From NCBI GenBank assembly GCA_965215195.1, contig CBDCDC010000002.1:1024001-1088000 (forward strand): a stretch of DNA of 64,000 nt, given 5' to 3'. Under the pieces are notes generated by a model, which worked only from the letters and a program-made list of their open reading frames with translations, was not told where the DNA came from and did not search any database. The position numbers were made by a program, and so were the translations under genes. Shown here one piece after another: positions 1 through 64,000 of the stretch (positions within the stretch are counted from its first letter, which is position 1; each line of letters begins with the position of its first letter). This stretch comes from Candidatus Latescibacterota bacterium. GTDB taxonomy: Bacteria; Latescibacterota; UBA2968; UBA8231.

Positions 1-1
1 C

Positions 2-928
2 CACCTCTTCGCCCCGCCTAAGCCAATAAAGCATCCCCCATAAAACGGCAACACATAGCAACATCCCCAACAGTCTGCCCCAGCGTTTTCGTTTTAAGCG
101 CGGCTTACTCTGAACAGCTTCCCCCTCGCCAACAGCAGCCGCAGCCCCTTCCGTGTCCTCGGCCGGCGCGTACAACAAGACGGTCGTATTGTCCTGCTGG
201 GGATGCTCGGCCGCTTCCACCGCTTGGATAAGAGCCGCAACACTATCCTCCAAGGGCGCGTCTTGCGTTTCTTGGAGGATGGCCGCGATCGCTGGATCGC
301 TGAGGGTCATCAAACCATCGCTCGCCAACAGCAGCCGGTCCCCTTGCTCGACCGCCACCGGCTGGGACGACACGTCAATCAGATGGATGGCATCGCCCAT
401 GACCGCTGACCGCAGCGAATGCCGACTTGAATCCTGCGCGGCTTCCTCTGCGGTCATGCGCCCGGTGGCCACCAAGTCCGCCAGCACCGGTGCCATCGAG
501 TGGTCGGCATTCAAGCGGCTCAATTGCCCCTCGTGGAACAACCACAACGGCGAGTCGCCCACGCTGATCCAGTGCAGCCCTTCGCTTGCAACAACCGCCG
601 CAACCAAGGTCGAACCCATGCTGTCGAGTGCGGGATTTTCGGCAATGGCCGCAGCCATGGCTTCATTAGCCTCTTGGAGACAGGCCCGCAGCCGATCGAC
701 GATGGGCCCCGAAGCCTGCGGATACGCCGCGACAAAGGTCTTGCTCAACAGGCCACTGGCCGTTGCGCCGCCCACGTGGCCGCCCATGCCATCGGCGACC
801 ACCAACATGGTGTGCTCGCGGCCGTCGAGGCCGAGGTCGCGCCCATCCAGCAGGCCGTAATCATCCTCTTGATAGGCCCGCTGGCCGGGAATTTGCCGGG
901 CGGCAAAGCGCCCGTCTAATGCGTTCAT
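2..928 (-). CDS. PP2C-family Ser/Thr phosphatase with C-terminal transmembrane segment; runs off the left edge
   Basis: Not in the ORF track because it is open at the edge. Translated by hand from ATG 928 (ATGA overlap with the upstream stop): RAYQEDD, VVADGMGGHVGG, MGSTLV, SVGDSPL, LNADHS, LLASDGL, QQDNTT, then hydrophobic LLGMLLCVAVLWGMLYW. Confidence 0.93.
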   Translation of the reverse strand, partial: MNALDGRFAARQIPGQRAYQEDDYGLLDGRDLGLDGREHTMLVVADGMGGHVGGATASGLLSKTFVAAYPQASGPIVDRLRACLQEANEAMAAAIAENPALDSMGSTLVAAVVASEGLHWISVGDSPLWLFHEGQLSRLNADHSMAPVLADLVATGRMTAEEAAQDSSRHSLRSAVMGDAIHLIDVSSQPVAVEQGDRLLLASDGLMTLSDPAIAAILQETQDAPLEDSVAALIQAVEAAEHPQQDNTTVLLYAPAEDTEGAAAAVGEGEAVQSKPRLKRKRWGRLLGMLLCVAVLWGMLYWLRRGEEV

Positions 929-1578
929 TGCGCCTCGCTTGCTTCTGTATCCTGCCAATCAAACTCGGCACCGCACAGGGGCACGAAGCGAAGAACCGTA
1001 TGGCCGATACAGATGTGACTCAGGGCCGGCAACTCAGCCGGTGTGAGCACGGGCTGGTCCCCGAGATACGTCAGATTCTTGCCGCCGCCGTGCTGCACGT
1101 AAAACCTCCGGCCGCGCGGATCGTACGTGACAACGGCATGGCCATTGCGCGAAATCTGATCGTCGCCAAAATCGAGCTTGATGCGGTCGGTGGCTCCGCG
1201 TCCAATCGAATTAGAGCCATACCCCAACCGCACGGCTCGCCCCTTGCCCGGCCCCTCCACAACCACCAGCCACCCCACAACCGGATCATCCATGCCGCGA
1301 TCCGCTGCGGCGCGCTCCTGCCGGCGCTCCTCGTCTTCTCGCCGCGGCCGCCCTCCCACCAAGCGCGTCCGCTCCTTCTCGTCGACATTGGCCGGCGCAC
1401 GGCTTTCGCCCATTGGCTGGGTGGGCGCATCTAAACGCCCGGCACCGGCGGGTTGCTCGCCATCCGGTGGTGCCGGCGGCAACGGCCTGTGGGCTCTGTC
1501 CGTTGGTTTGGTATCCTCGTTCCGCTTCTCGGTTTTCTCTTCAATGATTTTGCCATCGGGGACGCGATAAACAGGCAT
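925..1578 (-). CDS. FHA domain protein with Pro/charged disordered N-terminus
   Basis: C-terminal PVVGWLVVVEGPGKG..SIGRG..DDQISRNGHAVV..KNLTYL matches the FHA GR / SRxxH pattern. Confidence 0.88.
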   Translation of the reverse strand: MPVYRVPDGKIIEEKTEKRNEDTKPTDRAHRPLPPAPPDGEQPAGAGRLDAPTQPMGESRAPANVDEKERTRLVGGRPRREDEERRQERAAADRGMDDPVVGWLVVVEGPGKGRAVRLGYGSNSIGRGATDRIKLDFGDDQISRNGHAVVTYDPRGRRFYVQHGGGKNLTYLGDQPVLTPAELPALSHICIGHTVLRFVPLCGAEFDWQDTEASEAQ

Positions 1579-1611
1579 GGTGCCCTCCTATTTTTGGGTT
1601 GTTCCAGCAAC

Positions 1612-2397
1612 TTACTTTTCGTAGAGCCGGTTGATTAAGTTGTCTAGACAGTATTGGCCGGATTGGTTCAAGGCCATCTCTTCCCGGCTTTGTGCAATGT
1701 GCAGCGCAAACACCAGCAGGGCCGACTGGACCAACGCCAGCAAGGTCGTGTAAAACGCAACGCCCAGCCGACCGGTGATCTCCGCCAGCAAGGTCGGGTC
1801 CTGTGGGTCTTCAATGTTGGCCGCATAATCCAAGGCAAACGCAATGCCCACCACCGTGCCGATAAAGCCCAACGTTGGCATCAGCCATACGAGATAGCGC
1901 AACATCGCGTATTTGAGTTCGAGCTCGTGTTGGAACAATTCGAGGGACGAATTCAACAACGAGTTGGCTTGATTGACCGAGTGGCTCCCCTGAAATTGTA
2001 GAATGCAGCGCATGATCAGACGCTGTAAATAAAAGGGGCGCTCCTCGGCCTTGGGCCGCACCGTTTGATAAAAGGACCCCAAATCCCGCGCCCGCAACAT
2101 GACCGCATCGTCTTCCGGCAGATAGCGTTTCGCCACCTGCTCCATTTCGAGCTGGGCTTGGTTAAACCGCACCCAGAGTTCACCGCAGCCAAGCCAAAAC
2201 ATGAGCCACATGACGTTTTGGATGGTAAAAGGATAGGGGAAATTCTCGGTGTGGCGATCTAGCAGGAAAGCACCGGCCGCCGAATCGGGATGACCGAAAA
2301 TAAGGCTCATAATCGCGATGGATACGACGCCTCCTAGCAGACTGATGACGCTTGCTTTTAGGCGTTGCTCTAGCTCTACCCCTCGCCCGTTTGCCAT
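1612..2397 (-). CDS. MotA/TolQ/ExbB proton-channel family protein
   Basis: TM motifs MPTLGFIGTVVG and LGVAFYTTLLAL. Start placed at MANGRG just after the upstream stop (track start 2424). Confidence 0.88.
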   Translation of the reverse strand: MANGRGVELEQRLKASVISLLGGVVSIAIMSLIFGHPDSAAGAFLLDRHTENFPYPFTIQNVMWLMFWLGCGELWVRFNQAQLEMEQVAKRYLPEDDAVMLRARDLGSFYQTVRPKAEERPFYLQRLIMRCILQFQGSHSVNQANSLLNSSLELFQHELELKYAMLRYLVWLMPTLGFIGTVVGIAFALDYAANIEDPQDPTLLAEITGRLGVAFYTTLLALVQSALLVFALHIAQSREEMALNQSGQYCLDNLINRLYEK

Positions 2398-2398
2398 G

Positions 2399-2782
2399 TC
2401 AATCCTCCTCGCCCATGATCTCACCCGTATCTACGTTGCGCCGCACGGGACCTACGGGCAGGCTGTCCGGCTGCGTGGGTTTGCCGCCTTCTGAACGGCG
2501 CTCCTCTTGCGCGGCCAGCGCGATGAGTGCGGGTGCGGTCGTCTGGTAATGACCGAGTAAAATCGCCTCTGTCGGGCTTATAAACTCCTGCCGGATGCGT
2601 CTCCACTCGCCGTTCCGCGCCACATAACTACCCCCGCTGCTAGCGCAATCCGTCAGGTAGTACGAGCCGCTTGGCGTCGCAAGTAGCTCGGCGTGGACGC
2701 GAGAAACCGAATCATCGTCAATCTGGATGTCCACGCCGGGGCTGCGCCCAATTCGATACACCGAAAACGTCGATTTGTTCAT
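2399..2782 (-). CDS. Small FHA domain protein
   Basis: IGRSPGVDIQIDDDSVSRVHAEL..YYLTD. Confidence 0.9.
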   Translation of the reverse strand: MNKSTFSVYRIGRSPGVDIQIDDDSVSRVHAELLATPSGSYYLTDCASSGGSYVARNGEWRRIRQEFISPTEAILLGHYQTTAPALIALAAQEERRSEGGKPTQPDSLPVGPVRRNVDTGEIMGEED

Positions 2783-2783
2783 G

Positions 2784-3776
2784 TCAACCCGGCTTGGCCC
2801 CTATGAGATAGCCGTTGTTTTGTTCGGTTAGCTGCACCAGAAAATCAATAAATTTCCGGTCTGTCACGTAATTGCCAACGGCTACGGCATGTATGGGTAT
2901 GTTCCGCCTGTTCTCCGCCGTTACAGCCCGCACGACCATGTGCCAATCTTCAGAGGGGGCCCCATCGCTCAACAGGACGATCTCTTCGGGGTGCAGTGCA
3001 ATCGCCGCCAGCAAAGCTTCGCGTGTGGGCGTACCGCCATCCACTAATCTCATCCAGTCGTTCACCTGTCCGACAACGCGATCTCGCGTATTCCTTCTTA
3101 CTTGAAAGTACCCTCTATTTTGAGGCCAATAGTGCAACGCCGTCCTCTGGTTTGGGGCGTGAAAACCAATGAGACAGACCTCTATTTCCGCCTTAAAAGC
3201 AGCGAGCATGTCTTGAATGGCCAATGTTATGAACTGGCGATAATCTTGCTTTCCAGGCTGATAAATACTGCCCGACATATCTATGACGAACGCGAACTTT
3301 CTCGCCTTCGTCTTAATGCCTAATAAAACGGTTGTGTCATCTATCTCCTGTTGCAAAGCCTCCACTCGTTTTGCAAGCTGACCTTTTGCTTTCGCCGCTT
3401 CGGCCTTTGCCCGCTCCAGCTCCTGTTGCAAAGCCTCCACCCGTTTTGCAAGCTGACGTTCTGTCTTCGGAGCTCTGGCCTTTGCCCGCTCCAGTTTGGC
3501 TTTCTCCTGTCTTAGCTTGGCTTTTTCCCGTTCCAGCTTAGCCTTCTCCCGCTCTGCTTTGGCCTTTGCCTGCTCTAACTCGGCCTGCGCCTGTTCCTGC
3601 GCCTGTTCCTGCGCCTGTTCCTGCTCGGCCTTTTCCTGTCCCGACAGGTTCAGATTTGGAAAAAAGGGCAGCAGCACTACGGTAATGAGTATGAAAGCGC
3701 CGAGTGCCGAGGCGAACAGATCGAGCGCGGACATGCTAAAGATGTTGAACTCGCGGCTGCGTTTCTTCATGCCCAA
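2784..3776 (-). CDS. Single-TM, coiled-coil, vWA domain protein
   Basis: N-terminal TM MSALDLFASALGAFILITVVLLP; EQAQ/EKAK coiled coil; MIDAS motifs FVIDMSGS, GGTPT, LLSDGAP. Confidence 0.88.
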   Translation of the reverse strand: MGMKKRSREFNIFSMSALDLFASALGAFILITVVLLPFFPNLNLSGQEKAEQEQAQEQAQEQAQAELEQAKAKAEREKAKLEREKAKLRQEKAKLERAKARAPKTERQLAKRVEALQQELERAKAEAAKAKGQLAKRVEALQQEIDDTTVLLGIKTKARKFAFVIDMSGSIYQPGKQDYRQFITLAIQDMLAAFKAEIEVCLIGFHAPNQRTALHYWPQNRGYFQVRRNTRDRVVGQVNDWMRLVDGGTPTREALLAAIALHPEEIVLLSDGAPSEDWHMVVRAVTAENRRNIPIHAVAVGNYVTDRKFIDFLVQLTEQNNGYLIGAKPG

Positions 3777-3782
3777 TACCCT

Positions 3783-5096
3783 CTAAAGTTTGGACGCCAC
3801 GAGCACCAAATCGCCCAGCGCGACTTTGGCACCATAGTCCAGCCGCGCCGGCTCAAAGGGCGACAGGCGCTGTTCGTTCAAAAACGTCCCATTGCTGGAG
3901 TGCAAATCTTCGACATACAATCGATTGCCTTGGGCGGCAATGCGCAGATGCCGTCGAGATACGTTTCCATCGGCGACGACTTCATCGACCAACTCGGGAT
4001 GCCGGCCGATCGAAAGCCCCAAGCGTTGGCCAGCCAAGCGGGCCGGCGACAACTCAATGCAGACGCGGTGGCCACGACCGTCAAAACCAGCCAGCACGAG
4101 GCCGTGCCTTGGGCCTTTTGCAACGGCCCCTACCCCTACGCGCCGACTCATCTGCTGGACGAGTTGGCGCGGCTTGGCCAAGGTCTGCTGGGCGAACTGG
4201 CGCGGCTTCTTTAAGGCCACGACCAAGGCGGCCAAAGCCACACCGCCCAATAGTAGCAGATAGACGATAAATTGATCGCTGGCTTCTTCGGCCTGCTCTC
4301 GCGCTTGTTCGGCCTCGCGCCGCGCCTTTTCCGCTTCGCGCCGCGCCTTCTCGGCCTCACCCGAACTCCCCGTGCCGCCAGCCGCCACACAATCGTCACT
4401 CTCCGCTTGAAAAGCAATGCCGTGGTCGTCCAACAGGTTGGCCAACTCCTCTATGTGCGAAGACCAGTAAATGCCCGCCGCATGGGGCACCCGCGTCACC
4501 CCGCTCGATGGACTGGTAATGACCACGAGCGACGCCTGCGTATTGACGCCGACAGCTCGGCTACAATCATCTAATAAGGGGCCGCCGCTGTTGCCCGGGT
4601 TGGTCGGCGCATTGTGCTGAATAATCCTGAGTTGTTGCGTGTGCCACGCGCCTGAAAAAATCCGCCCAATGACGCCGTCTTGCACGGTCGGGTCGTGCGC
4701 CGGTCTGTTGCGGTCGGCCCCACCGGGATAGCCGATGGACCATACCTTCTGGCCTTTTGTGGCGGGTGCGAGCGACAGCGCGATTGGCGGCAGGGTTATG
4801 TCTGGGATATGGGCGATGGCGAGGTCGAGTTCTGGGGACGTGGCGATTACTTCCACCTCGTACAGGGCGTTGGAGTTTGTCGGGACGGCTTGGATTGAGC
4901 GGGCATTGGCGATGACGTGGACGTTGGTCGCAATATAGCCTTGGTCGTTGATGGCGAATCCAGTGCCGGCACTGGTCTGGGTCACGATGCGCACCACGCT
5001 CTTCTCCAGCGCGTCAAAGTCTGGCGCAGCAACAGCGCGGCCCGGCAGCAGTGCCAGCAGAAAGAAGACGAGACCCCAGCGTCTGGAGCGGTGCAA
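3783..5096 (-). CDS. Signal peptide + trypsin-like serine protease + TM + cytoplasmic FHA
   Basis: GTGFAI, TNVHV (His), DLAI (Asp), PGNSGGPL (Ser); TM FIVYLLLLGGVALAALVVAL; FHA IGRHP..VSRRH..SSNGTFLN. Confidence 0.92.
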   Translation of the reverse strand: MHRSRRWGLVFFLLALLPGRAVAAPDFDALEKSVVRIVTQTSAGTGFAINDQGYIATNVHVIANARSIQAVPTNSNALYEVEVIATSPELDLAIAHIPDITLPPIALSLAPATKGQKVWSIGYPGGADRNRPAHDPTVQDGVIGRIFSGAWHTQQLRIIQHNAPTNPGNSGGPLLDDCSRAVGVNTQASLVVITSPSSGVTRVPHAAGIYWSSHIEELANLLDDHGIAFQAESDDCVAAGGTGSSGEAEKARREAEKARREAEQAREQAEEASDQFIVYLLLLGGVALAALVVALKKPRQFAQQTLAKPRQLVQQMSRRVGVGAVAKGPRHGLVLAGFDGRGHRVCIELSPARLAGQRLGLSIGRHPELVDEVVADGNVSRRHLRIAAQGNRLYVEDLHSSNGTFLNEQRLSPFEPARLDYGAKVALGDLVLVASKL

Positions 5097-5099
5097 TGT

Positions 5100-6725
5100 T
5101 CACTCCTGCACCAAGCGCACGGTAAAAGTGACTGGCCCAATCTCAAGCCGATCATTGTTTTGCAACAGCACCTGTTCGCGGGGGTTGAGCAGGCGTCCGT
5201 TCACCTTGGTGCCATTCAGGGCGTTCAAATCCTCTGCGTAGAGTTGGCCGTCAACACACGCGAGCCGGACGTGTTCGCGGGAGACTTCTTGGTGGTCAAT
5301 GATAAATTCGGCGTTGGCCGGGCTTCTGCCGAGCGTCACCCCGGCGCGATCCCCCAAGGCCAAGGCCGATAGGGTCAAGGCGAAGGGTCGGCCGGTGGGG
5401 TCTTGGCCTTCCAATAGACATCTGAAAGGCGCGGGTTGCGGTGCGTTCGCCGCGGCTTGGTGCGCGGCTTGAGCCGTTTGCTCGGCTTCGCTCACTCGGG
5501 ACTCGGCACTCTGTAATTGCTCCTTTTTGCGCCGTGCGGAAAGCCACCAACCGAGGAGTGCGAGCATCACCAGTCCCGCCCCGGCCGCAAGGCCCCACTG
5601 CAATCGCTGCGCGGCCTTTTCTTGGGCCGCTTGGAGGCTATCGGCTTTGGCTTGGGCCTGCACTTCCGCTGCTTTGAGGCTGTCGGCTTTGGTTTTGGCG
5701 GTCTGGAGGCTGTCGGCCACGGCCTTACTCGCCGAATCAGCCCGCGCCTGCGCCATCTTCAGGCTGTCGGCTTGGGCCTTGGCCGCTTGGAGGCTGTCGG
5801 CCACCGCTTTCTTTGCGGAATCGGCTCGCGCTTTCGCCCGTTCTGCCGCCCGCCGAGCGGCCTTTTCTTTTGCCTCGGCCTTTTTTGCGGCTTCGCTCGC
5901 CGAGTCGGCCTGCGCCTTGGCCTTTTCTGCGGCTTTGCCTACCGAGTCGGCCTGCGCCTTGGCCACCTTGAGGCTGTCGGCGGCTGCTTTTCTAGCGCGT
6001 TCAGCGCGCTCAACCGCACTCAGGCATTTTGCTGCAACCACGGTATGGGCGATTTCTCGCTCTTCGAGCGCCGCTATTATGTCGCCGCTGCGCAAGGCAA
6101 AAATGGTCCCTCTCGGCTTCGCTTTCCGAAACGGCCACGAGCCGCTTTTCGGATCGGGCAGGTTGAGGGCGACGACGTCCCCGCATTCGTTGAACAAGGG
6201 CATGCCAAAGGATTGGGCCGTTATCAAGGCATTGTGTTGCAGCAGGTGCGCCACCGGACGGCCTGCTTTTTTGCCGCGGAGGTCTTGGTACGTGCCAATC
6301 GTCCCGTGAGAAAGCCGAACATCCCCCGCCGCGCCGAACCGCAGCGTCTGCACGGCCCGGCCGACAGCGGCTCCTTGCTCGGACAAGCTGAGGGGCGGCA
6401 AGTTCAAGCCCGGTACGTGCAACAGGGCCAAGTTCAGGGCGCGGCTGGCAAACACCCGCTGCGCCACGACCTCAGCCCCGGTCTTCAGGGACAATACAGT
6501 CAAGCCGTCTGCCTTAGCTGTGAGATGGGCATTCGTCAGCACGTAGCCCTTTTCGTTGACGACAAACCCGCTTCCTTCAACCGCGATTTTGTGATCGTCA
6601 TAAGCGCGCACCCGCACGATGCTTTCAGAAACAGCATCCACATCGATCTGCGCCGAGACCGGGCTTGGGCAAAGGAACCAAGCCACGGCGAAATGCGCGA
6701 TGAAAGGTAGGTATTGTTTGTTCAT
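5100..6725 (-). CDS. Signal peptide + catalytically degenerate trypsin-like domain + ADS-repeat coiled coil + TM + FHA
   Basis: GSGFVV and TNAHL kept, but NLALL replaces DLA and QSFGMPL replaces GNSGGPL. FHA LGRSP..VSREH..LNGTKVN. Start placed at MNKQ. Confidence 0.88.
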   Translation of the reverse strand: MNKQYLPFIAHFAVAWFLCPSPVSAQIDVDAVSESIVRVRAYDDHKIAVEGSGFVVNEKGYVLTNAHLTAKADGLTVLSLKTGAEVVAQRVFASRALNLALLHVPGLNLPPLSLSEQGAAVGRAVQTLRFGAAGDVRLSHGTIGTYQDLRGKKAGRPVAHLLQHNALITAQSFGMPLFNECGDVVALNLPDPKSGSWPFRKAKPRGTIFALRSGDIIAALEEREIAHTVVAAKCLSAVERAERARKAAADSLKVAKAQADSVGKAAEKAKAQADSASEAAKKAEAKEKAARRAAERAKARADSAKKAVADSLQAAKAQADSLKMAQARADSASKAVADSLQTAKTKADSLKAAEVQAQAKADSLQAAQEKAAQRLQWGLAAGAGLVMLALLGWWLSARRKKEQLQSAESRVSEAEQTAQAAHQAAANAPQPAPFRCLLEGQDPTGRPFALTLSALALGDRAGVTLGRSPANAEFIIDHQEVSREHVRLACVDGQLYAEDLNALNGTKVNGRLLNPREQVLLQNNDRLEIGPVTFTVRLVQE

Positions 6726-6878
6726 AACCTGTCCGTGTACGTTCAAACTGGCCGTCAACAGCTAAGTTTCCAGCGCAGTTGCAGGGATTTCTCACTCCGC
6801 TCAGATTGCTATCTGACTATTTGAGACCCTACTCAAAGTGCCTTCTATTCAGATGGCGTTTGCGTAAGGTCCTCTTAT

Positions 6879-7718
6879 TTAAGGTGCCCGAAGCCTCTTT
6901 GTTTTTTTATTTAAGGCTTGGAACAACGGGCTACTGAATTGCTCATGCTCATATATAGCAAAAGACTCTTCTACTCTTTCTTTACCAAGTTTGGCGGATG
7001 CATCTATTTTAATTGACTTTGCCCTCAAGGCAGGAATTAAGTCGGAAATTTTCGAAACTTCGTTGATTCGATCGATTAGATCATTCGTCGGAATGGTAAC
7101 ACTTCCGTTGTCGTCCGTGCGGTAAGTATCTTTGTATCCGAATTGTGGAAAGGAGATAGAGAGGGGATGATTGAGAATCTTTATAGGAGGATCCTGTTTT
7201 ACCGGTGAGGTCTTCCAATCCGTACTTTCTGTCTTTGTACCGCTGTAATACAATAGCAATAAACTCGATACTAAGAAATCTGATCCAACACCAATGAGAA
7301 TCGGCTGTTGATATTTTTCTAAAAACTCTCTGAACTCTGGATCATCTTGTGATACTTCATCCGGATAGAGTGCCATAGACGCAAATACAAGCTCCACCAA
7401 GCCTATTACAAAAATGTTATTGGCCATATTGTCGCCAAAAAGACCGTCGTCCCTCAGTTCCCATTTATATCTCTTAATTGATCGGCGTTTTTCTTGGTAA
7501 TAGGGCTGATATTGCAAACGGAAATTGAGCCCATCACCCTTTGGCGTTGGTGCGAAGGTTAGCTTGACCTCTCTTTTTAAGTCTGTTCGTCGTGTTTCTG
7601 GAGTTGTTCCAACCCAAGACTTTCTCATTGTAGAAGGTAGTAGTAACGAACAACCTGTCAAACTACATGCCATTATGACAATGAGAACCCGACAGTCAAA
7701 CCAATTCAGTTTCATCAT
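6879..7718 (-). CDS. Hypothetical lipoprotein, paralog of 18570..19460
   Basis: Lipobox SLTGC; shares LQYQPYYQE, YRTDDNGS.TIPTNDLIDRINEVSK and PLFQAL with the other copy. Confidence 0.8.
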   Translation of the reverse strand: MMKLNWFDCRVLIVIMACSLTGCSLLLPSTMRKSWVGTTPETRRTDLKREVKLTFAPTPKGDGLNFRLQYQPYYQEKRRSIKRYKWELRDDGLFGDNMANNIFVIGLVELVFASMALYPDEVSQDDPEFREFLEKYQQPILIGVGSDFLVSSLLLLYYSGTKTESTDWKTSPVKQDPPIKILNHPLSISFPQFGYKDTYRTDDNGSVTIPTNDLIDRINEVSKISDLIPALRAKSIKIDASAKLGKERVEESFAIYEHEQFSSPLFQALNKKTKRLRAP

Positions 7719-7837
7719 GATACTTCCTTTGCATTTTAATTGTGCAGCACAGGACATTGGTTCCTAGGCTACAGAGGCTTGGCCATCGGTTATTCCTCCT
7801 CCAGCTTCCATGCACAAGCTCTGCGCTTGGCTCCGCC
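7690..7837. repeat. ~148-bp direct repeat, copy 1
   Basis: Matches 8637..8784 with 2 mismatches seen; spans a gene end, an intergenic region and the next gene start. Confidence 0.95.
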
Positions 7838-8665
7838 CTTTTTATACATCTCGCCCAAGTTGGTCTGAGCGCTGGCATGTCCTTGTTCCGCCGCCTTGCG
7901 ATACCACTTCACAGCCGCCCCAGAGTCCCGCGCCACACCCCGGCCATAATAATACATCAAGCCCAAGTTGTACTGAGCGGTGTCATCTCCTTGTTCCGCC
8001 GCTTTGCGATACCACTTCACAGCCGCCCCATGGTCCCGCGCCACACCCCAGCCATTTGAATACATAAAGCCCAAGTTGTTCTGAGCGCTGGCATGTCCTT
8101 GTTCCGCCGCTTTGCGATACCACTTCACAGCCGCCCCAGAGTCCCACTCCACACCCCGGCCATTTTCATACATCAAGCCCAAGTTGTACTGAGCGGTGTC
8201 ATCTCCTTGTTCCGCCGCCTTGCGATACCACTTCACAGCCGCCCCAGAGTCCCGCGCCACACCCCAGCCATTTTCATACATAAAGCCCAAGTTGGTCTGA
8301 GCGCTGGCATGTCCTTGTTCCGCCGCTTTGCGATACCACTTCATAGCCGCCCCAGAGTCCCACGCCACACCCCAGCCATTTTCATACATCAAGCCCAAGT
8401 TGTACTGAGCGGTGTCATCTCCTTGTTCCGCCGCCTTGCGATACCACTTCACAGCCGCCCCATGGTCCCGCGCCACACCCCAGCCATTTTTATACATCAC
8501 GCCCAAGTTGTACTGACCCCAAGCATGTCCTTGTTCCGCCGCTTTGCGATACCACTTCACAGCCGCCCCATGGTCCCGCGCCACACCCCAGCCATTTTCA
8601 TACATCAAGCCCAAGTTGAACTGAGCGCTGGCATCTCGACAGTCAAACCAATTCAGTTTCATCAT
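7790..8665 (-). CDS. Sel1-like repeat protein (about 7 tandem 36-aa repeats)
   Basis: AQxNLGxMYENGWGVARDxGAAVKWYRKAAEQG repeated at a 108-bp period. Confidence 0.93.
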   Translation of the reverse strand: MMKLNWFDCRDASAQFNLGLMYENGWGVARDHGAAVKWYRKAAEQGHAWGQYNLGVMYKNGWGVARDHGAAVKWYRKAAEQGDDTAQYNLGLMYENGWGVAWDSGAAMKWYRKAAEQGHASAQTNLGFMYENGWGVARDSGAAVKWYRKAAEQGDDTAQYNLGLMYENGRGVEWDSGAAVKWYRKAAEQGHASAQNNLGFMYSNGWGVARDHGAAVKWYRKAAEQGDDTAQYNLGLMYYYGRGVARDSGAAVKWYRKAAEQGHASAQTNLGEMYKKGGAKRRACAWKLEEE

Positions 8666-8784
8666 GATACTTCCTTTGCATTTTAATTGTGCAGCACAGG
8701 ACATTGGTTCCTAGGCTACAGAGGCTTGGCCATCGGTTATTCCTCCTCCAGCTTCCATGCACGAGCTCTGCGCTTGGCTTCGCC
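8637..8784. repeat. ~148-bp direct repeat, copy 2
   Basis: Matches 7690..7837. Confidence 0.95.
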
Positions 8785-11136
8785 AATTTGAGCGCTCGTA
8801 ATCTTCCTTGAAACGTTCCTGCGGTATTTCTCCTTTTCACCTCCTGCTTCGGCGAGGATGTACCACATACACGCCGTCACATAGTCCCGCCTCACCCCCC
8901 GACCTTTCTCATACATCCAGCCCAGGTTGATCTGACCACTGGCATGTCCTTGTTCCGCCGCCTTGCGATACCACTTGACGGCTTCCCTATCGTCTTGCGC
9001 CACCCCCTGACCCCGCCTATACATCCAGCCCAGGTTGTTCTGACCCAAAGCATGTCCTTGTTCCGCCGCCTTGCGATACCACTTGACGGCTTCCCTATCG
9101 TCTTGCGCCACCCCCCGACCTTTCTCATACATCCAGCCCAGGTTGATCTGAGCACTGGCATCTCCTTGTTCCGCCGCCTTGCGATACCACTTGACGGCTT
9201 CCCTATCGTCTTGCGCCACCCCCTGACCCCGCCTATACATCACGCCCAAGTTTCTCTGACCCAAAGCATGTCCTTGTTCCGCCGCCTTGCGATACCACTT
9301 GACGGCTTCCCTATCGTCTTGCGCCACCCCCTGACCTTTCTCATACATCACGCCCAGGTTGTTCTGACCCAAAGCATGTCCTTGTTCCGCCGCCTTGCGA
9401 TACCACTTCACAGCCGTCACATAGTCCCGCGTCACACCCCGGCCCTTTGCATACATCTCGCCTAGGTTGAACTGACCCCAAGCATCTCCTTGTTCAGCTT
9501 TATCCCTTACGAACCCCGCCTGCAGCTCGGAGATGGTTGTACTCGGGGTTTCGTCGTCGGCGATCTTGATGTCCGTCTGCGCCGAACCCCCAGACGCCGC
9601 CGCCTGCACATCGTAATCGAAATCTCGAAAACTTGCGTGTATGGTATAGCTTCCGGTAGATGACTCATAGCTCTCTACTTTGATGTAATAAGTCCCCGGA
9701 TTAGGCGACTGTTCTATTTTGAAATTGTTGCCGCTCCCATCATCGGAATCGCGTACTAAGGTGGCACCAGAACTATTTTGTAGTATCCCCTCTGTATCGA
9801 GAATACCTGTCGTATAGACCGTCAACACACCCGACCTACGTACCTGTACCTTGAAATAATCTACATCACTACCGGGTTTTATCTGCCCCGAGAGTGAATC
9901 CCCCAACGCAAGACTCGTCGCACCAGACCTAGTACCGCTATGATTATCTTTCCGGGCCGGTGGTGGCGACGGACGCTGAACAACAACTCTTTGTTCTCGA
10001 AAACTTGCGTGAATGGTATAGCTTCCGGTATGTGAGCGATAGCTCTCTACTTTGACGTAATAGGTCCCCGAATTAAGCGACTGTTCTATTTTGAAATTTT
10101 TGCCCCTTCCACCATCGTCAGCGCGTGTCAAGGTGGCACCAGAACTATTTTGTAGTATCCCCTCTGTATCGAGACTACCTGTCGTATAGACCGTCAACAC
10201 ACCCGACTTGCGTACCTGCATCTTGAAATAATCTACATCACTACCGGGTTTTATCTGCCCCGAGCGTGAATCCCCCAACGCAAGACTCGTCGCACCAGAC
10301 CTAGTACCGCTATGATCATCGACAACTGACCGCTCTGGACTTTGTTCTCGAAAACTTGCGTAAATGGTATAGCTTCCAGTAGATGACTTATAGCTCTCTA
10401 CTTTGACGTAATAAGTACCCGCACTCACGGACCGGTCTATTTTGAAATTCTTGCCCCTTCCACCATCGTAATCGAGTACCAAGGTGGCACCAGAATTATC
10501 TTGTAGTGTCCCCCTTGTATCGAGATTGCCGGTCGTAGTCGTATAGACCGTCAGCACACCTGACTTGCGTATCTGCATCTTGAAATAATCTACATCACTA
10601 CCGGGTTTTATCTGCCCCGAGCGTGAATCCCCCAACGCAAGACTCGTCGCACCAGACCTAGTACCGCTATGATTATCTTTCCGGGCCGGTGGTGGCGACG
10701 GACGCTGAACAAAAACTGGTTTGTCTGGTTTGTCTTTTATCGAATATACCTCAACGGATCCAAGCCCCGGAGGACTGATTAGCTTCAAAATGGCTAATAA
10801 GAGCACAGGTGCAAGGGCAATCAACACCCCCTTCTCTTTTCGCCCGTAGATATTCATCTCTCGGTACCCTTGAATCGCTGCGCCAATTACAAGTCCCCAA
10901 AAAGCCCAAACCACAACGGGGGAAACGTCGAATCCGGGATAAAATATCTTATCGAGAGCGATAAGTATATTAGTGGAGATGAATTCTAATCCAGTATATA
11001 AACCGAATAAGACATAGGCAGGGATCGAAAAAATAACAAAACCAATAAAAGAAAGTATAAAAGCAGCGACTGCAATGATTATTAGAATCAAGACACAGCC
11101 AACACCAATACCAACAGCTTGGTCCGACATAACCAA
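8737..11136 (-). CDS. Membrane-anchored protein with three PPC-like beta-sandwich repeats and about 6 Sel1 repeats
   Basis: Hydrophobic N-terminus; 3x D.HSGTRSGATSLALGDS.SGQIKPGSDVDYFK..GTYY.KV; then Sel1 repeats AVKWYRKAAEQG. Confidence 0.9.
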   Translation of the reverse strand: MVMSDQAVGIGVGCVLILIIIAVAAFILSFIGFVIFSIPAYVLFGLYTGLEFISTNILIALDKIFYPGFDVSPVVVWAFWGLVIGAAIQGYREMNIYGRKEKGVLIALAPVLLLAILKLISPPGLGSVEVYSIKDKPDKPVFVQRPSPPPARKDNHSGTRSGATSLALGDSRSGQIKPGSDVDYFKMQIRKSGVLTVYTTTTGNLDTRGTLQDNSGATLVLDYDGGRGKNFKIDRSVSAGTYYVKVESYKSSTGSYTIYASFREQSPERSVVDDHSGTRSGATSLALGDSRSGQIKPGSDVDYFKMQVRKSGVLTVYTTGSLDTEGILQNSSGATLTRADDGGRGKNFKIEQSLNSGTYYVKVESYRSHTGSYTIHASFREQRVVVQRPSPPPARKDNHSGTRSGATSLALGDSLSGQIKPGSDVDYFKVQVRRSGVLTVYTTGILDTEGILQNSSGATLVRDSDDGSGNNFKIEQSPNPGTYYIKVESYESSTGSYTIHASFRDFDYDVQAAASGGSAQTDIKIADDETPSTTISELQAGFVRDKAEQGDAWGQFNLGEMYAKGRGVTRDYVTAVKWYRKAAEQGHALGQNNLGVMYEKGQGVAQDDREAVKWYRKAAEQGHALGQRNLGVMYRRGQGVAQDDREAVKWYRKAAEQGDASAQINLGWMYEKGRGVAQDDREAVKWYRKAAEQGHALGQNNLGWMYRRGQGVAQDDREAVKWYRKAAEQGHASGQINLGWMYEKGRGVRRDYVTACMWYILAEAGGEKEKYRRNVSRKITSAQIGEAKRRARAWKLEEE

Positions 11137-11241
11137 CCTTCCTTCATCAATACAGTGAAAACGCTTTTAGAAATCGAAAAGAGCGTCAAAAAAATGCTGT
11201 TTGCACAACTTTCAGCACTCTAACACTGACTATTCTGACCG

Positions 11242-12131
11242 TCAATAGACGTGTGAATCTGCCAATGACCTATCTCGAATGAGAAAATAAAAAACAAAAC
11301 TGGCGATTTTTAAGAGTGCAGTGGTATAAGAAATCAAAAAAATACTTAGCGAATAACTGATGAGAAATTGGAATTGACTTCCCATTAAATAGTACGTGGC
11401 GATTGTTGAGCCGGCAGAGGTCGCGACAAAAAAGAAAAAACAAGCCCCAACTTCCCACTTGTTATCCAACATAAGGGCTCTGGTAAGCCGATAGATTGTG
11501 CCGACCTGATATTCTCTCTCAACTACGATAAACTTCATCCCAAGCGACAGAAAACCAGCGTACATGATAAGTAAAGGTAGAATGCACAGACTAATCACAG
11601 TCCATGCAAGTATGGGGGAACTCAGCGTACGAGAAAAAAAAACAAAAATGGCGAAATTATAGCGACTATAAGCCCGGAGAGGAGATAAAATGAGCCTTTG
11701 AAAATTAAAGCAGGCTTAAAATACATCCGACCATAAGAAATTACCTGTGTGGAACGATAGCTATTTTTTAGGAGTAAGTCGCGAATGATCGCAGCCAGTC
11801 CTGTATCGTTATAAAAGGCGATCAGAAACGAACCTATCAAGAGACTGGCTACAATAATTAGAGATTTCGGCTGTTCAAAATTGAGATATTCCATGCGATG
11901 AAGCACACGCAACAATTCTTCAAAATGCCCCACCTGAACATCTTCAAGTGCATGTCGAAAGGCATTGATATTCACACTGTCTGCAATCATTTCGTACAAT
12001 GTCTTATCTGTAAATTGTTCAATCAGGTCAATAATTTTGCCAAACACCACGGAAATTAGCGCAATGCCGATGAGTTTCCGATTGCGATTCATCACGATAA
12101 ACCCTCGTTTGAGGGAAACTGCCCAAATCAT
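11242..12131 (-). pseudogene. Multi-TM membrane protein split by a frameshift at an A9 tract (ORFs 11622..12131 and 11242..11598)
   Basis: One extra base in the A9 run at 11634..11642 joins ..SPFLFFF to SRTLSSPILAWTVISLCILPLL in a single frame. Confidence 0.6.
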
Positions 12132-13507
12132 CCAGATCTCCTTTTTCGAAAGAAGAAAAAGATACCTGTACCTAAAGCAGCTAAAGCAGCAAATACAACA
12201 ACAAAACTAAAGCCTGCAAAGCGAGGTACATAAACCTGCCACTCTAACATCGGCCATTCGAACCATCTGATCCACCTCAAATCGTTCAAATTCACAAACC
12301 TGGCACTCACTAACCAGCTAAACCCGGAAACTTCAATTAATATCAAGCGTGCAACAAGGGCAATCGCCCCTATTGAAACACCACTAATGGCAACCCGGCG
12401 GATAGATTTCTGAATGGGATAATCAACGTAGCAGGAAATCGGCACTTCCAAATTACCGCCATTCGTCTTGATAATGAGTTCGGTCTTATGAGTTTGTTTG
12501 GCCGTAAGGGAGCTTGCGTCAAGTTCGACAGTTACGGCAGCACTCCTTCTGATCCGGGTCGATGAAATCTGAAGCCCCGGCATTTTGCTTGCCAAGTTGA
12601 CATCGCCGTGGAGAAATCCACGTCCAGTATTCTTAATTTCCAAACGGATGGTTTTTTGGGTTTCGTTATCAATCTTGCCGAACTTGATGCTGGTATGACT
12701 CGTTTCTGGCTCAGGTGAACCAATACGCGGGTCAAGTTTTTGAACAAACATCTCCAAACCGATGTCCCGCTCATCCGCGTAGCCGCTGGTGACTTTCTCC
12801 GCGGTCTTCGCTAACTCCCCTTGATTGACGTACTCAAGCCAGAGCGCGATAAATCCATTGAATAGCAAGGTTTTTGCCTGTGGCCAATTCTGGTCAATCA
12901 ACTTCGCCAGTTGTTGAGGCGTTCCGGCTTCACTTCCATTAAGCTGTATCTTCTCTTTAAGAATTTGCACCATCCCCCTAAGCCCGAAATCCTGATCGTT
13001 GGGATATTTTTTGACAACAGCCCGAGCTGCTTTGGCAAAGAACAACTCGCCAGCTCCATCAAGAGCTGTCGCAAGGGAGCCGTCATAGAGGACATCTTTA
13101 GTACGGTCAGAATGCCTTATCATCAATGTTGCCAACTTTGAGATGCTGGTGGCTTTGTCGCCGTTAGGGAATGTGGCGATGAGACGTGGCTGTGGGGGAT
13201 CGGGCTGTGGGGGATCGGGCTGTGGGGGATCGGGCTGTGGGGGATCGGGATCGTCTATTTTTTTAATGTGTTCCTTTCGCTTTTCTTCGTCTACCAAGAT
13301 ATCCTTAGCGTCCAATAAGAGTTTCTGGCACTCCTTTTGATCTTTCCCTTTGAAACATTTTTTACTACTGAAATATGGGTTATTTATTCCAGCCGTCGTT
13401 AGATTATAGATCCTCCTAAAAGCATCATGAACGCTCTTTTTGAAAGCCTCCTCGTCTTTTTTTTCGGAATCTTCAATTGAAAGATCCAGTACCTCAAAAT
13501 AGTTCAC
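12128..13507 (-). CDS. Degenerate J-domain-like N-terminus + PPQPD linker + helical region + Ig/BACON-like domain + C-terminal TMs
   Basis: MNYFEVLDL..AFRR..LLLDAKDILVDEEKRKEH resembles J-domain helices I/III/IV but has no HPD. EIKNTGRGFLHG is Ig-like. Two hydrophobic C-terminal segments. Confidence 0.7.
   Translation of the reverse strand: MNYFEVLDLSIEDSEKKDEEAFKKSVHDAFRRIYNLTTAGINNPYFSSKKCFKGKDQKECQKLLLDAKDILVDEEKRKEHIKKIDDPDPPQPDPPQPDPPQPDPPQPRLIATFPNGDKATSISKLATLMIRHSDRTKDVLYDGSLATALDGAGELFFAKAARAVVKKYPNDQDFGLRGMVQILKEKIQLNGSEAGTPQQLAKLIDQNWPQAKTLLFNGFIALWLEYVNQGELAKTAEKVTSGYADERDIGLEMFVQKLDPRIGSPEPETSHTSIKFGKIDNETQKTIRLEIKNTGRGFLHGDVNLASKMPGLQISSTRIRRSAAVTVELDASSLTAKQTHKTELIIKTNGGNLEVPISCYVDYPIQKSIRRVAISGVSIGAIALVARLILIEVSGFSWLVSARFVNLNDLRWIRWFEWPMLEWQVYVPRFAGFSFVVVFAALAALGTGIFFFFRKRRSG
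13187..13252. repeat. 15-bp tandem repeat encoding (DPPQP)x4
   Basis: ggctgtgggggatcg repeated about 4 times. Confidence 0.9.
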
Positions 13508-13654
13508 TTTTTCTCCTTTCTAATTCTCTGGTTTCAGCTATCAGGACCGATGCCTTCCATCAAAAGAAAGGGAAGCATTGCCTGACTCTGGTTTATCGTA
13601 TGTAGGTGATGAAGAATAGGGCTTGCTCCCCCGCCGTGCCTTTAGGGTAAGGTC

Positions 13655-15250
13655 CTATTCAACTTCAAGGCTTTGCAGGTGCTCGGTGGCTTCTGCGACC
13701 TCTGCCTCGTTAAGTGTTGGCCGTTCAATCGTTGCGTTTGCAGTGCGTCCATCAGGTCCCTCTACCGTTACCTCAAGCGTCTGATCTAGGTTATATTTGA
13801 AGGTAACATGAATTGGTGCTCCCTTAGATAGTCCAGAAGGCAGTTGAAGAGAGCATTCACCCAACTTGTAATCCTCAAACTTGACATACCCGTCCTCTTT
13901 TTGCTCTTGTTCAAGCCCCTGAATGACCGGTATCAGAGTTGAAGATTGGTTATCATGCCTTGTTACATAGTCTTTCCTTATCTCGCAAGGAACTGGAGTC
14001 ATCTTGGGAATTATCACATCGATGTGAGGCTCTTCTTCGTTCTCATAATAAACCGCGGTCCCGAGATTGTGAGTAGCACCATCAACCACCGTTACTTTGG
14101 GTGCCCCGGCAGGGCCGACGAATCGATCGATGACAGCGTCCGGAATGTCTTCTGTTGCGGCTGTGTCAGAAGTTCCGCTCGTCCCCTCCTCAATCTGGCG
14201 GAGGGTTCCCTGAATCGCTGCGCCGAGTGCTACCGCATCATCGGGATTGACCTCCTGTGGGTTAATCTCTTTGCCGCTGATTTCGGCAATCATCTTTTGC
14301 ACCATCGGCATCCGGGTTGACCCACCCACCAATAGCACTGTGTCAATATCGCTCCACGTCATGTTCCCTTCAGCGAGTACCACATCGCACAAGCCTCGGC
14401 ATCTTTCGACAAGATCGTGGGTCAGTTCCTCAAACTTTTCGCGCGTCAACTCAACGCGGCTACTCTTGCCGTTATAGTTGCATACAATTCGTGCCCTCTG
14501 CAGTCGGGATAAAGCTTCCTTTGCCGCAATTGCCCTCAGTTGGATATCTTGATACGTCTCAAGAGCCTGTAACGGATTTTCGCCGTGTTCACTCTCAAAC
14601 ATTTCGGCCACATGGACGATTATTGCATCGTCCCAATCCTTCCCCCCAAGTCTGTGGTCGCCATTTGTTGCTATCATCTCTATTCTAGAATCAGAAACCT
14701 TCGTGATGGTTACGTCAAACGTCCCACCCCCAAGGTCAAATACGAACACAGTCTGGTCGCTGCCCAACTGATCAAGCCCGTAGGCAAGTGCAGCCGCAGT
14801 CGGTTCATTAAGCACTTGCAAGACGTTCAATCCCGCAATTTTACCGGCGCTGCGCGTCGCCTCACGCTCTGCGTCACGAAAATAAGCGGGGACAGTGATG
14901 ACCGCATCGGTGATCTCCGTCTTAAGATACGCCTCGGCATCCTGTTTGAGTCTTTGCAAAATCAGCGCGGAGAGTTCTTCGGCTGAATACTTCTTACCAT
15001 TAAATTCTCGGGAAAACTCCTCTTTGGATTTGCCCATTTCGCGTTTGACGAACTCTACGATCTGCTCTGGCATCAATGCAGCGTTCTGCTTGGCGACTTT
15101 CCCAACGGTGATGACCTCCTCAAACAGAATCACTGAGGGCGTAAGTCGATCACTTTCCTCGTTTGGAATGATCTCCGGCTGGGCATGTTCGTTGACATGC
15201 GCTATCGCAGAAAATGTCGTTCCTAGATCAATTCCAACAACTTTAGCCAT
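13655..15250 (-). CDS. Hsp70-family protein, specialised, lacking the helical lid
   Basis: GIDLGTTFS, TVPAYF, NEPTAAA, DLGGGTFDVT, VGGSTRMP; 531 aa, ends shortly after the SBD-beta. Confidence 0.95.
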   Translation of the reverse strand: MAKVVGIDLGTTFSAIAHVNEHAQPEIIPNEESDRLTPSVILFEEVITVGKVAKQNAALMPEQIVEFVKREMGKSKEEFSREFNGKKYSAEELSALILQRLKQDAEAYLKTEITDAVITVPAYFRDAEREATRSAGKIAGLNVLQVLNEPTAAALAYGLDQLGSDQTVFVFDLGGGTFDVTITKVSDSRIEMIATNGDHRLGGKDWDDAIIVHVAEMFESEHGENPLQALETYQDIQLRAIAAKEALSRLQRARIVCNYNGKSSRVELTREKFEELTHDLVERCRGLCDVVLAEGNMTWSDIDTVLLVGGSTRMPMVQKMIAEISGKEINPQEVNPDDAVALGAAIQGTLRQIEEGTSGTSDTAATEDIPDAVIDRFVGPAGAPKVTVVDGATHNLGTAVYYENEEEPHIDVIIPKMTPVPCEIRKDYVTRHDNQSSTLIPVIQGLEQEQKEDGYVKFEDYKLGECSLQLPSGLSKGAPIHVTFKYNLDQTLEVTVEGPDGRTANATIERPTLNEAEVAEATEHLQSLEVE

Positions 15251-16325
15251 CTCTTTCCTCTCCTTTTTCGGTTGGGGATGGTGTGTATCGGAAAATTGTC
15301 ACCTCTTCTGGACGGAACACCTTATCCCGCCAGTAGAATCCGATTTTGTGAACTTCTGCCACTTTCCAATCCTGCTCAGGGGTATCGGCAGGTTTTGTGT
15401 AGAGCGTTTTGTGCAACTTCCGGTTCAGTGTCTCCAGACGTTCCTCGTACGGGATCACATCCAGACGGAACAAAACTTCTTCTAATTCTAAGCGCACATT
15501 CTCCAGATTCTTCTGAAATTGATACAGGTCATTAGAACGAATATCCTCCGTTGCGTTGAGAATACCATTGAGTTGTGATTCAATCAGCTTAAAGTTATCG
15601 TAGAACCCGATCAAATTTTGGATAATCGGCTTGTGATGAGCCTCAAGGAGGGAATTTTCCTTGTACTCCTTCATTTCGCGATGGATCGCGTCAAACATCT
15701 TATTCTGATTCGCGTTGCGAGCAATCTGTTCTTCAAACAGTTGCCGCAACTCGGACAAGCTCTGCGTCACTTCTGTCAGTGAGTCTGTCTGTAATGCCGG
15801 CGGATCACCCTCTGGTGTTGACGGATCCGTTGCCTCAACCACGTCTATTTTCGACGGCGTTTCAACGCGCAGGGTCAGGCATGGGCCAACCGGTTTGTGA
15901 AAAGCCTCAAGGTACTCCTGCATTTCACGGTAAAGCGCGTCGAACCTGTTGTTTTTATCTCGGTTTTGGGCAATCTGTTCTTCAAACAGTTGCCGCAACT
16001 CGGACAAGCCCTGAGTCACCTCTGCCAGCGAGTCTGTTTGTAATGCCGACGGTTCATCCTTTTCTGTCGAGCTTTCACCACCATCACCGTTGGTCTCTGA
16101 GTGTGAGTTAGCACCTGTACCCAACTCATCCTCTGAAGGCGTATCAGTTTGTGATGCCTCAGGCTCACCCTCTGGGGTTTGTCGATCCGTTGTCTCGCCC
16201 GCAGCTATTTCGGGTGAGGTTTCACTGTCATTACTGTCGTTTTCTACCGGCAAATCGGGGACCGTATCCGAAGTGGCCCCTGACGTTGCATCATCGGGTT
16301 TTTTCTTCCTAGACCAAGGCCACAT
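15243..16325 (-). CDS. grpE: GrpE-like nucleotide exchange factor with acidic N-terminus and internal duplication
   Basis: C-terminal VAEVHKIGFYWRDKVFRPEEVTI beta-domain signature; lies between two Hsp70 genes; GAGGAGG RBS before ATG 16325. Confidence 0.8.
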   Translation of the reverse strand: MWPWSRKKKPDDATSGATSDTVPDLPVENDSNDSETSPEIAAGETTDRQTPEGEPEASQTDTPSEDELGTGANSHSETNGDGGESSTEKDEPSALQTDSLAEVTQGLSELRQLFEEQIAQNRDKNNRFDALYREMQEYLEAFHKPVGPCLTLRVETPSKIDVVEATDPSTPEGDPPALQTDSLTEVTQSLSELRQLFEEQIARNANQNKMFDAIHREMKEYKENSLLEAHHKPIIQNLIGFYDNFKLIESQLNGILNATEDIRSNDLYQFQKNLENVRLELEEVLFRLDVIPYEERLETLNRKLHKTLYTKPADTPEQDWKVAEVHKIGFYWRDKVFRPEEVTIFRYTPSPTEKGEERDG

Positions 16326-16405
16326 CGTAACCTCCTCTATCAAAAGTAAGTAGTAAAGGTGAGCAAGAATTCAAATCCTTGCTTCGCTTCTGATTCGTAG
16401 ATGAT

Positions 16406-18478
16406 CTATAATCTCATCAGCCCACTGCCACCCCACGAAGATTCCGTGACGAGGCGACCTGCAATGGTGGTAAAAGTCGATTCAAGCTGAACGCTCTCCT
16501 CTGCGAAATAGTAGTCCTCGGGGGTTGACCCAACTTGCTTGAGATACTTGCTATCGACACCATTACCGACACCAATCGTAATCATTCGGATCCCTTGATG
16601 TTTTGCGAGTTCAGCTTCTCGGCTCGTACTACTTGAGTCATTGGGCATGCCATCGGTCAACAAGATAAGCACATTCTCATTATCGCTGTTGACCAATACT
16701 TGCTTTCGGGTAAGAGCGATTGCCTCGGCCATTGGCGTACTACCATCGGCATTCAAGTTTTTGATTGCCCGGCGGAGTTTCGCAAAATCTTGTGTGAGTT
16801 CCATCTGAATGTGAGCAGAGGGATTCCCAAAACTGACAAGCCCTACGTGGGCACTCGGATCGATATTATCGAGGAATTGAACTGCGGCTTTTCTTGCATC
16901 GCGGATTTCTTGACCAAACATACTCATCGAGCAGTCAATGACCAAGGCGATGTCCATAGGCACAGGCTCAGGAGCAACGAGGCTGTCCCAATCAATATCC
17001 TCCACCTTCTTCCGCTTGGGAAGTGCTTTTCCAGAAAGCACATCCTCGGCTTCGACCTCAATCACGCCACTCGCGTTATATTTGAAAGTGACTCTGAGGC
17101 GCGTCTCCCCAGCAGGGCGTGGTGGGATATTGTAGATTTCATAAGCGTCGCGCACGGGGCAATCGCGTGGGTCTTGCATGTCTCCCTGTACCACAATCAC
17201 ATCAAATTCCGTTTGATCGGGGCTTGTCGTCTCATAGTTGTCACGGCTAATCTCACAGGGGATGTTGGTGTTTTTTTTAATAATCGTACTGTTGCTCAAT
17301 TCTCCGATCTCGTCTAGGACGACCATCCCGAGGCTATGGGAGCAAACATCGCTAATCCGCATGATGCCCGTAATTGGGGCAGGTCCTGCACCGATGAATC
17401 GGCGTTCTTCTGTCTGTTCGGATTGAATAAGTGCGCCCATCCCTGCGGCACCAATCGCGACGGCTTCATCGGGATTGACCGAAGTATCCGGCGGCTTTCC
17501 GAAGTCTTGGGCCAGCATGTCGCGAATCATCGGCAGGCGCGTTGAACCACCGATCAAGAGGACCGTGTCAATCTGCTCCCGCGTTAAATTCGCTTCTATC
17601 AATACGACATCTACGAGGCCCCTACATCTTGTGACCAGATCAGATGTAATTGCCTCAAATTCCTGCCGGGTGAGTTGGAGACGAAGAGTTTTTCCCGCGT
17701 AATTAGCAGTAATCGCGGCTCTGTTGCGGGTTGACAACTGACTCTTGGCATGAACCGCACTCGCCTGAAGATCTTGGTAGGCATGAAGGTCAACCAATGG
17801 ATTTTCGCCGTGTTCAGTTTCAAATATTTTGGCCACATGGACGATTATTGCATCGTCCCAATCCTTCCCCCCAAGTCTGTGGTCGCCGTTAGTCGCTAAA
17901 ATTTTCATCTCCTGTCCATCAACTTCCATGATAGTCACATCAAAGGTGCCACCGCCAAGATCAAAGACTAAAACCCTTGACTTACTGCCGCTCTGGTGCA
18001 TGCCATAAGCGATAGCAGCGGCGGTTGGTTCATTGATGATGCGGTGAACTTTAAGCCCTGCGATTTCCCCTGCACGAATAGTCGCCTGCCGTTCCGAGTC
18101 ATTGAAGTAGGCGGGGACCGTAATAACAGCATCGGTGATCTCCGTGTTAAAATACGCCTCGGCATCCTGTTTGAGTTGTTGCAAAATCAGCGCGGAGAGT
18201 TCTTCAGCCGAATACTCCTTACCATTAAATTCTCGGAAAAACTTCTCTTTGGATTTGCCCATCTCGCGTTTGACGAATTCTACGATCTGGGCTGGCATCG
18301 CTACAGAGTTCTGCTTGGCGATTTTCCCAACGGTGACGAGATCATCCTCAAACAGAATCACTGAGGGCGTAAGTCGATCACTATCCGCGTTTGGAATGAT
18401 CTCCGGCTGGGCATGTTCGTTGATATGTGCAACAGCAGAAAATGTGGTCCCTAAATCAATCCCGATTATTTTGGGCAT
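16406..18478 (-). CDS. Hsp70 fused to a C-terminal vWA domain
   Basis: Hsp70 ATPase motifs intact; C-terminal DIALVIDCSMSM, GSTPMAEA, LILLTDGMPN (MIDAS); AAGGAGA RBS before ATG 18478. Confidence 0.95.
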   Translation of the reverse strand: MPKIIGIDLGTTFSAVAHINEHAQPEIIPNADSDRLTPSVILFEDDLVTVGKIAKQNSVAMPAQIVEFVKREMGKSKEKFFREFNGKEYSAEELSALILQQLKQDAEAYFNTEITDAVITVPAYFNDSERQATIRAGEIAGLKVHRIINEPTAAAIAYGMHQSGSKSRVLVFDLGGGTFDVTIMEVDGQEMKILATNGDHRLGGKDWDDAIIVHVAKIFETEHGENPLVDLHAYQDLQASAVHAKSQLSTRNRAAITANYAGKTLRLQLTRQEFEAITSDLVTRCRGLVDVVLIEANLTREQIDTVLLIGGSTRLPMIRDMLAQDFGKPPDTSVNPDEAVAIGAAGMGALIQSEQTEERRFIGAGPAPITGIMRISDVCSHSLGMVVLDEIGELSNSTIIKKNTNIPCEISRDNYETTSPDQTEFDVIVVQGDMQDPRDCPVRDAYEIYNIPPRPAGETRLRVTFKYNASGVIEVEAEDVLSGKALPKRKKVEDIDWDSLVAPEPVPMDIALVIDCSMSMFGQEIRDARKAAVQFLDNIDPSAHVGLVSFGNPSAHIQMELTQDFAKLRRAIKNLNADGSTPMAEAIALTRKQVLVNSDNENVLILLTDGMPNDSSSTSREAELAKHQGIRMITIGVGNGVDSKYLKQVGSTPEDYYFAEESVQLESTFTTIAGRLVTESSWGGSGLMRL

Positions 18479-18496
18479 TTGGATTTTCTCCTTATG

Positions 18497-18568
18497 TAAC
18501 ACAGTATTGTGTATCGGCGTAGTGCCATCCTTGTCCTGCACGTTGACATCGGAGCCGCGATCGCGATA
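18497..18568 (-). pseudogene. Relic of an ankyrin repeat
   Basis: Translates as YRDRGSDVNVQDKDGTTPIHNT, close to the ankyrin consensus GADVNxxDxDGxTPLH. Confidence 0.6.
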
Positions 18569-18569
18569 A

Positions 18570-19460
18570 TTAACGCTCGGTCTGAAGCCTCTTTGCTCTT
18601 TTATCTAAGGCTTGGAACAACGGGCGGCTGGATCGCTCATATATCGTAAAAGACTTTTCTGCTTTTTCTTTATCAAATTTGGCGGATGCATCTATTTTAA
18701 TTGACCTTGTCCTCAGAGCAGAGGTTAAGTCAGAAGTTTTTGAAACTTCGTTAATTCGATCGATTAGGTCGTTCGTAGGAATGGTAAAACTTCCGTTGTC
18801 GTCCGTGCGGTACGTCGTATCTTTGTCGAATTGCGGAAGGGAGACAGAGACGGGATGATTGGGAATATTTATAGGGTCATCCAGTCTCGCCGGCAAGGTC
18901 TTCCAGTCTGTACTTTTTGTTTTTATGCCGCCTTTTATATCAAGAGGGTCCCGTAAGCCGTTTGTGCCGCCGTAAAAAAAAGAAAGTAACAAAGTCGATA
19001 ATGCGTCTGATGCAACACCAATAAGAATCGTTTTTTGATTCTCTTTAAAAAACTCTCTTTCCTTGATGTATTCGTCTCCTGCAAATAATTCATCCGGATA
19101 GAGTGCCCCAAAGTAAAACACAAGCTCCACAATGCTTAAACCAAGCATTATTGCTCGGCCTGGGCCCTTCACTCCCCATCTATATGTAGTAATTGCTCGG
19201 TGTTGTTCTTGGTAATAGGGTTGATATTGCAAATGGAAACTGATCCCATCACTCGTTGGCGTTGGCGTTGGCGTTAAGGCCAGTTTGAACTCTTTTTTAT
19301 TTAAGTCTGTTCTTCGTGTTTCTCGAGTTGTTTTGACTCCTTGCTTTTCCATTGAAAGAGGCATTATTAATGCACAACCCGTCAAGCTACATGCCATTAT
19401 GACAATGAGAGAGTCTCTAACCGGCCCCCTCAGATAAATAAGTAAAGTGCTGACTGGCAT
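18570..19460 (-). CDS. Hypothetical lipoprotein, paralog of 6879..7718
   Basis: LIVIMACSLTGC lipobox and blocks shared with the other copy. Confidence 0.8.
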   Translation of the reverse strand: MPVSTLLIYLRGPVRDSLIVIMACSLTGCALIMPLSMEKQGVKTTRETRRTDLNKKEFKLALTPTPTPTSDGISFHLQYQPYYQEQHRAITTYRWGVKGPGRAIMLGLSIVELVFYFGALYPDELFAGDEYIKEREFFKENQKTILIGVASDALSTLLLSFFYGGTNGLRDPLDIKGGIKTKSTDWKTLPARLDDPINIPNHPVSVSLPQFDKDTTYRTDDNGSFTIPTNDLIDRINEVSKTSDLTSALRTRSIKIDASAKFDKEKAEKSFTIYERSSRPLFQALDKRAKRLQTER

Positions 19461-19552
19461 TATACTTCCTTCCGTAACGCGCAAAACAGCCCTCCCTTGG
19501 GAATATAAAGGCCGCTTAACCCGAACAGACGTTCAGTTAGGTATTGCGTTAT

Positions 19553-19906
19553 CTACAAGAGGAGTAGATATACTGCGGCAGCCGCTGCAGACATTCGTCC
19601 ACCGCCTTCAACAGTAGCAATCGGGTCACTAAACCAACCCTTTCGTCCCTCATAAACTTCGTTATCTTCAACAGTAGCAATCGGGTCGCTAGACCAACCC
19701 TTCCTTCCCTTATAAACTTCGTTACCTTCAACAGTAGCAATCGGGTCGCTAGACCAACCCTTCCTTCCCTTATAAACTTCGTTACCTTCAACAGTAGCAA
19801 TCGGGTCGCTAGACCAACCCTTTGGGTAGGTAAACACCTCGCCTTTCTCCACTATCAGAATAGGATCGTCAGACCAACCCTTTTGACCTTGATAAACTTT
19901 AGCCAT
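19553..19906 (-). CDS. Small 20-aa tandem repeat protein with hydrophobic C-terminus
   Basis: GGAGG RBS then MAKVYQGQKGWSDDP; about 5 units of EVYKGRKGWSSDPIATVEGN at a 60-bp period. Confidence 0.75.
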   Translation of the reverse strand: MAKVYQGQKGWSDDPILIVEKGEVFTYPKGWSSDPIATVEGNEVYKGRKGWSSDPIATVEGNEVYKGRKGWSSDPIATVEDNEVYEGRKGWFSDPIATVEGGGRMSAAAAAVYLLLL

Positions 19907-20233
19907 TACTGCTAACCTCCTAGGCTTTGTACGATAAAAATAGATGTGAGCATAATCGAAATGCGCCTCTGGTTGGATGACTTGGCCAGTGAATGGCAAA
20001 AGGCGTACAGATGGACACCACACGACTCAAAATTTACTTACCTTACCCCGTAGCCCACTAAAGCGTATCGCTCCAGCAACACTCCGTTCCCCGACTGAAA
20101 CAAAAAACTGCGGGGATGGAGCCGTACAGACCACTGCCAACCCGGCATCGAATGAATCGCCAAGCGTTAGCGAAGCGATCATCCGACCCTTGAGCGGATC
20201 TAAGAGATTGTAGTCTAACGGCGGAAAAAAAGT

Positions 20234-20273
20234 GGGGGGGGGGGGGGTAAGTCTTTGTTTTTTAACGACTTAC
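20234..20273. promoter_or_regulatory. G14 homopolymer followed by an interrupted palindrome GTAAGTC-N13-GACTTAC
   Basis: Seen directly in the intergenic region upstream of the 20-kb minus-strand run; function inferred. Confidence 0.4.
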
Positions 20274-20528
20274 GGCGATTTTTGTCGGCGAAATCTTGGG
20301 GATAGAAGCAGGATGCGCCACTGCGACAGGCACTGCCAGCGGCAACTTCAATCTCAGATGTTGGATTGTTTATCATCTTCCTGTTCGTCCTCCGACGGGC
20401 GGCATAGCAGGCTCCGCTTTGCTTTAGGTGCTAAAAATATAGACGGTAAAAGCGTTGTCAAGAAAAAACTAACACGACAGATGGATGTAAGTGGTACAGC
20501 CTTGATTTAGGTTTGTTTCTCCGCCGCC

Positions 20529-22589
20529 CTAGTACGCCACCCCCACCATCCCATTCGCCATTTCGCGGCCCTTGTCGGTGTCCCAATCGAGTTGATAGAG
20601 GTACAGACCGGGCGGCACGAGCGCACCCTCTTCGTCGCGCCCGTTCCAAGTTTGGGCAAAGCTGCCGCTGCCGCTGCTAGCCGCGATTTGGCGCACTAGG
20701 CGGCCGGACAGGTCGTAGATCCGCAAGCGGATCGGCCGCAGGCTCTCCAAGTCGCGCAATTCGTAGGCAATCGCGACGTGGTCGTTGACGCCGTCGCCGT
20801 TGGGCGTAAAGGTCGCTGGCATGGCCTGCACGCTGCTGATGAGGCCGCCGCCCATAGGCGTACGCACGGATACTACATCGCCGCCAAAGCGGAACGTCGC
20901 ATTGCCCGGGGCGACCTGTTGCTTGAGCTCGGGGTCGGCGCTGTCGTACACCCAGCTTCTGAAGTCCGCGCCAAAGCGCAAGACCTTGGCGTCGAAGACC
21001 ACCTCAATCCGCTTCTCATTGTCGCGCGGCCCCACCAAGCGGTCGAATGAGACGATCAGGCGGTCGTCCTCGATCTCGGGCGGGAAGCGATCGCTGATCT
21101 CCTCGCCGTCGATGAGCACCGAATGCACCCGTTCCACCGGGATCTGGGTGAAAATTTCCAGCCGGTCAAAGCCCAAGTCGCTGGCGCGCAAGACCGGGCG
21201 CACCACATAGGTGAAGGTTTCAGCCGCAAAGCTCTCGGTGGCAATCGGCCAGATCTCCCCAACCACCTCTTGGGCCACTGGATCCTCGGAAAACAGCAGG
21301 GCCATGTTGTCGATGCGCGGCGCCGCGGCGCCGCTGGCGAACAGGATGGCCTCTAGCTGGAAGTAGCGCGCCGGACTCGGCGACAGCACGGGCGTACCGT
21401 CCTGCCACAAATCGGCCGGCAGCTCGGCCTGCCGCAGCCCAGCCGCGAACTCATAGGGCGCCGACCAGAGGCTCCAATGCTCTAGGTCGTAGCTCAATTC
21501 CACGTCGTCCCACCGCCGGCGGCCGAGCTGGGTCAGGTATTCGTCGAGAGTCGATACTTCGAGGGTGCCGGTCGGGCCGATGGTGCGATAGACGTTGGGC
21601 TGCGGCGCGTTGCCCGTGCGGGTGCGGAGCAAAAGCTGGGACCCCTCGGGCACCTCGCCTTGCCAGCGAATTTTGCTCCAAGCGACCTCGCGGCCAAAAT
21701 CCAAGATCGGGGTGCGGTAGGTCGTGCGGCTCACAAAGCCCTCGCCATAGAGTTCGAGCTCGGCGATCTCCCAGTCGCGCTCGGGGTCGAGCGGGCGAAT
21801 GGCGATCCACTTGAGGTCGCGGGTGGGAAAGCGCAAATCCACCACCACGTCGAGGCTCTCGCGGTTGCGCGCCAAGATGTTAAAGGCCGGGTCGTTGGGC
21901 GCGCCCAAGGCCGCGTCGATAACCATGTACCACCGCTTGCCGCGCTGGCTGCGGTCGAAGTTGCTGTCCCAAAACGGCGCAGTGTGGTCGGCCACGCCGA
22001 TTTCGTACCACGCCAAGTAGTTGTCCTCAAACCCGGGCCGGGGAAAGAAGCGGATGCGGTTGATGGGCAGCTCGGCCCCCAAGTGAATGACGTTGTTTTT
22101 GACCACGCCGGGGTTGTTGCGGCCGGCCAAGCGCGGCGGCTCGGGCACTCGCACCAGCATGGCGGTCGTGGGATCGCCGTCGATGAGAAACTGCAAGGGC
22201 TGGGAGTCGGTCACCAAGTGCGTACCGCCGTAAATGCTGGCCGTGTAAAAGTGCCCTTGGCGCTCCTTGATCGACCGCGCCAAGTTTTCGCTCGGGTCGA
22301 TGTACAGCGGGCGCAGGCCGCCGTCGGCAAAGTCGATCAAGGTATCGACGCCCGCAGTGTTGAAGCGCACACTGACCTCTTCGGCGACCGCGCCAATGGC
22401 CACCTCCTCGACGATGCGGCCCTCGGCGTCGAGCAGCACGTACGAAGCGGTCTGCTCGGCCACCAGTGCCTGCCAAGAATTGCCGTCCGCGCCGCCGAGG
22501 CGGAACTCGCCGCGGCCCCACGCGCTGGTGGCCCAAGCCACGGCCAGCACCGCGCTCAGCCAGCCCAGCCGCTCTATCCGATTCAGCAC
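20529..22589 (-). CDS. Large secreted protein with FlgD-Ig/CHU_C-like C-terminal domain (VAY family, copy 1)
   Basis: Signal peptide after AAAGGAGA RBS and GTG 22589; FTPNGDGVND, YDLSGRLVR, WNGRD..G..VPPGLY; ends GVAY. Confidence 0.85.
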   Translation of the reverse strand: MLNRIERLGWLSAVLAVAWATSAWGRGEFRLGGADGNSWQALVAEQTASYVLLDAEGRIVEEVAIGAVAEEVSVRFNTAGVDTLIDFADGGLRPLYIDPSENLARSIKERQGHFYTASIYGGTHLVTDSQPLQFLIDGDPTTAMLVRVPEPPRLAGRNNPGVVKNNVIHLGAELPINRIRFFPRPGFEDNYLAWYEIGVADHTAPFWDSNFDRSQRGKRWYMVIDAALGAPNDPAFNILARNRESLDVVVDLRFPTRDLKWIAIRPLDPERDWEIAELELYGEGFVSRTTYRTPILDFGREVAWSKIRWQGEVPEGSQLLLRTRTGNAPQPNVYRTIGPTGTLEVSTLDEYLTQLGRRRWDDVELSYDLEHWSLWSAPYEFAAGLRQAELPADLWQDGTPVLSPSPARYFQLEAILFASGAAAPRIDNMALLFSEDPVAQEVVGEIWPIATESFAAETFTYVVRPVLRASDLGFDRLEIFTQIPVERVHSVLIDGEEISDRFPPEIEDDRLIVSFDRLVGPRDNEKRIEVVFDAKVLRFGADFRSWVYDSADPELKQQVAPGNATFRFGGDVVSVRTPMGGGLISSVQAMPATFTPNGDGVNDHVAIAYELRDLESLRPIRLRIYDLSGRLVRQIAASSGSGSFAQTWNGRDEEGALVPPGLYLYQLDWDTDKGREMANGMVGVAY

Positions 22590-22605
22590 GACGTCTCCTT
22601 TCATT

Positions 22606-24654
22606 CTAGTACGCCACGCCCAAAGGCCGCACGATCTGCCCGCTGCGCGCATCCCCTTGCACCTCGATCCGCACCAAGTACATGCCCGGAGCGACGCGCC
22701 GGCCCCGCTCGTCTGTGCCGTCCCAATGCACGGCCTCGTACGCGCCGTTTTGCCCCTCAACGTCAAAGAGGCGGCGCACCTGCCGGCCCCCCAAATCCCA
22801 CAGGTCGATCACAATCCGCGCTTTGCCGATGACCGCCAGCACCTCGAAGTTCACGTCAAGGACGTCGTTTACCCCGTCCCCATTGGGCGTCAAGACTGCG
22901 CTGCCGAGGGCGAAACGACCGATCAAGCTGCCCTCGTTCACCGCCCGGCTCAGCACGGTCGTCCCCGACTCGGTCGCCACGTCGCCTGCGGCCAAAAAGG
23001 CCGCGTCGCCCGGGGTAATGCCCTGAAAGGCATCCTCCGCTAGCAGCAGGGCGCGGCCGCCAAAGCGGGTGCTAAAGGCCAGCACCCGGCTGACGAAGTG
23101 GATTTTCAGCACCGCGTCGTGCTGGTCTATGGCCGGGAAACTCACCGCAAAGCGCTCGTCGTCCATGGCGGTGATCGCGACCTCGCCTTCGGTCGTGACC
23201 CCATCGGCGACCGCAAAGGCGTGGTTGAGCACCTGCTGGCCGCTGGCGTCGATGATCTCGATCCGCTCGACGCGGCCCACGCGACTGGGGGTAAACACCT
23301 CAAAGCTGTTGAAGCCCTGCACGGGATCGCTCTCCATCACCGCTCGCACTGCGTACACAAAGGGCACGTCCGCGGCGGCCGGCACCTCGCGGGGGAAGAT
23401 CTCGCCAACGAGGGCATCGGCCAGCGGCGGCGTGGAAAATTCGAGGCCGATCTGCTGGAGAATGTGACTCGCTTCCAAGTGCCGGCTGTGAAATTCCACG
23501 CGAAATTGGAAGTAGCGGCTGGGGCCGGGCGAGAGAACCTGCGTGCCCGCAGCCAGCTCCTCCAGCGCATAGGGCGAGGTCCACGGGCTCCAGTTTGCCA
23601 AGTCGTCGCGCACTGAGCCGCGCTCCCAATCGTCGCCCTGACGCCCGCGCTCGGGCAGCTTTAAGTACTCGTTGCGCAGCAGCGGCTCGTCCGGATTGGC
23701 TGCGGACAGGGGGATCTCTGGGGCGTCTTGCAGACCCACCTGCTTGCGGGTGTACGCCAAGGGACTGGGGTCGTGGCCGCTGCGGGTGCGCAACTGCACG
23801 TCGGCGAGGTCCGCCGCGCCTACTTGCTGCTGCAAGGTGCGGATGAGGCCCCAATTGGCCGGGCTGCCCATGTCGATGATCGGCGAGATGTAGCGCGCCG
23901 TTGGAAAGAACCCCTCGCCAAAGACTTGGAGCTTCTCAATCTCAAAGGGAATGGCCGACGTGGCCCGCAGGCGGATAAAGCGAATGTAGCGCGGCGGATC
24001 GATAGGCACTTGGGTGATCCGATCGCTGTTGTCGTTGCGCACGGCATAGGTTTCCCAGATCGGGTTGCCCGAGCTGGTCAGCACCAAGCCGTCGTTGATC
24101 TCCACTTCAAAGTTTTTCAAAAAGTCGTTTTGGAAGGGGGTGCCGGGCGAGGCAAAGACCGTGTTGCGCGGGAAGAAGCGCAGCCGGTTGACCCCAAAGC
24201 GCGCGCCTAGGTCGAGAATGAGCTGGGTCCCCAAGATGTCGTCCCCTTTGCGCTCAAAGGCCTGCCCGGTGGGCTCGGCCGCGAGCATGTCCTCGAAAAT
24301 CACCTGTAGCTGCAAGGCGGTCAGGTCGAAGACGGTCGGGGCGCGCAGGGAGCCGCCGCGCTCTATCACCTCGGTGGCCAAGTTCTGCTCGGCACCCACC
24401 CGGCGCGGCAGGATGCTGCCCGCAAAATCCGCGCTGTCAAACTCAATTAAGTCGGCCGGCGCATGGCCTATTTCGGTGACATTGGGGTCGAGAAAGGAGC
24501 GGTGCTCGGGCCGGATCGCGGAGATGCCCTCGGCCCCTTGGACCCGCCCGGTCCACGAGATTTGGCCGTCCTGCCCGATGAGCAGGACTTGTCGGGCCGC
24601 TAGCGGTTGCACCAAGCACACAGTTAGGACCCCAATCAGCAACGCGGCTTTCAT
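22606..24654 (-). CDS. VAY family secreted protein, copy 2
   Basis: Signal peptide; DLGARFGVNRLRFFP, SPGPSRYFQ, LTPNGDGVND; ends GVAY. Confidence 0.88.
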   Translation of the reverse strand: MKAALLIGVLTVCLVQPLAARQVLLIGQDGQISWTGRVQGAEGISAIRPEHRSFLDPNVTEIGHAPADLIEFDSADFAGSILPRRVGAEQNLATEVIERGGSLRAPTVFDLTALQLQVIFEDMLAAEPTGQAFERKGDDILGTQLILDLGARFGVNRLRFFPRNTVFASPGTPFQNDFLKNFEVEINDGLVLTSSGNPIWETYAVRNDNSDRITQVPIDPPRYIRFIRLRATSAIPFEIEKLQVFGEGFFPTARYISPIIDMGSPANWGLIRTLQQQVGAADLADVQLRTRSGHDPSPLAYTRKQVGLQDAPEIPLSAANPDEPLLRNEYLKLPERGRQGDDWERGSVRDDLANWSPWTSPYALEELAAGTQVLSPGPSRYFQFRVEFHSRHLEASHILQQIGLEFSTPPLADALVGEIFPREVPAAADVPFVYAVRAVMESDPVQGFNSFEVFTPSRVGRVERIEIIDASGQQVLNHAFAVADGVTTEGEVAITAMDDERFAVSFPAIDQHDAVLKIHFVSRVLAFSTRFGGRALLLAEDAFQGITPGDAAFLAAGDVATESGTTVLSRAVNEGSLIGRFALGSAVLTPNGDGVNDVLDVNFEVLAVIGKARIVIDLWDLGGRQVRRLFDVEGQNGAYEAVHWDGTDERGRRVAPGMYLVRIEVQGDARSGQIVRPLGVAY

Positions 24655-24995
24655 GGCGAGGCCCGTCCCGACCGCTGGCGCTCTTCAATCACAACGCCCC
24701 CGTCATCCCATACTTCCAAGGTTACGCTACTGTCTTGGAGCAAGGACATTCCGCGCAGAGATTCCTCATCCCCAAGGTAGGCGTTTAATACTACGGATTC
24801 GCCATTAGCGAGTGTTGCGCTGCGCCGACCTAACAGAACTAACCCCAGTTGTTGGATGACGTCCTGCGGTAGCGTCAAATCGCCGTTATACCCTGTGTCC
24901 AAGACGGCCTCTAATGAATGGAAAAGTCCGTCCTTGCCTACGAAGGCGACGATGATTACTGCTTCGAGGTAATGGTTTATCTTGCCCGTAATCAT
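24651..24995 (-). CDS. Clan AA (retropepsin-like) aspartic protease, possibly internally deleted
   Basis: AVLDTGYNGDLTLP, LANG, GMSLL; the spacing between LANG and GMSLL looks short. Confidence 0.75.
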   Translation of the reverse strand: MITGKINHYLEAVIIVAFVGKDGLFHSLEAVLDTGYNGDLTLPQDVIQQLGLVLLGRRSATLANGESVVLNAYLGDEESLRGMSLLQDSSVTLEVWDDGGVVIEERQRSGRASP

Positions 24996-25249
24996 GGCTT
25001 GGGCGTCAAGTGTCTGCCGCCGATGCGGTAAGCTATGCGATAACCGACTCGTACCGCATCAGGCCGCCGCTCCAGCAGCTTCAGCGTAGCCGTTACGTCC
25101 CTTGAGTCTAGCTCGTAGTCGCCGGTCTCAATGTCAATAATCACGAACTTTCCTTTTTCTGTCGTCTCCACCAAGCTGCGTATCTGTTCCCGGTAGATGG
25201 CTTCCCCTCGGGCTGTTATTTCCTCGGGGCTATAAGCGTGGCCTGCCAT
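24992..25249 (-). CDS. Small hypothetical protein coupled to the aspartic protease
   Basis: 85 aa, RGEAIY..GKFVIIDIETGDYE; GGAGG RBS; ATGA overlap with the protease gene. Confidence 0.7.
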   Translation of the reverse strand: MAGHAYSPEEITARGEAIYREQIRSLVETTEKGKFVIIDIETGDYELDSRDVTATLKLLERRPDAVRVGYRIAYRIGGRHLTPKP

Positions 25250-25552
25250 AGTACCCTCCTTTTGGATCGGCTAAATAGTGTTCATGGCGTATTAGGCGGT
25301 TGTCAGTCCGTGCGAAACCGCAGGAGGTCAACGTTCATATCAGACAGGACAGAAACTCGGCTTGGTGGCGAGACTTAGGGACAGCACTTGACGCAGGTCC
25401 CCTTTTCAACTTTATAGATTAGCTTCACAGTACAGCAGCGGACGGTTTAGGTTGAGATTGTTGGGCAGCAACCAATAAACTCAATATCGGGCTGTACTTC
25501 AATCTATCTCTTGGTATCGCGTATTAAAAATTTTGGCTCGCGGAGAAGAGTT

Positions 25553-25918
25553 GTGGCGACCGATATTGCAGTTAAAGAACAGCAAGCGAGGCATTTGATC
25601 GCTCAGGAGACTATTGATGCCATCGTCCAAGTTATTGCCGATCGTCTTGCACCCAAGCTCATCATCCTGTTCGGCTCATACGCCTCTGGCTGCCCCACGC
25701 CCGATAGCGACCTCGATCTGTTGGTCGTCATGGATACCGATCTACTCCCGCACCAGCGTACCACGCCGATCCGATTGCTGTTCAAACCAGTGCCCTGTGC
25801 CTTGGATCTCTTGGTCTATACGCCCGCAGAAGTGGCTTATTGGAACGGCACGGTAAACCACATTATTACCGCAGTATTTCAACACGGCAAAGTAGTCTAT
25901 GAACAGCCAGCACCTTGA
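25553..25918 (+). CDS. Minimal nucleotidyltransferase (MNT antitoxin)
   Basis: ILFGSYASG..DSDLDLLVV..DLLVYTP. Confidence 0.9.
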   Translation: MATDIAVKEQQARHLIAQETIDAIVQVIADRLAPKLIILFGSYASGCPTPDSDLDLLVVMDTDLLPHQRTTPIRLLFKPVPCALDLLVYTPAEVAYWNGTVNHIITAVFQHGKVVYEQPAP

Positions 25919-26274
25919 ACTGGCCCAGCACTGGCTGCGAAAGGCCGATAACGATCTGATCACCGCCCGGCAGACGCTTTTGCTGTCCGGCGGACCGACT
26001 GATACGCCCTGCTTTCACGCCCAGCAGGCCATTGAAAAGGCTTTGAAAGCTCTGCTGACCGCCGCCCAAATCCCTTTTCAGCGCATCCACGATCTGAGCC
26101 GCCTGTTGGATCAAGCCCACCCTCTATTGCCCGCTTTGGAATCCTTCAGGGAAGGTTTAGCCGCCATTTCCAATTATGCGGTTGACACGCGCTACCCCGA
26201 AAGAAGCCGTTGAAGCCCTAGCCACCGCTGAAAAGGTGATGGCGATGATTCGCCCTGAGATCGAACCTGACTAA
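25899..26274 (+). pseudogene. HEPN domain protein with a C-terminal deletion/frameshift
   Basis: WLRKADNDL, CFHAQQAIEKALKA, IHDL, TRYP; stops at 26213, while the expected final helix EAVEALATAEKV continues in another frame to TAA 26274. Confidence 0.78.
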
Positions 26275-26283
26275 ACGCGGCTT

Positions 26284-27324
26284 TCACGGCGTTTTCCCAG
26301 ACAATTGTTTCAGCAAGACGTCCCTTTCGGTTTGGACGCGCGCGGCGACTTTGGCGCGCTGCTGGTGGCGCTGGTACTGGGCAAACGCTTCCCGTGCGGC
26401 GGCCTCCTCACCCAGCAGCCCGTGCAGCTTGCTCAGAAAAAAATGCACCCGGTAGTCGCCCGGGGTAGCTTCAGCCAGCTCAGCGACACAAGTGAGGGCC
26501 TCGCGGTAGCGCCCCTGCCAGAACAGCAGCTTGCCCAAGCCCCACAAGTCGGCGTTTGAACCGGGCCTTTCCGCGAGTGCGGCTTCGAGCTGCTCTTCCG
26601 CCTTTTGCATGGCTTCCTCCCCGACCAGCCCTTGCGGCCGCCACCAACCCTCGGCCCTTGCGCGGCCCAAGTCGCCGCGGCGGCGGTCCATCTCAATGAG
26701 GAGATCCGCCAGCCCCAAGGCCGCTTGCCGCGCATAGGGCTTTTGGCCCAATAGCTCGGCGTAGGCCGCAATCGCTGGTTCGGCCCGGCCTTCGGCCTCG
26801 TACATGCGCGCTAGCTGGTAACGCGCCCGGCTGCTGTCGGGACGCAACGTTAGCAAGTCGCCGTAGGACTGGGCCGCACTCGGCAAGTCGCCGCTCAAGC
26901 GCTGGGCGTCTCCCAAGCGACCCAGCAACGCGGCCGGATCGCCACCTTGGTCGAGCAGGGTCCGGTAGAGGCTGGCGGCGGCAGCCGGTTGCCCGGCAGC
27001 TACGTAGCGGGCCGCCAGCAACTCCTGTGCGCGACTTTCTTCGGGCCAGCGCTCCAACAGCTCGCGGTACGCCGCAATGGCCTTGGCGTGTTCGTCCTTT
27101 TCGCCATAGAGGGCTCCGAGCGCGTAATAGGCGGCGGGAAAATCGACCCCTGCCGCAACCGCACTCCGGTACTCGCGCAGGGCGTTGGCCTGCATGCCCT
27201 GCGCTTGGTATGCGTGGCCCGACCAGTAGTGCTGCTCTCCTTTTGATCTCCCATCGCATGCATTGAGACCCATACTGAGCGCGATGACGCGACCGCACTG
27301 GGCCAATATGGCTAGCCGGCGCAT
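26284..27324 (-). CDS. TPR repeat protein, possible lipoprotein
   Basis: AYYALGALY..AIAAY and ARYQLARMY..AIAAY helical repeats; GLNAC near the N-terminus. Confidence 0.85.
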   Translation of the reverse strand: MRRLAILAQCGRVIALSMGLNACDGRSKGEQHYWSGHAYQAQGMQANALREYRSAVAAGVDFPAAYYALGALYGEKDEHAKAIAAYRELLERWPEESRAQELLAARYVAAGQPAAAASLYRTLLDQGGDPAALLGRLGDAQRLSGDLPSAAQSYGDLLTLRPDSSRARYQLARMYEAEGRAEPAIAAYAELLGQKPYARQAALGLADLLIEMDRRRGDLGRARAEGWWRPQGLVGEEAMQKAEEQLEAALAERPGSNADLWGLGKLLFWQGRYREALTCVAELAEATPGDYRVHFFLSKLHGLLGEEAAAREAFAQYQRHQQRAKVAARVQTERDVLLKQLSGKTP

Positions 27325-29982
27325 CTAGTTCAGCCCCGCGTAAATCGTCACAAAGGATTCGTTGGTCGTCCGCGCCGGCTGCCCGGTGAACTGCTTGCGC
27401 TCTATTTTCATGCCAGTCAGGGCGCGGAGCTTGTAGCCGAGGTAGTTGGACTCATTGCTGAACTGGACGGCTACGGTCACCGCGTCGAAGTCGTTGGCGT
27501 CGGCGTCGAAGTCGTTGAAGATCGCGTACTCCACGCCGGCTTGGAGCTTGGTCACCTGCAAGACCTGCGTCTCCACCAAGCCCGAAAACAGCTCCATCAG
27601 GCTGGTGTGGCTGCTGAGCGAGAGCAGGCTGCGGCTCTGCTTGCGCAGCTCGCTCTTCCAGCGCGGCTCCAGCGACCACGCCCCGAGCTGGAAGCGGTAG
27701 CTCGCTTTGTTGATCAGGCCGAAGAAGAAGTCAGAAGGGGCCAAGCCGTACTGCTGCCGCTGGGCCTTTTCCATCTGCTGGTGGAAGTAGAGCCAATGCA
27801 TCTTGGTGGTCAAAAAGAGCGACGCCACCTGTAGATTGTGGCCGACAAAAAGCTGGTTGACCCAAGTGTCGCGCGCCAACAGGGGGTCCTCGACCTTGGT
27901 CAGCTCGCCGCCGCGCAGGGTATTGTCCGGCGCCCACTGCAACAGGGGGTTGGGGATGTCGTCTTGCACCAACTTGCTCATCTCAAATACCCGCAAGCGA
28001 CCCAGCCGCGGCGCCGCGCGCTCGTAGGTGAACATCAGGTAATTGCTCTCGTTTTTGCGCGCCGAGGAAATCAGCCCCTCGCGCAGCGCACCCACCACCA
28101 AGCGCGCCCGCGGCGTGATGTCGGCCCCGAGGTGGATGTTGAATCCCCGGTGATCCCGGCGATACGGATAATCCGGCTCCTCGTCGTTTTCGTATTGATC
28201 GACCCAAAAGTTGTTGTTCATATCGACGCCAAAGAGAAATTCGGGCCGATCGACGTAAAACCGCAAAAAGGCCTCCTCGTAGTCCGGCTCGGTATTCGAG
28301 CGCACGAACGTGTCGTTTTGGTTGAAGTCGGGCACGAAGTCGTTGTTTTGATCCCAGCCCGGAAAGACCTGCAAGTCGCCGCTGAGAAAGTCGAAGCGCA
28401 CGTTGTCCGGGAATTTGTCCTGATCGTCGTTGTCATCGACCAAATCGACCAAGCCGCGCTCGTTGTCGTAGTCGAAGTCTCCGGTGCCCGAGGTGATAAA
28501 AGTCTGGGTGTTGTAGCGCGGATCCATGCTGTAAAACTCGCCAAAGGCAAAGTACGGAGCGGCCTTTTTGGACGCGTTGACCATCCAAGCGGGGGCCGAG
28601 CGCCGGCCGCCGATCCCGGAGAAGGCCTCGTGGGTCTCTTCGAGCACGTTGGGGTACTTGCGATAGGTCCAGCTCAGATCGTACTCCCCGTACACGTCAA
28701 AGCCCCGCAGGTTTTGCAACTCAAAGCTGCCGCCAAAAATGTGGGTGGCCGTGGGCAGGCCGTACTCAAAGCGGATGGTCTGCAAATTGGTGATGTCTTG
28801 GACATTGCCCTCGGCCTGCGCGACGAGCAGCAAGACCTCCTGGCCGTCGAGATTGATCTGGCGGTCCGAGGTCATCCAGACCTGATAGTCGTTGCCCAGC
28901 GTCAGCAGGAATTCGACCTTGGCGATTTCGTCCTTGGCAAAGCGGGCCCGATCGACAAAGTCCGGGCTGTCAAAGTCGTACACCAGCCGCATTTCCTCCG
29001 GCCCATTGGCTGCGACAAAGCCCTGCTGCAAAAAGCCGCCCTCGACGATCGGCTCAAAGCCAATGGCCTTGCCCGATTCCACCGAGCCATCGCGATAGGT
29101 AATCTGCACGTCCGACGCATCGGGAAAAAAGGCCGCGCCGCCCACGCCGTCTTCGGGCGAGTCGTCGCGCAGCACCAGCTTGATGAGCGAGATGGTTTTG
29201 TTTTGCCCGATGGTCAGGGAGCCGGCGAATGGGTTGCCGGCCTGCTTGTCGAGCAAGGTGTGCGACTGGTGGGCGTTGGCCGTGTGCAGCGCGACTTCCG
29301 CAAAGTCCCCGAGCTGGGCCCCCAACCGCCCGCCCACCAAGATGGTGTTGTTGGTCCGCAGCACCTCGCGGTCCCCGGTTGAGCCGCCGCCTGGGTTGCT
29401 CAGCCGCGAAAACAAAAAGGTGGCTTCGTAGCGGTCGGTAGCGAGGTCGAACTGCACGCCGTCCATGCGGGCCTTGGCAAACACCATCGGCGACAGGACC
29501 GAGCGCAGGCGGCTGCTCGCCGTCAAGGTGTAGAAGTACTGGCCCTTGTTGTCTTGCGCCACCACGACTTCGGAAAACCAGCTCTGGAAGCGGGAAGACT
29601 TGAACAGCACATTGCCGAACTGCTGGGGCTTGCTCTGCGAGTTGTTGAAAATCAGCCAGCCGCGGGTGAGAAAATTGCCGTACAGATCGTAGAAGTAATC
29701 GCCCTCTAGGGTTGTTTCCACGTAGCGCTCATACGGGTTGCGCGCGTAGTTGGTGTATTCCCATTGCCGCCAGTGGTATTCGCTGTACAGTTCCTGCGGC
29801 ACGTACCAGCGGCGCACGGCCGGGTCGAGCGCGTTCAGGGCCACCCCAGGGCCTTGAGGCGCGAGACTCGTCTGGTCGCCGAGCTGCAAGCCCAAGCGCG
29901 TCCCGTACTGGCCCTGTGCGCCGGCCGGCGCGCCGAGTGCGCACAACATTAGGAGACCGCAAATTCCGGTCTTTGCTCTCAC
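27325..29982 (-). CDS. Large Asp-rich secreted, putative outer-membrane protein, paralog of 57853..60483
   Basis: GGAGG RBS then GTG 29982; signal peptide; DDSPEDG, DDNDDQD, DMNNN; amphipathic beta-like C-terminus ending FVTIYAGLN. Confidence 0.8.
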   Translation of the reverse strand: MRAKTGICGLLMLCALGAPAGAQGQYGTRLGLQLGDQTSLAPQGPGVALNALDPAVRRWYVPQELYSEYHWRQWEYTNYARNPYERYVETTLEGDYFYDLYGNFLTRGWLIFNNSQSKPQQFGNVLFKSSRFQSWFSEVVVAQDNKGQYFYTLTASSRLRSVLSPMVFAKARMDGVQFDLATDRYEATFLFSRLSNPGGGSTGDREVLRTNNTILVGGRLGAQLGDFAEVALHTANAHQSHTLLDKQAGNPFAGSLTIGQNKTISLIKLVLRDDSPEDGVGGAAFFPDASDVQITYRDGSVESGKAIGFEPIVEGGFLQQGFVAANGPEEMRLVYDFDSPDFVDRARFAKDEIAKVEFLLTLGNDYQVWMTSDRQINLDGQEVLLLVAQAEGNVQDITNLQTIRFEYGLPTATHIFGGSFELQNLRGFDVYGEYDLSWTYRKYPNVLEETHEAFSGIGGRRSAPAWMVNASKKAAPYFAFGEFYSMDPRYNTQTFITSGTGDFDYDNERGLVDLVDDNDDQDKFPDNVRFDFLSGDLQVFPGWDQNNDFVPDFNQNDTFVRSNTEPDYEEAFLRFYVDRPEFLFGVDMNNNFWVDQYENDEEPDYPYRRDHRGFNIHLGADITPRARLVVGALREGLISSARKNESNYLMFTYERAAPRLGRLRVFEMSKLVQDDIPNPLLQWAPDNTLRGGELTKVEDPLLARDTWVNQLFVGHNLQVASLFLTTKMHWLYFHQQMEKAQRQQYGLAPSDFFFGLINKASYRFQLGAWSLEPRWKSELRKQSRSLLSLSSHTSLMELFSGLVETQVLQVTKLQAGVEYAIFNDFDADANDFDAVTVAVQFSNESNYLGYKLRALTGMKIERKQFTGQPARTTNESFVTIYAGLN

Positions 29983-30005
29983 AGCAACCTCCTTTAGTGG
30001 CCTAT

Positions 30006-33000
30006 TTAATAGGCAGCCGCGATGAGGCGAGTGCGGGTCGTCCCTCCGGCGCCTTCGGCATCCGCCTCCACTGCAATCTGACACAAGTACAACCCCGGCG
30101 GCACCACCTGCCCGGCCGCGTCCTTCCCGTCCCACCTAAACTGCTGCGGCCCGCCGGTCGCCAGCCCGGCTATCTGCCGCACCTGCTGCCCGGCCAGCGT
30201 GTACAGGCGGATGGTCAAGGGCCGCGCGGCCTGTACGCGGAAGAGAGAAAAACCGATTTCAGCGGTCTCGTTGATCCCGTCGCCATTGGGGGTAAACGGG
30301 TTGGGCGCGATGGCAATATCGTCGATGGTGGCCCGCGCCCCTTGCGCGCCAATCGACAGGCTCTTGGAAGGACTCAAGGCGGTCGCGTCGCCCCCGTCGG
30401 CCACCTGCCAAGGCGTGGCCGGTTGGCTCTGCCGCACGGCCACCTGCATCCGCGTCCCTTGCAGGTACACCCGCCCGGCAAAGCGCACGCGCAACAGCCG
30501 ACCGCGCCCCACCACCCAGCCCCGCTGACGGCCCAACCGGCCGTAGCCGCGCTGGTCGAGGCTGTCGCCGGCCGCGTCAAAGGGCACCTGATCGCCCAAC
30601 CCAACCACCTTGCGGAAGTAGCGCACCGGGCCCTGCTCGTCCGCGCCGAGCGCGTCGTAGGCCGCGGCATCTACTTCGGCCAAGCTGCCGTTTGCCAGCC
30701 GCCGAAAGTAGCGCACCGCGCCCCGCTCGGCCTCGGGCAAGAGGCTGTGCGAGGTAAAGGTCAACAGGTTGCGGTCCAGTCCAGTGGGCACCTCGTCGCC
30801 GGGGACGACCGAGCGGTAGTACACCGGAGCGAGCACGTCGGCCGGCGCACCCTGCACGGCCTGCGGAAATTCCAGCCACAGGGAGTCGCCCTCGGCGCGT
30901 ACCCTTAGCTCGTCGCCCCACTCGAATGGCGTTGCGGCCAACAGCTCGGCCTCGGTGCCCATGGCCACATCGACCAGCTTTAGCGCGAACAGCGGGTCCG
31001 CACGCAAGAGCAACTGGTCGAAGCCCGGGCTGCGCACGTTGGCTGGCTGCTGCAAAAAGTTGGGCTGCACGTAGAGCGCAAACGTGTCGAGCACCCCGGC
31101 CGCGGCCGCGGTTGGCCATACCTCGGCCCGCAGGTGCTGGGCCACCGGCTGGTGCAACGCCACCGCAATGCGGTGCAGGGCCGGCGCGTTTTGGCCGCTG
31201 CTTTTGAGACGCGCTTGGACCTGCATGAAGCGCCGCAGGCCCGGGGAGGTGGCCAAGTCCCCGGGCTGCAAGTAGCGCTGACTCCACGGACTCCAGCCCG
31301 GCCCGACCACCACGGTCGTGTCCGAAGGCCCCTTGAGAAAGCCGGCCAGCGTCTTGTACTCGGCCGCGGTCTTCTCGTTGCCGGTCTTGTCAAAATAGCG
31401 GATCTGCTGCAAAAGCTGGTCGCCGCTGCGGGTGCGGATCTCCACGTCCGTGCCCGGGGGCGTGCTCGCCTCCCAGCGCACCGCACCCAAGGCCACCAAC
31501 CCCGGCAGCTCGATCAGATCCGACTCCAGCACCGCCTCGGCCGGCGGCCCCTCGGCGAGCAGCATGAACTCGTGCTGATACGACCAGAACTGGTTCATGT
31601 GGCCGGTGCCGCCCGGGCCGGTGGCCCTAAATCCCGGGGGCACGTGGCCGATGGTGACCATGTCGAGGAAGCGGGTCAAAACCGGCGGCGCCTGAATGTC
31701 GGCAATGTCGCGAAAGTTGCCGGTGAACACATTGCGCTCGCGTTCCTCCGGGCTGATGCGCTGCCACTTGAGATTGCCCTGAGCGTCGCGCTCGCCCGTA
31801 GAGGCGCGCATGATGTAGCCCCGGCTGCTGCACACTAAGCGGGTCTGAGCCAAGCGCACAATGCCCCCCATATCTATGGTCAGCACGTTGGCCGTGGGGT
31901 TTTTCGGGTTGCGGATCTGGTGCGAGAATCCAGTGCTGGCGTCGCCGTCAAACGCCAGCAGCGTATTGGTCCCATCGGTCGTCAGCGCGTACGAGCCGCC
32001 GTTTTCAATCAGGTTGATGGCCAAATTGTCGCCCCAGCCGTGCGCTTTGACCTCGGCTAGGCGCGGCAACTCGCGGCGGTAGTAATCCCGCCGCCCTTGG
32101 CGCTGCGCCTCTAGGGCCTGATAGGTGGCCTCAGCGACCGGCTCCTCGCGGCCGGCTACGTCGCGCGCAAAATAGACGATATCCCCGCGCGCGGCGGCCG
32201 GCAGGGCCTCCCACGCCTCCTGCGCAATCTGTTCGGCCCGGCCGCCGCGCGTGTCCGTGATGACGATGCGGATCGTCTCGAGCTTCCGCCCGGTCCACTC
32301 GGGCGAGCGATGCAAGCTCTCCGCCAGCTTCTTGTCGCTGACCGCGCCAGTGGCCGGGGGGAGTTCCGGGCTGGTGTGCTCGCTCTCGAAGATGTATTCG
32401 CGCTGGGTGGTATTGGGCGCGTCTTGCGGGATGAAAAGCTGGAAGCCGATGCGGCTGTTCGGCTCGTGCAGCAGTGCGCTCTGCCGGTCCGACAGCAGCA
32501 TGATGAAGCGCAGGAAGGGATCCCCGAGCGACTCATCCACGAACTGGAGCGCGAGCCGCTCCACCGGCACCACCCTCCCCAAATCCACCTCGATCCACCA
32601 CTGCTCGATGGGGTCGCGCGGATCCGGTTCCCAGAACGTGGTCGGATCGCCATCGAGAATGTTGGCCGCGAGCTGGGGATTGGACCCCACCCGGCTGATG
32701 CCGGGCCGCACCCAATAGTCGAAGACTAGCTGGTTGAGCGTATTCCGTATGGGCTCGCCGAAAACGTCGAACTGCATGGTGCTGTCGATGGTGCCGATGC
32801 GCGGCTCGGGCTTGCTGATGACGATCGGACGCCTGAACCCGGGATCGTCTAGGACGTTGAAGACCGTCCGCAGGGCGTGCGCCCGCACCGAGCCGTCCTC
32901 GTGGATGCGCGCCAGATGGGTGGGAATGGACCACTGCTGCCAGTGGCTGGCCCGCTCAACTAGGACCTCGTCGGCGGCGATCTGATAGCCCGCTTGGGCC

Positions 33001-33062
33001 TCGGCCCCTGCCCAACTCAGCGCTAGGCCGACGAGGATCTGCACGGCCAAGTGGCTCTTCAT
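30006..33062 (-). CDS. VAY family secreted protein, copy 3 (longest)
   Basis: Signal peptide MKSHLAVQIL; discoidin-like LDGDPTTFW..WWIEVDLGR; FTPNGDGINE; ends AAAY. Confidence 0.88.
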   Translation of the reverse strand: MKSHLAVQILVGLALSWAGAEAQAGYQIAADEVLVERASHWQQWSIPTHLARIHEDGSVRAHALRTVFNVLDDPGFRRPIVISKPEPRIGTIDSTMQFDVFGEPIRNTLNQLVFDYWVRPGISRVGSNPQLAANILDGDPTTFWEPDPRDPIEQWWIEVDLGRVVPVERLALQFVDESLGDPFLRFIMLLSDRQSALLHEPNSRIGFQLFIPQDAPNTTQREYIFESEHTSPELPPATGAVSDKKLAESLHRSPEWTGRKLETIRIVITDTRGGRAEQIAQEAWEALPAAARGDIVYFARDVAGREEPVAEATYQALEAQRQGRRDYYRRELPRLAEVKAHGWGDNLAINLIENGGSYALTTDGTNTLLAFDGDASTGFSHQIRNPKNPTANVLTIDMGGIVRLAQTRLVCSSRGYIMRASTGERDAQGNLKWQRISPEERERNVFTGNFRDIADIQAPPVLTRFLDMVTIGHVPPGFRATGPGGTGHMNQFWSYQHEFMLLAEGPPAEAVLESDLIELPGLVALGAVRWEASTPPGTDVEIRTRSGDQLLQQIRYFDKTGNEKTAAEYKTLAGFLKGPSDTTVVVGPGWSPWSQRYLQPGDLATSPGLRRFMQVQARLKSSGQNAPALHRIAVALHQPVAQHLRAEVWPTAAAAGVLDTFALYVQPNFLQQPANVRSPGFDQLLLRADPLFALKLVDVAMGTEAELLAATPFEWGDELRVRAEGDSLWLEFPQAVQGAPADVLAPVYYRSVVPGDEVPTGLDRNLLTFTSHSLLPEAERGAVRYFRRLANGSLAEVDAAAYDALGADEQGPVRYFRKVVGLGDQVPFDAAGDSLDQRGYGRLGRQRGWVVGRGRLLRVRFAGRVYLQGTRMQVAVRQSQPATPWQVADGGDATALSPSKSLSIGAQGARATIDDIAIAPNPFTPNGDGINETAEIGFSLFRVQAARPLTIRLYTLAGQQVRQIAGLATGGPQQFRWDGKDAAGQVVPPGLYLCQIAVEADAEGAGGTTRTRLIAAAY

Positions 33063-33171
33063 GGTTCCGCGTTCTCCCTCGCTCGCCGGGGTCTGCATCC
33101 CCCGGACCCTTTTCCTACAAAAAAATGTGATAAAACCCTAGCCGCTGCGGAAGGGGAGACCGGGGGTGCGT

Positions 33172-33900
33172 TCACATCCCCCACACCTCAATCGCCGCCC
33201 CACCAACCGATGTCCGCTGGTCGCGAAACACTTTGTCGGCCCAACGCCTGTTTGCGCGCCGGTCAAAAATCACCAGATGCCCGGCTTCAGCTCCGCAGCG
33301 ATCCATGTACCCCACCGTCTGTTCCACCCCCTCGGCAACCGTCTGCTCCAAGCTCTTGTGCAGAATTTTGCACTCAACCACTATCTTGCGCGTCTGTTCG
33401 CCCTGCGGCCATACCATGAGTAAATCCGTCCGTCCTCGGCCCAACCCATACTCTCGCTCAATCCGCCCGCCGCTATTGACAATGCGCTGCAAAAACGCCT
33501 GCACCTCGGCCCAGCGCGTCAACTCCTCGCGCAAGGCCCCCGGTCCAAACTCGGCGAAAATAGCGGCCCACGTCTGGGTTAGAAATTCGTCGCCTAGCGT
33601 CAAGCGCACCCGAGAAGCCAGTTCGCCCAAGATGACCTGAGTGGCCTGTTCCACATCTTCGCGCAGGGCTTGGGCGGGCTCCACATTGACGTACGCGCAG
33701 CCGTAGTCGCTTCCGGCGTTGAGCAGGTCGCGCAGGGCCAGCAGGGCCGAGGTCTTGCCCGTCTGGCGCGGCGCGTACAGCACAAAGTACTTTTTTTGCT
33801 CGATGAGGGTCCGCACCTCGTCGAGATCCAAGCGGTCCAACGGCGGAATGTGGTAGTGATTTGGGGCCTTGACCGGGCCAGCCGTGTTGAAAAAACGCAT
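33172..33900 (-). pseudogene. AAA-like ATPase / PD-(D/E)XK nuclease protein with a large in-frame internal deletion
   Basis: MRFFNTAGP and Walker A APRQTGKT join directly to QAFLQRIVNSGGRIEREYGLGRGRTDL..VVECK; no Walker B visible. Confidence 0.72.
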
Positions 33901-33994
33901 CGCGGCAGGTCCTCGCCTGTGCGTAAGTGGATGCAAAAGCTATTAGATAGGGTCAAAATACAGGGCTGTCAAGGTAGCTGCCGCCGGCGAGTCC

Positions 33995-35623
33995 TTACCA
34001 GTCCACCAAGACGGCGACTTGGTCCTTGTACTTGTCCTGCAACTGGCGGATAAACGCGCCAATTCGCTCGTTTTCCCGCTGGCGGCGCAAGCTGGCGGCC
34101 GCTCGGCGGCGCGCCTCGGCAAAGGGCTGGATCTGGCCGCCCTCCCGCCGCAGCACCCGGAACACCGCGTACCCGTCCATGCTCTCTAGCGGGCCGACGA
34201 GCGCGCCGACCTCCGCGGCAAAGGCCGCTTGTACCAGCTCGGGATAGCGCGGCTCGTACAGGCGCAGCAGGCGCGTCTCCCAGCCGTGCTCGCGCACCGC
34301 GTGTCCCTCAATGCCAACGTGCGAGCGCACTCCGGGCCGGTCGAGTAGGTCGGCTATGGACGCGCCGGCCTCCAGCTCGGTGCGCAGGGCTTGGGCTTTC
34401 TCTTGCCCGGCGGCCCACAATTCGTGGACGACCACGGCCTCGTGCGTACGATAGCGGTCCTTGTGGGCCTCGTAATGCGCTCGGATCTCGTCCTCGCTGG
34501 GCGCGGCCCCGGCCGTGGCCCGTTGGAAGAGCTGATTGAGGATCAGGGCCCGGCGCTGGTGCTCGCGCCACTCGACAAAGGCCGCCTCTTCAGTCCAGCC
34601 GCGCTGGCGCGCCTCGGCCTCAAAGAGCCGCACTGGCAGCAGCAAGCGCCCGATCCGCTCGGCGGCCTCGTCCTGTAGGCCCTGGGCCCCGACCGCTTGC
34701 AGGCTGCCCAAGCCCTCGGCCACGCGGATCGCGCCGCCTTCGTACGTATAGAAAGGGTGATTCAATTCGTCCGTCGTCAGGGAGCGCTCCGCGCTCCGGA
34801 ACAAGATGGCCTCGCCCTCTGGATCTAGGCGTACGCCGTAGCGGCGGCCGAGGCGTTCAAACTCCTCTTCTTCCTTCTCCCGGATCCGTTCCTTGCGCAG
34901 CCGCTCGGCCACTTCCGCGCTGTAGTCGGCGAGCGCGGCCGGGCGATCCTCGACAAAGCGGAAGACCTGATAGCCGCCGGCGAGCGCGACCGGCTCGGCC
35001 ACCTGCCCAGCGGGCAAACCCGCAAAGACAGCGGGCGGGATGGAGAACCGCCGCTCGGCTTGCGTGCGCCCGATCCAGCCGACCACGCCATCGCCCTGCG
35101 AGGCGAAGAGGTCGTTGGCGGCAAAGCGCGCGGCCACCTTCTCAAAGGGCTGGCCCGCGCTCAGGCTGCTCCCGACCGCCTTTAGCTCCTCGCGGGAGCG
35201 CACCAAGATGCGACTCAAGAGCCGCTCGCGGTCAAACTCCATCTCGGCAAAGGCGCGCTCGACATCTGCGGCTGTGATCGCCACCTGCGGCAGGATGACT
35301 TGGGCGCGGTAGCGCTCCACGAGGCGCTGCCGCACCATTTCGCGGAGCTGGTGCGCAACCGCCGAACTGGTGTCGATCCCGAGCGCCCGGGCCTCGACAA
35401 ACATCAGCTCCTCGTCGATCATCGACTGCAAGTGCTCGCGGTCGGCCGCACGTCCTTCCTTGGGGCTGCGCAACCCCGGTGGCAGGTGCTCGACAAAAGC
35501 CGCAAATTCGGCCTGCTCAATCTCCACCTCGCCGACGCGGGCGACGATGGCCTCGTCCTCGCCGCACCCTGCCAACAACAGGGTCAGCAATCCCCAAAAC
35601 CTACTCGATAAATAGCGCATCAA
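33995..35623 (-). CDS. PpiC/SurA-like peptidyl-prolyl isomerase lipoprotein with two parvulin-like domains
   Basis: LLAGC lipobox, IVARVGE, FEKVAARF..GVVGWI, VGPLESMDGYAVFRV. Confidence 0.85.
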   Translation of the reverse strand: MMRYLSSRFWGLLTLLLAGCGEDEAIVARVGEVEIEQAEFAAFVEHLPPGLRSPKEGRAADREHLQSMIDEELMFVEARALGIDTSSAVAHQLREMVRQRLVERYRAQVILPQVAITAADVERAFAEMEFDRERLLSRILVRSREELKAVGSSLSAGQPFEKVAARFAANDLFASQGDGVVGWIGRTQAERRFSIPPAVFAGLPAGQVAEPVALAGGYQVFRFVEDRPAALADYSAEVAERLRKERIREKEEEEFERLGRRYGVRLDPEGEAILFRSAERSLTTDELNHPFYTYEGGAIRVAEGLGSLQAVGAQGLQDEAAERIGRLLLPVRLFEAEARQRGWTEEAAFVEWREHQRRALILNQLFQRATAGAAPSEDEIRAHYEAHKDRYRTHEAVVVHELWAAGQEKAQALRTELEAGASIADLLDRPGVRSHVGIEGHAVREHGWETRLLRLYEPRYPELVQAAFAAEVGALVGPLESMDGYAVFRVLRREGGQIQPFAEARRRAAASLRRQRENERIGAFIRQLQDKYKDQVAVLVDW

Positions 35624-35761
35624 CTTCCATCACTTAGGTCTGCATTCGTGCGTTCAACAGGGCCGGCCGGCCTTTGACCTCGGTCTCCGCTAGGGCTACA
35701 TTCGCGCCGTGTAGTGCTGCCATAAGCCAAAAGATCCGCATCATCTATTATCGAGACAAGT

Positions 35762-37498
35762 ATGAGAAAATTTCTCCAAAAGACAAAACTCGCCGCTTGG
35801 GGCCTGCTCGGCGGCTTGGCGCTCGCCGCCTGCGGCATCGACGAGGGGGCCATACAGCACGTCCCCCGCAACCGCACCCTCATCCTCGGCCTGCCGCAGA
35901 TGCGGGACTACGACTCGTTTAACCCCTTTATCGTCGGCACCCAATCCCCGGGCTTCGACTACCTGTTTGAGCCGCTCTACTTCTACAACGCGTACGTAGA
36001 AAAAGACCACGTCATCCCTTGGATCGCCGAAAGCCACGAGTACAACGCCGACTACACAGAAGTGACAATCCACATTCGCAAGGGGGTGGCGTGGAGCGAT
36101 GGGCGGCCTTGGACCGCCCACGACCTCAAGTTCACCATTGACATGCTCAAGGCCCACGCCCCGGAGCTGGCCTTTTCCACCGACATGGACACCTGGGTCG
36201 CCGCGGTCGAAGTCCCGGATTCGCTGACGGCGCGGTTCGCGCTCAAAGCGCCCAACCCCCGCTTTGTGTTCTCCTATTTTACCTACAACTTCGGCAACGG
36301 CATCCACATCGTGCCCAAGCACATCTGGGAGGGCGAGGATCCGACCTCGTTCAAAAACCTCGACTTGGCCCGCGGCCGGCCGGTCGTTAGCGGCCCCTAT
36401 CGCTTGGTGCGCTCCGCTCCCCAGCAGCGGCTCTGGGATCGGCGCGAGGACTGGTGGGCCGCCCAAATCGGCTTTCAGCGCCTGCCGAGGGTGGAGCGCA
36501 TCATCTACCTGCCCCAAGGCGACGAGAACAAGTGGGTGCAGCTCATCCTCGCCAACCAGATGGATCAGTGCATTGACTTGCGGCCCTCCAACATCAAGAC
36601 CCTTCTCGACCAAAATCCCAACGTCACCACGTGGTCGGGCCGCCAACTGCCCTACGGCTATCGGGACTGGTGGCCGCCGGCCCTCGGCTTTAACAACCTA
36701 GAGCCGCCCTTTGACGACCCGGACATTCGCTGGGCCGTAAACCACGCCATCGACCGCGAACAGCTCGTGGCCATTGGCTGGCAGGGTGCCGGTGAGTACA
36801 CCCTGTTGCCCTTCCCCCACTTCCCGCCGCTGATGCACTACATCGACCAAGTGCAGGATCTGCTAGCAAAGTATCCAGTGGGGCAACACGACCTAGCTCA
36901 GACCGCAGCCATCATGGAGCGCAAGGGCTGGCGCCGGGATGCGGAAGGTATGTGGCAGCGAGACGGCGAGCGCCTGAAAATCCCGGTCGTCGTCTTTCCC
37001 TCGCTCTTCCAAGACTTCACGCCCGTGTTGGTCGAGCAACTGCGCCGCGCCGGTTTCGACGCCTCCTTCCGCATGTTTTCCGACGCCTATACCCGCATGA
37101 CCCAAGGCACGGCCCGCGCCTTTGTCATGGGCAACGGCGGCTCGGTGCGCGACCCGTACTTTACCCTGCGGCTCTACCACAGCCGCTACGTCCAGCCCAC
37201 TGGCACGGCCACTCCGTCTTTCTGGCGCTGGCGCAACGCGGACTTCGACCGCTTAGTCGATCTCATGGGCCAGACCGCGCCCGACGACCCGGCGCTCGTG
37301 CCGCTGTTTCGCCAAGCCCTCGAGATCTGGCTGGCCGAATTGCCGGCCATTCCCCTGCTCCAGTGGTTCCACCGCATTCCCCACAACCAAACCTACTGGA
37401 AAAACTGGCCCTCGGCCGCAAACCCCTACATGAACAGCGCCTATTGGGTGCGCTCGTTTTTGATCGTGCTGTTGGGGTTGGAACCGGCCCAGCGCTGA
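35762..37498 (+). CDS. ABC transporter substrate-binding lipoprotein, family 5 (peptide/oligosaccharide)
   Basis: LAAC lipobox; LFEPL, IRKGVAWSDGRPWTAHDLKFT, PFDDPDIRWAVNHAIDRE. Confidence 0.92.
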   Translation: MRKFLQKTKLAAWGLLGGLALAACGIDEGAIQHVPRNRTLILGLPQMRDYDSFNPFIVGTQSPGFDYLFEPLYFYNAYVEKDHVIPWIAESHEYNADYTEVTIHIRKGVAWSDGRPWTAHDLKFTIDMLKAHAPELAFSTDMDTWVAAVEVPDSLTARFALKAPNPRFVFSYFTYNFGNGIHIVPKHIWEGEDPTSFKNLDLARGRPVVSGPYRLVRSAPQQRLWDRREDWWAAQIGFQRLPRVERIIYLPQGDENKWVQLILANQMDQCIDLRPSNIKTLLDQNPNVTTWSGRQLPYGYRDWWPPALGFNNLEPPFDDPDIRWAVNHAIDREQLVAIGWQGAGEYTLLPFPHFPPLMHYIDQVQDLLAKYPVGQHDLAQTAAIMERKGWRRDAEGMWQRDGERLKIPVVVFPSLFQDFTPVLVEQLRRAGFDASFRMFSDAYTRMTQGTARAFVMGNGGSVRDPYFTLRLYHSRYVQPTGTATPSFWRWRNADFDRLVDLMGQTAPDDPALVPLFRQALEIWLAELPAIPLLQWFHRIPHNQTYWKNWPSAANPYMNSAYWVRSFLIVLLGLEPAQR

Positions 37499-37622
37499 GA
37501 AGCTGACGAGCCCGACGCGTCCATGGAGGACTAGTCCGACCATCGAGTATTTGGGGTTTGCGCTGGTTTTTGAGTTGTGAAATTGCGGATGCCGTTGGCG
37601 CAGGGGCTATCAGGCACTTCGA

Positions 37623-37952
37623 TTAGGTTCGACTGCTTAGCGGCGAATCCGTATGCAAATCCTCGTTCTTCTGAGACTCTTTCTCCGGATTCATCCATGC
37701 AGGAAGAGGGGTCCCTGTAGCCTCCGCATACAAGGTCTCCGGTGCTATGTCGATCTCGTTGCCCCACGTCAAGACGCCAAGCTCCTTGTTGATAGCGAAA
37801 CTCCGAAAGAACTCAAGATCCCTGAAGTGCTCAAATACACCTCGCCGCTCCAAGTACTTTGCGAAATCAACGGTCCCGCGCTGGCCGTTATCGAACTCTA
37901 GCTCGATTAGGTAGCCGCCCTGATAGATAGCAGAAACAACGTCGTGTAGCAT
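37623..37952 (-). CDS. DUF2442 family protein (putative antitoxin)
   Basis: LEFDNGQRGTVD..LTWGNEIDIAPETLY. Confidence 0.85.
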   Translation of the reverse strand: MLHDVVSAIYQGGYLIELEFDNGQRGTVDFAKYLERRGVFEHFRDLEFFRSFAINKELGVLTWGNEIDIAPETLYAEATGTPLPAWMNPEKESQKNEDLHTDSPLSSRT

Positions 37953-37965
37953 ACAGAGCTCCTTT

Positions 37966-38226
37966 CTATTGAAGAGGAGATATCCTTCTAGGGGGCCTGT
38001 CGTTTCGTGCTGCATCCCAATTGTCCATTAACTCCGGCTGATGTTGAGACGCCCACTCCACGACCAAACCTAGCACCCGAGGAGGCAGTTTTCCCTCCAA
38101 AACCCGCAGCGATGGAATCTCAATGGCTGCTCGGTTTCCCCCGTAGCGCGCATGGAAATGCGGTGGGTTGTGATCATCATAATACATCGAAATGACGATG
38201 CCATAGAAACGGGAAATCTCAGGCAT
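37966..38226 (-). CDS. DUF4160 family protein (putative toxin)
   Basis: MPEISRFYGIVISMYYDDHNPPHFHARY. Confidence 0.9.
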   Translation of the reverse strand: MPEISRFYGIVISMYYDDHNPPHFHARYGGNRAAIEIPSLRVLEGKLPPRVLGLVVEWASQHQPELMDNWDAARNDRPPRRISPLQ

Positions 38227-38240
38227 CTCCTATGCTCCTA

Positions 38241-39376
38241 TAGCAGTCCTAAATCATTTAAGATCTACTGTATATTGCATCAATTTTGGAAAATGGAAGT
38301 ATTTTTTCTGTCGAATGCCCTTTACGAACAGGTCTTTAATCTGCTCAAAACAGGTCGTCGCCAGCGCATGGGTACGAACAAAGGTCTTGCCTTGTAACCA
38401 GATGTCCTCGACCGGATTTTCTTGCGGGGTATACGGAGCCAATCGCGTGCAGTCTATCTTCCACTCGTTCGGCGGTAGCGAGGCTTGGATCGTTTGTAGA
38501 AAATCGCGCATGATATGTTGATGATGATAGGAAGCACCATCCCAAAAAATCAACACCTTTTGACCCGGCCGCCGTTGTTGTAGATAGCGTAGGAAATCGA
38601 CCGTATGCTGCGAATGGGCCTTGGGATAGCTTTGCATGAGGAAAGTACCCTTGACCACATCCAAGGCCCCATAATAGGTTTGGCGTTGGCGTCCCTTTTC
38701 AATAGCCACCTCAAGGCGTTGGTCTCGACGGCCCCAACCATAGCCACACGCATCAGCCCAACACAGGTGCGACTCATCGATGAAAAAGGCACTGACTTGA
38801 CCCGCTTCGATCTCGGCTTTATGCGCCGTTCGTTTTTTTTTATTTCTTCTCGTTGGTCTCGCCCCTGTTGGGGATCGGCTTGGGCTGTCGAGCCTGCGTC
38901 TTTTTCCAGCGATAGCCCGCCTGAGAAAGAATCGCGTAATAACTTTGCGACGATTTGAAGACCACGCCAAACTGCGTTTGGATATAGGCGGCTAACGAGG
39001 CGACCGAAGGCTGCGATTGGGGCGCTAACCACGCATGGATTTGCGCCCGTTGATCGGCCGACAAATACGGCTGCGAGCCTTTATAGCCTAAGCGAAAGCA
39101 GGCAACCCCCTCGGATAGGTAGCGCTTCTTCCACGTACTGATGAAGCTCGACTGCACCCCGAGAATCGCTTGTATCGCACCTTGTTTGATGCCCAACAGC
39201 GTCATCTGAACCGCTAACGCTCGTTTCAGTTCCCGGGCGTCGGGATTGCGCGCGATAAACGCAGATAAAGACGTATCCGAAACCATAGACAACCTCCAAA
39301 AAAAGACGAAGCATAGGAAAACGTAGAATGAAAATAGAAAAAACCATGAAACCTCTCAAGTCGTTTAGGACTGCTA
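38241..39376 (-). mobile_element. IS630-family insertion sequence with frameshifted transposase
   Basis: 13-bp TIRs TAGCAGTCCTAAA / TTTAGGACTGCTA, each flanked by TA; HTH ORF 38840..39292; DDE ORF with IDESH, WDGASYH, PQENPVEDIW. Confidence 0.92.
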
Positions 39377-40133
39377 TATAATATGAACCGGTACGGTATT
39401 AGACCCCTCATATAAGTGGACATGTTCATAGACGCATGTGGTGTTTGGGGCCTGGCCGCGGGTGATGCACGCTAAGGATCGAACGGTGCCGTCGGCTCGT
39501 TGTATCGTGTAGTTGGCGCGCACCCGAATGACGAAGTCGACCTGCTGTTTCTGTAGATGGCGTAGCCAAGCGCCGCCGATAAACTCCCGGTCGGCCAACA
39601 GGCAACAGCGCCCCGCCGGCAGATAGGCTAACGCTCGGTTCAATAGGTTGATTTGATCGGACATAGCGGCGTTGCCCGCCCGCCCCAACGCCACCGATTC
39701 AATCGGGATCGAGACCCGTTGGTGAACCACCCCTAAGCACAACAGATTGTGATGGGTTTGGCCGTACTGCCAGTGGGTGCGATCCAACGTCAGCAAGACC
39801 GGCGTACCCGGCTTGACCACCTGGTGCATGATCCGTTGGGTGCCTACCTGCGGCGACCACCTGCCGCTGAGAAACCGCTGCAAACGGCGATAACAACTGG
39901 CAGGGGTCGCCGACCCCCAAACGGCGGCAGCCACCTGCTTCATATTGACCGAACGGGTCTGTATTAACGCCCACAGCAGACGAGGCAACAGGTCGGCTTG
40001 ATAGCGCGTCATCGAGCAAGCTCCTTGACGTAGTGCTCGTTTTAACGTATGAAATACGCTCACAGTGCAGCTCCAAACGGTTAGGAGGAGGGTTGATGGA
40101 CACAACCAATAAACCTAACCGGGGGCTGCACTG
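39377..40133 (-). mobile_element. IS4-family element fragment, transposase truncated by the IS630
   Basis: LTLDRTHW, LLADREFIG, FVIRVR; the ORF ends at the IS630 TIR; outer boundary approximate. Confidence 0.8.
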
Positions 40134-40137
40134 CAAT

Positions 40138-40596
40138 TTATTTGGTGTCGTGTAGTAAGCTGTGTCTCTGACAAAGCTGCCGCAAATGCTCTTCCAAAAC
40201 GCTGCCGGCCATAACCGCAGCGGGATCCTTATATCCCTCTTCAAGCAAATGCTGCGCCATTTCGAGAAAGTCAGAGAAGATCTCAGCGGAAACTAGTCCC
40301 TTGGTTGTAGTAAGCCAACCACCTGCCAATTCTTCCCGCGCAGCCGATAAGATGCCACGTCCTATCCGTGTGCAGTATGAATACGATTGATAGACCTTTG
40401 AATTGAATTCATCATAGTGAGTACGATCCTTGCCAAAAGTCATGGCGAGGAACGAAAGAGAGGCCGATCGAAAGGAGTAAAACAGCTCTATATCGACATC
40501 GGCGGAAAGCTCCTCTACCTCTTCGTCGGTCTGAATGACCTCGTCGGCATTTTGGATGAGTTGATCTATTCGTTGAATTAGGTCCTCAAGATTCAT
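40138..40596 (-). pseudogene. Truncated DUF4145/HEPN-like protein
   Basis: FLEMAQHLLEEGYKDPAAVMAGSVLEEHLRQLC then stops beside the IS4 fragment; no RxxxxH motif. Confidence 0.6.
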
Positions 40597-41726
40597 TACG
40601 ATTCTCCCCTCTTGCTAATCTGACTTTACTTGTGCTGCCGGCAAAGAGCCTTTGAATCAACCCTCTCTTGATCTGTCGAAGGGTGGTAAGTTTCGTTTGG
40701 AGCAATTCGACGCGGCGGTCAAGACAACACAAGGACGGCAGCAACCCGTTGCTGTTCCTCGACCTGTTGAGGAACTTGCAACTCAAGCCGAACGAACTCA
40801 CTCTTGGATACTTCTGGGAAAGTACTTCCGCTCGTGAGTCGCTCCAGCACATGCCGTTGCTCAACCAACGAGTAGTAAATGAACTCTGGACAGATACTTG
40901 CTCCGAAAACAAGGCTCTTGAATCCCTGATTTGTCGCAAGTAGGACGCCAGCGATCGCGCACTCGCCTACAGACGTGCGAGTGCATACGATCAGAGCACC
41001 TGACGGAACAAGCGTCGTGCTAGAGGCTTTCGACCCTTCATCCGTAATGGTCCTTTCAGTTGACCGAATAACCGGACTGCTGTTTGGTATATCCGATAGA
41101 GTGCACCACATGTGTTTCCTTCCCCAATATTTTGCACACCGAGTATCGGGAGTTCCACCAGACACAATGTCCCATACTTCCTAGTGAACGACGTATCCAC
41201 GGTTCCCTGAAATCCGAAAACCGGTGTTCACCTGAGATCAGTCGTTGCGCGATTCCTTTCTTGAGCCTTCGCTTCGCGACTATGAGATCTTCAGTTCGCG
41301 CAATTGCTTGGTCGGCTGATGCGAGAATGGCAGCAATTCTCAGTTGCTCTTCGTGCTTGGGCACCTTTAACGATAGGCCGTTCATAGCATTGAGTCCCAG
41401 ACCAAATCGAGTAACACCATTTGCCATGTGGCTAAACTCATAACGGCTCTCGAGAATACGAAGAAGCTGGGCAAGAAAGGGACCATGTATCTTTTTCGGG
41501 CGCAGAATAGCCAAGTGCTACCCACAGATTACACACGGCAGACCCTCCACAACAAGCACTGGGTTTCAGAATCCTTCGCAATTATGATGTCCCATTTCTT
41601 CAGAGAATATCTTTCAATCTCAGCGTCACTAGCTGTTGCAGCCATAAAGTCAAGATCAGAAGATATCTCGTCGTTGTAATAGGTTTCTTCAATCTCGCGA
41701 AAAATGCGAAGCATATTGGCTTTCAA
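40586..41726 (-). pseudogene. hsdS: Type I restriction-modification specificity subunit, multiply frameshifted
   Basis: Successive frames give IIAKDSET; GVTRFGL..VPKHEEQLRIAAIL..KKGIAQRL; SGGTP..TNQGFKSL..SGSTFPEVS..EEQQRVAAVL; and IKRGLIQRLF. Confidence 0.88.
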
Positions 41727-41932
41727 TTTACTCTTTGAAGATAGAAGGCATTATTTCTTCTTTTTTATTTATGACTACAGTTATGACTATGGTCATAAAA
41801 TGCGTACAGTTTTTTGTTGTCGAGATCATGGGCGGAAGCAGGAGGTGAGGCGCAGGAAGGACACGGACGGGACGCCGGCGGTCTAAGGATCGCGTTAGAG
41901 CCTCTAAGCATGACAATCGCTTCGCGAAAGGG

Positions 41933-44900
41933 CTAGCGCACCAACACCATCCGCCGCACCAAGTCCCCCTTCGGCGTGGCCAAGCGCGCGATATAGACCC
42001 CACTCGCCAGATCGGCTCCGTCAAACCGCACCGCGTGGCTTCCAGCGTTCAGCACCTCGTTGACCGCGACGGCCACCCGCTGCCCTAAGAGATCGAAAAC
42101 CTCCAACCGCACCGCCATGCGCCCGGGGAGCACAAAGCGGATCTGAGCTGTCGGGTTAAAGGGATTGGGATAGGGCGGGTACAGAACGGCCGCACCGGGC
42201 ACCGGCCCTAGGCGCGGCTCAGCCATCTTTGCAGGGCCCGCAGGACGGGACACCCCCGGCCCCGCAAAGTCAATCCAATTGATATTGAACAAGCCGTCGT
42301 CACCCGGATTGCGCCGAAAGATGAAAAACAACTCGTGGGTGCCGCCCGGGTCCGCAATGGGTGCCGCCAAGTCGGCATAGACCTGCCAGTCGCCCGTACT
42401 GCCCACGCGCACCGTGCTGATCGGAGGCCCCCTCAGCGAATCAACGCGCACTTCGATGCGCCCCCCCAGCCCGGCCGAAGCCACCCGATAGTTGAGCGAC
42501 TCAATGCCCTGTAGATTCATCGGCGCAAAGGAAATCCAGTCGCCGTGGGCGATAAAGCCGATATTCTGCCCGCCGCCGGCCTCGTCTTGGGTCGTTTCTA
42601 ATAGTACTCCGCTCTGCTGCGTATAGTGCTCGGCTTGCTTGCGCTTGGGTTGCAGAATGTGGCCCGCCCTAGCGGTCAAAGGAGCCACTGACTCCGCGCC
42701 TCGGTCTGTATAGCGCGCCTCGATGGTATAAAACAAATCGTCGCCATCGCTGCCGTGCCCTGCCTCAGTCTGGAAGCTACCCCTGCAATCGCCGTATTCC
42801 TCAAGAGGGTGGCTGTGCTCGTCGTGGCCGATAAACGCTTGCAATATCACCGAGGCGCAGGCGGCGGTCCCGTCCTCCTCGTCAAAGGCCCGGATTTCAA
42901 AATCGACGACTTCTCCCCAGCTAAAAAAACCGCCGTCCGGGGGCCGCACGATTTCCACCTCGGGAACGGTATTGCCGACCGCGATAGGCACTTGGGCCAC
43001 GCCTTGATTGCCCTCGGCGTCCGAGACCGTTAGCTGGGCAATGTAGTCGCCGCTGACCTCGTAGGTGAAGACGACCTCGGGCCCGGTCGCGTCAATCTCG
43101 CCATCGCCGGTAAAATCCCAGGCGTAGTCTAGCACCGACCCCGGATCGGGATCAGAGGAACCGCGTCCCGAGAAATGCACTTCCAACGGCGCAGCACCGT
43201 TCGTGGGCGCAGCGTCAATGCGGGGCAGCGGCATCTGCGCACCGCGCACGTAGTCGATCCGCACCACTCGGGCGTCGTCGTTGTCGCCCCAGAAGCCGCT
43301 GCCCCATTCCAACACGTACAGGGCGCCATCGGGGCCGAACTGCATGGAGATGGGACGGATGAATTCCATACTGTCCAAAAAGGGATTGATTGTGAGGATG
43401 TTCCCGTCCTCGTCCAGCTTGACTTCTTTGATCCAGTTGCTGGCCCATTCGTACATAAAGAGCGTGCCGTCGTAGTACGCCGGCAGCTTCTTGCTACCGG
43501 CCGCAGCATCGTAGTAATACACCGGGCCGGCCAGCGCCGTGCGGCCGCTGTCGGCGGTGATGGCCGGGAACGAGGGCGAGGTGCCATACGGATACCAGAC
43601 CCACGCCGCCTGCGCCGGGGGCAGCGATTGCCGGCCCGTGTTGTTGGGCGACAGGTTCCTCAGTGCCCGGCAATTGAAGGGCCGGCCGGACCGGCCGGTG
43701 GCAAAATCGTAGGCCACATAGGGCAGGTTGTCGCCAATGCAGTAGGGCCAGCCGAAATTGCCGGCGGCCCGCGCCTGATTCCATTCATCTAGGCCAACTG
43801 GCCCCCGCTGCGGATCGGCTTGGCGGGCGTCGGGGCCAACATCGCCCCAGTAGAGCCAGCCGCTCTTGCGGTCAACCGACAGCCGGAAGGGGTTGCGCAC
43901 GCCCATGACATAGATCTCGGGCCGGCCTTGGCTGGCCGCGGCGAACAAATTGCCCGCGGGAATGCCGTAGCGGCCGTCGGCCTGGGGTTTGATGCGCAGG
44001 ATCTTGCCGCGCAGATCAGCACTGTTGGCTGCCGTGCGCTGGGCATCCCAATCGCGCCGGCCCGGACGCTCGTCCAACGGGCTGAACCCGTCCGCAGCAA
44101 AGGGGTTGGTATTATCGCCGACGCCGATATACAGGCTGCCGTCCGGGCCAAATGCCAGTGCCCCACCCGAGTGGCAGCACGTGCGCCGCTGGGTGGGAAT
44201 TTCCAGCAACACCACTTCGGAATCCACGACCAGTTCATCGCCATTTAACTCAAAGCGGGATACGTGCTGCTTGGCCGCTTGGCCGTGCGGCGAGTAAAAC
44301 AGGTAGAGCCAATTATTGCGGACAAAATCGGGATCTAAGGCGATGCCCAGCAGGCCGTCCTCAAAGTCGGTCGATACCGCTAGCTGCCCAACCAAGCGGG
44401 TCAATCCCAAATCGGGCCGATAGACCTTTAGCTCCCCCTTGCGCTCGATGAAGAACACGCGCCCGTCGTCGGCCACGGCCAAGTCAATGGGATTTTCGGC
44501 CTCGCTGTCGAGGACGACTTTTGCAAAATTGGCATCCAGCGTGGCCCCGCAATCGGCCGCGCTTACTCCTGAAGCGTACTCAATGCCGCCGAGGATATGC
44601 TGTAGAAACAGGGGCTCGCCGTAGCTTGCGCGGGTGTGACCTCCGCCGGTGTACCAAGATCGGCCCCCGTCGTAGGAGTGGCACCAAGCGATGGGGTGGT
44701 CAAAGCCGTGATTGCCGCCGTCGTAGGTGCTTTCGTCCAAAGTGGCCAAGACGTGGACGCGCCCGCGGGGATTGCGGCGGTAATTGTACCACTCGTCGCG
44801 CCGCTGCCAACGGGCGGACAAATGGTCCGTGGCCGGATGAACCCGGTCGGCCACCTGGATCTGGGCTTGCTGGATGGCCGGATGGCTGTCGAAATAGGCC

Positions 44901-45295
44901 CCCACCAAGTCGCCGTACCAAGCCCAGTCGTACTCGGTATCGGCCGCAGAGTGGATGCCCACAAAACCGCGGCCGCGGCGAATGTAGCGTTCAAAAGCCC
45001 GCTCTTGGTCTGCGGCCAGTACATCGCCGGTCGTGTTGAGGAAAATTACCGCCCGGTACGGTGCCAAGCCCTCGTCGGTGAAGCGACCCGCGTCTTCAGT
45101 GGCCGCAACGGCAAAACCGTTTTCCCGCCCCAAGGCTTGGATGGCGGCAATGCCGTCGGCAATGGAGTCGTGGCGGAAGCCGGCGGTTTTGGTAAAGACC
45201 AAGACGGTTACCTGCGGGTCGTCAAAGGGGCCTGCAAGGGCCGGGCCGCCAAGGACGACGAGCAACAGCGCAAAAGGCCAACGCGTAGTTTTCAA
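41933..45295 (-). CDS. ThuA + glucose/sorbosone (PQQ-type) dehydrogenase + PKD + CBM6 + T9SS type-A-like C-terminal domain
   Basis: VLVFTKTAGFRHDSI, CCHSGG, GVRNPFR, YAWDFTGDG, GDWISF..FNINWIDF, YPNPFNP..LASGVY. Confidence 0.92.
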   Translation of the reverse strand: MKTTRWPFALLLVVLGGPALAGPFDDPQVTVLVFTKTAGFRHDSIADGIAAIQALGRENGFAVAATEDAGRFTDEGLAPYRAVIFLNTTGDVLAADQERAFERYIRRGRGFVGIHSAADTEYDWAWYGDLVGAYFDSHPAIQQAQIQVADRVHPATDHLSARWQRRDEWYNYRRNPRGRVHVLATLDESTYDGGNHGFDHPIAWCHSYDGGRSWYTGGGHTRASYGEPLFLQHILGGIEYASGVSAADCGATLDANFAKVVLDSEAENPIDLAVADDGRVFFIERKGELKVYRPDLGLTRLVGQLAVSTDFEDGLLGIALDPDFVRNNWLYLFYSPHGQAAKQHVSRFELNGDELVVDSEVVLLEIPTQRRTCCHSGGALAFGPDGSLYIGVGDNTNPFAADGFSPLDERPGRRDWDAQRTAANSADLRGKILRIKPQADGRYGIPAGNLFAAASQGRPEIYVMGVRNPFRLSVDRKSGWLYWGDVGPDARQADPQRGPVGLDEWNQARAAGNFGWPYCIGDNLPYVAYDFATGRSGRPFNCRALRNLSPNNTGRQSLPPAQAAWVWYPYGTSPSFPAITADSGRTALAGPVYYYDAAAGSKKLPAYYDGTLFMYEWASNWIKEVKLDEDGNILTINPFLDSMEFIRPISMQFGPDGALYVLEWGSGFWGDNDDARVVRIDYVRGAQMPLPRIDAAPTNGAAPLEVHFSGRGSSDPDPGSVLDYAWDFTGDGEIDATGPEVVFTYEVSGDYIAQLTVSDAEGNQGVAQVPIAVGNTVPEVEIVRPPDGGFFSWGEVVDFEIRAFDEEDGTAACASVILQAFIGHDEHSHPLEEYGDCRGSFQTEAGHGSDGDDLFYTIEARYTDRGAESVAPLTARAGHILQPKRKQAEHYTQQSGVLLETTQDEAGGGQNIGFIAHGDWISFAPMNLQGIESLNYRVASAGLGGRIEVRVDSLRGPPISTVRVGSTGDWQVYADLAAPIADPGGTHELFFIFRRNPGDDGLFNINWIDFAGPGVSRPAGPAKMAEPRLGPVPGAAVLYPPYPNPFNPTAQIRFVLPGRMAVRLEVFDLLGQRVAVAVNEVLNAGSHAVRFDGADLASGVYIARLATPKGDLVRRMVLVR

Positions 45296-47250
45296 AACAT
45301 CCGAATCCTATTCCCGGTCATGCCCGTAAACCCATCGACGATCATCCAGAACCCCCCGGCCACGAACTGCCCCAGCACCATGCCGAGGAAAAACCACCGC
45401 GTCGCCTTGTACCCATTCGGGCCGGTGTACTTCAGCACGAGGGCCTTGACCAGCCACGCGAGGAAGATGCTGAACCAGACGCTGTTGAGGATCCAGGTGC
45501 CGCTGGCCAGATAGCCCAGCGGGTGGAAGGGCCACCACAAAAGGTGGTGCCGCGCCCAGATCAACAGGGCCATGATCGCCGCGCCGACCCCGTTCCACAG
45601 CCAGCCATCCCAATTGGGGCCGGTCGGATTGAGTGCGAAGTTTTGCGCGACGCGAAACGGCTCCTTGGCAAACCACGCCCACGAGCCGTGATAGTTGTTC
45701 GCGCCGTAGTGGTAGCTCAGCACGAGGATCGTGCAAACCCCGCCCACGAGGCCAATGGCCATGGCCAGCCCGATCATCGCGAGGATGCGGCGCTTGTACC
45801 GGCTCAGGCCGTGCAACATGCGAATGCCGTTGGCGCAGGGGGCCATCATAAAGACCAGCAGATCGCCGGCCCAAGCGAGGGTCATGCCCGTGGCCAGCAC
45901 CCCGGCCACCCCTAAGGACGAGGAGCCTACGCTAGAGATGAGAAAGCCGCAACCCGACATGCCCTGTACGGCCGCGGCCAAACCGGCTTCGACGATCATC
46001 CGCGTCAGGGCCAGAAAGATGACAAACGCCCCGAACAAATAGACGCAGACCGCCCACAGCGGCATCCCGGAGCGCCACAGCCACAGCGCCATGACGGCTA
46101 AACCCAGCGCAACCCCGAGGACGGCCGTGCGGTACGACATCAACTCCTCGCCATCGGACCGCCCTTCCCGCCGCCACAGGTGCTGCACCACGTGCCACAC
46201 GTGGACGCGCGCCGTCCACAGCCCCAAAAGCACCATGACGATCATCGCGCCCATGGTCTGGTGGCTCAACAGGCCCATGGTCGGCCCCTCAAAGGTGTGG
46301 CTGAAGATGTCGAGGTTCTCGGTGCTCAAAATGCCGACGCGGGTGAAGAGCACCTCCTCGGCTTTGACCAACAAGTAGAAAAACCACAGGCTGAAGGTGA
46401 TGTTGGCGTTGACCAGATAGGCCAGTCCCATCCACATGCAGTCGAAGCGCAGGTAAAACCGCACGGCGTCATGGGCCAGCGGCAGCGAGTACGCAAAGTT
46501 GAGGCGGCCGATGAATTCGTAGTAGTGGCTCAAGGCATTGACTCCGTGCAGGACAAACGGCACGGCTAGCCCCAGCCACATCGCGGGATTCTTGAGGAAG
46601 GGCTTGACCCGCGCCGGCGTGGCCGCGTCTTCGACCATGCCCAGCGGCACCTGTGTCAGCGGGTAGAGCAGCCGCTCGTGGTCCATCCACTGCCGCCGCA
46701 AGATGACCATCGCGCATACGACCACCACGTAGAACGCAGCCATGAACAGGAGCCACCACAAAAGCGGCTCCAGCCAAACGCCCCAAGGAATGGCCGCGCC
46801 CGCTGGCAGGCCCTCGTAAAAGCCCTGAATGGCCTCGGCGTCGTAGGGAATGAGCCAAGTGGGGACGTGCGGGAGGAGCAGGTCCTCCCAGTTGTTTGCC
46901 GGGCTGGCAAAGTAGAAGATGCCGGTCAGAATCGGCACGGCAATGCTGACAAAACCCCGCGCGGCAATGGCCGTGGTAATCATCATCATCACCGCAATGC
47001 TCAACAACTCGGCGCGGCTGAAAAGCCAGTCTTGCCGCACTAGGCCGAGCAGCGGCTGCACGAGGGCCACGAGCAAAAAGAGCAAGAAAAAGGCGGCCGG
47101 CGTCGATGAATTCAGCCCGAGCTGGGTGCCGTTGAGGACGAACTCCCCGTACGGCAGGCCCACGGCAATTGCGCCGCACAGCACGGCCCCCACGAGCACG
47201 GCGCGCAGGCTGATTCCGGCGCGGTGCGCGGATTTTTTAGCGGCATCCAC
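45292..47250 (-). CDS. DUF6785/DUF6784-like polytopic membrane protein (putative transporter)
   Basis: Many TM segments; RRQWMDHERLLYPL, WWPFHPLGY, FFLGMVLG. Confidence 0.8.
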   Translation of the reverse strand: MDAAKKSAHRAGISLRAVLVGAVLCGAIAVGLPYGEFVLNGTQLGLNSSTPAAFFLLFLLVALVQPLLGLVRQDWLFSRAELLSIAVMMMITTAIAARGFVSIAVPILTGIFYFASPANNWEDLLLPHVPTWLIPYDAEAIQGFYEGLPAGAAIPWGVWLEPLLWWLLFMAAFYVVVVCAMVILRRQWMDHERLLYPLTQVPLGMVEDAATPARVKPFLKNPAMWLGLAVPFVLHGVNALSHYYEFIGRLNFAYSLPLAHDAVRFYLRFDCMWMGLAYLVNANITFSLWFFYLLVKAEEVLFTRVGILSTENLDIFSHTFEGPTMGLLSHQTMGAMIVMVLLGLWTARVHVWHVVQHLWRREGRSDGEELMSYRTAVLGVALGLAVMALWLWRSGMPLWAVCVYLFGAFVIFLALTRMIVEAGLAAAVQGMSGCGFLISSVGSSSLGVAGVLATGMTLAWAGDLLVFMMAPCANGIRMLHGLSRYKRRILAMIGLAMAIGLVGGVCTILVLSYHYGANNYHGSWAWFAKEPFRVAQNFALNPTGPNWDGWLWNGVGAAIMALLIWARHHLLWWPFHPLGYLASGTWILNSVWFSIFLAWLVKALVLKYTGPNGYKATRWFFLGMVLGQFVAGGFWMIVDGFTGMTGNRIRMF

Positions 47251-47452
47251 TGGCCAAATTCCTCGCCAAATTTTCGGCTTTTAACTGCCGTTTAAGTATG
47301 TCTCTTGGCCGTCACCGTGTCCACTTAGGCCGCAAAATTGCGATCATTTTTTGGTTTGTGTCGCATAGTTGGCGATTGTATATCTAGTGCCGCTCTATTA
47401 GCTAGCTTGCAAAGGTTGCAAGTTCGCTCAAACCAACGAAAGGAGAGCACGC

Positions 47453-48379
47453 ATGAAGCTACTGATCGCCTGCGGCTTTGGCCTAGCCTTAATCGGGGCG
47501 GCAAACGCCCAGTTCAACGATCCGCCGGCCCTCGAAAATCGCAACGGTCGGCTCGGCTTTGAGTTTTACATGCTCGAAGTCCCCGATCCCAGCGCCATGA
47601 CGGCCGATGCCGACGCCAGCGACTGGGGTTGGTTCGATCCCGAGTACACCCTCACCATGGATGAGTGGCGCGACGAAGCGGATCGTCCCCTGCCCGAGCG
47701 CGACGACTACAACGTCACCACCTTCATGGGCTGGAAGGGCGGCGATGTCAACCGCTGGTACGTGCATATGGAAATTGTCGACGACATCCTCTGCCACTGG
47801 GGCACCAACGTCGAGCAATGGCACGCCGACATGATCGAGTTTTCCCTCGATCCGACGGATCACGGCCGCGAATTCGGCACTGGTTGGGTCATGGAATACA
47901 TCGCCCGTCCGGGCGACATGGTGCCGCCGCAGAACGTGCGCTATCGCTGGACCGGGCCGGACGGATGGCTGGAAAACAACGAGGTCATTGAGTTCGCCGT
48001 CCGCGTCGATCCGCCCGAAGCCTGGGCCGCTGAAGTGTGGACCGCCGGCGGAACCACGTATTACGAGTGGAACTACGAGGTCAAGAGGTTTATGGAAGAC
48101 GGCGGGCCGTCGGCCAGCGAGACCTTCCAGTTGGACTCCGTCGCCGGGGAAGACGGCGCGGGCCTAGCCTTCAACCTGTGGGCTGAGGACAGCGAGCCAA
48201 CAGAGGAAGATGGCGACCGCGCCTCTTCGGTGGTCAACGACATGACCACGCGCGGCCCCGAAGCCTCGGCGCGGCAGTACTACGCTCATGCTGCCCTGCT
48301 GCGCATCGGCGAGTACGCCGCCCAAACGGCCGTGGAAGAGTCAACTTGGGCGCAGATCAAGGATTCCTTTCACCGCTAA
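47453..48379 (+). CDS. Acidic secreted protein, possibly CBM9/DOMON-like, with C-terminal TAVEESTWAQIK motif
   Basis: AGGAG RBS, signal peptide, DADASDW, terminal TW..IK motif. Confidence 0.7.
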   Translation: MKLLIACGFGLALIGAANAQFNDPPALENRNGRLGFEFYMLEVPDPSAMTADADASDWGWFDPEYTLTMDEWRDEADRPLPERDDYNVTTFMGWKGGDVNRWYVHMEIVDDILCHWGTNVEQWHADMIEFSLDPTDHGREFGTGWVMEYIARPGDMVPPQNVRYRWTGPDGWLENNEVIEFAVRVDPPEAWAAEVWTAGGTTYYEWNYEVKRFMEDGGPSASETFQLDSVAGEDGAGLAFNLWAEDSEPTEEDGDRASSVVNDMTTRGPEASARQYYAHAALLRIGEYAAQTAVEESTWAQIKDSFHR

Positions 48380-48563
48380 ACCCCGCGGAGCGGCTTCGCG
48401 GCCAAACGCCGTCGCGGAGCCGCTCCACACCACACACCCAGCGCAATTCCCCTTACAGGCGCGAATTAGCACTGGGCATCCTGTCCACTGACGACGCCGT
48501 AGGGCCTCTTCCCTATGTCGTGGACCGGAGCGGAACTTCTGCCCGTCTTAGAGAGATCGTCCA

Positions 48564-49283
48564 ATGCGCGGATGCTTATGGATCGCGGTGCTCATCTTCC
48601 TCGCCAGCGGCTGTGGGCGCTATTTCCCCCAGCCGCTGCGTCCCACGTCCCAACAGGCAGAGGGCATGACCGTCAATGACGACGGCTCGGTCACCTACGC
48701 GCTCGAGCGGCTGGCCATCACCCTCAAGCCGATGACCGATGCCGAACTCAACCGGCAATTCCCCCAAGCCTCAACCGGCGGTGCCGCTGCGGTCAACCCC
48801 TATACCTTTGGCGATTGGGCCGCGCCCGGCGACGACTGGACGCCTTCCCGCTTTATGGTGATGAAGCTCGGCGTTGCCAACTACCAGTTCCCCAAGGTCG
48901 TCATTGACCCCCTCAAGGCCGCGATCAAAGCGGCCAACAATCAAATCTACCGCGCCCTGAGCTACGCCGAGCTGTACGAATACTACCGAGCGTATTGGCA
49001 GGCCAACTCCGGCCAAGGCCGGCTCGAATTCAGGGCGCGCACCGACATTCTCAAGCAAACCATGTTTACTGATGCCTTCATCTTTAGCGGCCGCGACGAG
49101 GAAGGGTACATCGTCTTTCCCCGCTTGGACGACGAAGTAAAGCGCATTCGAGTGGAAATCTCCGACATCGCCATCCGCTTCAATTTCGAGAACGAACCCG
49201 TGGAGACCATTGACCTCAGCGTCTCTTTCGAGCGCGAGGTGCTCAAGGGGCACGCGCCCCATAGCGCGGTTCCGTTGAACTAA
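48564..49283 (+). CDS. Hypothetical lipoprotein
   Basis: LASGC lipobox; directly precedes the VAY gene triplet. Confidence 0.8.
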   Translation: MRGCLWIAVLIFLASGCGRYFPQPLRPTSQQAEGMTVNDDGSVTYALERLAITLKPMTDAELNRQFPQASTGGAAAVNPYTFGDWAAPGDDWTPSRFMVMKLGVANYQFPKVVIDPLKAAIKAANNQIYRALSYAELYEYYRAYWQANSGQGRLEFRARTDILKQTMFTDAFIFSGRDEEGYIVFPRLDDEVKRIRVEISDIAIRFNFENEPVETIDLSVSFEREVLKGHAPHSAVPLN

Positions 49284-49288
49284 TAATC

Positions 49289-51298
49289 ATGCGGCCCCAT
49301 TGCTCCCTTCCGCTTGGCCGATTCGCCGCCATCTGCATGATGGTAGGGCTGGGGGCGCGGCTAGGGCTGGCCGAGGTGCAAACATACCACATCGGCCGCG
49401 GCGGCTTGTCGTGGGCCTCTCAGGCGGACATCCAAAACGGAACCGTAGGAGTAGCAGGTGCGCTACAACCTCTGGAGCTGCGCAGCGGCCAGAACCTGAT
49501 GGACCTGCTGCGGGCCGCAGGTCAAACTTGGCTCAACGGCAGCCCCAGCGACTTTACCAAGCCCGGGCAACCGCGCACTTGGTCCAACGACGGCCCCTTC
49601 AACCAGATAAGCGGCCCCTTGCGGCTGGTTGACGGCGACCCTGCCACCTCGTCAGAAGGCGCATTCAGAACGGCGCGCAACCAAGCCGGGGCCACGTTTT
49701 TCTGGGATCTCGGCGCTCCTTTTCCCATAGACCGCGTGCGCTTCGCGCCAGCGCCTAGTGAACTAGATTGGTTTATCAAGGCATTTGAACTGCGGGTGAG
49801 CGATGGCGAGCAGTTTGACGAAGTCAAGCGGCCGGTCTATCGCCTGCTGAGCCGCGTCGAGGACAACGACAACCCAGTGGTCGAGCTTTCCTTCGATGGA
49901 GTGCAGGGGCGCTTTCTGCGGCTCAAGGTGCTCTCGCGCAATCCCTTCAACCTCGCGGAATTCGAGGTGTACGGCGAGGGATTCGTGCCCGTGTCTAGCT
50001 ATGTCTCGCAGCTTCATTCCTTTGGGCGGCCCGTGAATTTCGGGCGGCTCGTGGTGCAGGCCGAGCGGCTGAGTCGCGGCGCAGCAGGCGACACCGCGAG
50101 CGTGCGCTTGCAGGTACGCAGCGGTATGGACGACACGCCCATAGCCTATTTTCGCCGCGACCGCGACACGGGCGTCCGCGAAGAAATATCCCTGTCCGAG
50201 TACAACAATCTGCCCAGACGCGCCTTGTACCGCCGCGATCCCGCTACGGGCGCCGTGCTAGCAGAAGTGACGAGAACCGAGTATCTCTCGCTGCCGTTGG
50301 CCGAGGTCGGGCCAGCGCGCGACTTTGTGCAGGCTGGCATCCGCGCAGACGTGGAGAATTGGAGCGGCTGGACCCGGCCGCTGCAACTCGATTCGTCGGG
50401 CACGGTCGTCGTGCCGTTGGATCTGCCCAGCCCGCGCGAATTCTTGCAGTTCCGCATCTTTTTTAATGGACGCGCGGCCAGCACCATGCGCCTCGATAGC
50501 TTGGTGGTGGAGTTTGCTCCCGGGCTGGTCAGCGCGGCCGTCGGCGAGGTCGCGCTGGCCGCCGATCCCAACCCCGCCGACGGCGTATTGGCCGTTCCGA
50601 GTGGAGTCGATACTTCCTTTGTCTGCGACATCCTCACCCAATTCGACGAAGGCGATCTAGCGGGCTTTCGCGGCCTCGCGCTCACCGCCTTTCCGCCGCC
50701 GGTGTTTGAGCGGCTGCAAATGGGCGATCCCCTCGTGGAGGTCGCCGACGTGGAGGTCCAGCCTATTGCCGAGGGCTTCCACGTCTTTTTCCCGCCGGTG
50801 ACGCGCCAAAACAACCAGCCTATGCGGCTGACCTTTAGGCTGCAGCTGCTGGAGTACCACACGCCGCTGAACGCCTTTTTGCTCGGCGACGGCCATGTGC
50901 CGCCGCATCCGATTGTGGCCGGCAATGCCAGTGCCGAGGTGGGTACGGGATCCATCCATATTTTCGCCGCAAGCGCCACGCCCTCAGTCGAGGCCCACCT
51001 CTCGACCTCGGTGTTCACGCCCAACGGCGATGGGGTCAACGACGAGGTCGAAGTCGCCGCAGTGCTGGCGCAATTTGCCGGCGAGGTGCTGCTGGCCATT
51101 GAAATTTTTGACCTTTCCGGCCGCCGCGTGCGAAAGCTGAGTGCCGCGCCCCGGGCCGCGGGGGCCTATCGCGCAACGTGGGACGGACGCGATGGGACCG
51201 GCGCAAGAGTCGCGCCGGGTTTGTACCTATGTCGGATTGGGGTGGGCTCGGATGTCGCCTCAACCACCGAGACCCAGCTCATAGGAGTAGCGCATTGA
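49289..51298 (+). CDS. VAY family secreted protein, copy 4
   Basis: DLGAPFPIDRVRF, EFEVYGEGF, FTPNGDGVND; ends GVAH. Confidence 0.88.
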   Translation: MRPHCSLPLGRFAAICMMVGLGARLGLAEVQTYHIGRGGLSWASQADIQNGTVGVAGALQPLELRSGQNLMDLLRAAGQTWLNGSPSDFTKPGQPRTWSNDGPFNQISGPLRLVDGDPATSSEGAFRTARNQAGATFFWDLGAPFPIDRVRFAPAPSELDWFIKAFELRVSDGEQFDEVKRPVYRLLSRVEDNDNPVVELSFDGVQGRFLRLKVLSRNPFNLAEFEVYGEGFVPVSSYVSQLHSFGRPVNFGRLVVQAERLSRGAAGDTASVRLQVRSGMDDTPIAYFRRDRDTGVREEISLSEYNNLPRRALYRRDPATGAVLAEVTRTEYLSLPLAEVGPARDFVQAGIRADVENWSGWTRPLQLDSSGTVVVPLDLPSPREFLQFRIFFNGRAASTMRLDSLVVEFAPGLVSAAVGEVALAADPNPADGVLAVPSGVDTSFVCDILTQFDEGDLAGFRGLALTAFPPPVFERLQMGDPLVEVADVEVQPIAEGFHVFFPPVTRQNNQPMRLTFRLQLLEYHTPLNAFLLGDGHVPPHPIVAGNASAEVGTGSIHIFAASATPSVEAHLSTSVFTPNGDGVNDEVEVAAVLAQFAGEVLLAIEIFDLSGRRVRKLSAAPRAAGAYRATWDGRDGTGARVAPGLYLCRIGVGSDVASTTETQLIGVAH

Positions 51299-53310
51299 CC
51301 GCTTTCTCGCTAGTGCCGCTGCTGCTGGCTGGGGCGGCTTGGGGACAGGCGTCGGCATGGGTCGTGGGCGCGGGTGGCGAACCTTGGGCCGAGGTAGCCG
51401 AGCGCTGGATCGCCCTCGACGACTCCGTGCGCCCCGGGGCCGTACAGCCTCGCGCCGTGCCCCCGGGACGCAACGTGCTGCGCGGGTTGGTGCGCGCAAC
51501 GGGCGTTGCCGCTCAGGTCAACATCTTTGACTACCCTTGGGCCTTTACCAAAGACCCGGACCGGCTGGAGACCGACAACCAACTCGTGGGCTGGAATCCG
51601 CGCATGTGGGGAGGCAACGCAGCGGTGATGCGCGGCCTCATAGATGGCGACGAACTGACCGACTCTTTCGTCCATCCGCCGCGCATCGACGGGCGGCCCA
51701 ATGCCGCGATCTTCTTCACGCTCGACTTGGGAGTGCCCATCGCCCTCGACAGCCTCGTTTTCTTTCCGCCCCAAAGCGGCTTTACCGACGACAACCGACG
51801 CCAGCGCAACCTCTTTCCCGTGGGCTACGAAGTAACGCGCACCAACACGCCCACAGACTGGCTCATTTTCGAGGAAGAGGACGTCGCGCTCGGCTCGCCC
51901 GGCTACCATCCGCTCGACGAGCTGGTCGGCAGCACCTTTTCCAACAACCAGAGCATTGTATCGCTGCGGCCGCCCCTGCGCTTTACGCGCTTTTTGCGCT
52001 TCAAGTTCGGCGGCGTCACATCGCTGGGCATCCTCGCCGAGCTACAGGCCTTTGGCCGCGGCTATCCCCAAGTGGCGCGCTACTTGTCGCAGGTCAAGTC
52101 CTTTGGCGAGCCGGTGAGCCTCGGCCGGATTACTTGGCACTTCACTCGCTACCGGCAGACGAGTTCCGGCCGCATCGTCGAAGACCCAGCGGCCCCGGTG
52201 CAGCTGATCATCGAGACGCGCTCCGGCACGGACGACGATCCAATAGACCACTTTATTTACGACGAGCTCAGCCGCCTCCTCAAAGTGGACCGCCCGACCT
52301 ATGAAGACGCGCCGACGGTCGTACACGCCAGCAACGAGCGCGCACCCGGGTTCCAAGCGCGCCGCGGGGAGGACACTGAGAATTGGACGCCTTGGTCCAT
52401 TGCCTACGTGGAGTCGGGCGACGAGGTGCGCTCGGCCGATGGCGGGACGTTCTTCCAGTTTCGCTTTGCGATCGCCACCGAGCAGCCCTTTGCCTTTGGC
52501 GTGCTGGACAGCGTGGCCTTTGAGGTGTCGCCCCTGTTGGCCGACAGTGTGCTGGCCGAGGTCTCGCTGGCCGGGCCGCTGGCCGACCCCAAGGTCCCGC
52601 TGGGCGTGGATACTGCGTTTGTCTATGACATTCGCACTGTTTTTGCCACCAGTGGCCGCGTGGGGTTTGACGCGATCGAATTGGACGTGCCGCCGGGCGC
52701 GCGCTTTCTCGACTTGGAAATTGACGAAGTGCCCGCGCAGGAAGGCGCGGATTTTTCCTTTGTCGCCGCGCCCAACAAATTCAGCTTCACTTTTCCGCGA
52801 GTTTTTGTCGCAGACACCTCGTTTCGCGTACGCTACCGCAGCGCGATCTACCAAGCCTCGCTCTTTTTAGAGGGGCAATTGATCAACCGCGACCCCCAAG
52901 CCGCCCTCTTGCCCCAGTCGATTGAATCGGGCGATGCCCGCGCAGATGTCGCCAGCAACAGCATCCAAGTGGTGGCCACCGAGGAAGAGCTGAGCGTCTT
53001 GGGTGCGCTGCGGCTGTCTGCGCCGGTCTTGACGCCCAATGGCGACCGAGCCAACGACATCGTCGTCGCGGCCTTTGATCTATTTGGCGTCAACCGAGCA
53101 CCGCTCGCCATGGCAGTGCGCGACCTCGCCGGCCGCCGCGTCGCCACTCTGCTCAGCACCACCGGCCAAGCCGGCTCCTACGCGCCAGCTTGGGACGGCA
53201 AGGATATGGGCGGAGCGTTGGTGCCTCCCGGCCTCTACTTGGTGCAGGTAGAAGTCGAAATAGACTTGGGCACGGTGACGCGGACGCACGCGATCGCCGT
53301 CGCCTATTGA
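51295..53310 (+). CDS. VAY family secreted protein, copy 5
   Basis: AGGAG RBS then TTG 51295 overlapping the upstream TGA; LTPNGDRAND; ends AVAY. Confidence 0.86.
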   Translation: MTAFSLVPLLLAGAAWGQASAWVVGAGGEPWAEVAERWIALDDSVRPGAVQPRAVPPGRNVLRGLVRATGVAAQVNIFDYPWAFTKDPDRLETDNQLVGWNPRMWGGNAAVMRGLIDGDELTDSFVHPPRIDGRPNAAIFFTLDLGVPIALDSLVFFPPQSGFTDDNRRQRNLFPVGYEVTRTNTPTDWLIFEEEDVALGSPGYHPLDELVGSTFSNNQSIVSLRPPLRFTRFLRFKFGGVTSLGILAELQAFGRGYPQVARYLSQVKSFGEPVSLGRITWHFTRYRQTSSGRIVEDPAAPVQLIIETRSGTDDDPIDHFIYDELSRLLKVDRPTYEDAPTVVHASNERAPGFQARRGEDTENWTPWSIAYVESGDEVRSADGGTFFQFRFAIATEQPFAFGVLDSVAFEVSPLLADSVLAEVSLAGPLADPKVPLGVDTAFVYDIRTVFATSGRVGFDAIELDVPPGARFLDLEIDEVPAQEGADFSFVAAPNKFSFTFPRVFVADTSFRVRYRSAIYQASLFLEGQLINRDPQAALLPQSIESGDARADVASNSIQVVATEEELSVLGALRLSAPVLTPNGDRANDIVVAAFDLFGVNRAPLAMAVRDLAGRRVATLLSTTGQAGSYAPAWDGKDMGGALVPPGLYLVQVEVEIDLGTVTRTHAIAVAY

Positions 53311-53393
53311 CCGCGAGAACAACCGATGCTTAAACGCAACCTCATACACGCCACCCCCCCCATTCCAATCCCCCCCCCCAACGGGAAGTCTCC

Positions 53394-55865
53394 GTGATGC
53401 CACTACCCTCAATATCGGCGGCTCAGATCACTCCCCCCTTGGGGGGGAGTCGCCGCCCCCGGCGGCGGTGGGGGGCCAAGAGCGCAGCTAAAAAACTGCC
53501 CTTACTGCTCTTGCTCGCCGTTCACTCCGCCCTATGCGCTCAGGACATTGTTTTTGAGGGGACGGATTTTGCGGCGTGGAAGCATCCGGCCGGGCTCGTC
53601 CAAATCGGCTCTACCGGGGTCGTTGTCAAGCGTTTTGGCACGACGTTCAATGCGGTCGCCAATACGGGCGAATTTTCATCCGTTACCATTGGCGACTACG
53701 GCCGCTTGCCAGTGCGCACCCCCTCCAATCAGGCCCAAGCTGGGCTAGTGGCGGACCAAGACCACACCACCTATTGGCAGCCCGATCTAGGCGATCCGCT
53801 CCAGAAGTGGTGGATAGAGATCGATCTGGAGCGCGCGGTCGTCGCCCGCAAGGTCCGCGTGATCTTTCCCCAGACTGAGGACGCCCGTCCCTTTGAATTC
53901 TTTTCCGTCCACGTCAGCCCGGGCATTCAGGTCGTGGGTACGCCGGGCAAGCACATCGCGTTTGAGCGCGTGGGTCGCCCGGTCAACAACAACGCCGAGC
54001 AGGTGGTGGAGTTCGAGCTCAAAACCGCCAATAAGCCCCCTCCGAGCGGAACGCCCAGCGGGCAGTTTTTGGTAAAAAGCGACAGCTTGGATTTTTCCGT
54101 CATCCGCTTTGTGCGCTTTGAAGCGGCCGGCCAAACCGCCGGTGCCGCCCTCGCCGAAATCGAGGTGGACGGCATTGGCTTCAACCTCTCGACCCGGGTG
54201 TTTACCGAGGTACGCGCGGAAAAGGGCGAGGCGAGCTGGGGCGGCAGGACGTGGACCTCAAGGGCCCGCGATTGCGACGGCTGCGGCAAGGCCAGCGGCG
54301 CGGAATTCCTCGTGGATGCGGACGTGGGCCGGCGCCTGTGGAGCATCCAAGCCTCTTCCGGGGATCGCGATTGGCGCGACGATGGCGTCTGGTCGGTGAT
54401 CGACTTTGGCAACGTGTTCCGCATCGACCGGATCATCTTCGTGCCGCTCATTGGCGGCCGCAGCCCGTGGCTCTACGGCTATCAGCAGGGCGCGGTGGGC
54501 GGCTGGCCCATGTTCGACCTCCTCACGTCCGACGGCAGCCCGAGCAACACGGCCGACCCAACGGCGGAAGGGCCGTTTGCATACGAGTTGCTGTCCCAAG
54601 TGCGCACCAGCTACCCCTTCAACGACTTCCAATTTCCCGTGCGCGACACCCGCCTCATCCTCTGGCGCGTGATCGGCTTCTACGGGCGCGACGCCAATGC
54701 CTTGCAGCTTTTTGCCTTTCACCGCGAAGGCTATCCCAAGCGCGTCGAGCTAGAGTCCGACGACCTCGACTTGGGTGCGGCGCGCAGCATCCGGCGCATT
54801 GAGTGGGACGCCGACCTGCCGCCGGGAACGCGATTAGAGGTACAGACCCAAACGGGCAACGGCTTTACCGAGGTTACGCGCTACTTTCTCAAAAATGGCG
54901 ATGAAGTTACCAAGGAAGCCTATGAAGCGTCGCGCAAGCGCTATCGCGGCGACATTGTGCAAGAAAAGGTGCGCGATGCGACTTGGAGCACTTGGAGCCG
55001 GCCGCACCGCTTTTCCGGGCAGGGCTTTCAGTCGCCTTCGCCGCGGCGCTACTTGCGCACGCGCATTCGCCTGTACAGCGACGACTTAGACGTGTCGCCA
55101 GTGCTGCGCTCGCTGCGGGTTGTGGCCAACGATCCGGTCATTTTTGCCGGCCTGAGCGGCTCGGTGTGGCCGCGCGAAGCCGGGCTTGATTCTCTGACCG
55201 AATTTCGCTACACCATTAAGCCGCAGGCTTTCAACAGCCGCGACCCTGGGTTCGACCAAGTGCTAATCGCCTTGCCGCCGGGCAGCGCGGACGCCGAGCT
55301 GCTCGGGGTGCAGATACGAGGCCAGCAGGTGGAGGCCAAAAGCTGGCTCAGCGGCGATTCGCTGTGGGTGCAACTGCCGCCGCCGGTGGTAAAGCGCGAC
55401 TCGGTTGACATCGCATTTGCAACGCGGGTTTTTGCCAGCCCGACGGTCTTTGCAACCTTGGTCTTTAACTCCAGCCAAGAGGACAACGGGCAGGGGGTCG
55501 TGCCGGCCGAATTGGGGGCGGACCAAGTGTTTGTGCCCGAGGTGGTGCAGGGCGCGTCGCTCATCCGCAACGTGCGCCACGCCGCGCTCTTCACGCCCAA
55601 TGGCGACGCGGTCAATGACCTATACGAATTGAGTTTCACCGTCGTCAAGACCAACAAGCAGCCGCACGTGCGCGTCTTTTCCCTCGCTGGCCGCCCAATC
55701 GCCAAGCTGGCAAACGCCACGCCGCGCGGTGCCCGTGCAACCTACGCGTGGGACGGCCAGAGCAACGGCGAGCTCGTGCCGCCGGGCATGTACATAGTGC
55801 ATGTCGAATTGCAGACAGACCCGAAAGACGAGGTCGTGCAAAGGTACGTCCACGTAGCGTATTAG
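53394..55865 (+). CDS. VAY family secreted protein, copy 6 (true start probably near 53500)
   Basis: WWIEIDLER, SPSPRRYLR, FTPNGDAVND; ends HVAY. Confidence 0.85.
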   Translation: MMPLPSISAAQITPPLGGSRRPRRRWGAKSAAKKLPLLLLLAVHSALCAQDIVFEGTDFAAWKHPAGLVQIGSTGVVVKRFGTTFNAVANTGEFSSVTIGDYGRLPVRTPSNQAQAGLVADQDHTTYWQPDLGDPLQKWWIEIDLERAVVARKVRVIFPQTEDARPFEFFSVHVSPGIQVVGTPGKHIAFERVGRPVNNNAEQVVEFELKTANKPPPSGTPSGQFLVKSDSLDFSVIRFVRFEAAGQTAGAALAEIEVDGIGFNLSTRVFTEVRAEKGEASWGGRTWTSRARDCDGCGKASGAEFLVDADVGRRLWSIQASSGDRDWRDDGVWSVIDFGNVFRIDRIIFVPLIGGRSPWLYGYQQGAVGGWPMFDLLTSDGSPSNTADPTAEGPFAYELLSQVRTSYPFNDFQFPVRDTRLILWRVIGFYGRDANALQLFAFHREGYPKRVELESDDLDLGAARSIRRIEWDADLPPGTRLEVQTQTGNGFTEVTRYFLKNGDEVTKEAYEASRKRYRGDIVQEKVRDATWSTWSRPHRFSGQGFQSPSPRRYLRTRIRLYSDDLDVSPVLRSLRVVANDPVIFAGLSGSVWPREAGLDSLTEFRYTIKPQAFNSRDPGFDQVLIALPPGSADAELLGVQIRGQQVEAKSWLSGDSLWVQLPPPVVKRDSVDIAFATRVFASPTVFATLVFNSSQEDNGQGVVPAELGADQVFVPEVVQGASLIRNVRHAALFTPNGDAVNDLYELSFTVVKTNKQPHVRVFSLAGRPIAKLANATPRGARATYAWDGQSNGELVPPGMYIVHVELQTDPKDEVVQRYVHVAY
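53430..53467. repeat. REP-like GC-rich hairpins
   Basis: ACTCCCCCC-TTG-GGGGGGAGT then CGCCGCC-CCC-GGCGGCG. Confidence 0.6.
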
Positions 55866-55910
55866 CGCGGATTTTATAACGCATTACAACACAATAAAGG
55901 AGGCATAGCA

Positions 55911-57365
55911 ATGTATTATCTTAGCCGCACACTACTGGAAATCGCCGGGATACGCGGCCCTCTCTCTCCAACCTTTAGGACGCTGTTCTTGATGTTTGGC
56001 AAGATAACGGGAGGCCCTTCTCCTCGCACGGCTGAAATGATCCAAGCCGCTGCTCAGATGGGTAAACGTAGGGATGACTGTAACTATTTATCTGATTTTG
56101 TGAAGGAGTTGGCCCAAGACTTTTTTACGGAAGGCGTGGAAACGAAAACGCCATTTAAGGAAATCGTCGCCGACTTTGCACGACAGATAGAAGACGCCAA
56201 GATTCGTCGAAAAGTACTGTATCTTCTCGTGCGAGTAGCACCCAACAATGCGCCTTGTTTATATGAGGCGGCTGAGTCATTTGGACTGCCATCATGCGAA
56301 TTAAGGAAATCAATGTTTCCAACGATATTTAATATGCTTGGCAGGATGATACAGTCCGGTGACAGCTCTCATAGTTTAGCAGAAAATCAAATCAATGTAG
56401 TCGAAGAGGTCATGGATGTAGAAGAACTGGACAACGAGCAGAGACAACTAGCCACTGAGTATTTTTATGGCGGTGCGCAAGATTACTGGGGCTCTGGGGA
56501 TCTCAGGCTTCTTGCCGACGAATATGCAGAATATGAAGAAGACATCGATAAGCGTCGACAAACCCTGTCTTTCCTCGTGCAAACTGCTACTGCTTGTGGC
56601 CACTTGCATACAAGACTAGAGCGCGATCTCGAACAGGCGAGGGCCTCATTTGGACTTCCACCAGACGAATTGGAAGAAGAGATAGCCTTGGGAATGAAGT
56701 TTTTGATGTTTGGCTGCATGGCAAAGGCTGATGGTCACGTATCGGAAAGTGAAATCAATGTAGTCGAAACGTTCATGGACCTCGACGGAGAACTGGACAA
56801 CGAGCAGAGACGACGTTGCGTCAAAATCTTTAACAGAGGTAAGAACTTAACGTCACATAGGATTGCCGCTGCGATATTTGCAAAGTATGCAGGAGACACT
56901 GAGCGTTGGAAAGTCTTGTTGTATCACCTAGTGCTAATCGCCAGAGCTGATGGCGAAGTGCATGAGCAAGAGGATCGTTGTCTCCGCGATGTAGCCGACG
57001 TCTTTGAACTTTCGGGTGCTTTGCGTACTATAACAGAACAGATAAAAAAAGAAGAAGAATACGTGCAGAAATGCTATGAGAGCTTGGGCTGTGCCCCTTC
57101 GGTTTCCGACGCCGAACTGACCAAGTGCTACCGCGACTTGAGCCGCCAATACCATCCCGACGTAATCTCCTCCAAGAACCTCGCGCCGGGCTTTCACAAA
57201 TTTTCCCAAGAAAAATTCCAAGAGCTTCAAGAGGAATACGAAACCATAACCAAACACCGCAAGTATGGATTCTTACCGCCCGCTACCCCACCGGCAGGGG
57301 GTGAAGCCCCAGCGGATCCCTCGATAACCAAACACCGCAAGTATGGATTCTTACCGCCCGAGTAG
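55911..57365 (+). CDS. TerB-like repeats + C-terminal J domain (DjlA-like co-chaperone)
   Basis: AAGGAGG RBS; MAKADGHVSESEI, IARADGEVHEQE; J domain YRDLSRQYHPD..KFQELQEEYE. Confidence 0.85.
   Translation: MYYLSRTLLEIAGIRGPLSPTFRTLFLMFGKITGGPSPRTAEMIQAAAQMGKRRDDCNYLSDFVKELAQDFFTEGVETKTPFKEIVADFARQIEDAKIRRKVLYLLVRVAPNNAPCLYEAAESFGLPSCELRKSMFPTIFNMLGRMIQSGDSSHSLAENQINVVEEVMDVEELDNEQRQLATEYFYGGAQDYWGSGDLRLLADEYAEYEEDIDKRRQTLSFLVQTATACGHLHTRLERDLEQARASFGLPPDELEEEIALGMKFLMFGCMAKADGHVSESEINVVETFMDLDGELDNEQRRRCVKIFNRGKNLTSHRIAAAIFAKYAGDTERWKVLLYHLVLIARADGEVHEQEDRCLRDVADVFELSGALRTITEQIKKEEEYVQKCYESLGCAPSVSDAELTKCYRDLSRQYHPDVISSKNLAPGFHKFSQEKFQELQEEYETITKHRKYGFLPPATPPAGGEAPADPSITKHRKYGFLPPE
57246..57360. 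repeat. 37-bp direct repeat x2 (57246..57282, 57324..57360) encoding ITKHRKYGFLPP
   Basis: ataaccaaacaccgcaagtatggattcttaccgcccg occurs twice. Confidence 0.95.
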
Positions 57366-57424
57366 CGTCCCACTCCGGCGCGTATTTCTGCTTATCGCCG
57401 GAGAGAGCAAACGAATGGAAGGAC

Positions 57425-57793
57425 ATGAAGCTCAACTGCGTTGAAGACGCGGACACCGCATTTATCGAGTTCACTTCGCAGCGCGTCGCCGAGACTCGCA
57501 GCTCATGCGATAACATCCACATAGACCTCGACGCGCAAGGGAACCTCGTCTCCATGAAGATCGAGCACACCGAGAAAAGCACCAACATCTTAGAAGCGGT
57601 CTGCTTCACCGCGCCTTTAGGCGGGACAAACCCCCGGCGTACCGCGTTGAGTAGCGGTCAAATGGAGCGTTTGTCGAGGGCGAGACGCCCTCGGAGGGGC
57701 ACTTTTCGAGGGCGAGACGCCCTCGCTCCAGATTGCTGCACACAAGGGACGGTTCGCGGAATTTTCAGACGGCTTCTTAGAGTTCACCTTTGA
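57425..57793 (+). CDS. DUF2283-like protein, probably degenerate with a read-through tail
   Basis: MKLN..DADTAFIEF..VAET..IHIDLDAQGNLVSMKIEH; the tail runs across REP-like palindromes. Confidence 0.6.
   Translation: MKLNCVEDADTAFIEFTSQRVAETRSSCDNIHIDLDAQGNLVSMKIEHTEKSTNILEAVCFTAPLGGTNPRRTALSSGQMERLSRARRPRRGTFRGRDALAPDCCTQGTVRGIFRRLLRVHL
57663..57730. repeat. REP-like palindrome doublet
   Basis: CGAGGGCG-AGA-CGCCCTCG at 57675..57693 and 57707..57725, enclosed by TGGAGCG / CGCTCCA. Confidence 0.75.
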
Positions 57794-57852
57794 GCGTCAA
57801 CCAAAAACGACCGCGTGACAGTGGCCACTGGCCACCAAACAGGAGAGAGGAC

Positions 57853-60483
57853 TTGACACGCCTAACGATACTATTGCTGTATGGTGGTTTGCTCCTCGCG
57901 CCGCAGCCGTCCGCGGCCTGGCGCACCACCGGATTTGACAATCCCTATTACACTTCGGCCACCGAAGTCGCACCCTCGACCCTCGTCCCTTCGGTGCGCA
58001 AGTGGTATCAGCCGCAGCGCCTGTACGAACTCTACGACTGGCGGCAAGACCAGTACTCCAACTACGCACGCAATCCCTACCAACGCTACAACGACGTCTT
58101 CTTGGAGGGATCGCCCTTTTACGACATCTACGGCTCGTATATCAGCCAAGGGTGGCAGGTGTACAACTGGACCGAGAACTATCCCACGGCCAGCGGCAGC
58201 AGCATCTTCAAAAGCCCGCGCTTCAGCTCGTGGTTCAGCAACGTCCTCATCTCCTCCAGCCACTCCGGGCAGTTCCACTCCTCCCTGATGGTGGGCGACG
58301 GCATCCGCACGACCCTGACGCCGCTCACCTTTTCCAAGCCGCGCTTCGACGGCGTACAGTGGGACGCGATGTCAGACAAATACGCCCTGACCCTGCTCAC
58401 GTCGCGCGTCAACAACACCGGCGTCGTCTTAGGCACCGAAGGCGAAGCCGGTGTGCAGTTCAGCACGTTCACCAACCTGTGGGCCGCCAAAGGCCAAGTC
58501 AGCATCGGCGACTTCTCCAACGTTGGCCTAACCTTTGTCAACGCAGCCCACATGAACTCCAACATTCCCTTTGGCGACAATTCGCTCAAAGGGCAGCTCA
58601 GCGGGCCGATGAACAACGACTTCGTGCGCTCGATCATCGTGCGCATTTCCGATGACTCGCCCGAAGACGGCGAAGGCGGTGCCCTGCTGTCGCGCTGGCG
58701 CATTTTCGCCAACGGCGTAGAGCACACCGACGACATCGCACCCGTCGTAGAAGGTGGTTTCCGCCGCCGCGGCGTGATTGAAGCGAGTGGCACCGACGTA
58801 ATCACCCTCACGTTCAACATCGAGGACTTCGCGCCCACCGTCGATGACGAAATCGACGACTTCCGCGAGATTGAGCACGTGGAGATCGGCCTAGTACTGG
58901 CCAACGACTACAAGGTAGAGGTTGCTTCCAACAAACAGACCAACCAGCTCGGCGCACCTGTGTTCCTGACTGTGCTGCGCGCCCCGGGCAACGTCAAGGA
59001 CGGAGCCAACCAAGCCTTTCACACGTTTCGCTACGGCCTGCCCACCGGCAACCGCCTGCTCGGATTCGACCTGTCGATCAACGACGTGGCCGGCTTTGAC
59101 CTGAGGGGAGAATACGTGCGCAACTTCCAGTACCGCCGCTTCCCCAACGAAAACTTCATGCGCGATCAAGCCCTAGCCACCAACGCGGCCGAAGCCTTTT
59201 ACGTAACCGCGCAGAAGCGACATTACCCGTGGACCGTCTTTGCCGAAGCCTTTAGCATGGACGCAGAGTACTCGACCCAAGCCTTTATCCCAAACTCCGA
59301 GGGCGAGGTGTACTACGGCAACGAGCAGCAAAGCGCGTACGAGTTCGTCGATGACAACGACGATCAAGACGAATTGCCCGACTGGACTCGGCGCTACCAC
59401 GGCCCGCGCGTCAACACCCGCCAAGGGGTGGGGCTACTAACCGACAACGCGGTCTTTCCCGGGATCGACGAAAACAACGACGATCTCTCGGATTTCAACC
59501 GCAACTACAACCGCCTACCCGACTACGCCGAGCCTTTTCTGCGCTTCGAGGTGGATCCCCCGGACTTTCTCTTTGGCATGGACATGAACAACAACGGGAT
59601 CATCGATCGCTTTGAAGACGACTCCGAAGCGGACTATCCCTACAAACGCGGGCACCGGGGATACAACACGTACGTAGGCGTTGAAATCGCGCCGGACATA
59701 AACGCGATGGCCGGCCGGCTCGACGAGCGTCTGCTGAAAACCGCCCGCGAAAACGCCACCACGTACCTGCTCTTGACCGCAAGCGAAAAGTTCCCCCGCT
59801 ACAACCTGCAAGTGCGGCTAATTGTCAATCCGCGCAAGGTTGCAGACGACATTCCCGAGGACGTCTTTTTGTGGGTCGATACGCCCGGCACCTTCGGGGA
59901 ATCGCGCTTTATCCGCGACCAACTCGTGGCACGCGATGCGTTCGTCAACACCACGTATTTAGACGTGCGCTACGACCGCTACATCTCGTTTACCACCAAA
60001 GTCAAGCACGAACAATACACGCAATTGGGGTCGGCGCGTGACGAGCTAAACAACCAGCGCTTCCTCGGCGTGATCAACAAGGCCCAGTACCCGCTCCACC
60101 TGCGCTCTTGGGACCTGACCCTGAACTGGAAACAGCTATACAGCAATCGAGTGCCGGCCGACAAGGGCGCGTTGCAAACGTCCGATCTAACGGAGATTTT
60201 CTCGCTGCTGGCCGGCCGCGAGATCAACCGCAACATGAGCTTTACGGCCGGCGTCGAATACGAGATAGCCAACAACTTGGGCGAGCGGCCCGAGGGATTT
60301 CTAGAGGACGGCACCACGCTGGTGCTGGCCGGCCAGCTCGCCAACCAATCGGCCTATCAGGGGTATGCGCTGACGACCAACGTCGGGCTGCGCTGGACCC
60401 GCCAAGACCTCGACTCAGCCCCTGCATCGGCCAAGCTATTCACCTTCATCAGCGTCTTCGCCGGGCTGGGCAAGGACCTGTAA
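57853..60483 (+). CDS. Large Asp-rich secreted, putative outer-membrane protein, paralog of 27325..29982
   Basis: AGGAGAGAGG RBS then TTG 57853; shares NYARNPY.RY, DDSPEDG.GGA, DDNDDQD, FLFG.DMNNN; ends FISVFAGLGKDL. Confidence 0.82.
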   Translation: MTRLTILLLYGGLLLAPQPSAAWRTTGFDNPYYTSATEVAPSTLVPSVRKWYQPQRLYELYDWRQDQYSNYARNPYQRYNDVFLEGSPFYDIYGSYISQGWQVYNWTENYPTASGSSIFKSPRFSSWFSNVLISSSHSGQFHSSLMVGDGIRTTLTPLTFSKPRFDGVQWDAMSDKYALTLLTSRVNNTGVVLGTEGEAGVQFSTFTNLWAAKGQVSIGDFSNVGLTFVNAAHMNSNIPFGDNSLKGQLSGPMNNDFVRSIIVRISDDSPEDGEGGALLSRWRIFANGVEHTDDIAPVVEGGFRRRGVIEASGTDVITLTFNIEDFAPTVDDEIDDFREIEHVEIGLVLANDYKVEVASNKQTNQLGAPVFLTVLRAPGNVKDGANQAFHTFRYGLPTGNRLLGFDLSINDVAGFDLRGEYVRNFQYRRFPNENFMRDQALATNAAEAFYVTAQKRHYPWTVFAEAFSMDAEYSTQAFIPNSEGEVYYGNEQQSAYEFVDDNDDQDELPDWTRRYHGPRVNTRQGVGLLTDNAVFPGIDENNDDLSDFNRNYNRLPDYAEPFLRFEVDPPDFLFGMDMNNNGIIDRFEDDSEADYPYKRGHRGYNTYVGVEIAPDINAMAGRLDERLLKTARENATTYLLLTASEKFPRYNLQVRLIVNPRKVADDIPEDVFLWVDTPGTFGESRFIRDQLVARDAFVNTTYLDVRYDRYISFTTKVKHEQYTQLGSARDELNNQRFLGVINKAQYPLHLRSWDLTLNWKQLYSNRVPADKGALQTSDLTEIFSLLAGREINRNMSFTAGVEYEIANNLGERPEGFLEDGTTLVLAGQLANQSAYQGYALTTNVGLRWTRQDLDSAPASAKLFTFISVFAGLGKDL

Positions 60484-61812
60484 GCTAACTTCGGCGAGTG
60501 CTTCCGCATTTATCTCAATATCTGCGCTGTATTGCTCGCGGAGCCGTGCGATGAAGGCGTCCATGGCCTTGGTTTCCGCCTGCTGCCTCAGCAGGGTTCC
60601 AATGCTGTTATAGACCAAGGATAGATCCGCCACTTTGCCGTCGGCGCGGGTAAACATCTCGACGTTGGCATCGTAGTGTGCGCGAATGGCCTCGTCGGTG
60701 ATGGGCTGCTGGCGCGCCACTTCCCTGCCCTCGGTGCGATAGAGCCACTCGACGATGAGCGCGTCGCGCTTTTTCTCCACCGGCTCGCGCACCTGTGGGT
60801 CGCGGTCGTATTGCAGCTTGCGGCCCTCGGCCATCATAATCTGTACCCCGGCCAAGTTCTCGGCCGCCTTGTAGCGGCCGGCACTGTCGAGCCGGCTGTG
60901 GCTCGCTTGTAGGTTGGCCCAGTACTCGGCCGTGGTCAGTTGGCCGTCGCGCCAGCTAAAGAGCACCCGCTCCTCGCCATCGGGCGCGGGCGCGGCCAAG
61001 GCTTTTAGGCCCTCGGCGTGGGCCGCTAGCTGGTATTCGCGGCGCAAACGGTGGATGTATTGTTCCATGTCGTCGGCCCGCTTTTGCACACGCGCTTTTT
61101 CTCGTAACCACTCGCGCTGAGTCGCAAAATCCAAGTGCCGCCGTTTGTTGAGCCGGAAGACGTGATAGCCCATTTGGGTCTTCACCGGCTGCGGATAGAG
61201 CTGTCCCTCGGCCATGGTCCGCAGCGGTTCCTTCAGCTCGGGCAGCATGTTGCCCATTTTGAACCACCCCAACTGACCAGCCGGGCCAAAGCGCCGCTGG
61301 ATGGTCGCCGTCGAATAGATGGGCACCAGCGACTCAAACCGAGTGCCCTCTTGCAGCGCCATTAGTACCTCATAGGCCTCTTCTTCAGTGGCGCAGACGA
61401 TTTGCCGGCTCAAGACCTCGACATCGTATTCGCGCTCTTTGGCGAAAGCCCGCAGCTCCTCTTCGGTTGACATGTAATCGCCGCGCAGGGCCTCTTCCTC
61501 GTACAGTTTGGACACCACGGCCTTTTGCGCGGCCCGCTCGACTTCGCGGGCAATGCTCGGCTCGCGGTCAAGGCCGCGGCGCAACCCTTCGCGCACCAAT
61601 AGCTCGCCGGCGATCACGCCGTTGAGCAGCACTAACTTGGCGTCCGCATTCATCTCCTCAATGTGCTTGTAACTCGTTTGCATCAGCTTTTGCGCTCGCT
61701 CCCTAAAGTCTTCCTTTGATAGGGTGGTTTCGCCGATGCGGGCGACGTAGGTAGGCTCAGGTTCTGTCCCACAAGCCGCGAGCGCGAGCAGGACGATTGT
61801 TGTCAACTTCAT
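60436..61812 (-). CDS. PpiC/SurA-like PPIase lipoprotein, paralog of 33995..35623
   Basis: MKLTTIVLLALAAC, YVARIGE, GQLGWF, PVKTQMGYHVFRL. Confidence 0.87.
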   Translation of the reverse strand: MKLTTIVLLALAACGTEPEPTYVARIGETTLSKEDFRERAQKLMQTSYKHIEEMNADAKLVLLNGVIAGELLVREGLRRGLDREPSIAREVERAAQKAVVSKLYEEEALRGDYMSTEEELRAFAKEREYDVEVLSRQIVCATEEEAYEVLMALQEGTRFESLVPIYSTATIQRRFGPAGQLGWFKMGNMLPELKEPLRTMAEGQLYPQPVKTQMGYHVFRLNKRRHLDFATQREWLREKARVQKRADDMEQYIHRLRREYQLAAHAEGLKALAAPAPDGEERVLFSWRDGQLTTAEYWANLQASHSRLDSAGRYKAAENLAGVQIMMAEGRKLQYDRDPQVREPVEKKRDALIVEWLYRTEGREVARQQPITDEAIRAHYDANVEMFTRADGKVADLSLVYNSIGTLLRQQAETKAMDAFIARLREQYSADIEINAEALAEVSLQVLAQPGEDADEGE

Positions 61813-61828
61813 GCGACAAATTTCTCCG

Positions 61829-63460
61829 TTATTTCCCGGTAGCTTCCTCAATGACCAGGTGCTGATTGGCCGCCACGTTTAAGAGGGTCTGCACTGTGCC
61901 GCGGGGCCAAAAAACTTGCAGTGAATCCACTTGGCTATGGCGGCCCAAGCCCAGCGTTAGGCGCACGTCGCTGCTGCCCATGTACCCGTAGCTGCGGCGA
62001 ATTTCGCGCTTTTGCACGAGGTCGCCCGCCACGGCGCGGATTTTGGTGCCGAGCCCGTCGCGATTGCTTCGCGTACCTACGGCCTCGATCGTCAGGTAGT
62101 GATGGCCGCTGTGGTCGTTGCGCAACAGGGTGCAGTGGGGCGCGGCCGAATCCGAGACGAAGATGTCGACGTCGCCATCGTTGTCGTAATCGCCCAAAGC
62201 GGCACCGTGGCTGACGCGCTCGACGAGCAGCCCCGGGCCGCTGGCGTTGCTCACGTCGGCAAAGGTGCCATCGCCCTGATTGCGAAATAGCTGGTTTTGC
62301 TGGGGATAGGTCGCGTCTGGATCGAACTCGCGCACGTTTTCATCGAGGTGGCCGTTGGTGACAAAGACGTCGAGGAAGCCGTCGTTGTCGCTGTCGAAAA
62401 AGATCGCGGCCATGCCCAAGTAGGGTACGCTCGGTGCGCCGAGATGGGCGGCAAACGTCAGGTCGCTGAAAAAGCCGCCGCCGTCGTTGTGGTAGAGCGT
62501 ATTGGGCAGCCATTGGAAGGTGGCGAGGATGATGTCGAGCCGGCCGTCGTTGTCGTAGTCGCCGAAATCCGCACCCATAGCCGACTCAGCGAGCCCCTCC
62601 TCGTTGTACGCCACCCCGGCGATGGTGCCATGCTCGGCGAAGGTGCCGTCGCCGTTGTTGAGGAAGAGAAAATTGGGCTGCCGGTCGTTGGCAATGAATA
62701 GGTCCGGGTCGCCATCGTCGTCGCAGTCGCCAAACACCGCGGCCAGTTGCCGGCCCTCGTCGTTGAACAAGCCGGCCGGCCGCGTCGCATTGGCAAACGC
62801 GAGGTCGCTGTCGTTGCGATAGAGCACTCCAGACTGGCCCGGGTACGCGAGAGGGCCGCAGATGGACCGCGCCGCGCCCGTAAAACACTCCTTGTTCGCG
62901 TCCAAATCGAACTCCATGTAATTGGCCACGTACAGATCCAAGTCGCCATCGCGGTCGTAGTCGGCAAAGGCCGCATGCGTACCCCAACCCGGGTCGCCGA
63001 GGCCGGTTCGGTCCGTCACATCGGCAAAGGCGCGGCCCTCGCCCTCGTTGAGGTAGAATACATTGGGGCCGTAGTTGGTCACGTACAGATCGGGGTCGCC
63101 GTCGTTATCCACGTCGCCGACCGCGGCGCCCATGCCGTACCCATTGTCGCCGGTGCGCACGGCCTCCGTGACATCTGCGAAGGTGCCGTCGCCTTCGTTG
63201 CGGTAAAAGGCATTGGTGCCGGGCGGGCCGGCATAGCCCGGCAGGGCCGTGCCGTTGACGATGTACAGGTCGAGGAAGCCATCGCCATCGGCGTCGAAGA
63301 ACGCCGCGCCCGAGCCGATGGCCTCGGGCAGGTACTTGCGGCCGCTCGCGCCGTTTACATAGCAAAAGTCAATGCCGGCTGCGCGGGTCACCTCGACGAA
63401 GTGAGGTGCGGATTGGGCACTGACGCTGGAGACCACCAACGCGAGGAGTAGCAGGAGCAC
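61829..63460 (-). CDS. CRTAC1 / ASPIC-UnbV family protein with FG-GAP-like repeats
   Basis: Repeated D.D.DG..DL motifs; C-terminal SNRDGLG..GLG..VDSLQVFWPRG. Confidence 0.93.
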   Translation of the reverse strand: MLLLLLALVVSSVSAQSAPHFVEVTRAAGIDFCYVNGASGRKYLPEAIGSGAAFFDADGDGFLDLYIVNGTALPGYAGPPGTNAFYRNEGDGTFADVTEAVRTGDNGYGMGAAVGDVDNDGDPDLYVTNYGPNVFYLNEGEGRAFADVTDRTGLGDPGWGTHAAFADYDRDGDLDLYVANYMEFDLDANKECFTGAARSICGPLAYPGQSGVLYRNDSDLAFANATRPAGLFNDEGRQLAAVFGDCDDDGDPDLFIANDRQPNFLFLNNGDGTFAEHGTIAGVAYNEEGLAESAMGADFGDYDNDGRLDIILATFQWLPNTLYHNDGGGFFSDLTFAAHLGAPSVPYLGMAAIFFDSDNDGFLDVFVTNGHLDENVREFDPDATYPQQNQLFRNQGDGTFADVSNASGPGLLVERVSHGAALGDYDNDGDVDIFVSDSAAPHCTLLRNDHSGHHYLTIEAVGTRSNRDGLGTKIRAVAGDLVQKREIRRSYGYMGSSDVRLTLGLGRHSQVDSLQVFWPRGTVQTLLNVAANQHLVIEEATGK

Positions 63461-63462
63461 GG

Positions 63463-64000
63463 CTAGTCCTGCGTTTGGCTGGCGGTGCCGAACTTGCGGG
63501 CGAGGGCCGCGCCGCGCTGTAAGCGGGCGTTGTCTGGCTCAAAGTGCAAGCCGCGCTGATAGCTCGCCAACGCTTGGGCAAATGCTTTTTGCATCATCAG
63601 GGTATTGCCGAGCGCGAGATGCGCGAGCACATAGGTGGAGTCCGCGCGCAGGGCCTGGCGGAACAGGGACATGGCCGCGGCCACTTGGCGGCGACGCAAA
63701 TACAGGTTGCCCAAGTTGTGATAAGAGGGCGCGAAATTGGGGTTGCGGTCAATAGCCTGTAAATAGTACAGGTGCGCTTCTTCGTACTGTCTGCGCTGGC
63801 CGTATAGCGCACCTATCTTGTGGTACAGCTCGGCCTTGTCGGGCGTACGGATCAGGGTAGTGCGCAAGCTGGCGAGGAGCTTTTCCTGCTTTTCCAGTTC
63901 GTTGTACAGGGCCAATTGGCGGCGGCCCGCTTCCGGCTGGCCACGGCGCAACAGGGCGTTGCCGAGGTTGAAGCGGGCCAGCGCAAAGAGCGAGTCGAGG
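63463..64000 (-). CDS. TPR repeat protein, 5' end outside the window
   Basis: YHKIGALY, SYHNLGNLY, AHLALGNTL repeats; the frame appears to continue to the right edge. Confidence 0.85.
   Translation of the reverse strand, partial: LDSLFALARFNLGNALLRRGQPEAGRRQLALYNELEKQEKLLASLRTTLIRTPDKAELYHKIGALYGQRRQYEEAHLYYLQAIDRNPNFAPSYHNLGNLYLRRRQVAAAMSLFRQALRADSTYVLAHLALGNTLMMQKAFAQALASYQRGLHFEPDNARLQRGAALARKFGTASQTQD

Follow-up and report, generated by a model that had tools for sequence, protein, structure and literature searches.

A candidate receptor-kinase-controlled, ion-driven membrane motor coupled to (pseudo)protease receptors in Latescibacterota

What kind of apparatus would combine a MotA/TolQ/ExbB-like channel protein, FHA domains, a protein phosphatase and membrane-bound trypsin-like proteins, all encoded side by side? 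This question is raised by a gene cluster at the start of a 64,000-nucleotide stretch of DNA from Candidatus Latescibacterota bacterium (contig CBDCDC010000002.1, positions 1,024,001 to 1,088,000), hereafter the window. Seven tightly packed genes, Q1 to Q7, run on the minus strand from position 6758 or 6725 down to position 1, and open reading frames, Pfam searches and hydropathy bear out the domains assigned to them in a first-pass annotation (Table 1). In reading order, the genes are separated by 3, 6 and 1 nt, then by 1 nt between the stop codon of Q4 and the ATG of the channel gene Q5, then by 33 nt, and the last two share an ATGA overlap. A Ser/Thr kinase had been suspected to the left of position 1, and two Hanks-type kinases were indeed found there, directly after the PP2C gene. 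The operon extends about 3.1 kb to the left of the window (the last 53 codons of Q7 together with Q8 and Q9; G000:C2:1020905-1023999) and comprises nine genes in total.

For Q1, a TTG at 6758 gives a protein of 552 aa and an ATG at 6725 one of 541 aa, of which the latter is the probable start. The Q5 frame is open from a GTG at 2424, with which the spacing to Q4 becomes a 26-nt overlap; the ATG at 2397, with GGAGG 6 nt upstream, is the probable start. Q7 probably begins at the ATG at 928, which overlaps the stop codon of Q6.

Table 1. Genes of the cluster, with positions in the window (Q1 to Q7) or in locus L001 (Q8 and Q9).
Gene	Product	Position	Strand	Domain matches
Q1	Predicted exported pseudo-protease/coiled coil/TM/FHA	5100..6758	-	Trypsin_2 1.5e-16, FHA 6.9e-15 (Pfam)
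Q2	Predicted exported HtrA/DegP-family serine protease/short coiled coil/TM/FHA, 437 aa	3783..5096	-	Trypsin_2 4e-27, FHA 5.4e-16 (Pfam)
Q3	Probable trans-pore helix/coiled-coil stalk/vWA head, 330 aa	2784..3776	-	vWA below Pfam cut-off, fold from model
Q4	Small cytoplasmic FHA protein, 127 aa	2399..2782	-	FHA 3.9e-13 (Pfam)
Q5	MotA/TolQ/ExbB-like channel subunit, 261 aa from ATG 2397	1612..2424	-	MotA_ExbB PF01618 2.8e-10
Q6	FHA adaptor, 217 aa, disordered N-terminus of ~100 aa	925..1578	-	FHA 9.4e-7 (Pfam)
Q7	PP2C with C-terminal TM tail, 372 aa when whole	1..958, off the window edge	-	PP2C_2 1.9e-12, SpoIIE (Pfam)
Q8	Ser/Thr kinase with ankyrin repeats, 454 aa	L001 13483-14847, directly after PP2C, left of window		Pkinase 1.7e-37, Ank_2 5.7e-17
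Q9	Ser/Thr kinase with multi-TM C-terminus, 507 aa	L001 11905-13428, left of window		Pkinase 5.7e-37

Q5 passes the Pfam threshold for its family (40.5 bits against a cut-off of 22.9). The Foldseek matches listed for its AF2 model (pLDDT 83.5) are all TolQ, ExbB, PomA, MotA or ZorA chains with a probability of 1.00, and they are weak (E-values of 2.7e-3 and upward, TolQ being the best; TMq of 0.35-0.56, with 0.51-0.56 for the TolQ-led matches). Likeness to the solved chains is marginal at the sequence level (E ~0.07), and the model has an extra helix pair between TM1 and the cytoplasmic domain. Fifteen sequences, with identities down to 42%, all retain P174, T175, G177, G180, T181, T217 and T218, which align with the P-x-x-G-x-x-G-T motif in TM3 and the T-T motif in TM4 of PomA; in this family, conserved Thr, Pro and Gly residues in the final two TM helices line the ion path. 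By its Pfam family, predicted fold and TM3/TM4 motifs, Q5 is an A subunit of the 5:2-motor kind.

The ExbD/TolR/MotB family had no Pfam match in any of the nine genes. The first 45 residues of Q3 are the best-conserved part of a protein family with a mean identity of otherwise only 22%, and they contain an Asp19 that is invariant in all 38 relatives, within the motif S-A-L-D-L-F-A-S-A-L-G-A-F. In the AF2 model (pLDDT 86.6), Asp19 is located at the cytoplasmic end of a helix (13-38), which is followed by helices 46-98 and 104-147 and by an alpha/beta domain (160-327). The latter falls just short of the Pfam vWA threshold (22 versus 23.8 bits), and its structural matches are the vWA folds of ITIH1, CLCA1 and integrin I domains (E-values to 5.6e-9); a Pfam VWA match was obtained for 19 of the 38 relatives at E <= 0.01. 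The vWA head carries a DxSxS MIDAS motif, and the MIDAS residues are complete in Q3 itself but only partly kept across the 38 relatives (S/T at the second position in 25, S at the third in 24, and Glu in place of Thr249 in 19). The TM-vWA protein had previously been listed as a separate part of the system. Because its N-terminal helix carries the invariant Asp, Q3 instead probably serves the TolQ-like channel as its inner subunit, equivalent to MotB or TolR.

A motor core of this type has already been predicted in print. Williams-Jones et al. (Mol Biol Evol 2025; PMC12204202) used AF3 to predict TolQ-like pentamers with dimers of trans-pore-helix (TPH) vWA proteins, whose genes mostly, although not by definition, occur as heterologous pairs, mainly in Proteobacteria and Verrucomicrobia. 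Those systems share with ours a tolQ-like gene without tolR or exbD nearby and a vWA protein tethered by a TM helix that contains a conserved Asp; this protein is proposed to rotate inside the pentamer, as we propose here. Unlike those pairs, the cluster described here contains one TPH-vWA gene, belongs to Latescibacterota and includes kinase, PP2C, FHA and protease partners. The main text of that paper contains no mention of kinases, phosphatases, PP2C or trypsin, and "FHA" occurs only within FhaC, while its supplementary gene-neighbourhood figures might differ in this respect. The first-pass annotation knew of no characterised system with this composition, which stands for the whole cluster but not for its core. 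The pairing through the Asp helix of Q3 in this cluster, the dead Q1 and live Q2 proteases and the conserved Thr of Q6 are new.

Q5 and Q3 share with TolQR, ExbBD and MotAB/PomAB the Pfam family and fold of the channel (TolQ 9avi/8vlw, ExbB, PomA, MotA), the Pro-Gly-Thr motifs in TM3 and TM4 and an Asp-bearing partner helix. The partner differs in having a coiled coil and a vWA domain rather than a TolR/ExbD periplasmic or OmpA-like domain, and no TolA/TonB-like third subunit was recognized in the cluster. The vWA head also recalls the Agl-Glt gliding machinery of Myxococcus, which likewise combines a TolQR-like motor, a vWA adhesin (CglB) and a membrane protein with an FHA domain next to a TM helix (GltG), for which contact with the AglR pentamer has been predicted (PMC11761067, PMC9946355); gliding has also been raised as a possibility for vWA transducers (PMC12204202). 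The cluster could on these grounds encode a surface-adhesion or gliding device, in which the motor drives a vWA adhesin that is connected to a platform in the cytoplasm by the FHA membrane proteins. In Agl-Glt, however, the FHA domain is N-terminal to the TM helix and accompanied by a TonB-like periplasmic part, the vWA protein is an outer-membrane lipoprotein, and neither a kinase nor a PP2C is described in the available part of PMC11761067. In our cluster, the vWA domain is carried by an inner-membrane plug protein, neither the cluster nor its flanks contain Glt-like outer-membrane or periplasmic components, and relatives occur, according to their source names, in planktonic SAR86-type bacteria, all of which makes an adhesion or gliding device very unlikely.

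Q1 and Q2 are both predicted to contain an N-terminal hydrophobic leader, a single TM helix (390-408 and 277-295, respectively, in a hydropathy scan) and, at the C-terminal end, an FHA domain. In Q2, the His-Asp-Ser triad is intact and accompanied by GNSGGP, whereas the corresponding columns in Q1 contain His-Asn-Phe, with QSFGMP where GNSGGP is expected; judged from these residues, Q1 is a dead protease and Q2 a live one. The best solved relatives of Q2 are Deg1, DegP, MucD, HtrA, DegS and AlgW (E-values to 3.3e-17), of which DegS and AlgW are signal proteases anchored in the membrane. The shared feature is the HtrA-family protease domain; unlike DegS, AlgW and DegP, Q2 has no PDZ domain by Pfam (nor has Q1), is anchored C-terminally with an FHA domain in the cytoplasm and is paired with a dead paralog. 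The same HNF/HDS pairing was found in 20 of 34 genome loci, while other lineages pair HDS with YDY, GGF, NGE, HDF or HDY, and several have retained the dead form alone. Going by these triads, live/dead protease pairs arose repeatedly.

The FHA tails of Q1 and Q2 keep the canonical GR, SxxH and NGT residues, which are present at frequencies of at least 80% in 75 sequences. Q4 has GR and SxxH, with GGS in place of NGT, and residues G12, H30, D45 and G51 are invariant in its family, R13 nearly so. Q6 has GR, an extended S-R-N-G-H loop and N-L-T at the noncanonical Asn-Gly-Thr loop. The disordered N-terminus of Q6 starts with a conserved motif, M-P-V-Y-R-G-P-D-G, and contains a Thr71 that is shared by 69 of 76 relatives within E-E-E-K-T-R-L-V-G-G-R-R. 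The catalytic motifs of the signaling enzymes could be read in the sequences, namely GxGGFG, VAIK, HRDIKPGN and DFG in the kinases Q8 and Q9, and QED, DGMGGH, SDG and DNTT in the PP2C, which has a hydrophobic helix at 295-313. In the relatives, the core is constant, while the sensor domains of the receptor kinases differ (Sel1, FGE-sulfatase-like, beta-helix, WD40 or PDZ).

The four types of signaling domains are also combined in single operons in the P. aeruginosa PpkA-PppA-Fha1 pathway (kinase, PP2C, FHA and vWA) and in the TerY-P triad, and further examples are DRA0331-0334 of Deinococcus, ArnA-ArnB of archaea and Esr of actinobacteria. None of these is known to include a MotA/TolQ-like channel, a vWA protein with a trans-pore helix or receptors of the trypsin-FHA kind. 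In Esr, the switch is a Thr that lies within a disordered stretch upstream of an FHA domain, like Thr71 of Q6 (PMC13622651). The likeness to the PpkA pathway, together with sub-threshold matches of the FHA domains to Yop-YscD_cpl, could point to a part in regulating a secretion system, either as a threonine phosphorylation pathway of the T6SS type or as a T3SS YscD-like FHA protein. We consider this close to refuted, given that no secretion-system genes were found beside the cluster or within 10 kb at 14 loci, with the exception of one FliP (L091), and that no T6SS families were identified beside this cluster or in a set of 75 proteins that flank 14 loci. These flanking genes encode ordinary metabolic and transport functions and change from locus to locus.

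The suggestion that a single conserved apparatus joins phosphothreonine signaling to a MotA/TolQ-like channel gained support from a survey of relatives, in which the component set was found, in shuffled order and varied contexts, at 34 genome and 80 metagenome loci (n = 114). For 31 of the genome loci, the sequence extends 6 kb or more to each side; of these, 29 have a TPH protein (counted up to 9 kb from the channel gene), 28 a kinase, 26 a PP2C and 26 a trypsin-FHA protein. The corresponding numbers for the 35 metagenome loci that extend 3 kb or more to each side were 28 for the TPH protein, 28 for the small FHA protein, 25 for the kinase, 23 for the PP2C and 18 for the trypsin domain. These synteny counts are not independent, since the close Latescibacterota loci are kin. 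The TPH-vWA gene is single here and in all 31 genome loci, and double in 8 of the 35 metagenome loci. The trypsin domain is missing from roughly half of the loci that are more distant, and PP2C from some, so the model can be general only in part. Control of periplasmic proteolysis, the function suggested in the first-pass annotation, is thus too narrow, considering that Q1 is dead, that many metagenome loci have no trypsin domain and that some lineages have only the dead form.

Such losses could also mean that two independent modules have no more than their location in common: a motor of the TolQ-like/TPH-vWA type, and a kinase/PP2C/FHA circuit that regulates the HtrA-like envelope proteases and is not physically coupled to the motor. 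Consistent with this are the subtypes that have the motor, small FHA protein and kinase but neither protease nor PP2C (L094, L103, L113 and others), and the finding that no conserved cytoplasmic Thr is present on Q5 or on the tail of Q3 in the alignments of relatives, so that phosphorylation may be directed at something other than the motor. On the other hand, the small FHA gene is located directly upstream of the channel gene at 87 of 114 loci, the parts remain grouped despite shuffled order and changing flanks, and each of the three paralogous copies in this Latescibacterota genome has kept every part. We therefore regard uncoupled modules as improbable.

The three copies are also what might be expected of an anti-phage or anti-invader defence system resembling Zorya, in which a MotAB-like unit senses perturbation of the envelope and the kinases, FHA proteins and protease respond. 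In line with this, the occurrence of the cluster is patchy (29 of 151 genomes of the phylum and 12 of 22 of its own genus), and the channel protein is 68-78% identical to proteins that are source-named SAR86, Pseudohongiella or Gammaproteobacteria, which suggests horizontal transfer. Zorya also has a non-flagellar MotAB-like unit in an accessory cluster; Q5 and the N-terminus of Q3 gave weak profile matches to ZorA2 (E = 2.5e-5) and ZorB/MotB (E = 1.4e-4), respectively, and ZorA (8vvn) is among the structural matches of Q5. Variable sensors on a constant core resemble, moreover, the threat-sensing Esr pathway of Actinomycetota (PMC13622651). However, Q5 lacks the long cytoplasmic tail of ZorA, the peptidoglycan-binding domain of ZorB is missing, and no nuclease or other partner of the ZorC-G type is encoded in the cluster. 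Only four generic domain matches were obtained among 114 flanking proteins at 14 loci, where the flanks consist of housekeeping genes, and PADLOC gave no system-level match for the cluster. No defence island was recognized around these loci, and a role in defence, which the first-pass annotation had suggested alongside competition or host interaction, seems unlikely. A location inside a T6SS or another described system had been named as evidence against a new apparatus; the cluster lies outside both T6SS and any PADLOC system, so this objection does not apply.

With slightly better than even confidence, we favor a receptor-kinase-controlled, ion-driven 5:2 motor that is coupled to membrane (pseudo)protease receptors. 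This model builds on the established domain content, catalytic residues, invariant Asp, folds and co-conservation, from which we infer the 5:2 assembly, phosphorylation targets, binding partners, direction of signaling and biological role. The nine gene products would form one membrane machine, with Q5 as the outer ring of a MotA/TolQ/ExbB-type motor and a dimer of Q3 held inside this ring by the Asp19 helix, as the counterpart of MotB, TolR or ExbD. Instead of a peptidoglycan-binding domain, Q3 would extend a coiled-coil stalk into the periplasm, together with a vWA head for metal-dependent adhesion. The motor would be controlled by the two Hanks kinases, one with ankyrin repeats and one with multiple TM helices, which would phosphorylate threonines, the best candidate site being Thr71 of the Q6 adaptor. 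The phosphothreonines would be read by Q4 and by the cytoplasmic FHA tails of Q1 and Q2, while in the periplasm Q2 would act as an HtrA-like protease and Q1 probably only bind substrates; the membrane-anchored PP2C would reset the state. An envelope or periplasmic cue may thereby license the force-generating vWA arm and also place the tethered protease/pseudo-protease pair beside it, resulting in envelope remodeling or signaling. In support of the model, one relative has a gene adjoining its cluster (L002:15698-18787) in which the same protease domain and an ankyrin-repeat Hanks kinase are joined in a single protein.

Seven ORFs, all read in one direction from the minus strand, were identified at positions 1-6758 of the window (Q1-Q7, numbered in reading order). 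The tight co-directional packing and the domains described in the first-pass annotation were recovered from the ORF calls and Pfam, with the vWA domain of Q3 recognized from a structure model. The genes are separated by 1-6 nt, except for one gap of 33 nt and for Q6 and Q7, which overlap in an ATGA stop/start. The likely start of Q5 is the ATG at 2397, which has a GGAGG six bases upstream and lies 1 nt after the stop of Q4; the relatives of Q5 are 261 aa long. A scan of positions 6500-7100 identified neither promoter nor terminator.

Locations of the cluster genes in the window and of the two other cluster copies in the source genome (G000, contig C2)
Feature	Location	Strand	Content
Q1	6758/6725-5100	minus	trypsin-like + FHA (Pfam)
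Q2	5096-3783	minus	trypsin-like + FHA (Pfam)
Q3	3776-2784	minus	TM, coiled coil, vWA
Q4	2782-2399	minus	small FHA (Pfam)
Q5	2424/2397-1612	minus	MotA/TolQ/ExbB (Pfam)
Q6	1578-925	minus	FHA (Pfam)
Q7	958-1, running beyond the window edge	minus	PP2C (Pfam)
Second cluster copy	G000:C2:2887425-2900396		outside the window
Third cluster copy	G000:C2:4021380-4040455		outside the window

On the contig to the left of the window (L001), Q7 is complete and encodes 372 aa, of which residues 295-313 form a TM helix, in agreement with the membrane tail proposed for this PP2C. The Ser/Thr kinase that was sought to the left of position 1 is also present: Q7 is directly followed by two genes for paralogous Hanks kinases, Q8 (8-nt overlap) and Q9 (54-nt gap), of which Q8 carries ankyrin repeats and Q9 a multi-TM C-terminus. 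Q7, Q8 and Q9 each have intact catalytic motifs, as read from the sequence. Since the Q7 tail and the two kinases lie beyond the left edge, the cluster unit comprises nine genes.

All Foldseek matches listed for the Q5 model (pLDDT 83.5) were A subunits of 5:2 motors, with TolQ as the best match. The Pro-Gly-Thr and Thr-Thr residues in TM3/TM4, which align to PomA, do not vary among relatives, the most distant of which are 42% identical. For Q3, the Pfam match to vWA was slightly below the cut-off, and the AlphaFold2 model (pLDDT 86.6) matched vWA domains (ITIH1, CLCA1, integrin I domains). The model consists of a helix at residues 13-38, two long helices at 46-98 and 104-147, and the vWA domain. 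Residues 1-45 are much better conserved than the remainder of the protein, the family as a whole averaging 22% identity, and Asp19 is kept in 38 of 38 relatives within an S-A-L-D-L-F-A-S-A-L-G-A-F helix. The N-terminus gave weak matches to ZorB/MotB in PADLOC, and none of the nine cluster genes matched the ExbD, TolR or MotB families. On these sequence features, the TM-vWA protein Q3 is likely the equivalent of MotB/TolR. Its MIDAS residues are complete in the window copy (D166-x-S-x-S, T249, D271), with D166 as the sole invariant MIDAS residue in the family. The pairing of a TolQ-like protein with a trans-pore helix (TPH)-vWA protein in the absence of tolR has been predicted from AF3 models (Williams-Jones et al., 2025, PMC12204202); in the main text of that paper, the terms kinase, phosphatase, PP2C and trypsin do not occur. 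A comparison of relatives identified no conserved cytoplasmic threonine on Q5 or the Q3 tail, and a predicted complex of three Q5 with Q4 scored 0.26 and 0.11, below the mark of 0.32, which speaks neither for nor against their contact.

We compared the cluster to 114 loci with related clusters, 34 from genomes and 80 from metagenomes. The small FHA gene (Q4) is located directly upstream of the channel gene (Q5) in 87 of the 114 loci, many of the others being truncated at this point. In the small FHA proteins, G12 and H30 are invariant and R13 almost so, and a C-terminal R-x-x-x-T-G-E-I motif is conserved. Proteins of the Q6 class, present in 75 of the 114 loci, share the N-terminal motif M-P-V-Y-R-G-P-D-G and a threonine, Thr71, which is kept in 69 of 76 sequences within an acidic-K-T-R-L-V-G-G-R-R motif. 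The FHA domain C-terminal to this motif is highly conserved yet atypical, and Q6 had no match among solved structures at E <= 0.01. In EsrG1, a threonine in a disordered region and an FHA domain form a switch (PMC13622651). By analogy, we infer that Thr71 of Q6 is the best candidate for a kinase target. A 384-aa protein (P0018) that appeared to be a Rosetta-stone fusion of FHA and channel was rejected as a frameshift artefact; it contains 36 FHA residues followed by an out-of-frame stretch that enters the channel ORF.

The active sites of the trypsin-like proteins were read from a profile alignment that took in 83 sequences with a trypsin domain and a length of 380 aa or more, drawn from all loci. 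Q2 has an intact His-Asp-Ser triad with GNSGGP, and Q1 has His-Asn-Phe at the same columns. Overall, 38 proteins carry the live His-Asp-Ser triad (HDS), 27 the dead His-Asn-Phe (HNF) and 18 other non-catalytic combinations. Dead and live copies are paired in the window cluster and in 20 of the 34 genome loci, and unrelated metagenome loci have such pairs with other dead sites (YDY, GGF, NGE, HDF, HDY). Some lineages have the dead copy alone (HNF alone, KDF, NDH, AGF, ADN), others the live copy alone. Q2 is a member of the HtrA/DegP/DegS family without a PDZ domain. Across 75 trypsin-FHA sequences, the canonical phosphothreonine-binding residues of the C-terminal FHA domain are kept at 80% or more, and the sequence of the TM helix is not conserved. 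The gene at L002:15698-18787 encodes a 1029-aa protein in which Trypsin_2, with its HDS triad intact, is joined to a Hanks kinase domain and some seven ankyrin repeats; upstream of it, at a distance of 3 kb, is a cluster with 93% identity to the one in the window.

The window corresponds to G000:C2:1024001-1088000. The genome (6.13 Mb, 60% G+C) contains three complete clusters, located at 1.02-1.03 Mb (the window copy), 2.89 Mb and 4.03 Mb on contig C2. The core proteins are 85-96% identical among the copies, as compared to only 55-82% for the first kinase, and the differences in Q1 and Q3 are concentrated in the coiled-coil stalks. The C-terminal domains of 19 cluster kinases scanned across lineages were diverse: Sel1 repeats in seven (two of which also have PEGA), a right-handed beta-helix in three (one also with PG_binding), FGE-sulfatase-like domains in two, PDZ in two, and WD40, DUF1036 and PEGA alone in one each; in two, no C-terminal domain was recognized. 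Such diversified, putative sensor domains on a constant core fit a receptor-controlled machine.

The loci were annotated with profiles made from the window's own domains, and components were counted within 9 kb of the channel gene, restricted to genome loci with at least 6 kb (n=31) and metagenome loci with at least 3 kb (n=35) on each side. The TPH protein, the Q3-type putative inner motor subunit, was found in 29 of the 31 genome loci, a kinase in 28, a PP2C in 26 and a trypsin domain, as trypsin-FHA, in 26, although nearly all of these loci are from Latescibacterota kin and the counts are hence non-independent. The corresponding numbers among the 35 metagenome loci, where the channel protein is 51-91% identical, were 28, 25, 23 and 18, with the small FHA recovered in 28 by a strict spacing rule. 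Two TPH genes were present in eight of these 35 loci and in none of the 31 genome loci. The co-conservation of the components that the first-pass annotation had proposed to search for was borne out, and the flanks change from locus to locus. The gene order varies among lineages, which suggests that selection has kept the set together and speaks against an inherited order. One subtype lacks protease and PP2C (kinase, small FHA, channel, TPH, FHA, TPH), and another has an FHA-Sel1 protein instead. This leaves small FHA, channel and TPH protein as the constant core, to which a kinase is usually added.

The flanks of 14 loci encode unrelated metabolic and transport proteins (75 proteins), and no T6SS that might enclose the cluster was seen in them. 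In PADLOC, 114 flanking proteins of the 14 loci gave only four generic matches (TPR, mad2, mad3, 2OG), and the seven window proteins only weak domain-level matches. Loci 91-93% identical to the window cluster are from Latescibacterota MAGs, and in a sample of 151 genomes from this phylum the channel clade was found in 29, including 12 of 22 from the same genus. Outside the phylum, a Thiosymbion MAG has small FHA, channel, trypsin-FHA and TPH genes, and a conjugative megaplasmid of Rhizobium leguminosarum, the single record with the cluster in the plasmid collection, has PP2C, small FHA, channel and TPH genes flanked by kinase-PDZ genes. Source names of channel proteins 68-78% identical to Q5 include SAR86, Pseudohongiella and Gemmatimonadaceae. 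A search of 400 further genomes from the phylum of the genome with locus L032 gave no further match at E <= 1e-30. Two Rhizobiales/Chelatococcus loci (L033, L034) belong to a different branch, with only channel, TPH-coiled-coil and TPR/VIT neighbors, and were rejected as support for the signaling wiring.

In the mechanism that we propose, a pentamer of the TolQ-like Q5 would surround a dimer of Q3 bearing a periplasmic stalk and the vWA head, with ion flow through Asp19 driving the motor. Phosphothreonines controlled by the kinases and PP2C would gate motor assembly or activity; their readers would be the small FHA protein Q4, Q6, and Q1 and Q2 through their FHA tails. Proteolysis would be left to Q2, a tethered enzyme, with Q1 alongside it as a non-catalytic partner. 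In a published model, the FHA domain of GltG next to its TM helix docks on the AglR pentamer from the cytoplasmic side (PMC11761067), which by analogy makes contacts between FHA domains and the motor plausible. A further-reaching and, in our judgment, improbable reading is that the cluster encodes a 5:2 motor of a new functional class, a sensor-effector of "mechano-proteolytic" type that is employed in conflict between symbiont and host or between bacteria. The vWA arm, proton-driven and licensed by diversified receptor kinases, would then seize a foreign or envelope-associated protein and draw it onto the tethered HtrA protease, with the dead paralogue serving as substrate clamp. If this is true, Ser/Thr phosphorylation would for the first time be known as the switch of an ion-driven stator-type motor.

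To our knowledge, motors of the MotA/TolQ/ExbB type have few known jobs: flagellar rotation, TonB uptake, Tol-Pal, gliding, T9SS and Zorya. The cluster would add a motor with an inner subunit that ends in an adhesion domain and an activity tied to eukaryote-like kinase signaling. Of its parts, the motor core has already been predicted in print, and the signaling parts belong to well-known families; a 5:2 motor combining an adhesion-domain subunit with kinase control was not shown in the literature searched. A text search of the main texts of openly accessible papers found no account of the conserved joint cluster, and both MotA and TolQ are absent from PMC7159879 (Aravind lab). The cluster family is widespread in marine metagenomes, and since the megaplasmid copy resides in a culturable, tractable R. 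leguminosarum strain, the hypothesis is testable by ordinary genetics. The recurring live/dead protease pairing and the conserved Thr71 provide precise residues for mutation.

Directly upstream of the cluster, at 6879-11136 on the minus strand, are three ORFs with a G+C content of 44-56%, as compared to 60% for the genome. Two of these (292 and 304 aa) are identical in their first 23 residues, and the 304-aa ORF contains seven Sel1 repeats. The third, of 799 aa, combines hydrophobic segments at its N-terminus with six Sel1 repeats and three PPC (pre-peptidase C-terminal) repeats. Sel1 recurs in related clusters: besides the fusions to seven of the 19 kinases noted above, it is found on a 447-aa FHA protein in L083 and five loci like it, and as separate upstream genes in L010 and L047. 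The three ORFs may therefore be cluster accessories rather than chance neighbors. Farther upstream (12128-13507, minus strand), a 459-aa ORF without a Pfam family has a (P-D-P-P-Q)x4 repeat and C-terminal hydrophobic segments. On the other side, the three genes past Q9 have no Pfam family, and only one of them, a 294-aa ORF (L001:10608-11492; G000:C2:1019608-1020492), has a recurring tie to the cluster: its relatives (240-270 bits) are located beside the cluster in L002, L005 and L011. Its N-terminus may resemble Rpn/transposase-like nucleases.

In seven metagenome loci (L049, L056, L057, L079, L080, L084, L096), the region upstream of the small FHA gene holds a second module that is encoded on the other strand, divergently from the motor cluster. 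It consists of a long PP2C (520-610 aa) and an FHA protein of about 770 aa, and is absent from the window. Four of the seven loci (L079, L080, L084, L096) additionally encode a double-FHA protein of 176-811 aa, three of which are ended by the locus edge. Finally, the flanks of related clusters in Latescibacterota MAGs (L013:2853-7035, L013:17911-19356 and L047:7251-8948) encode eukaryote-like repeat proteins with LRR, collagen triple-helix, LDL-receptor class B and Sel1 repeats.
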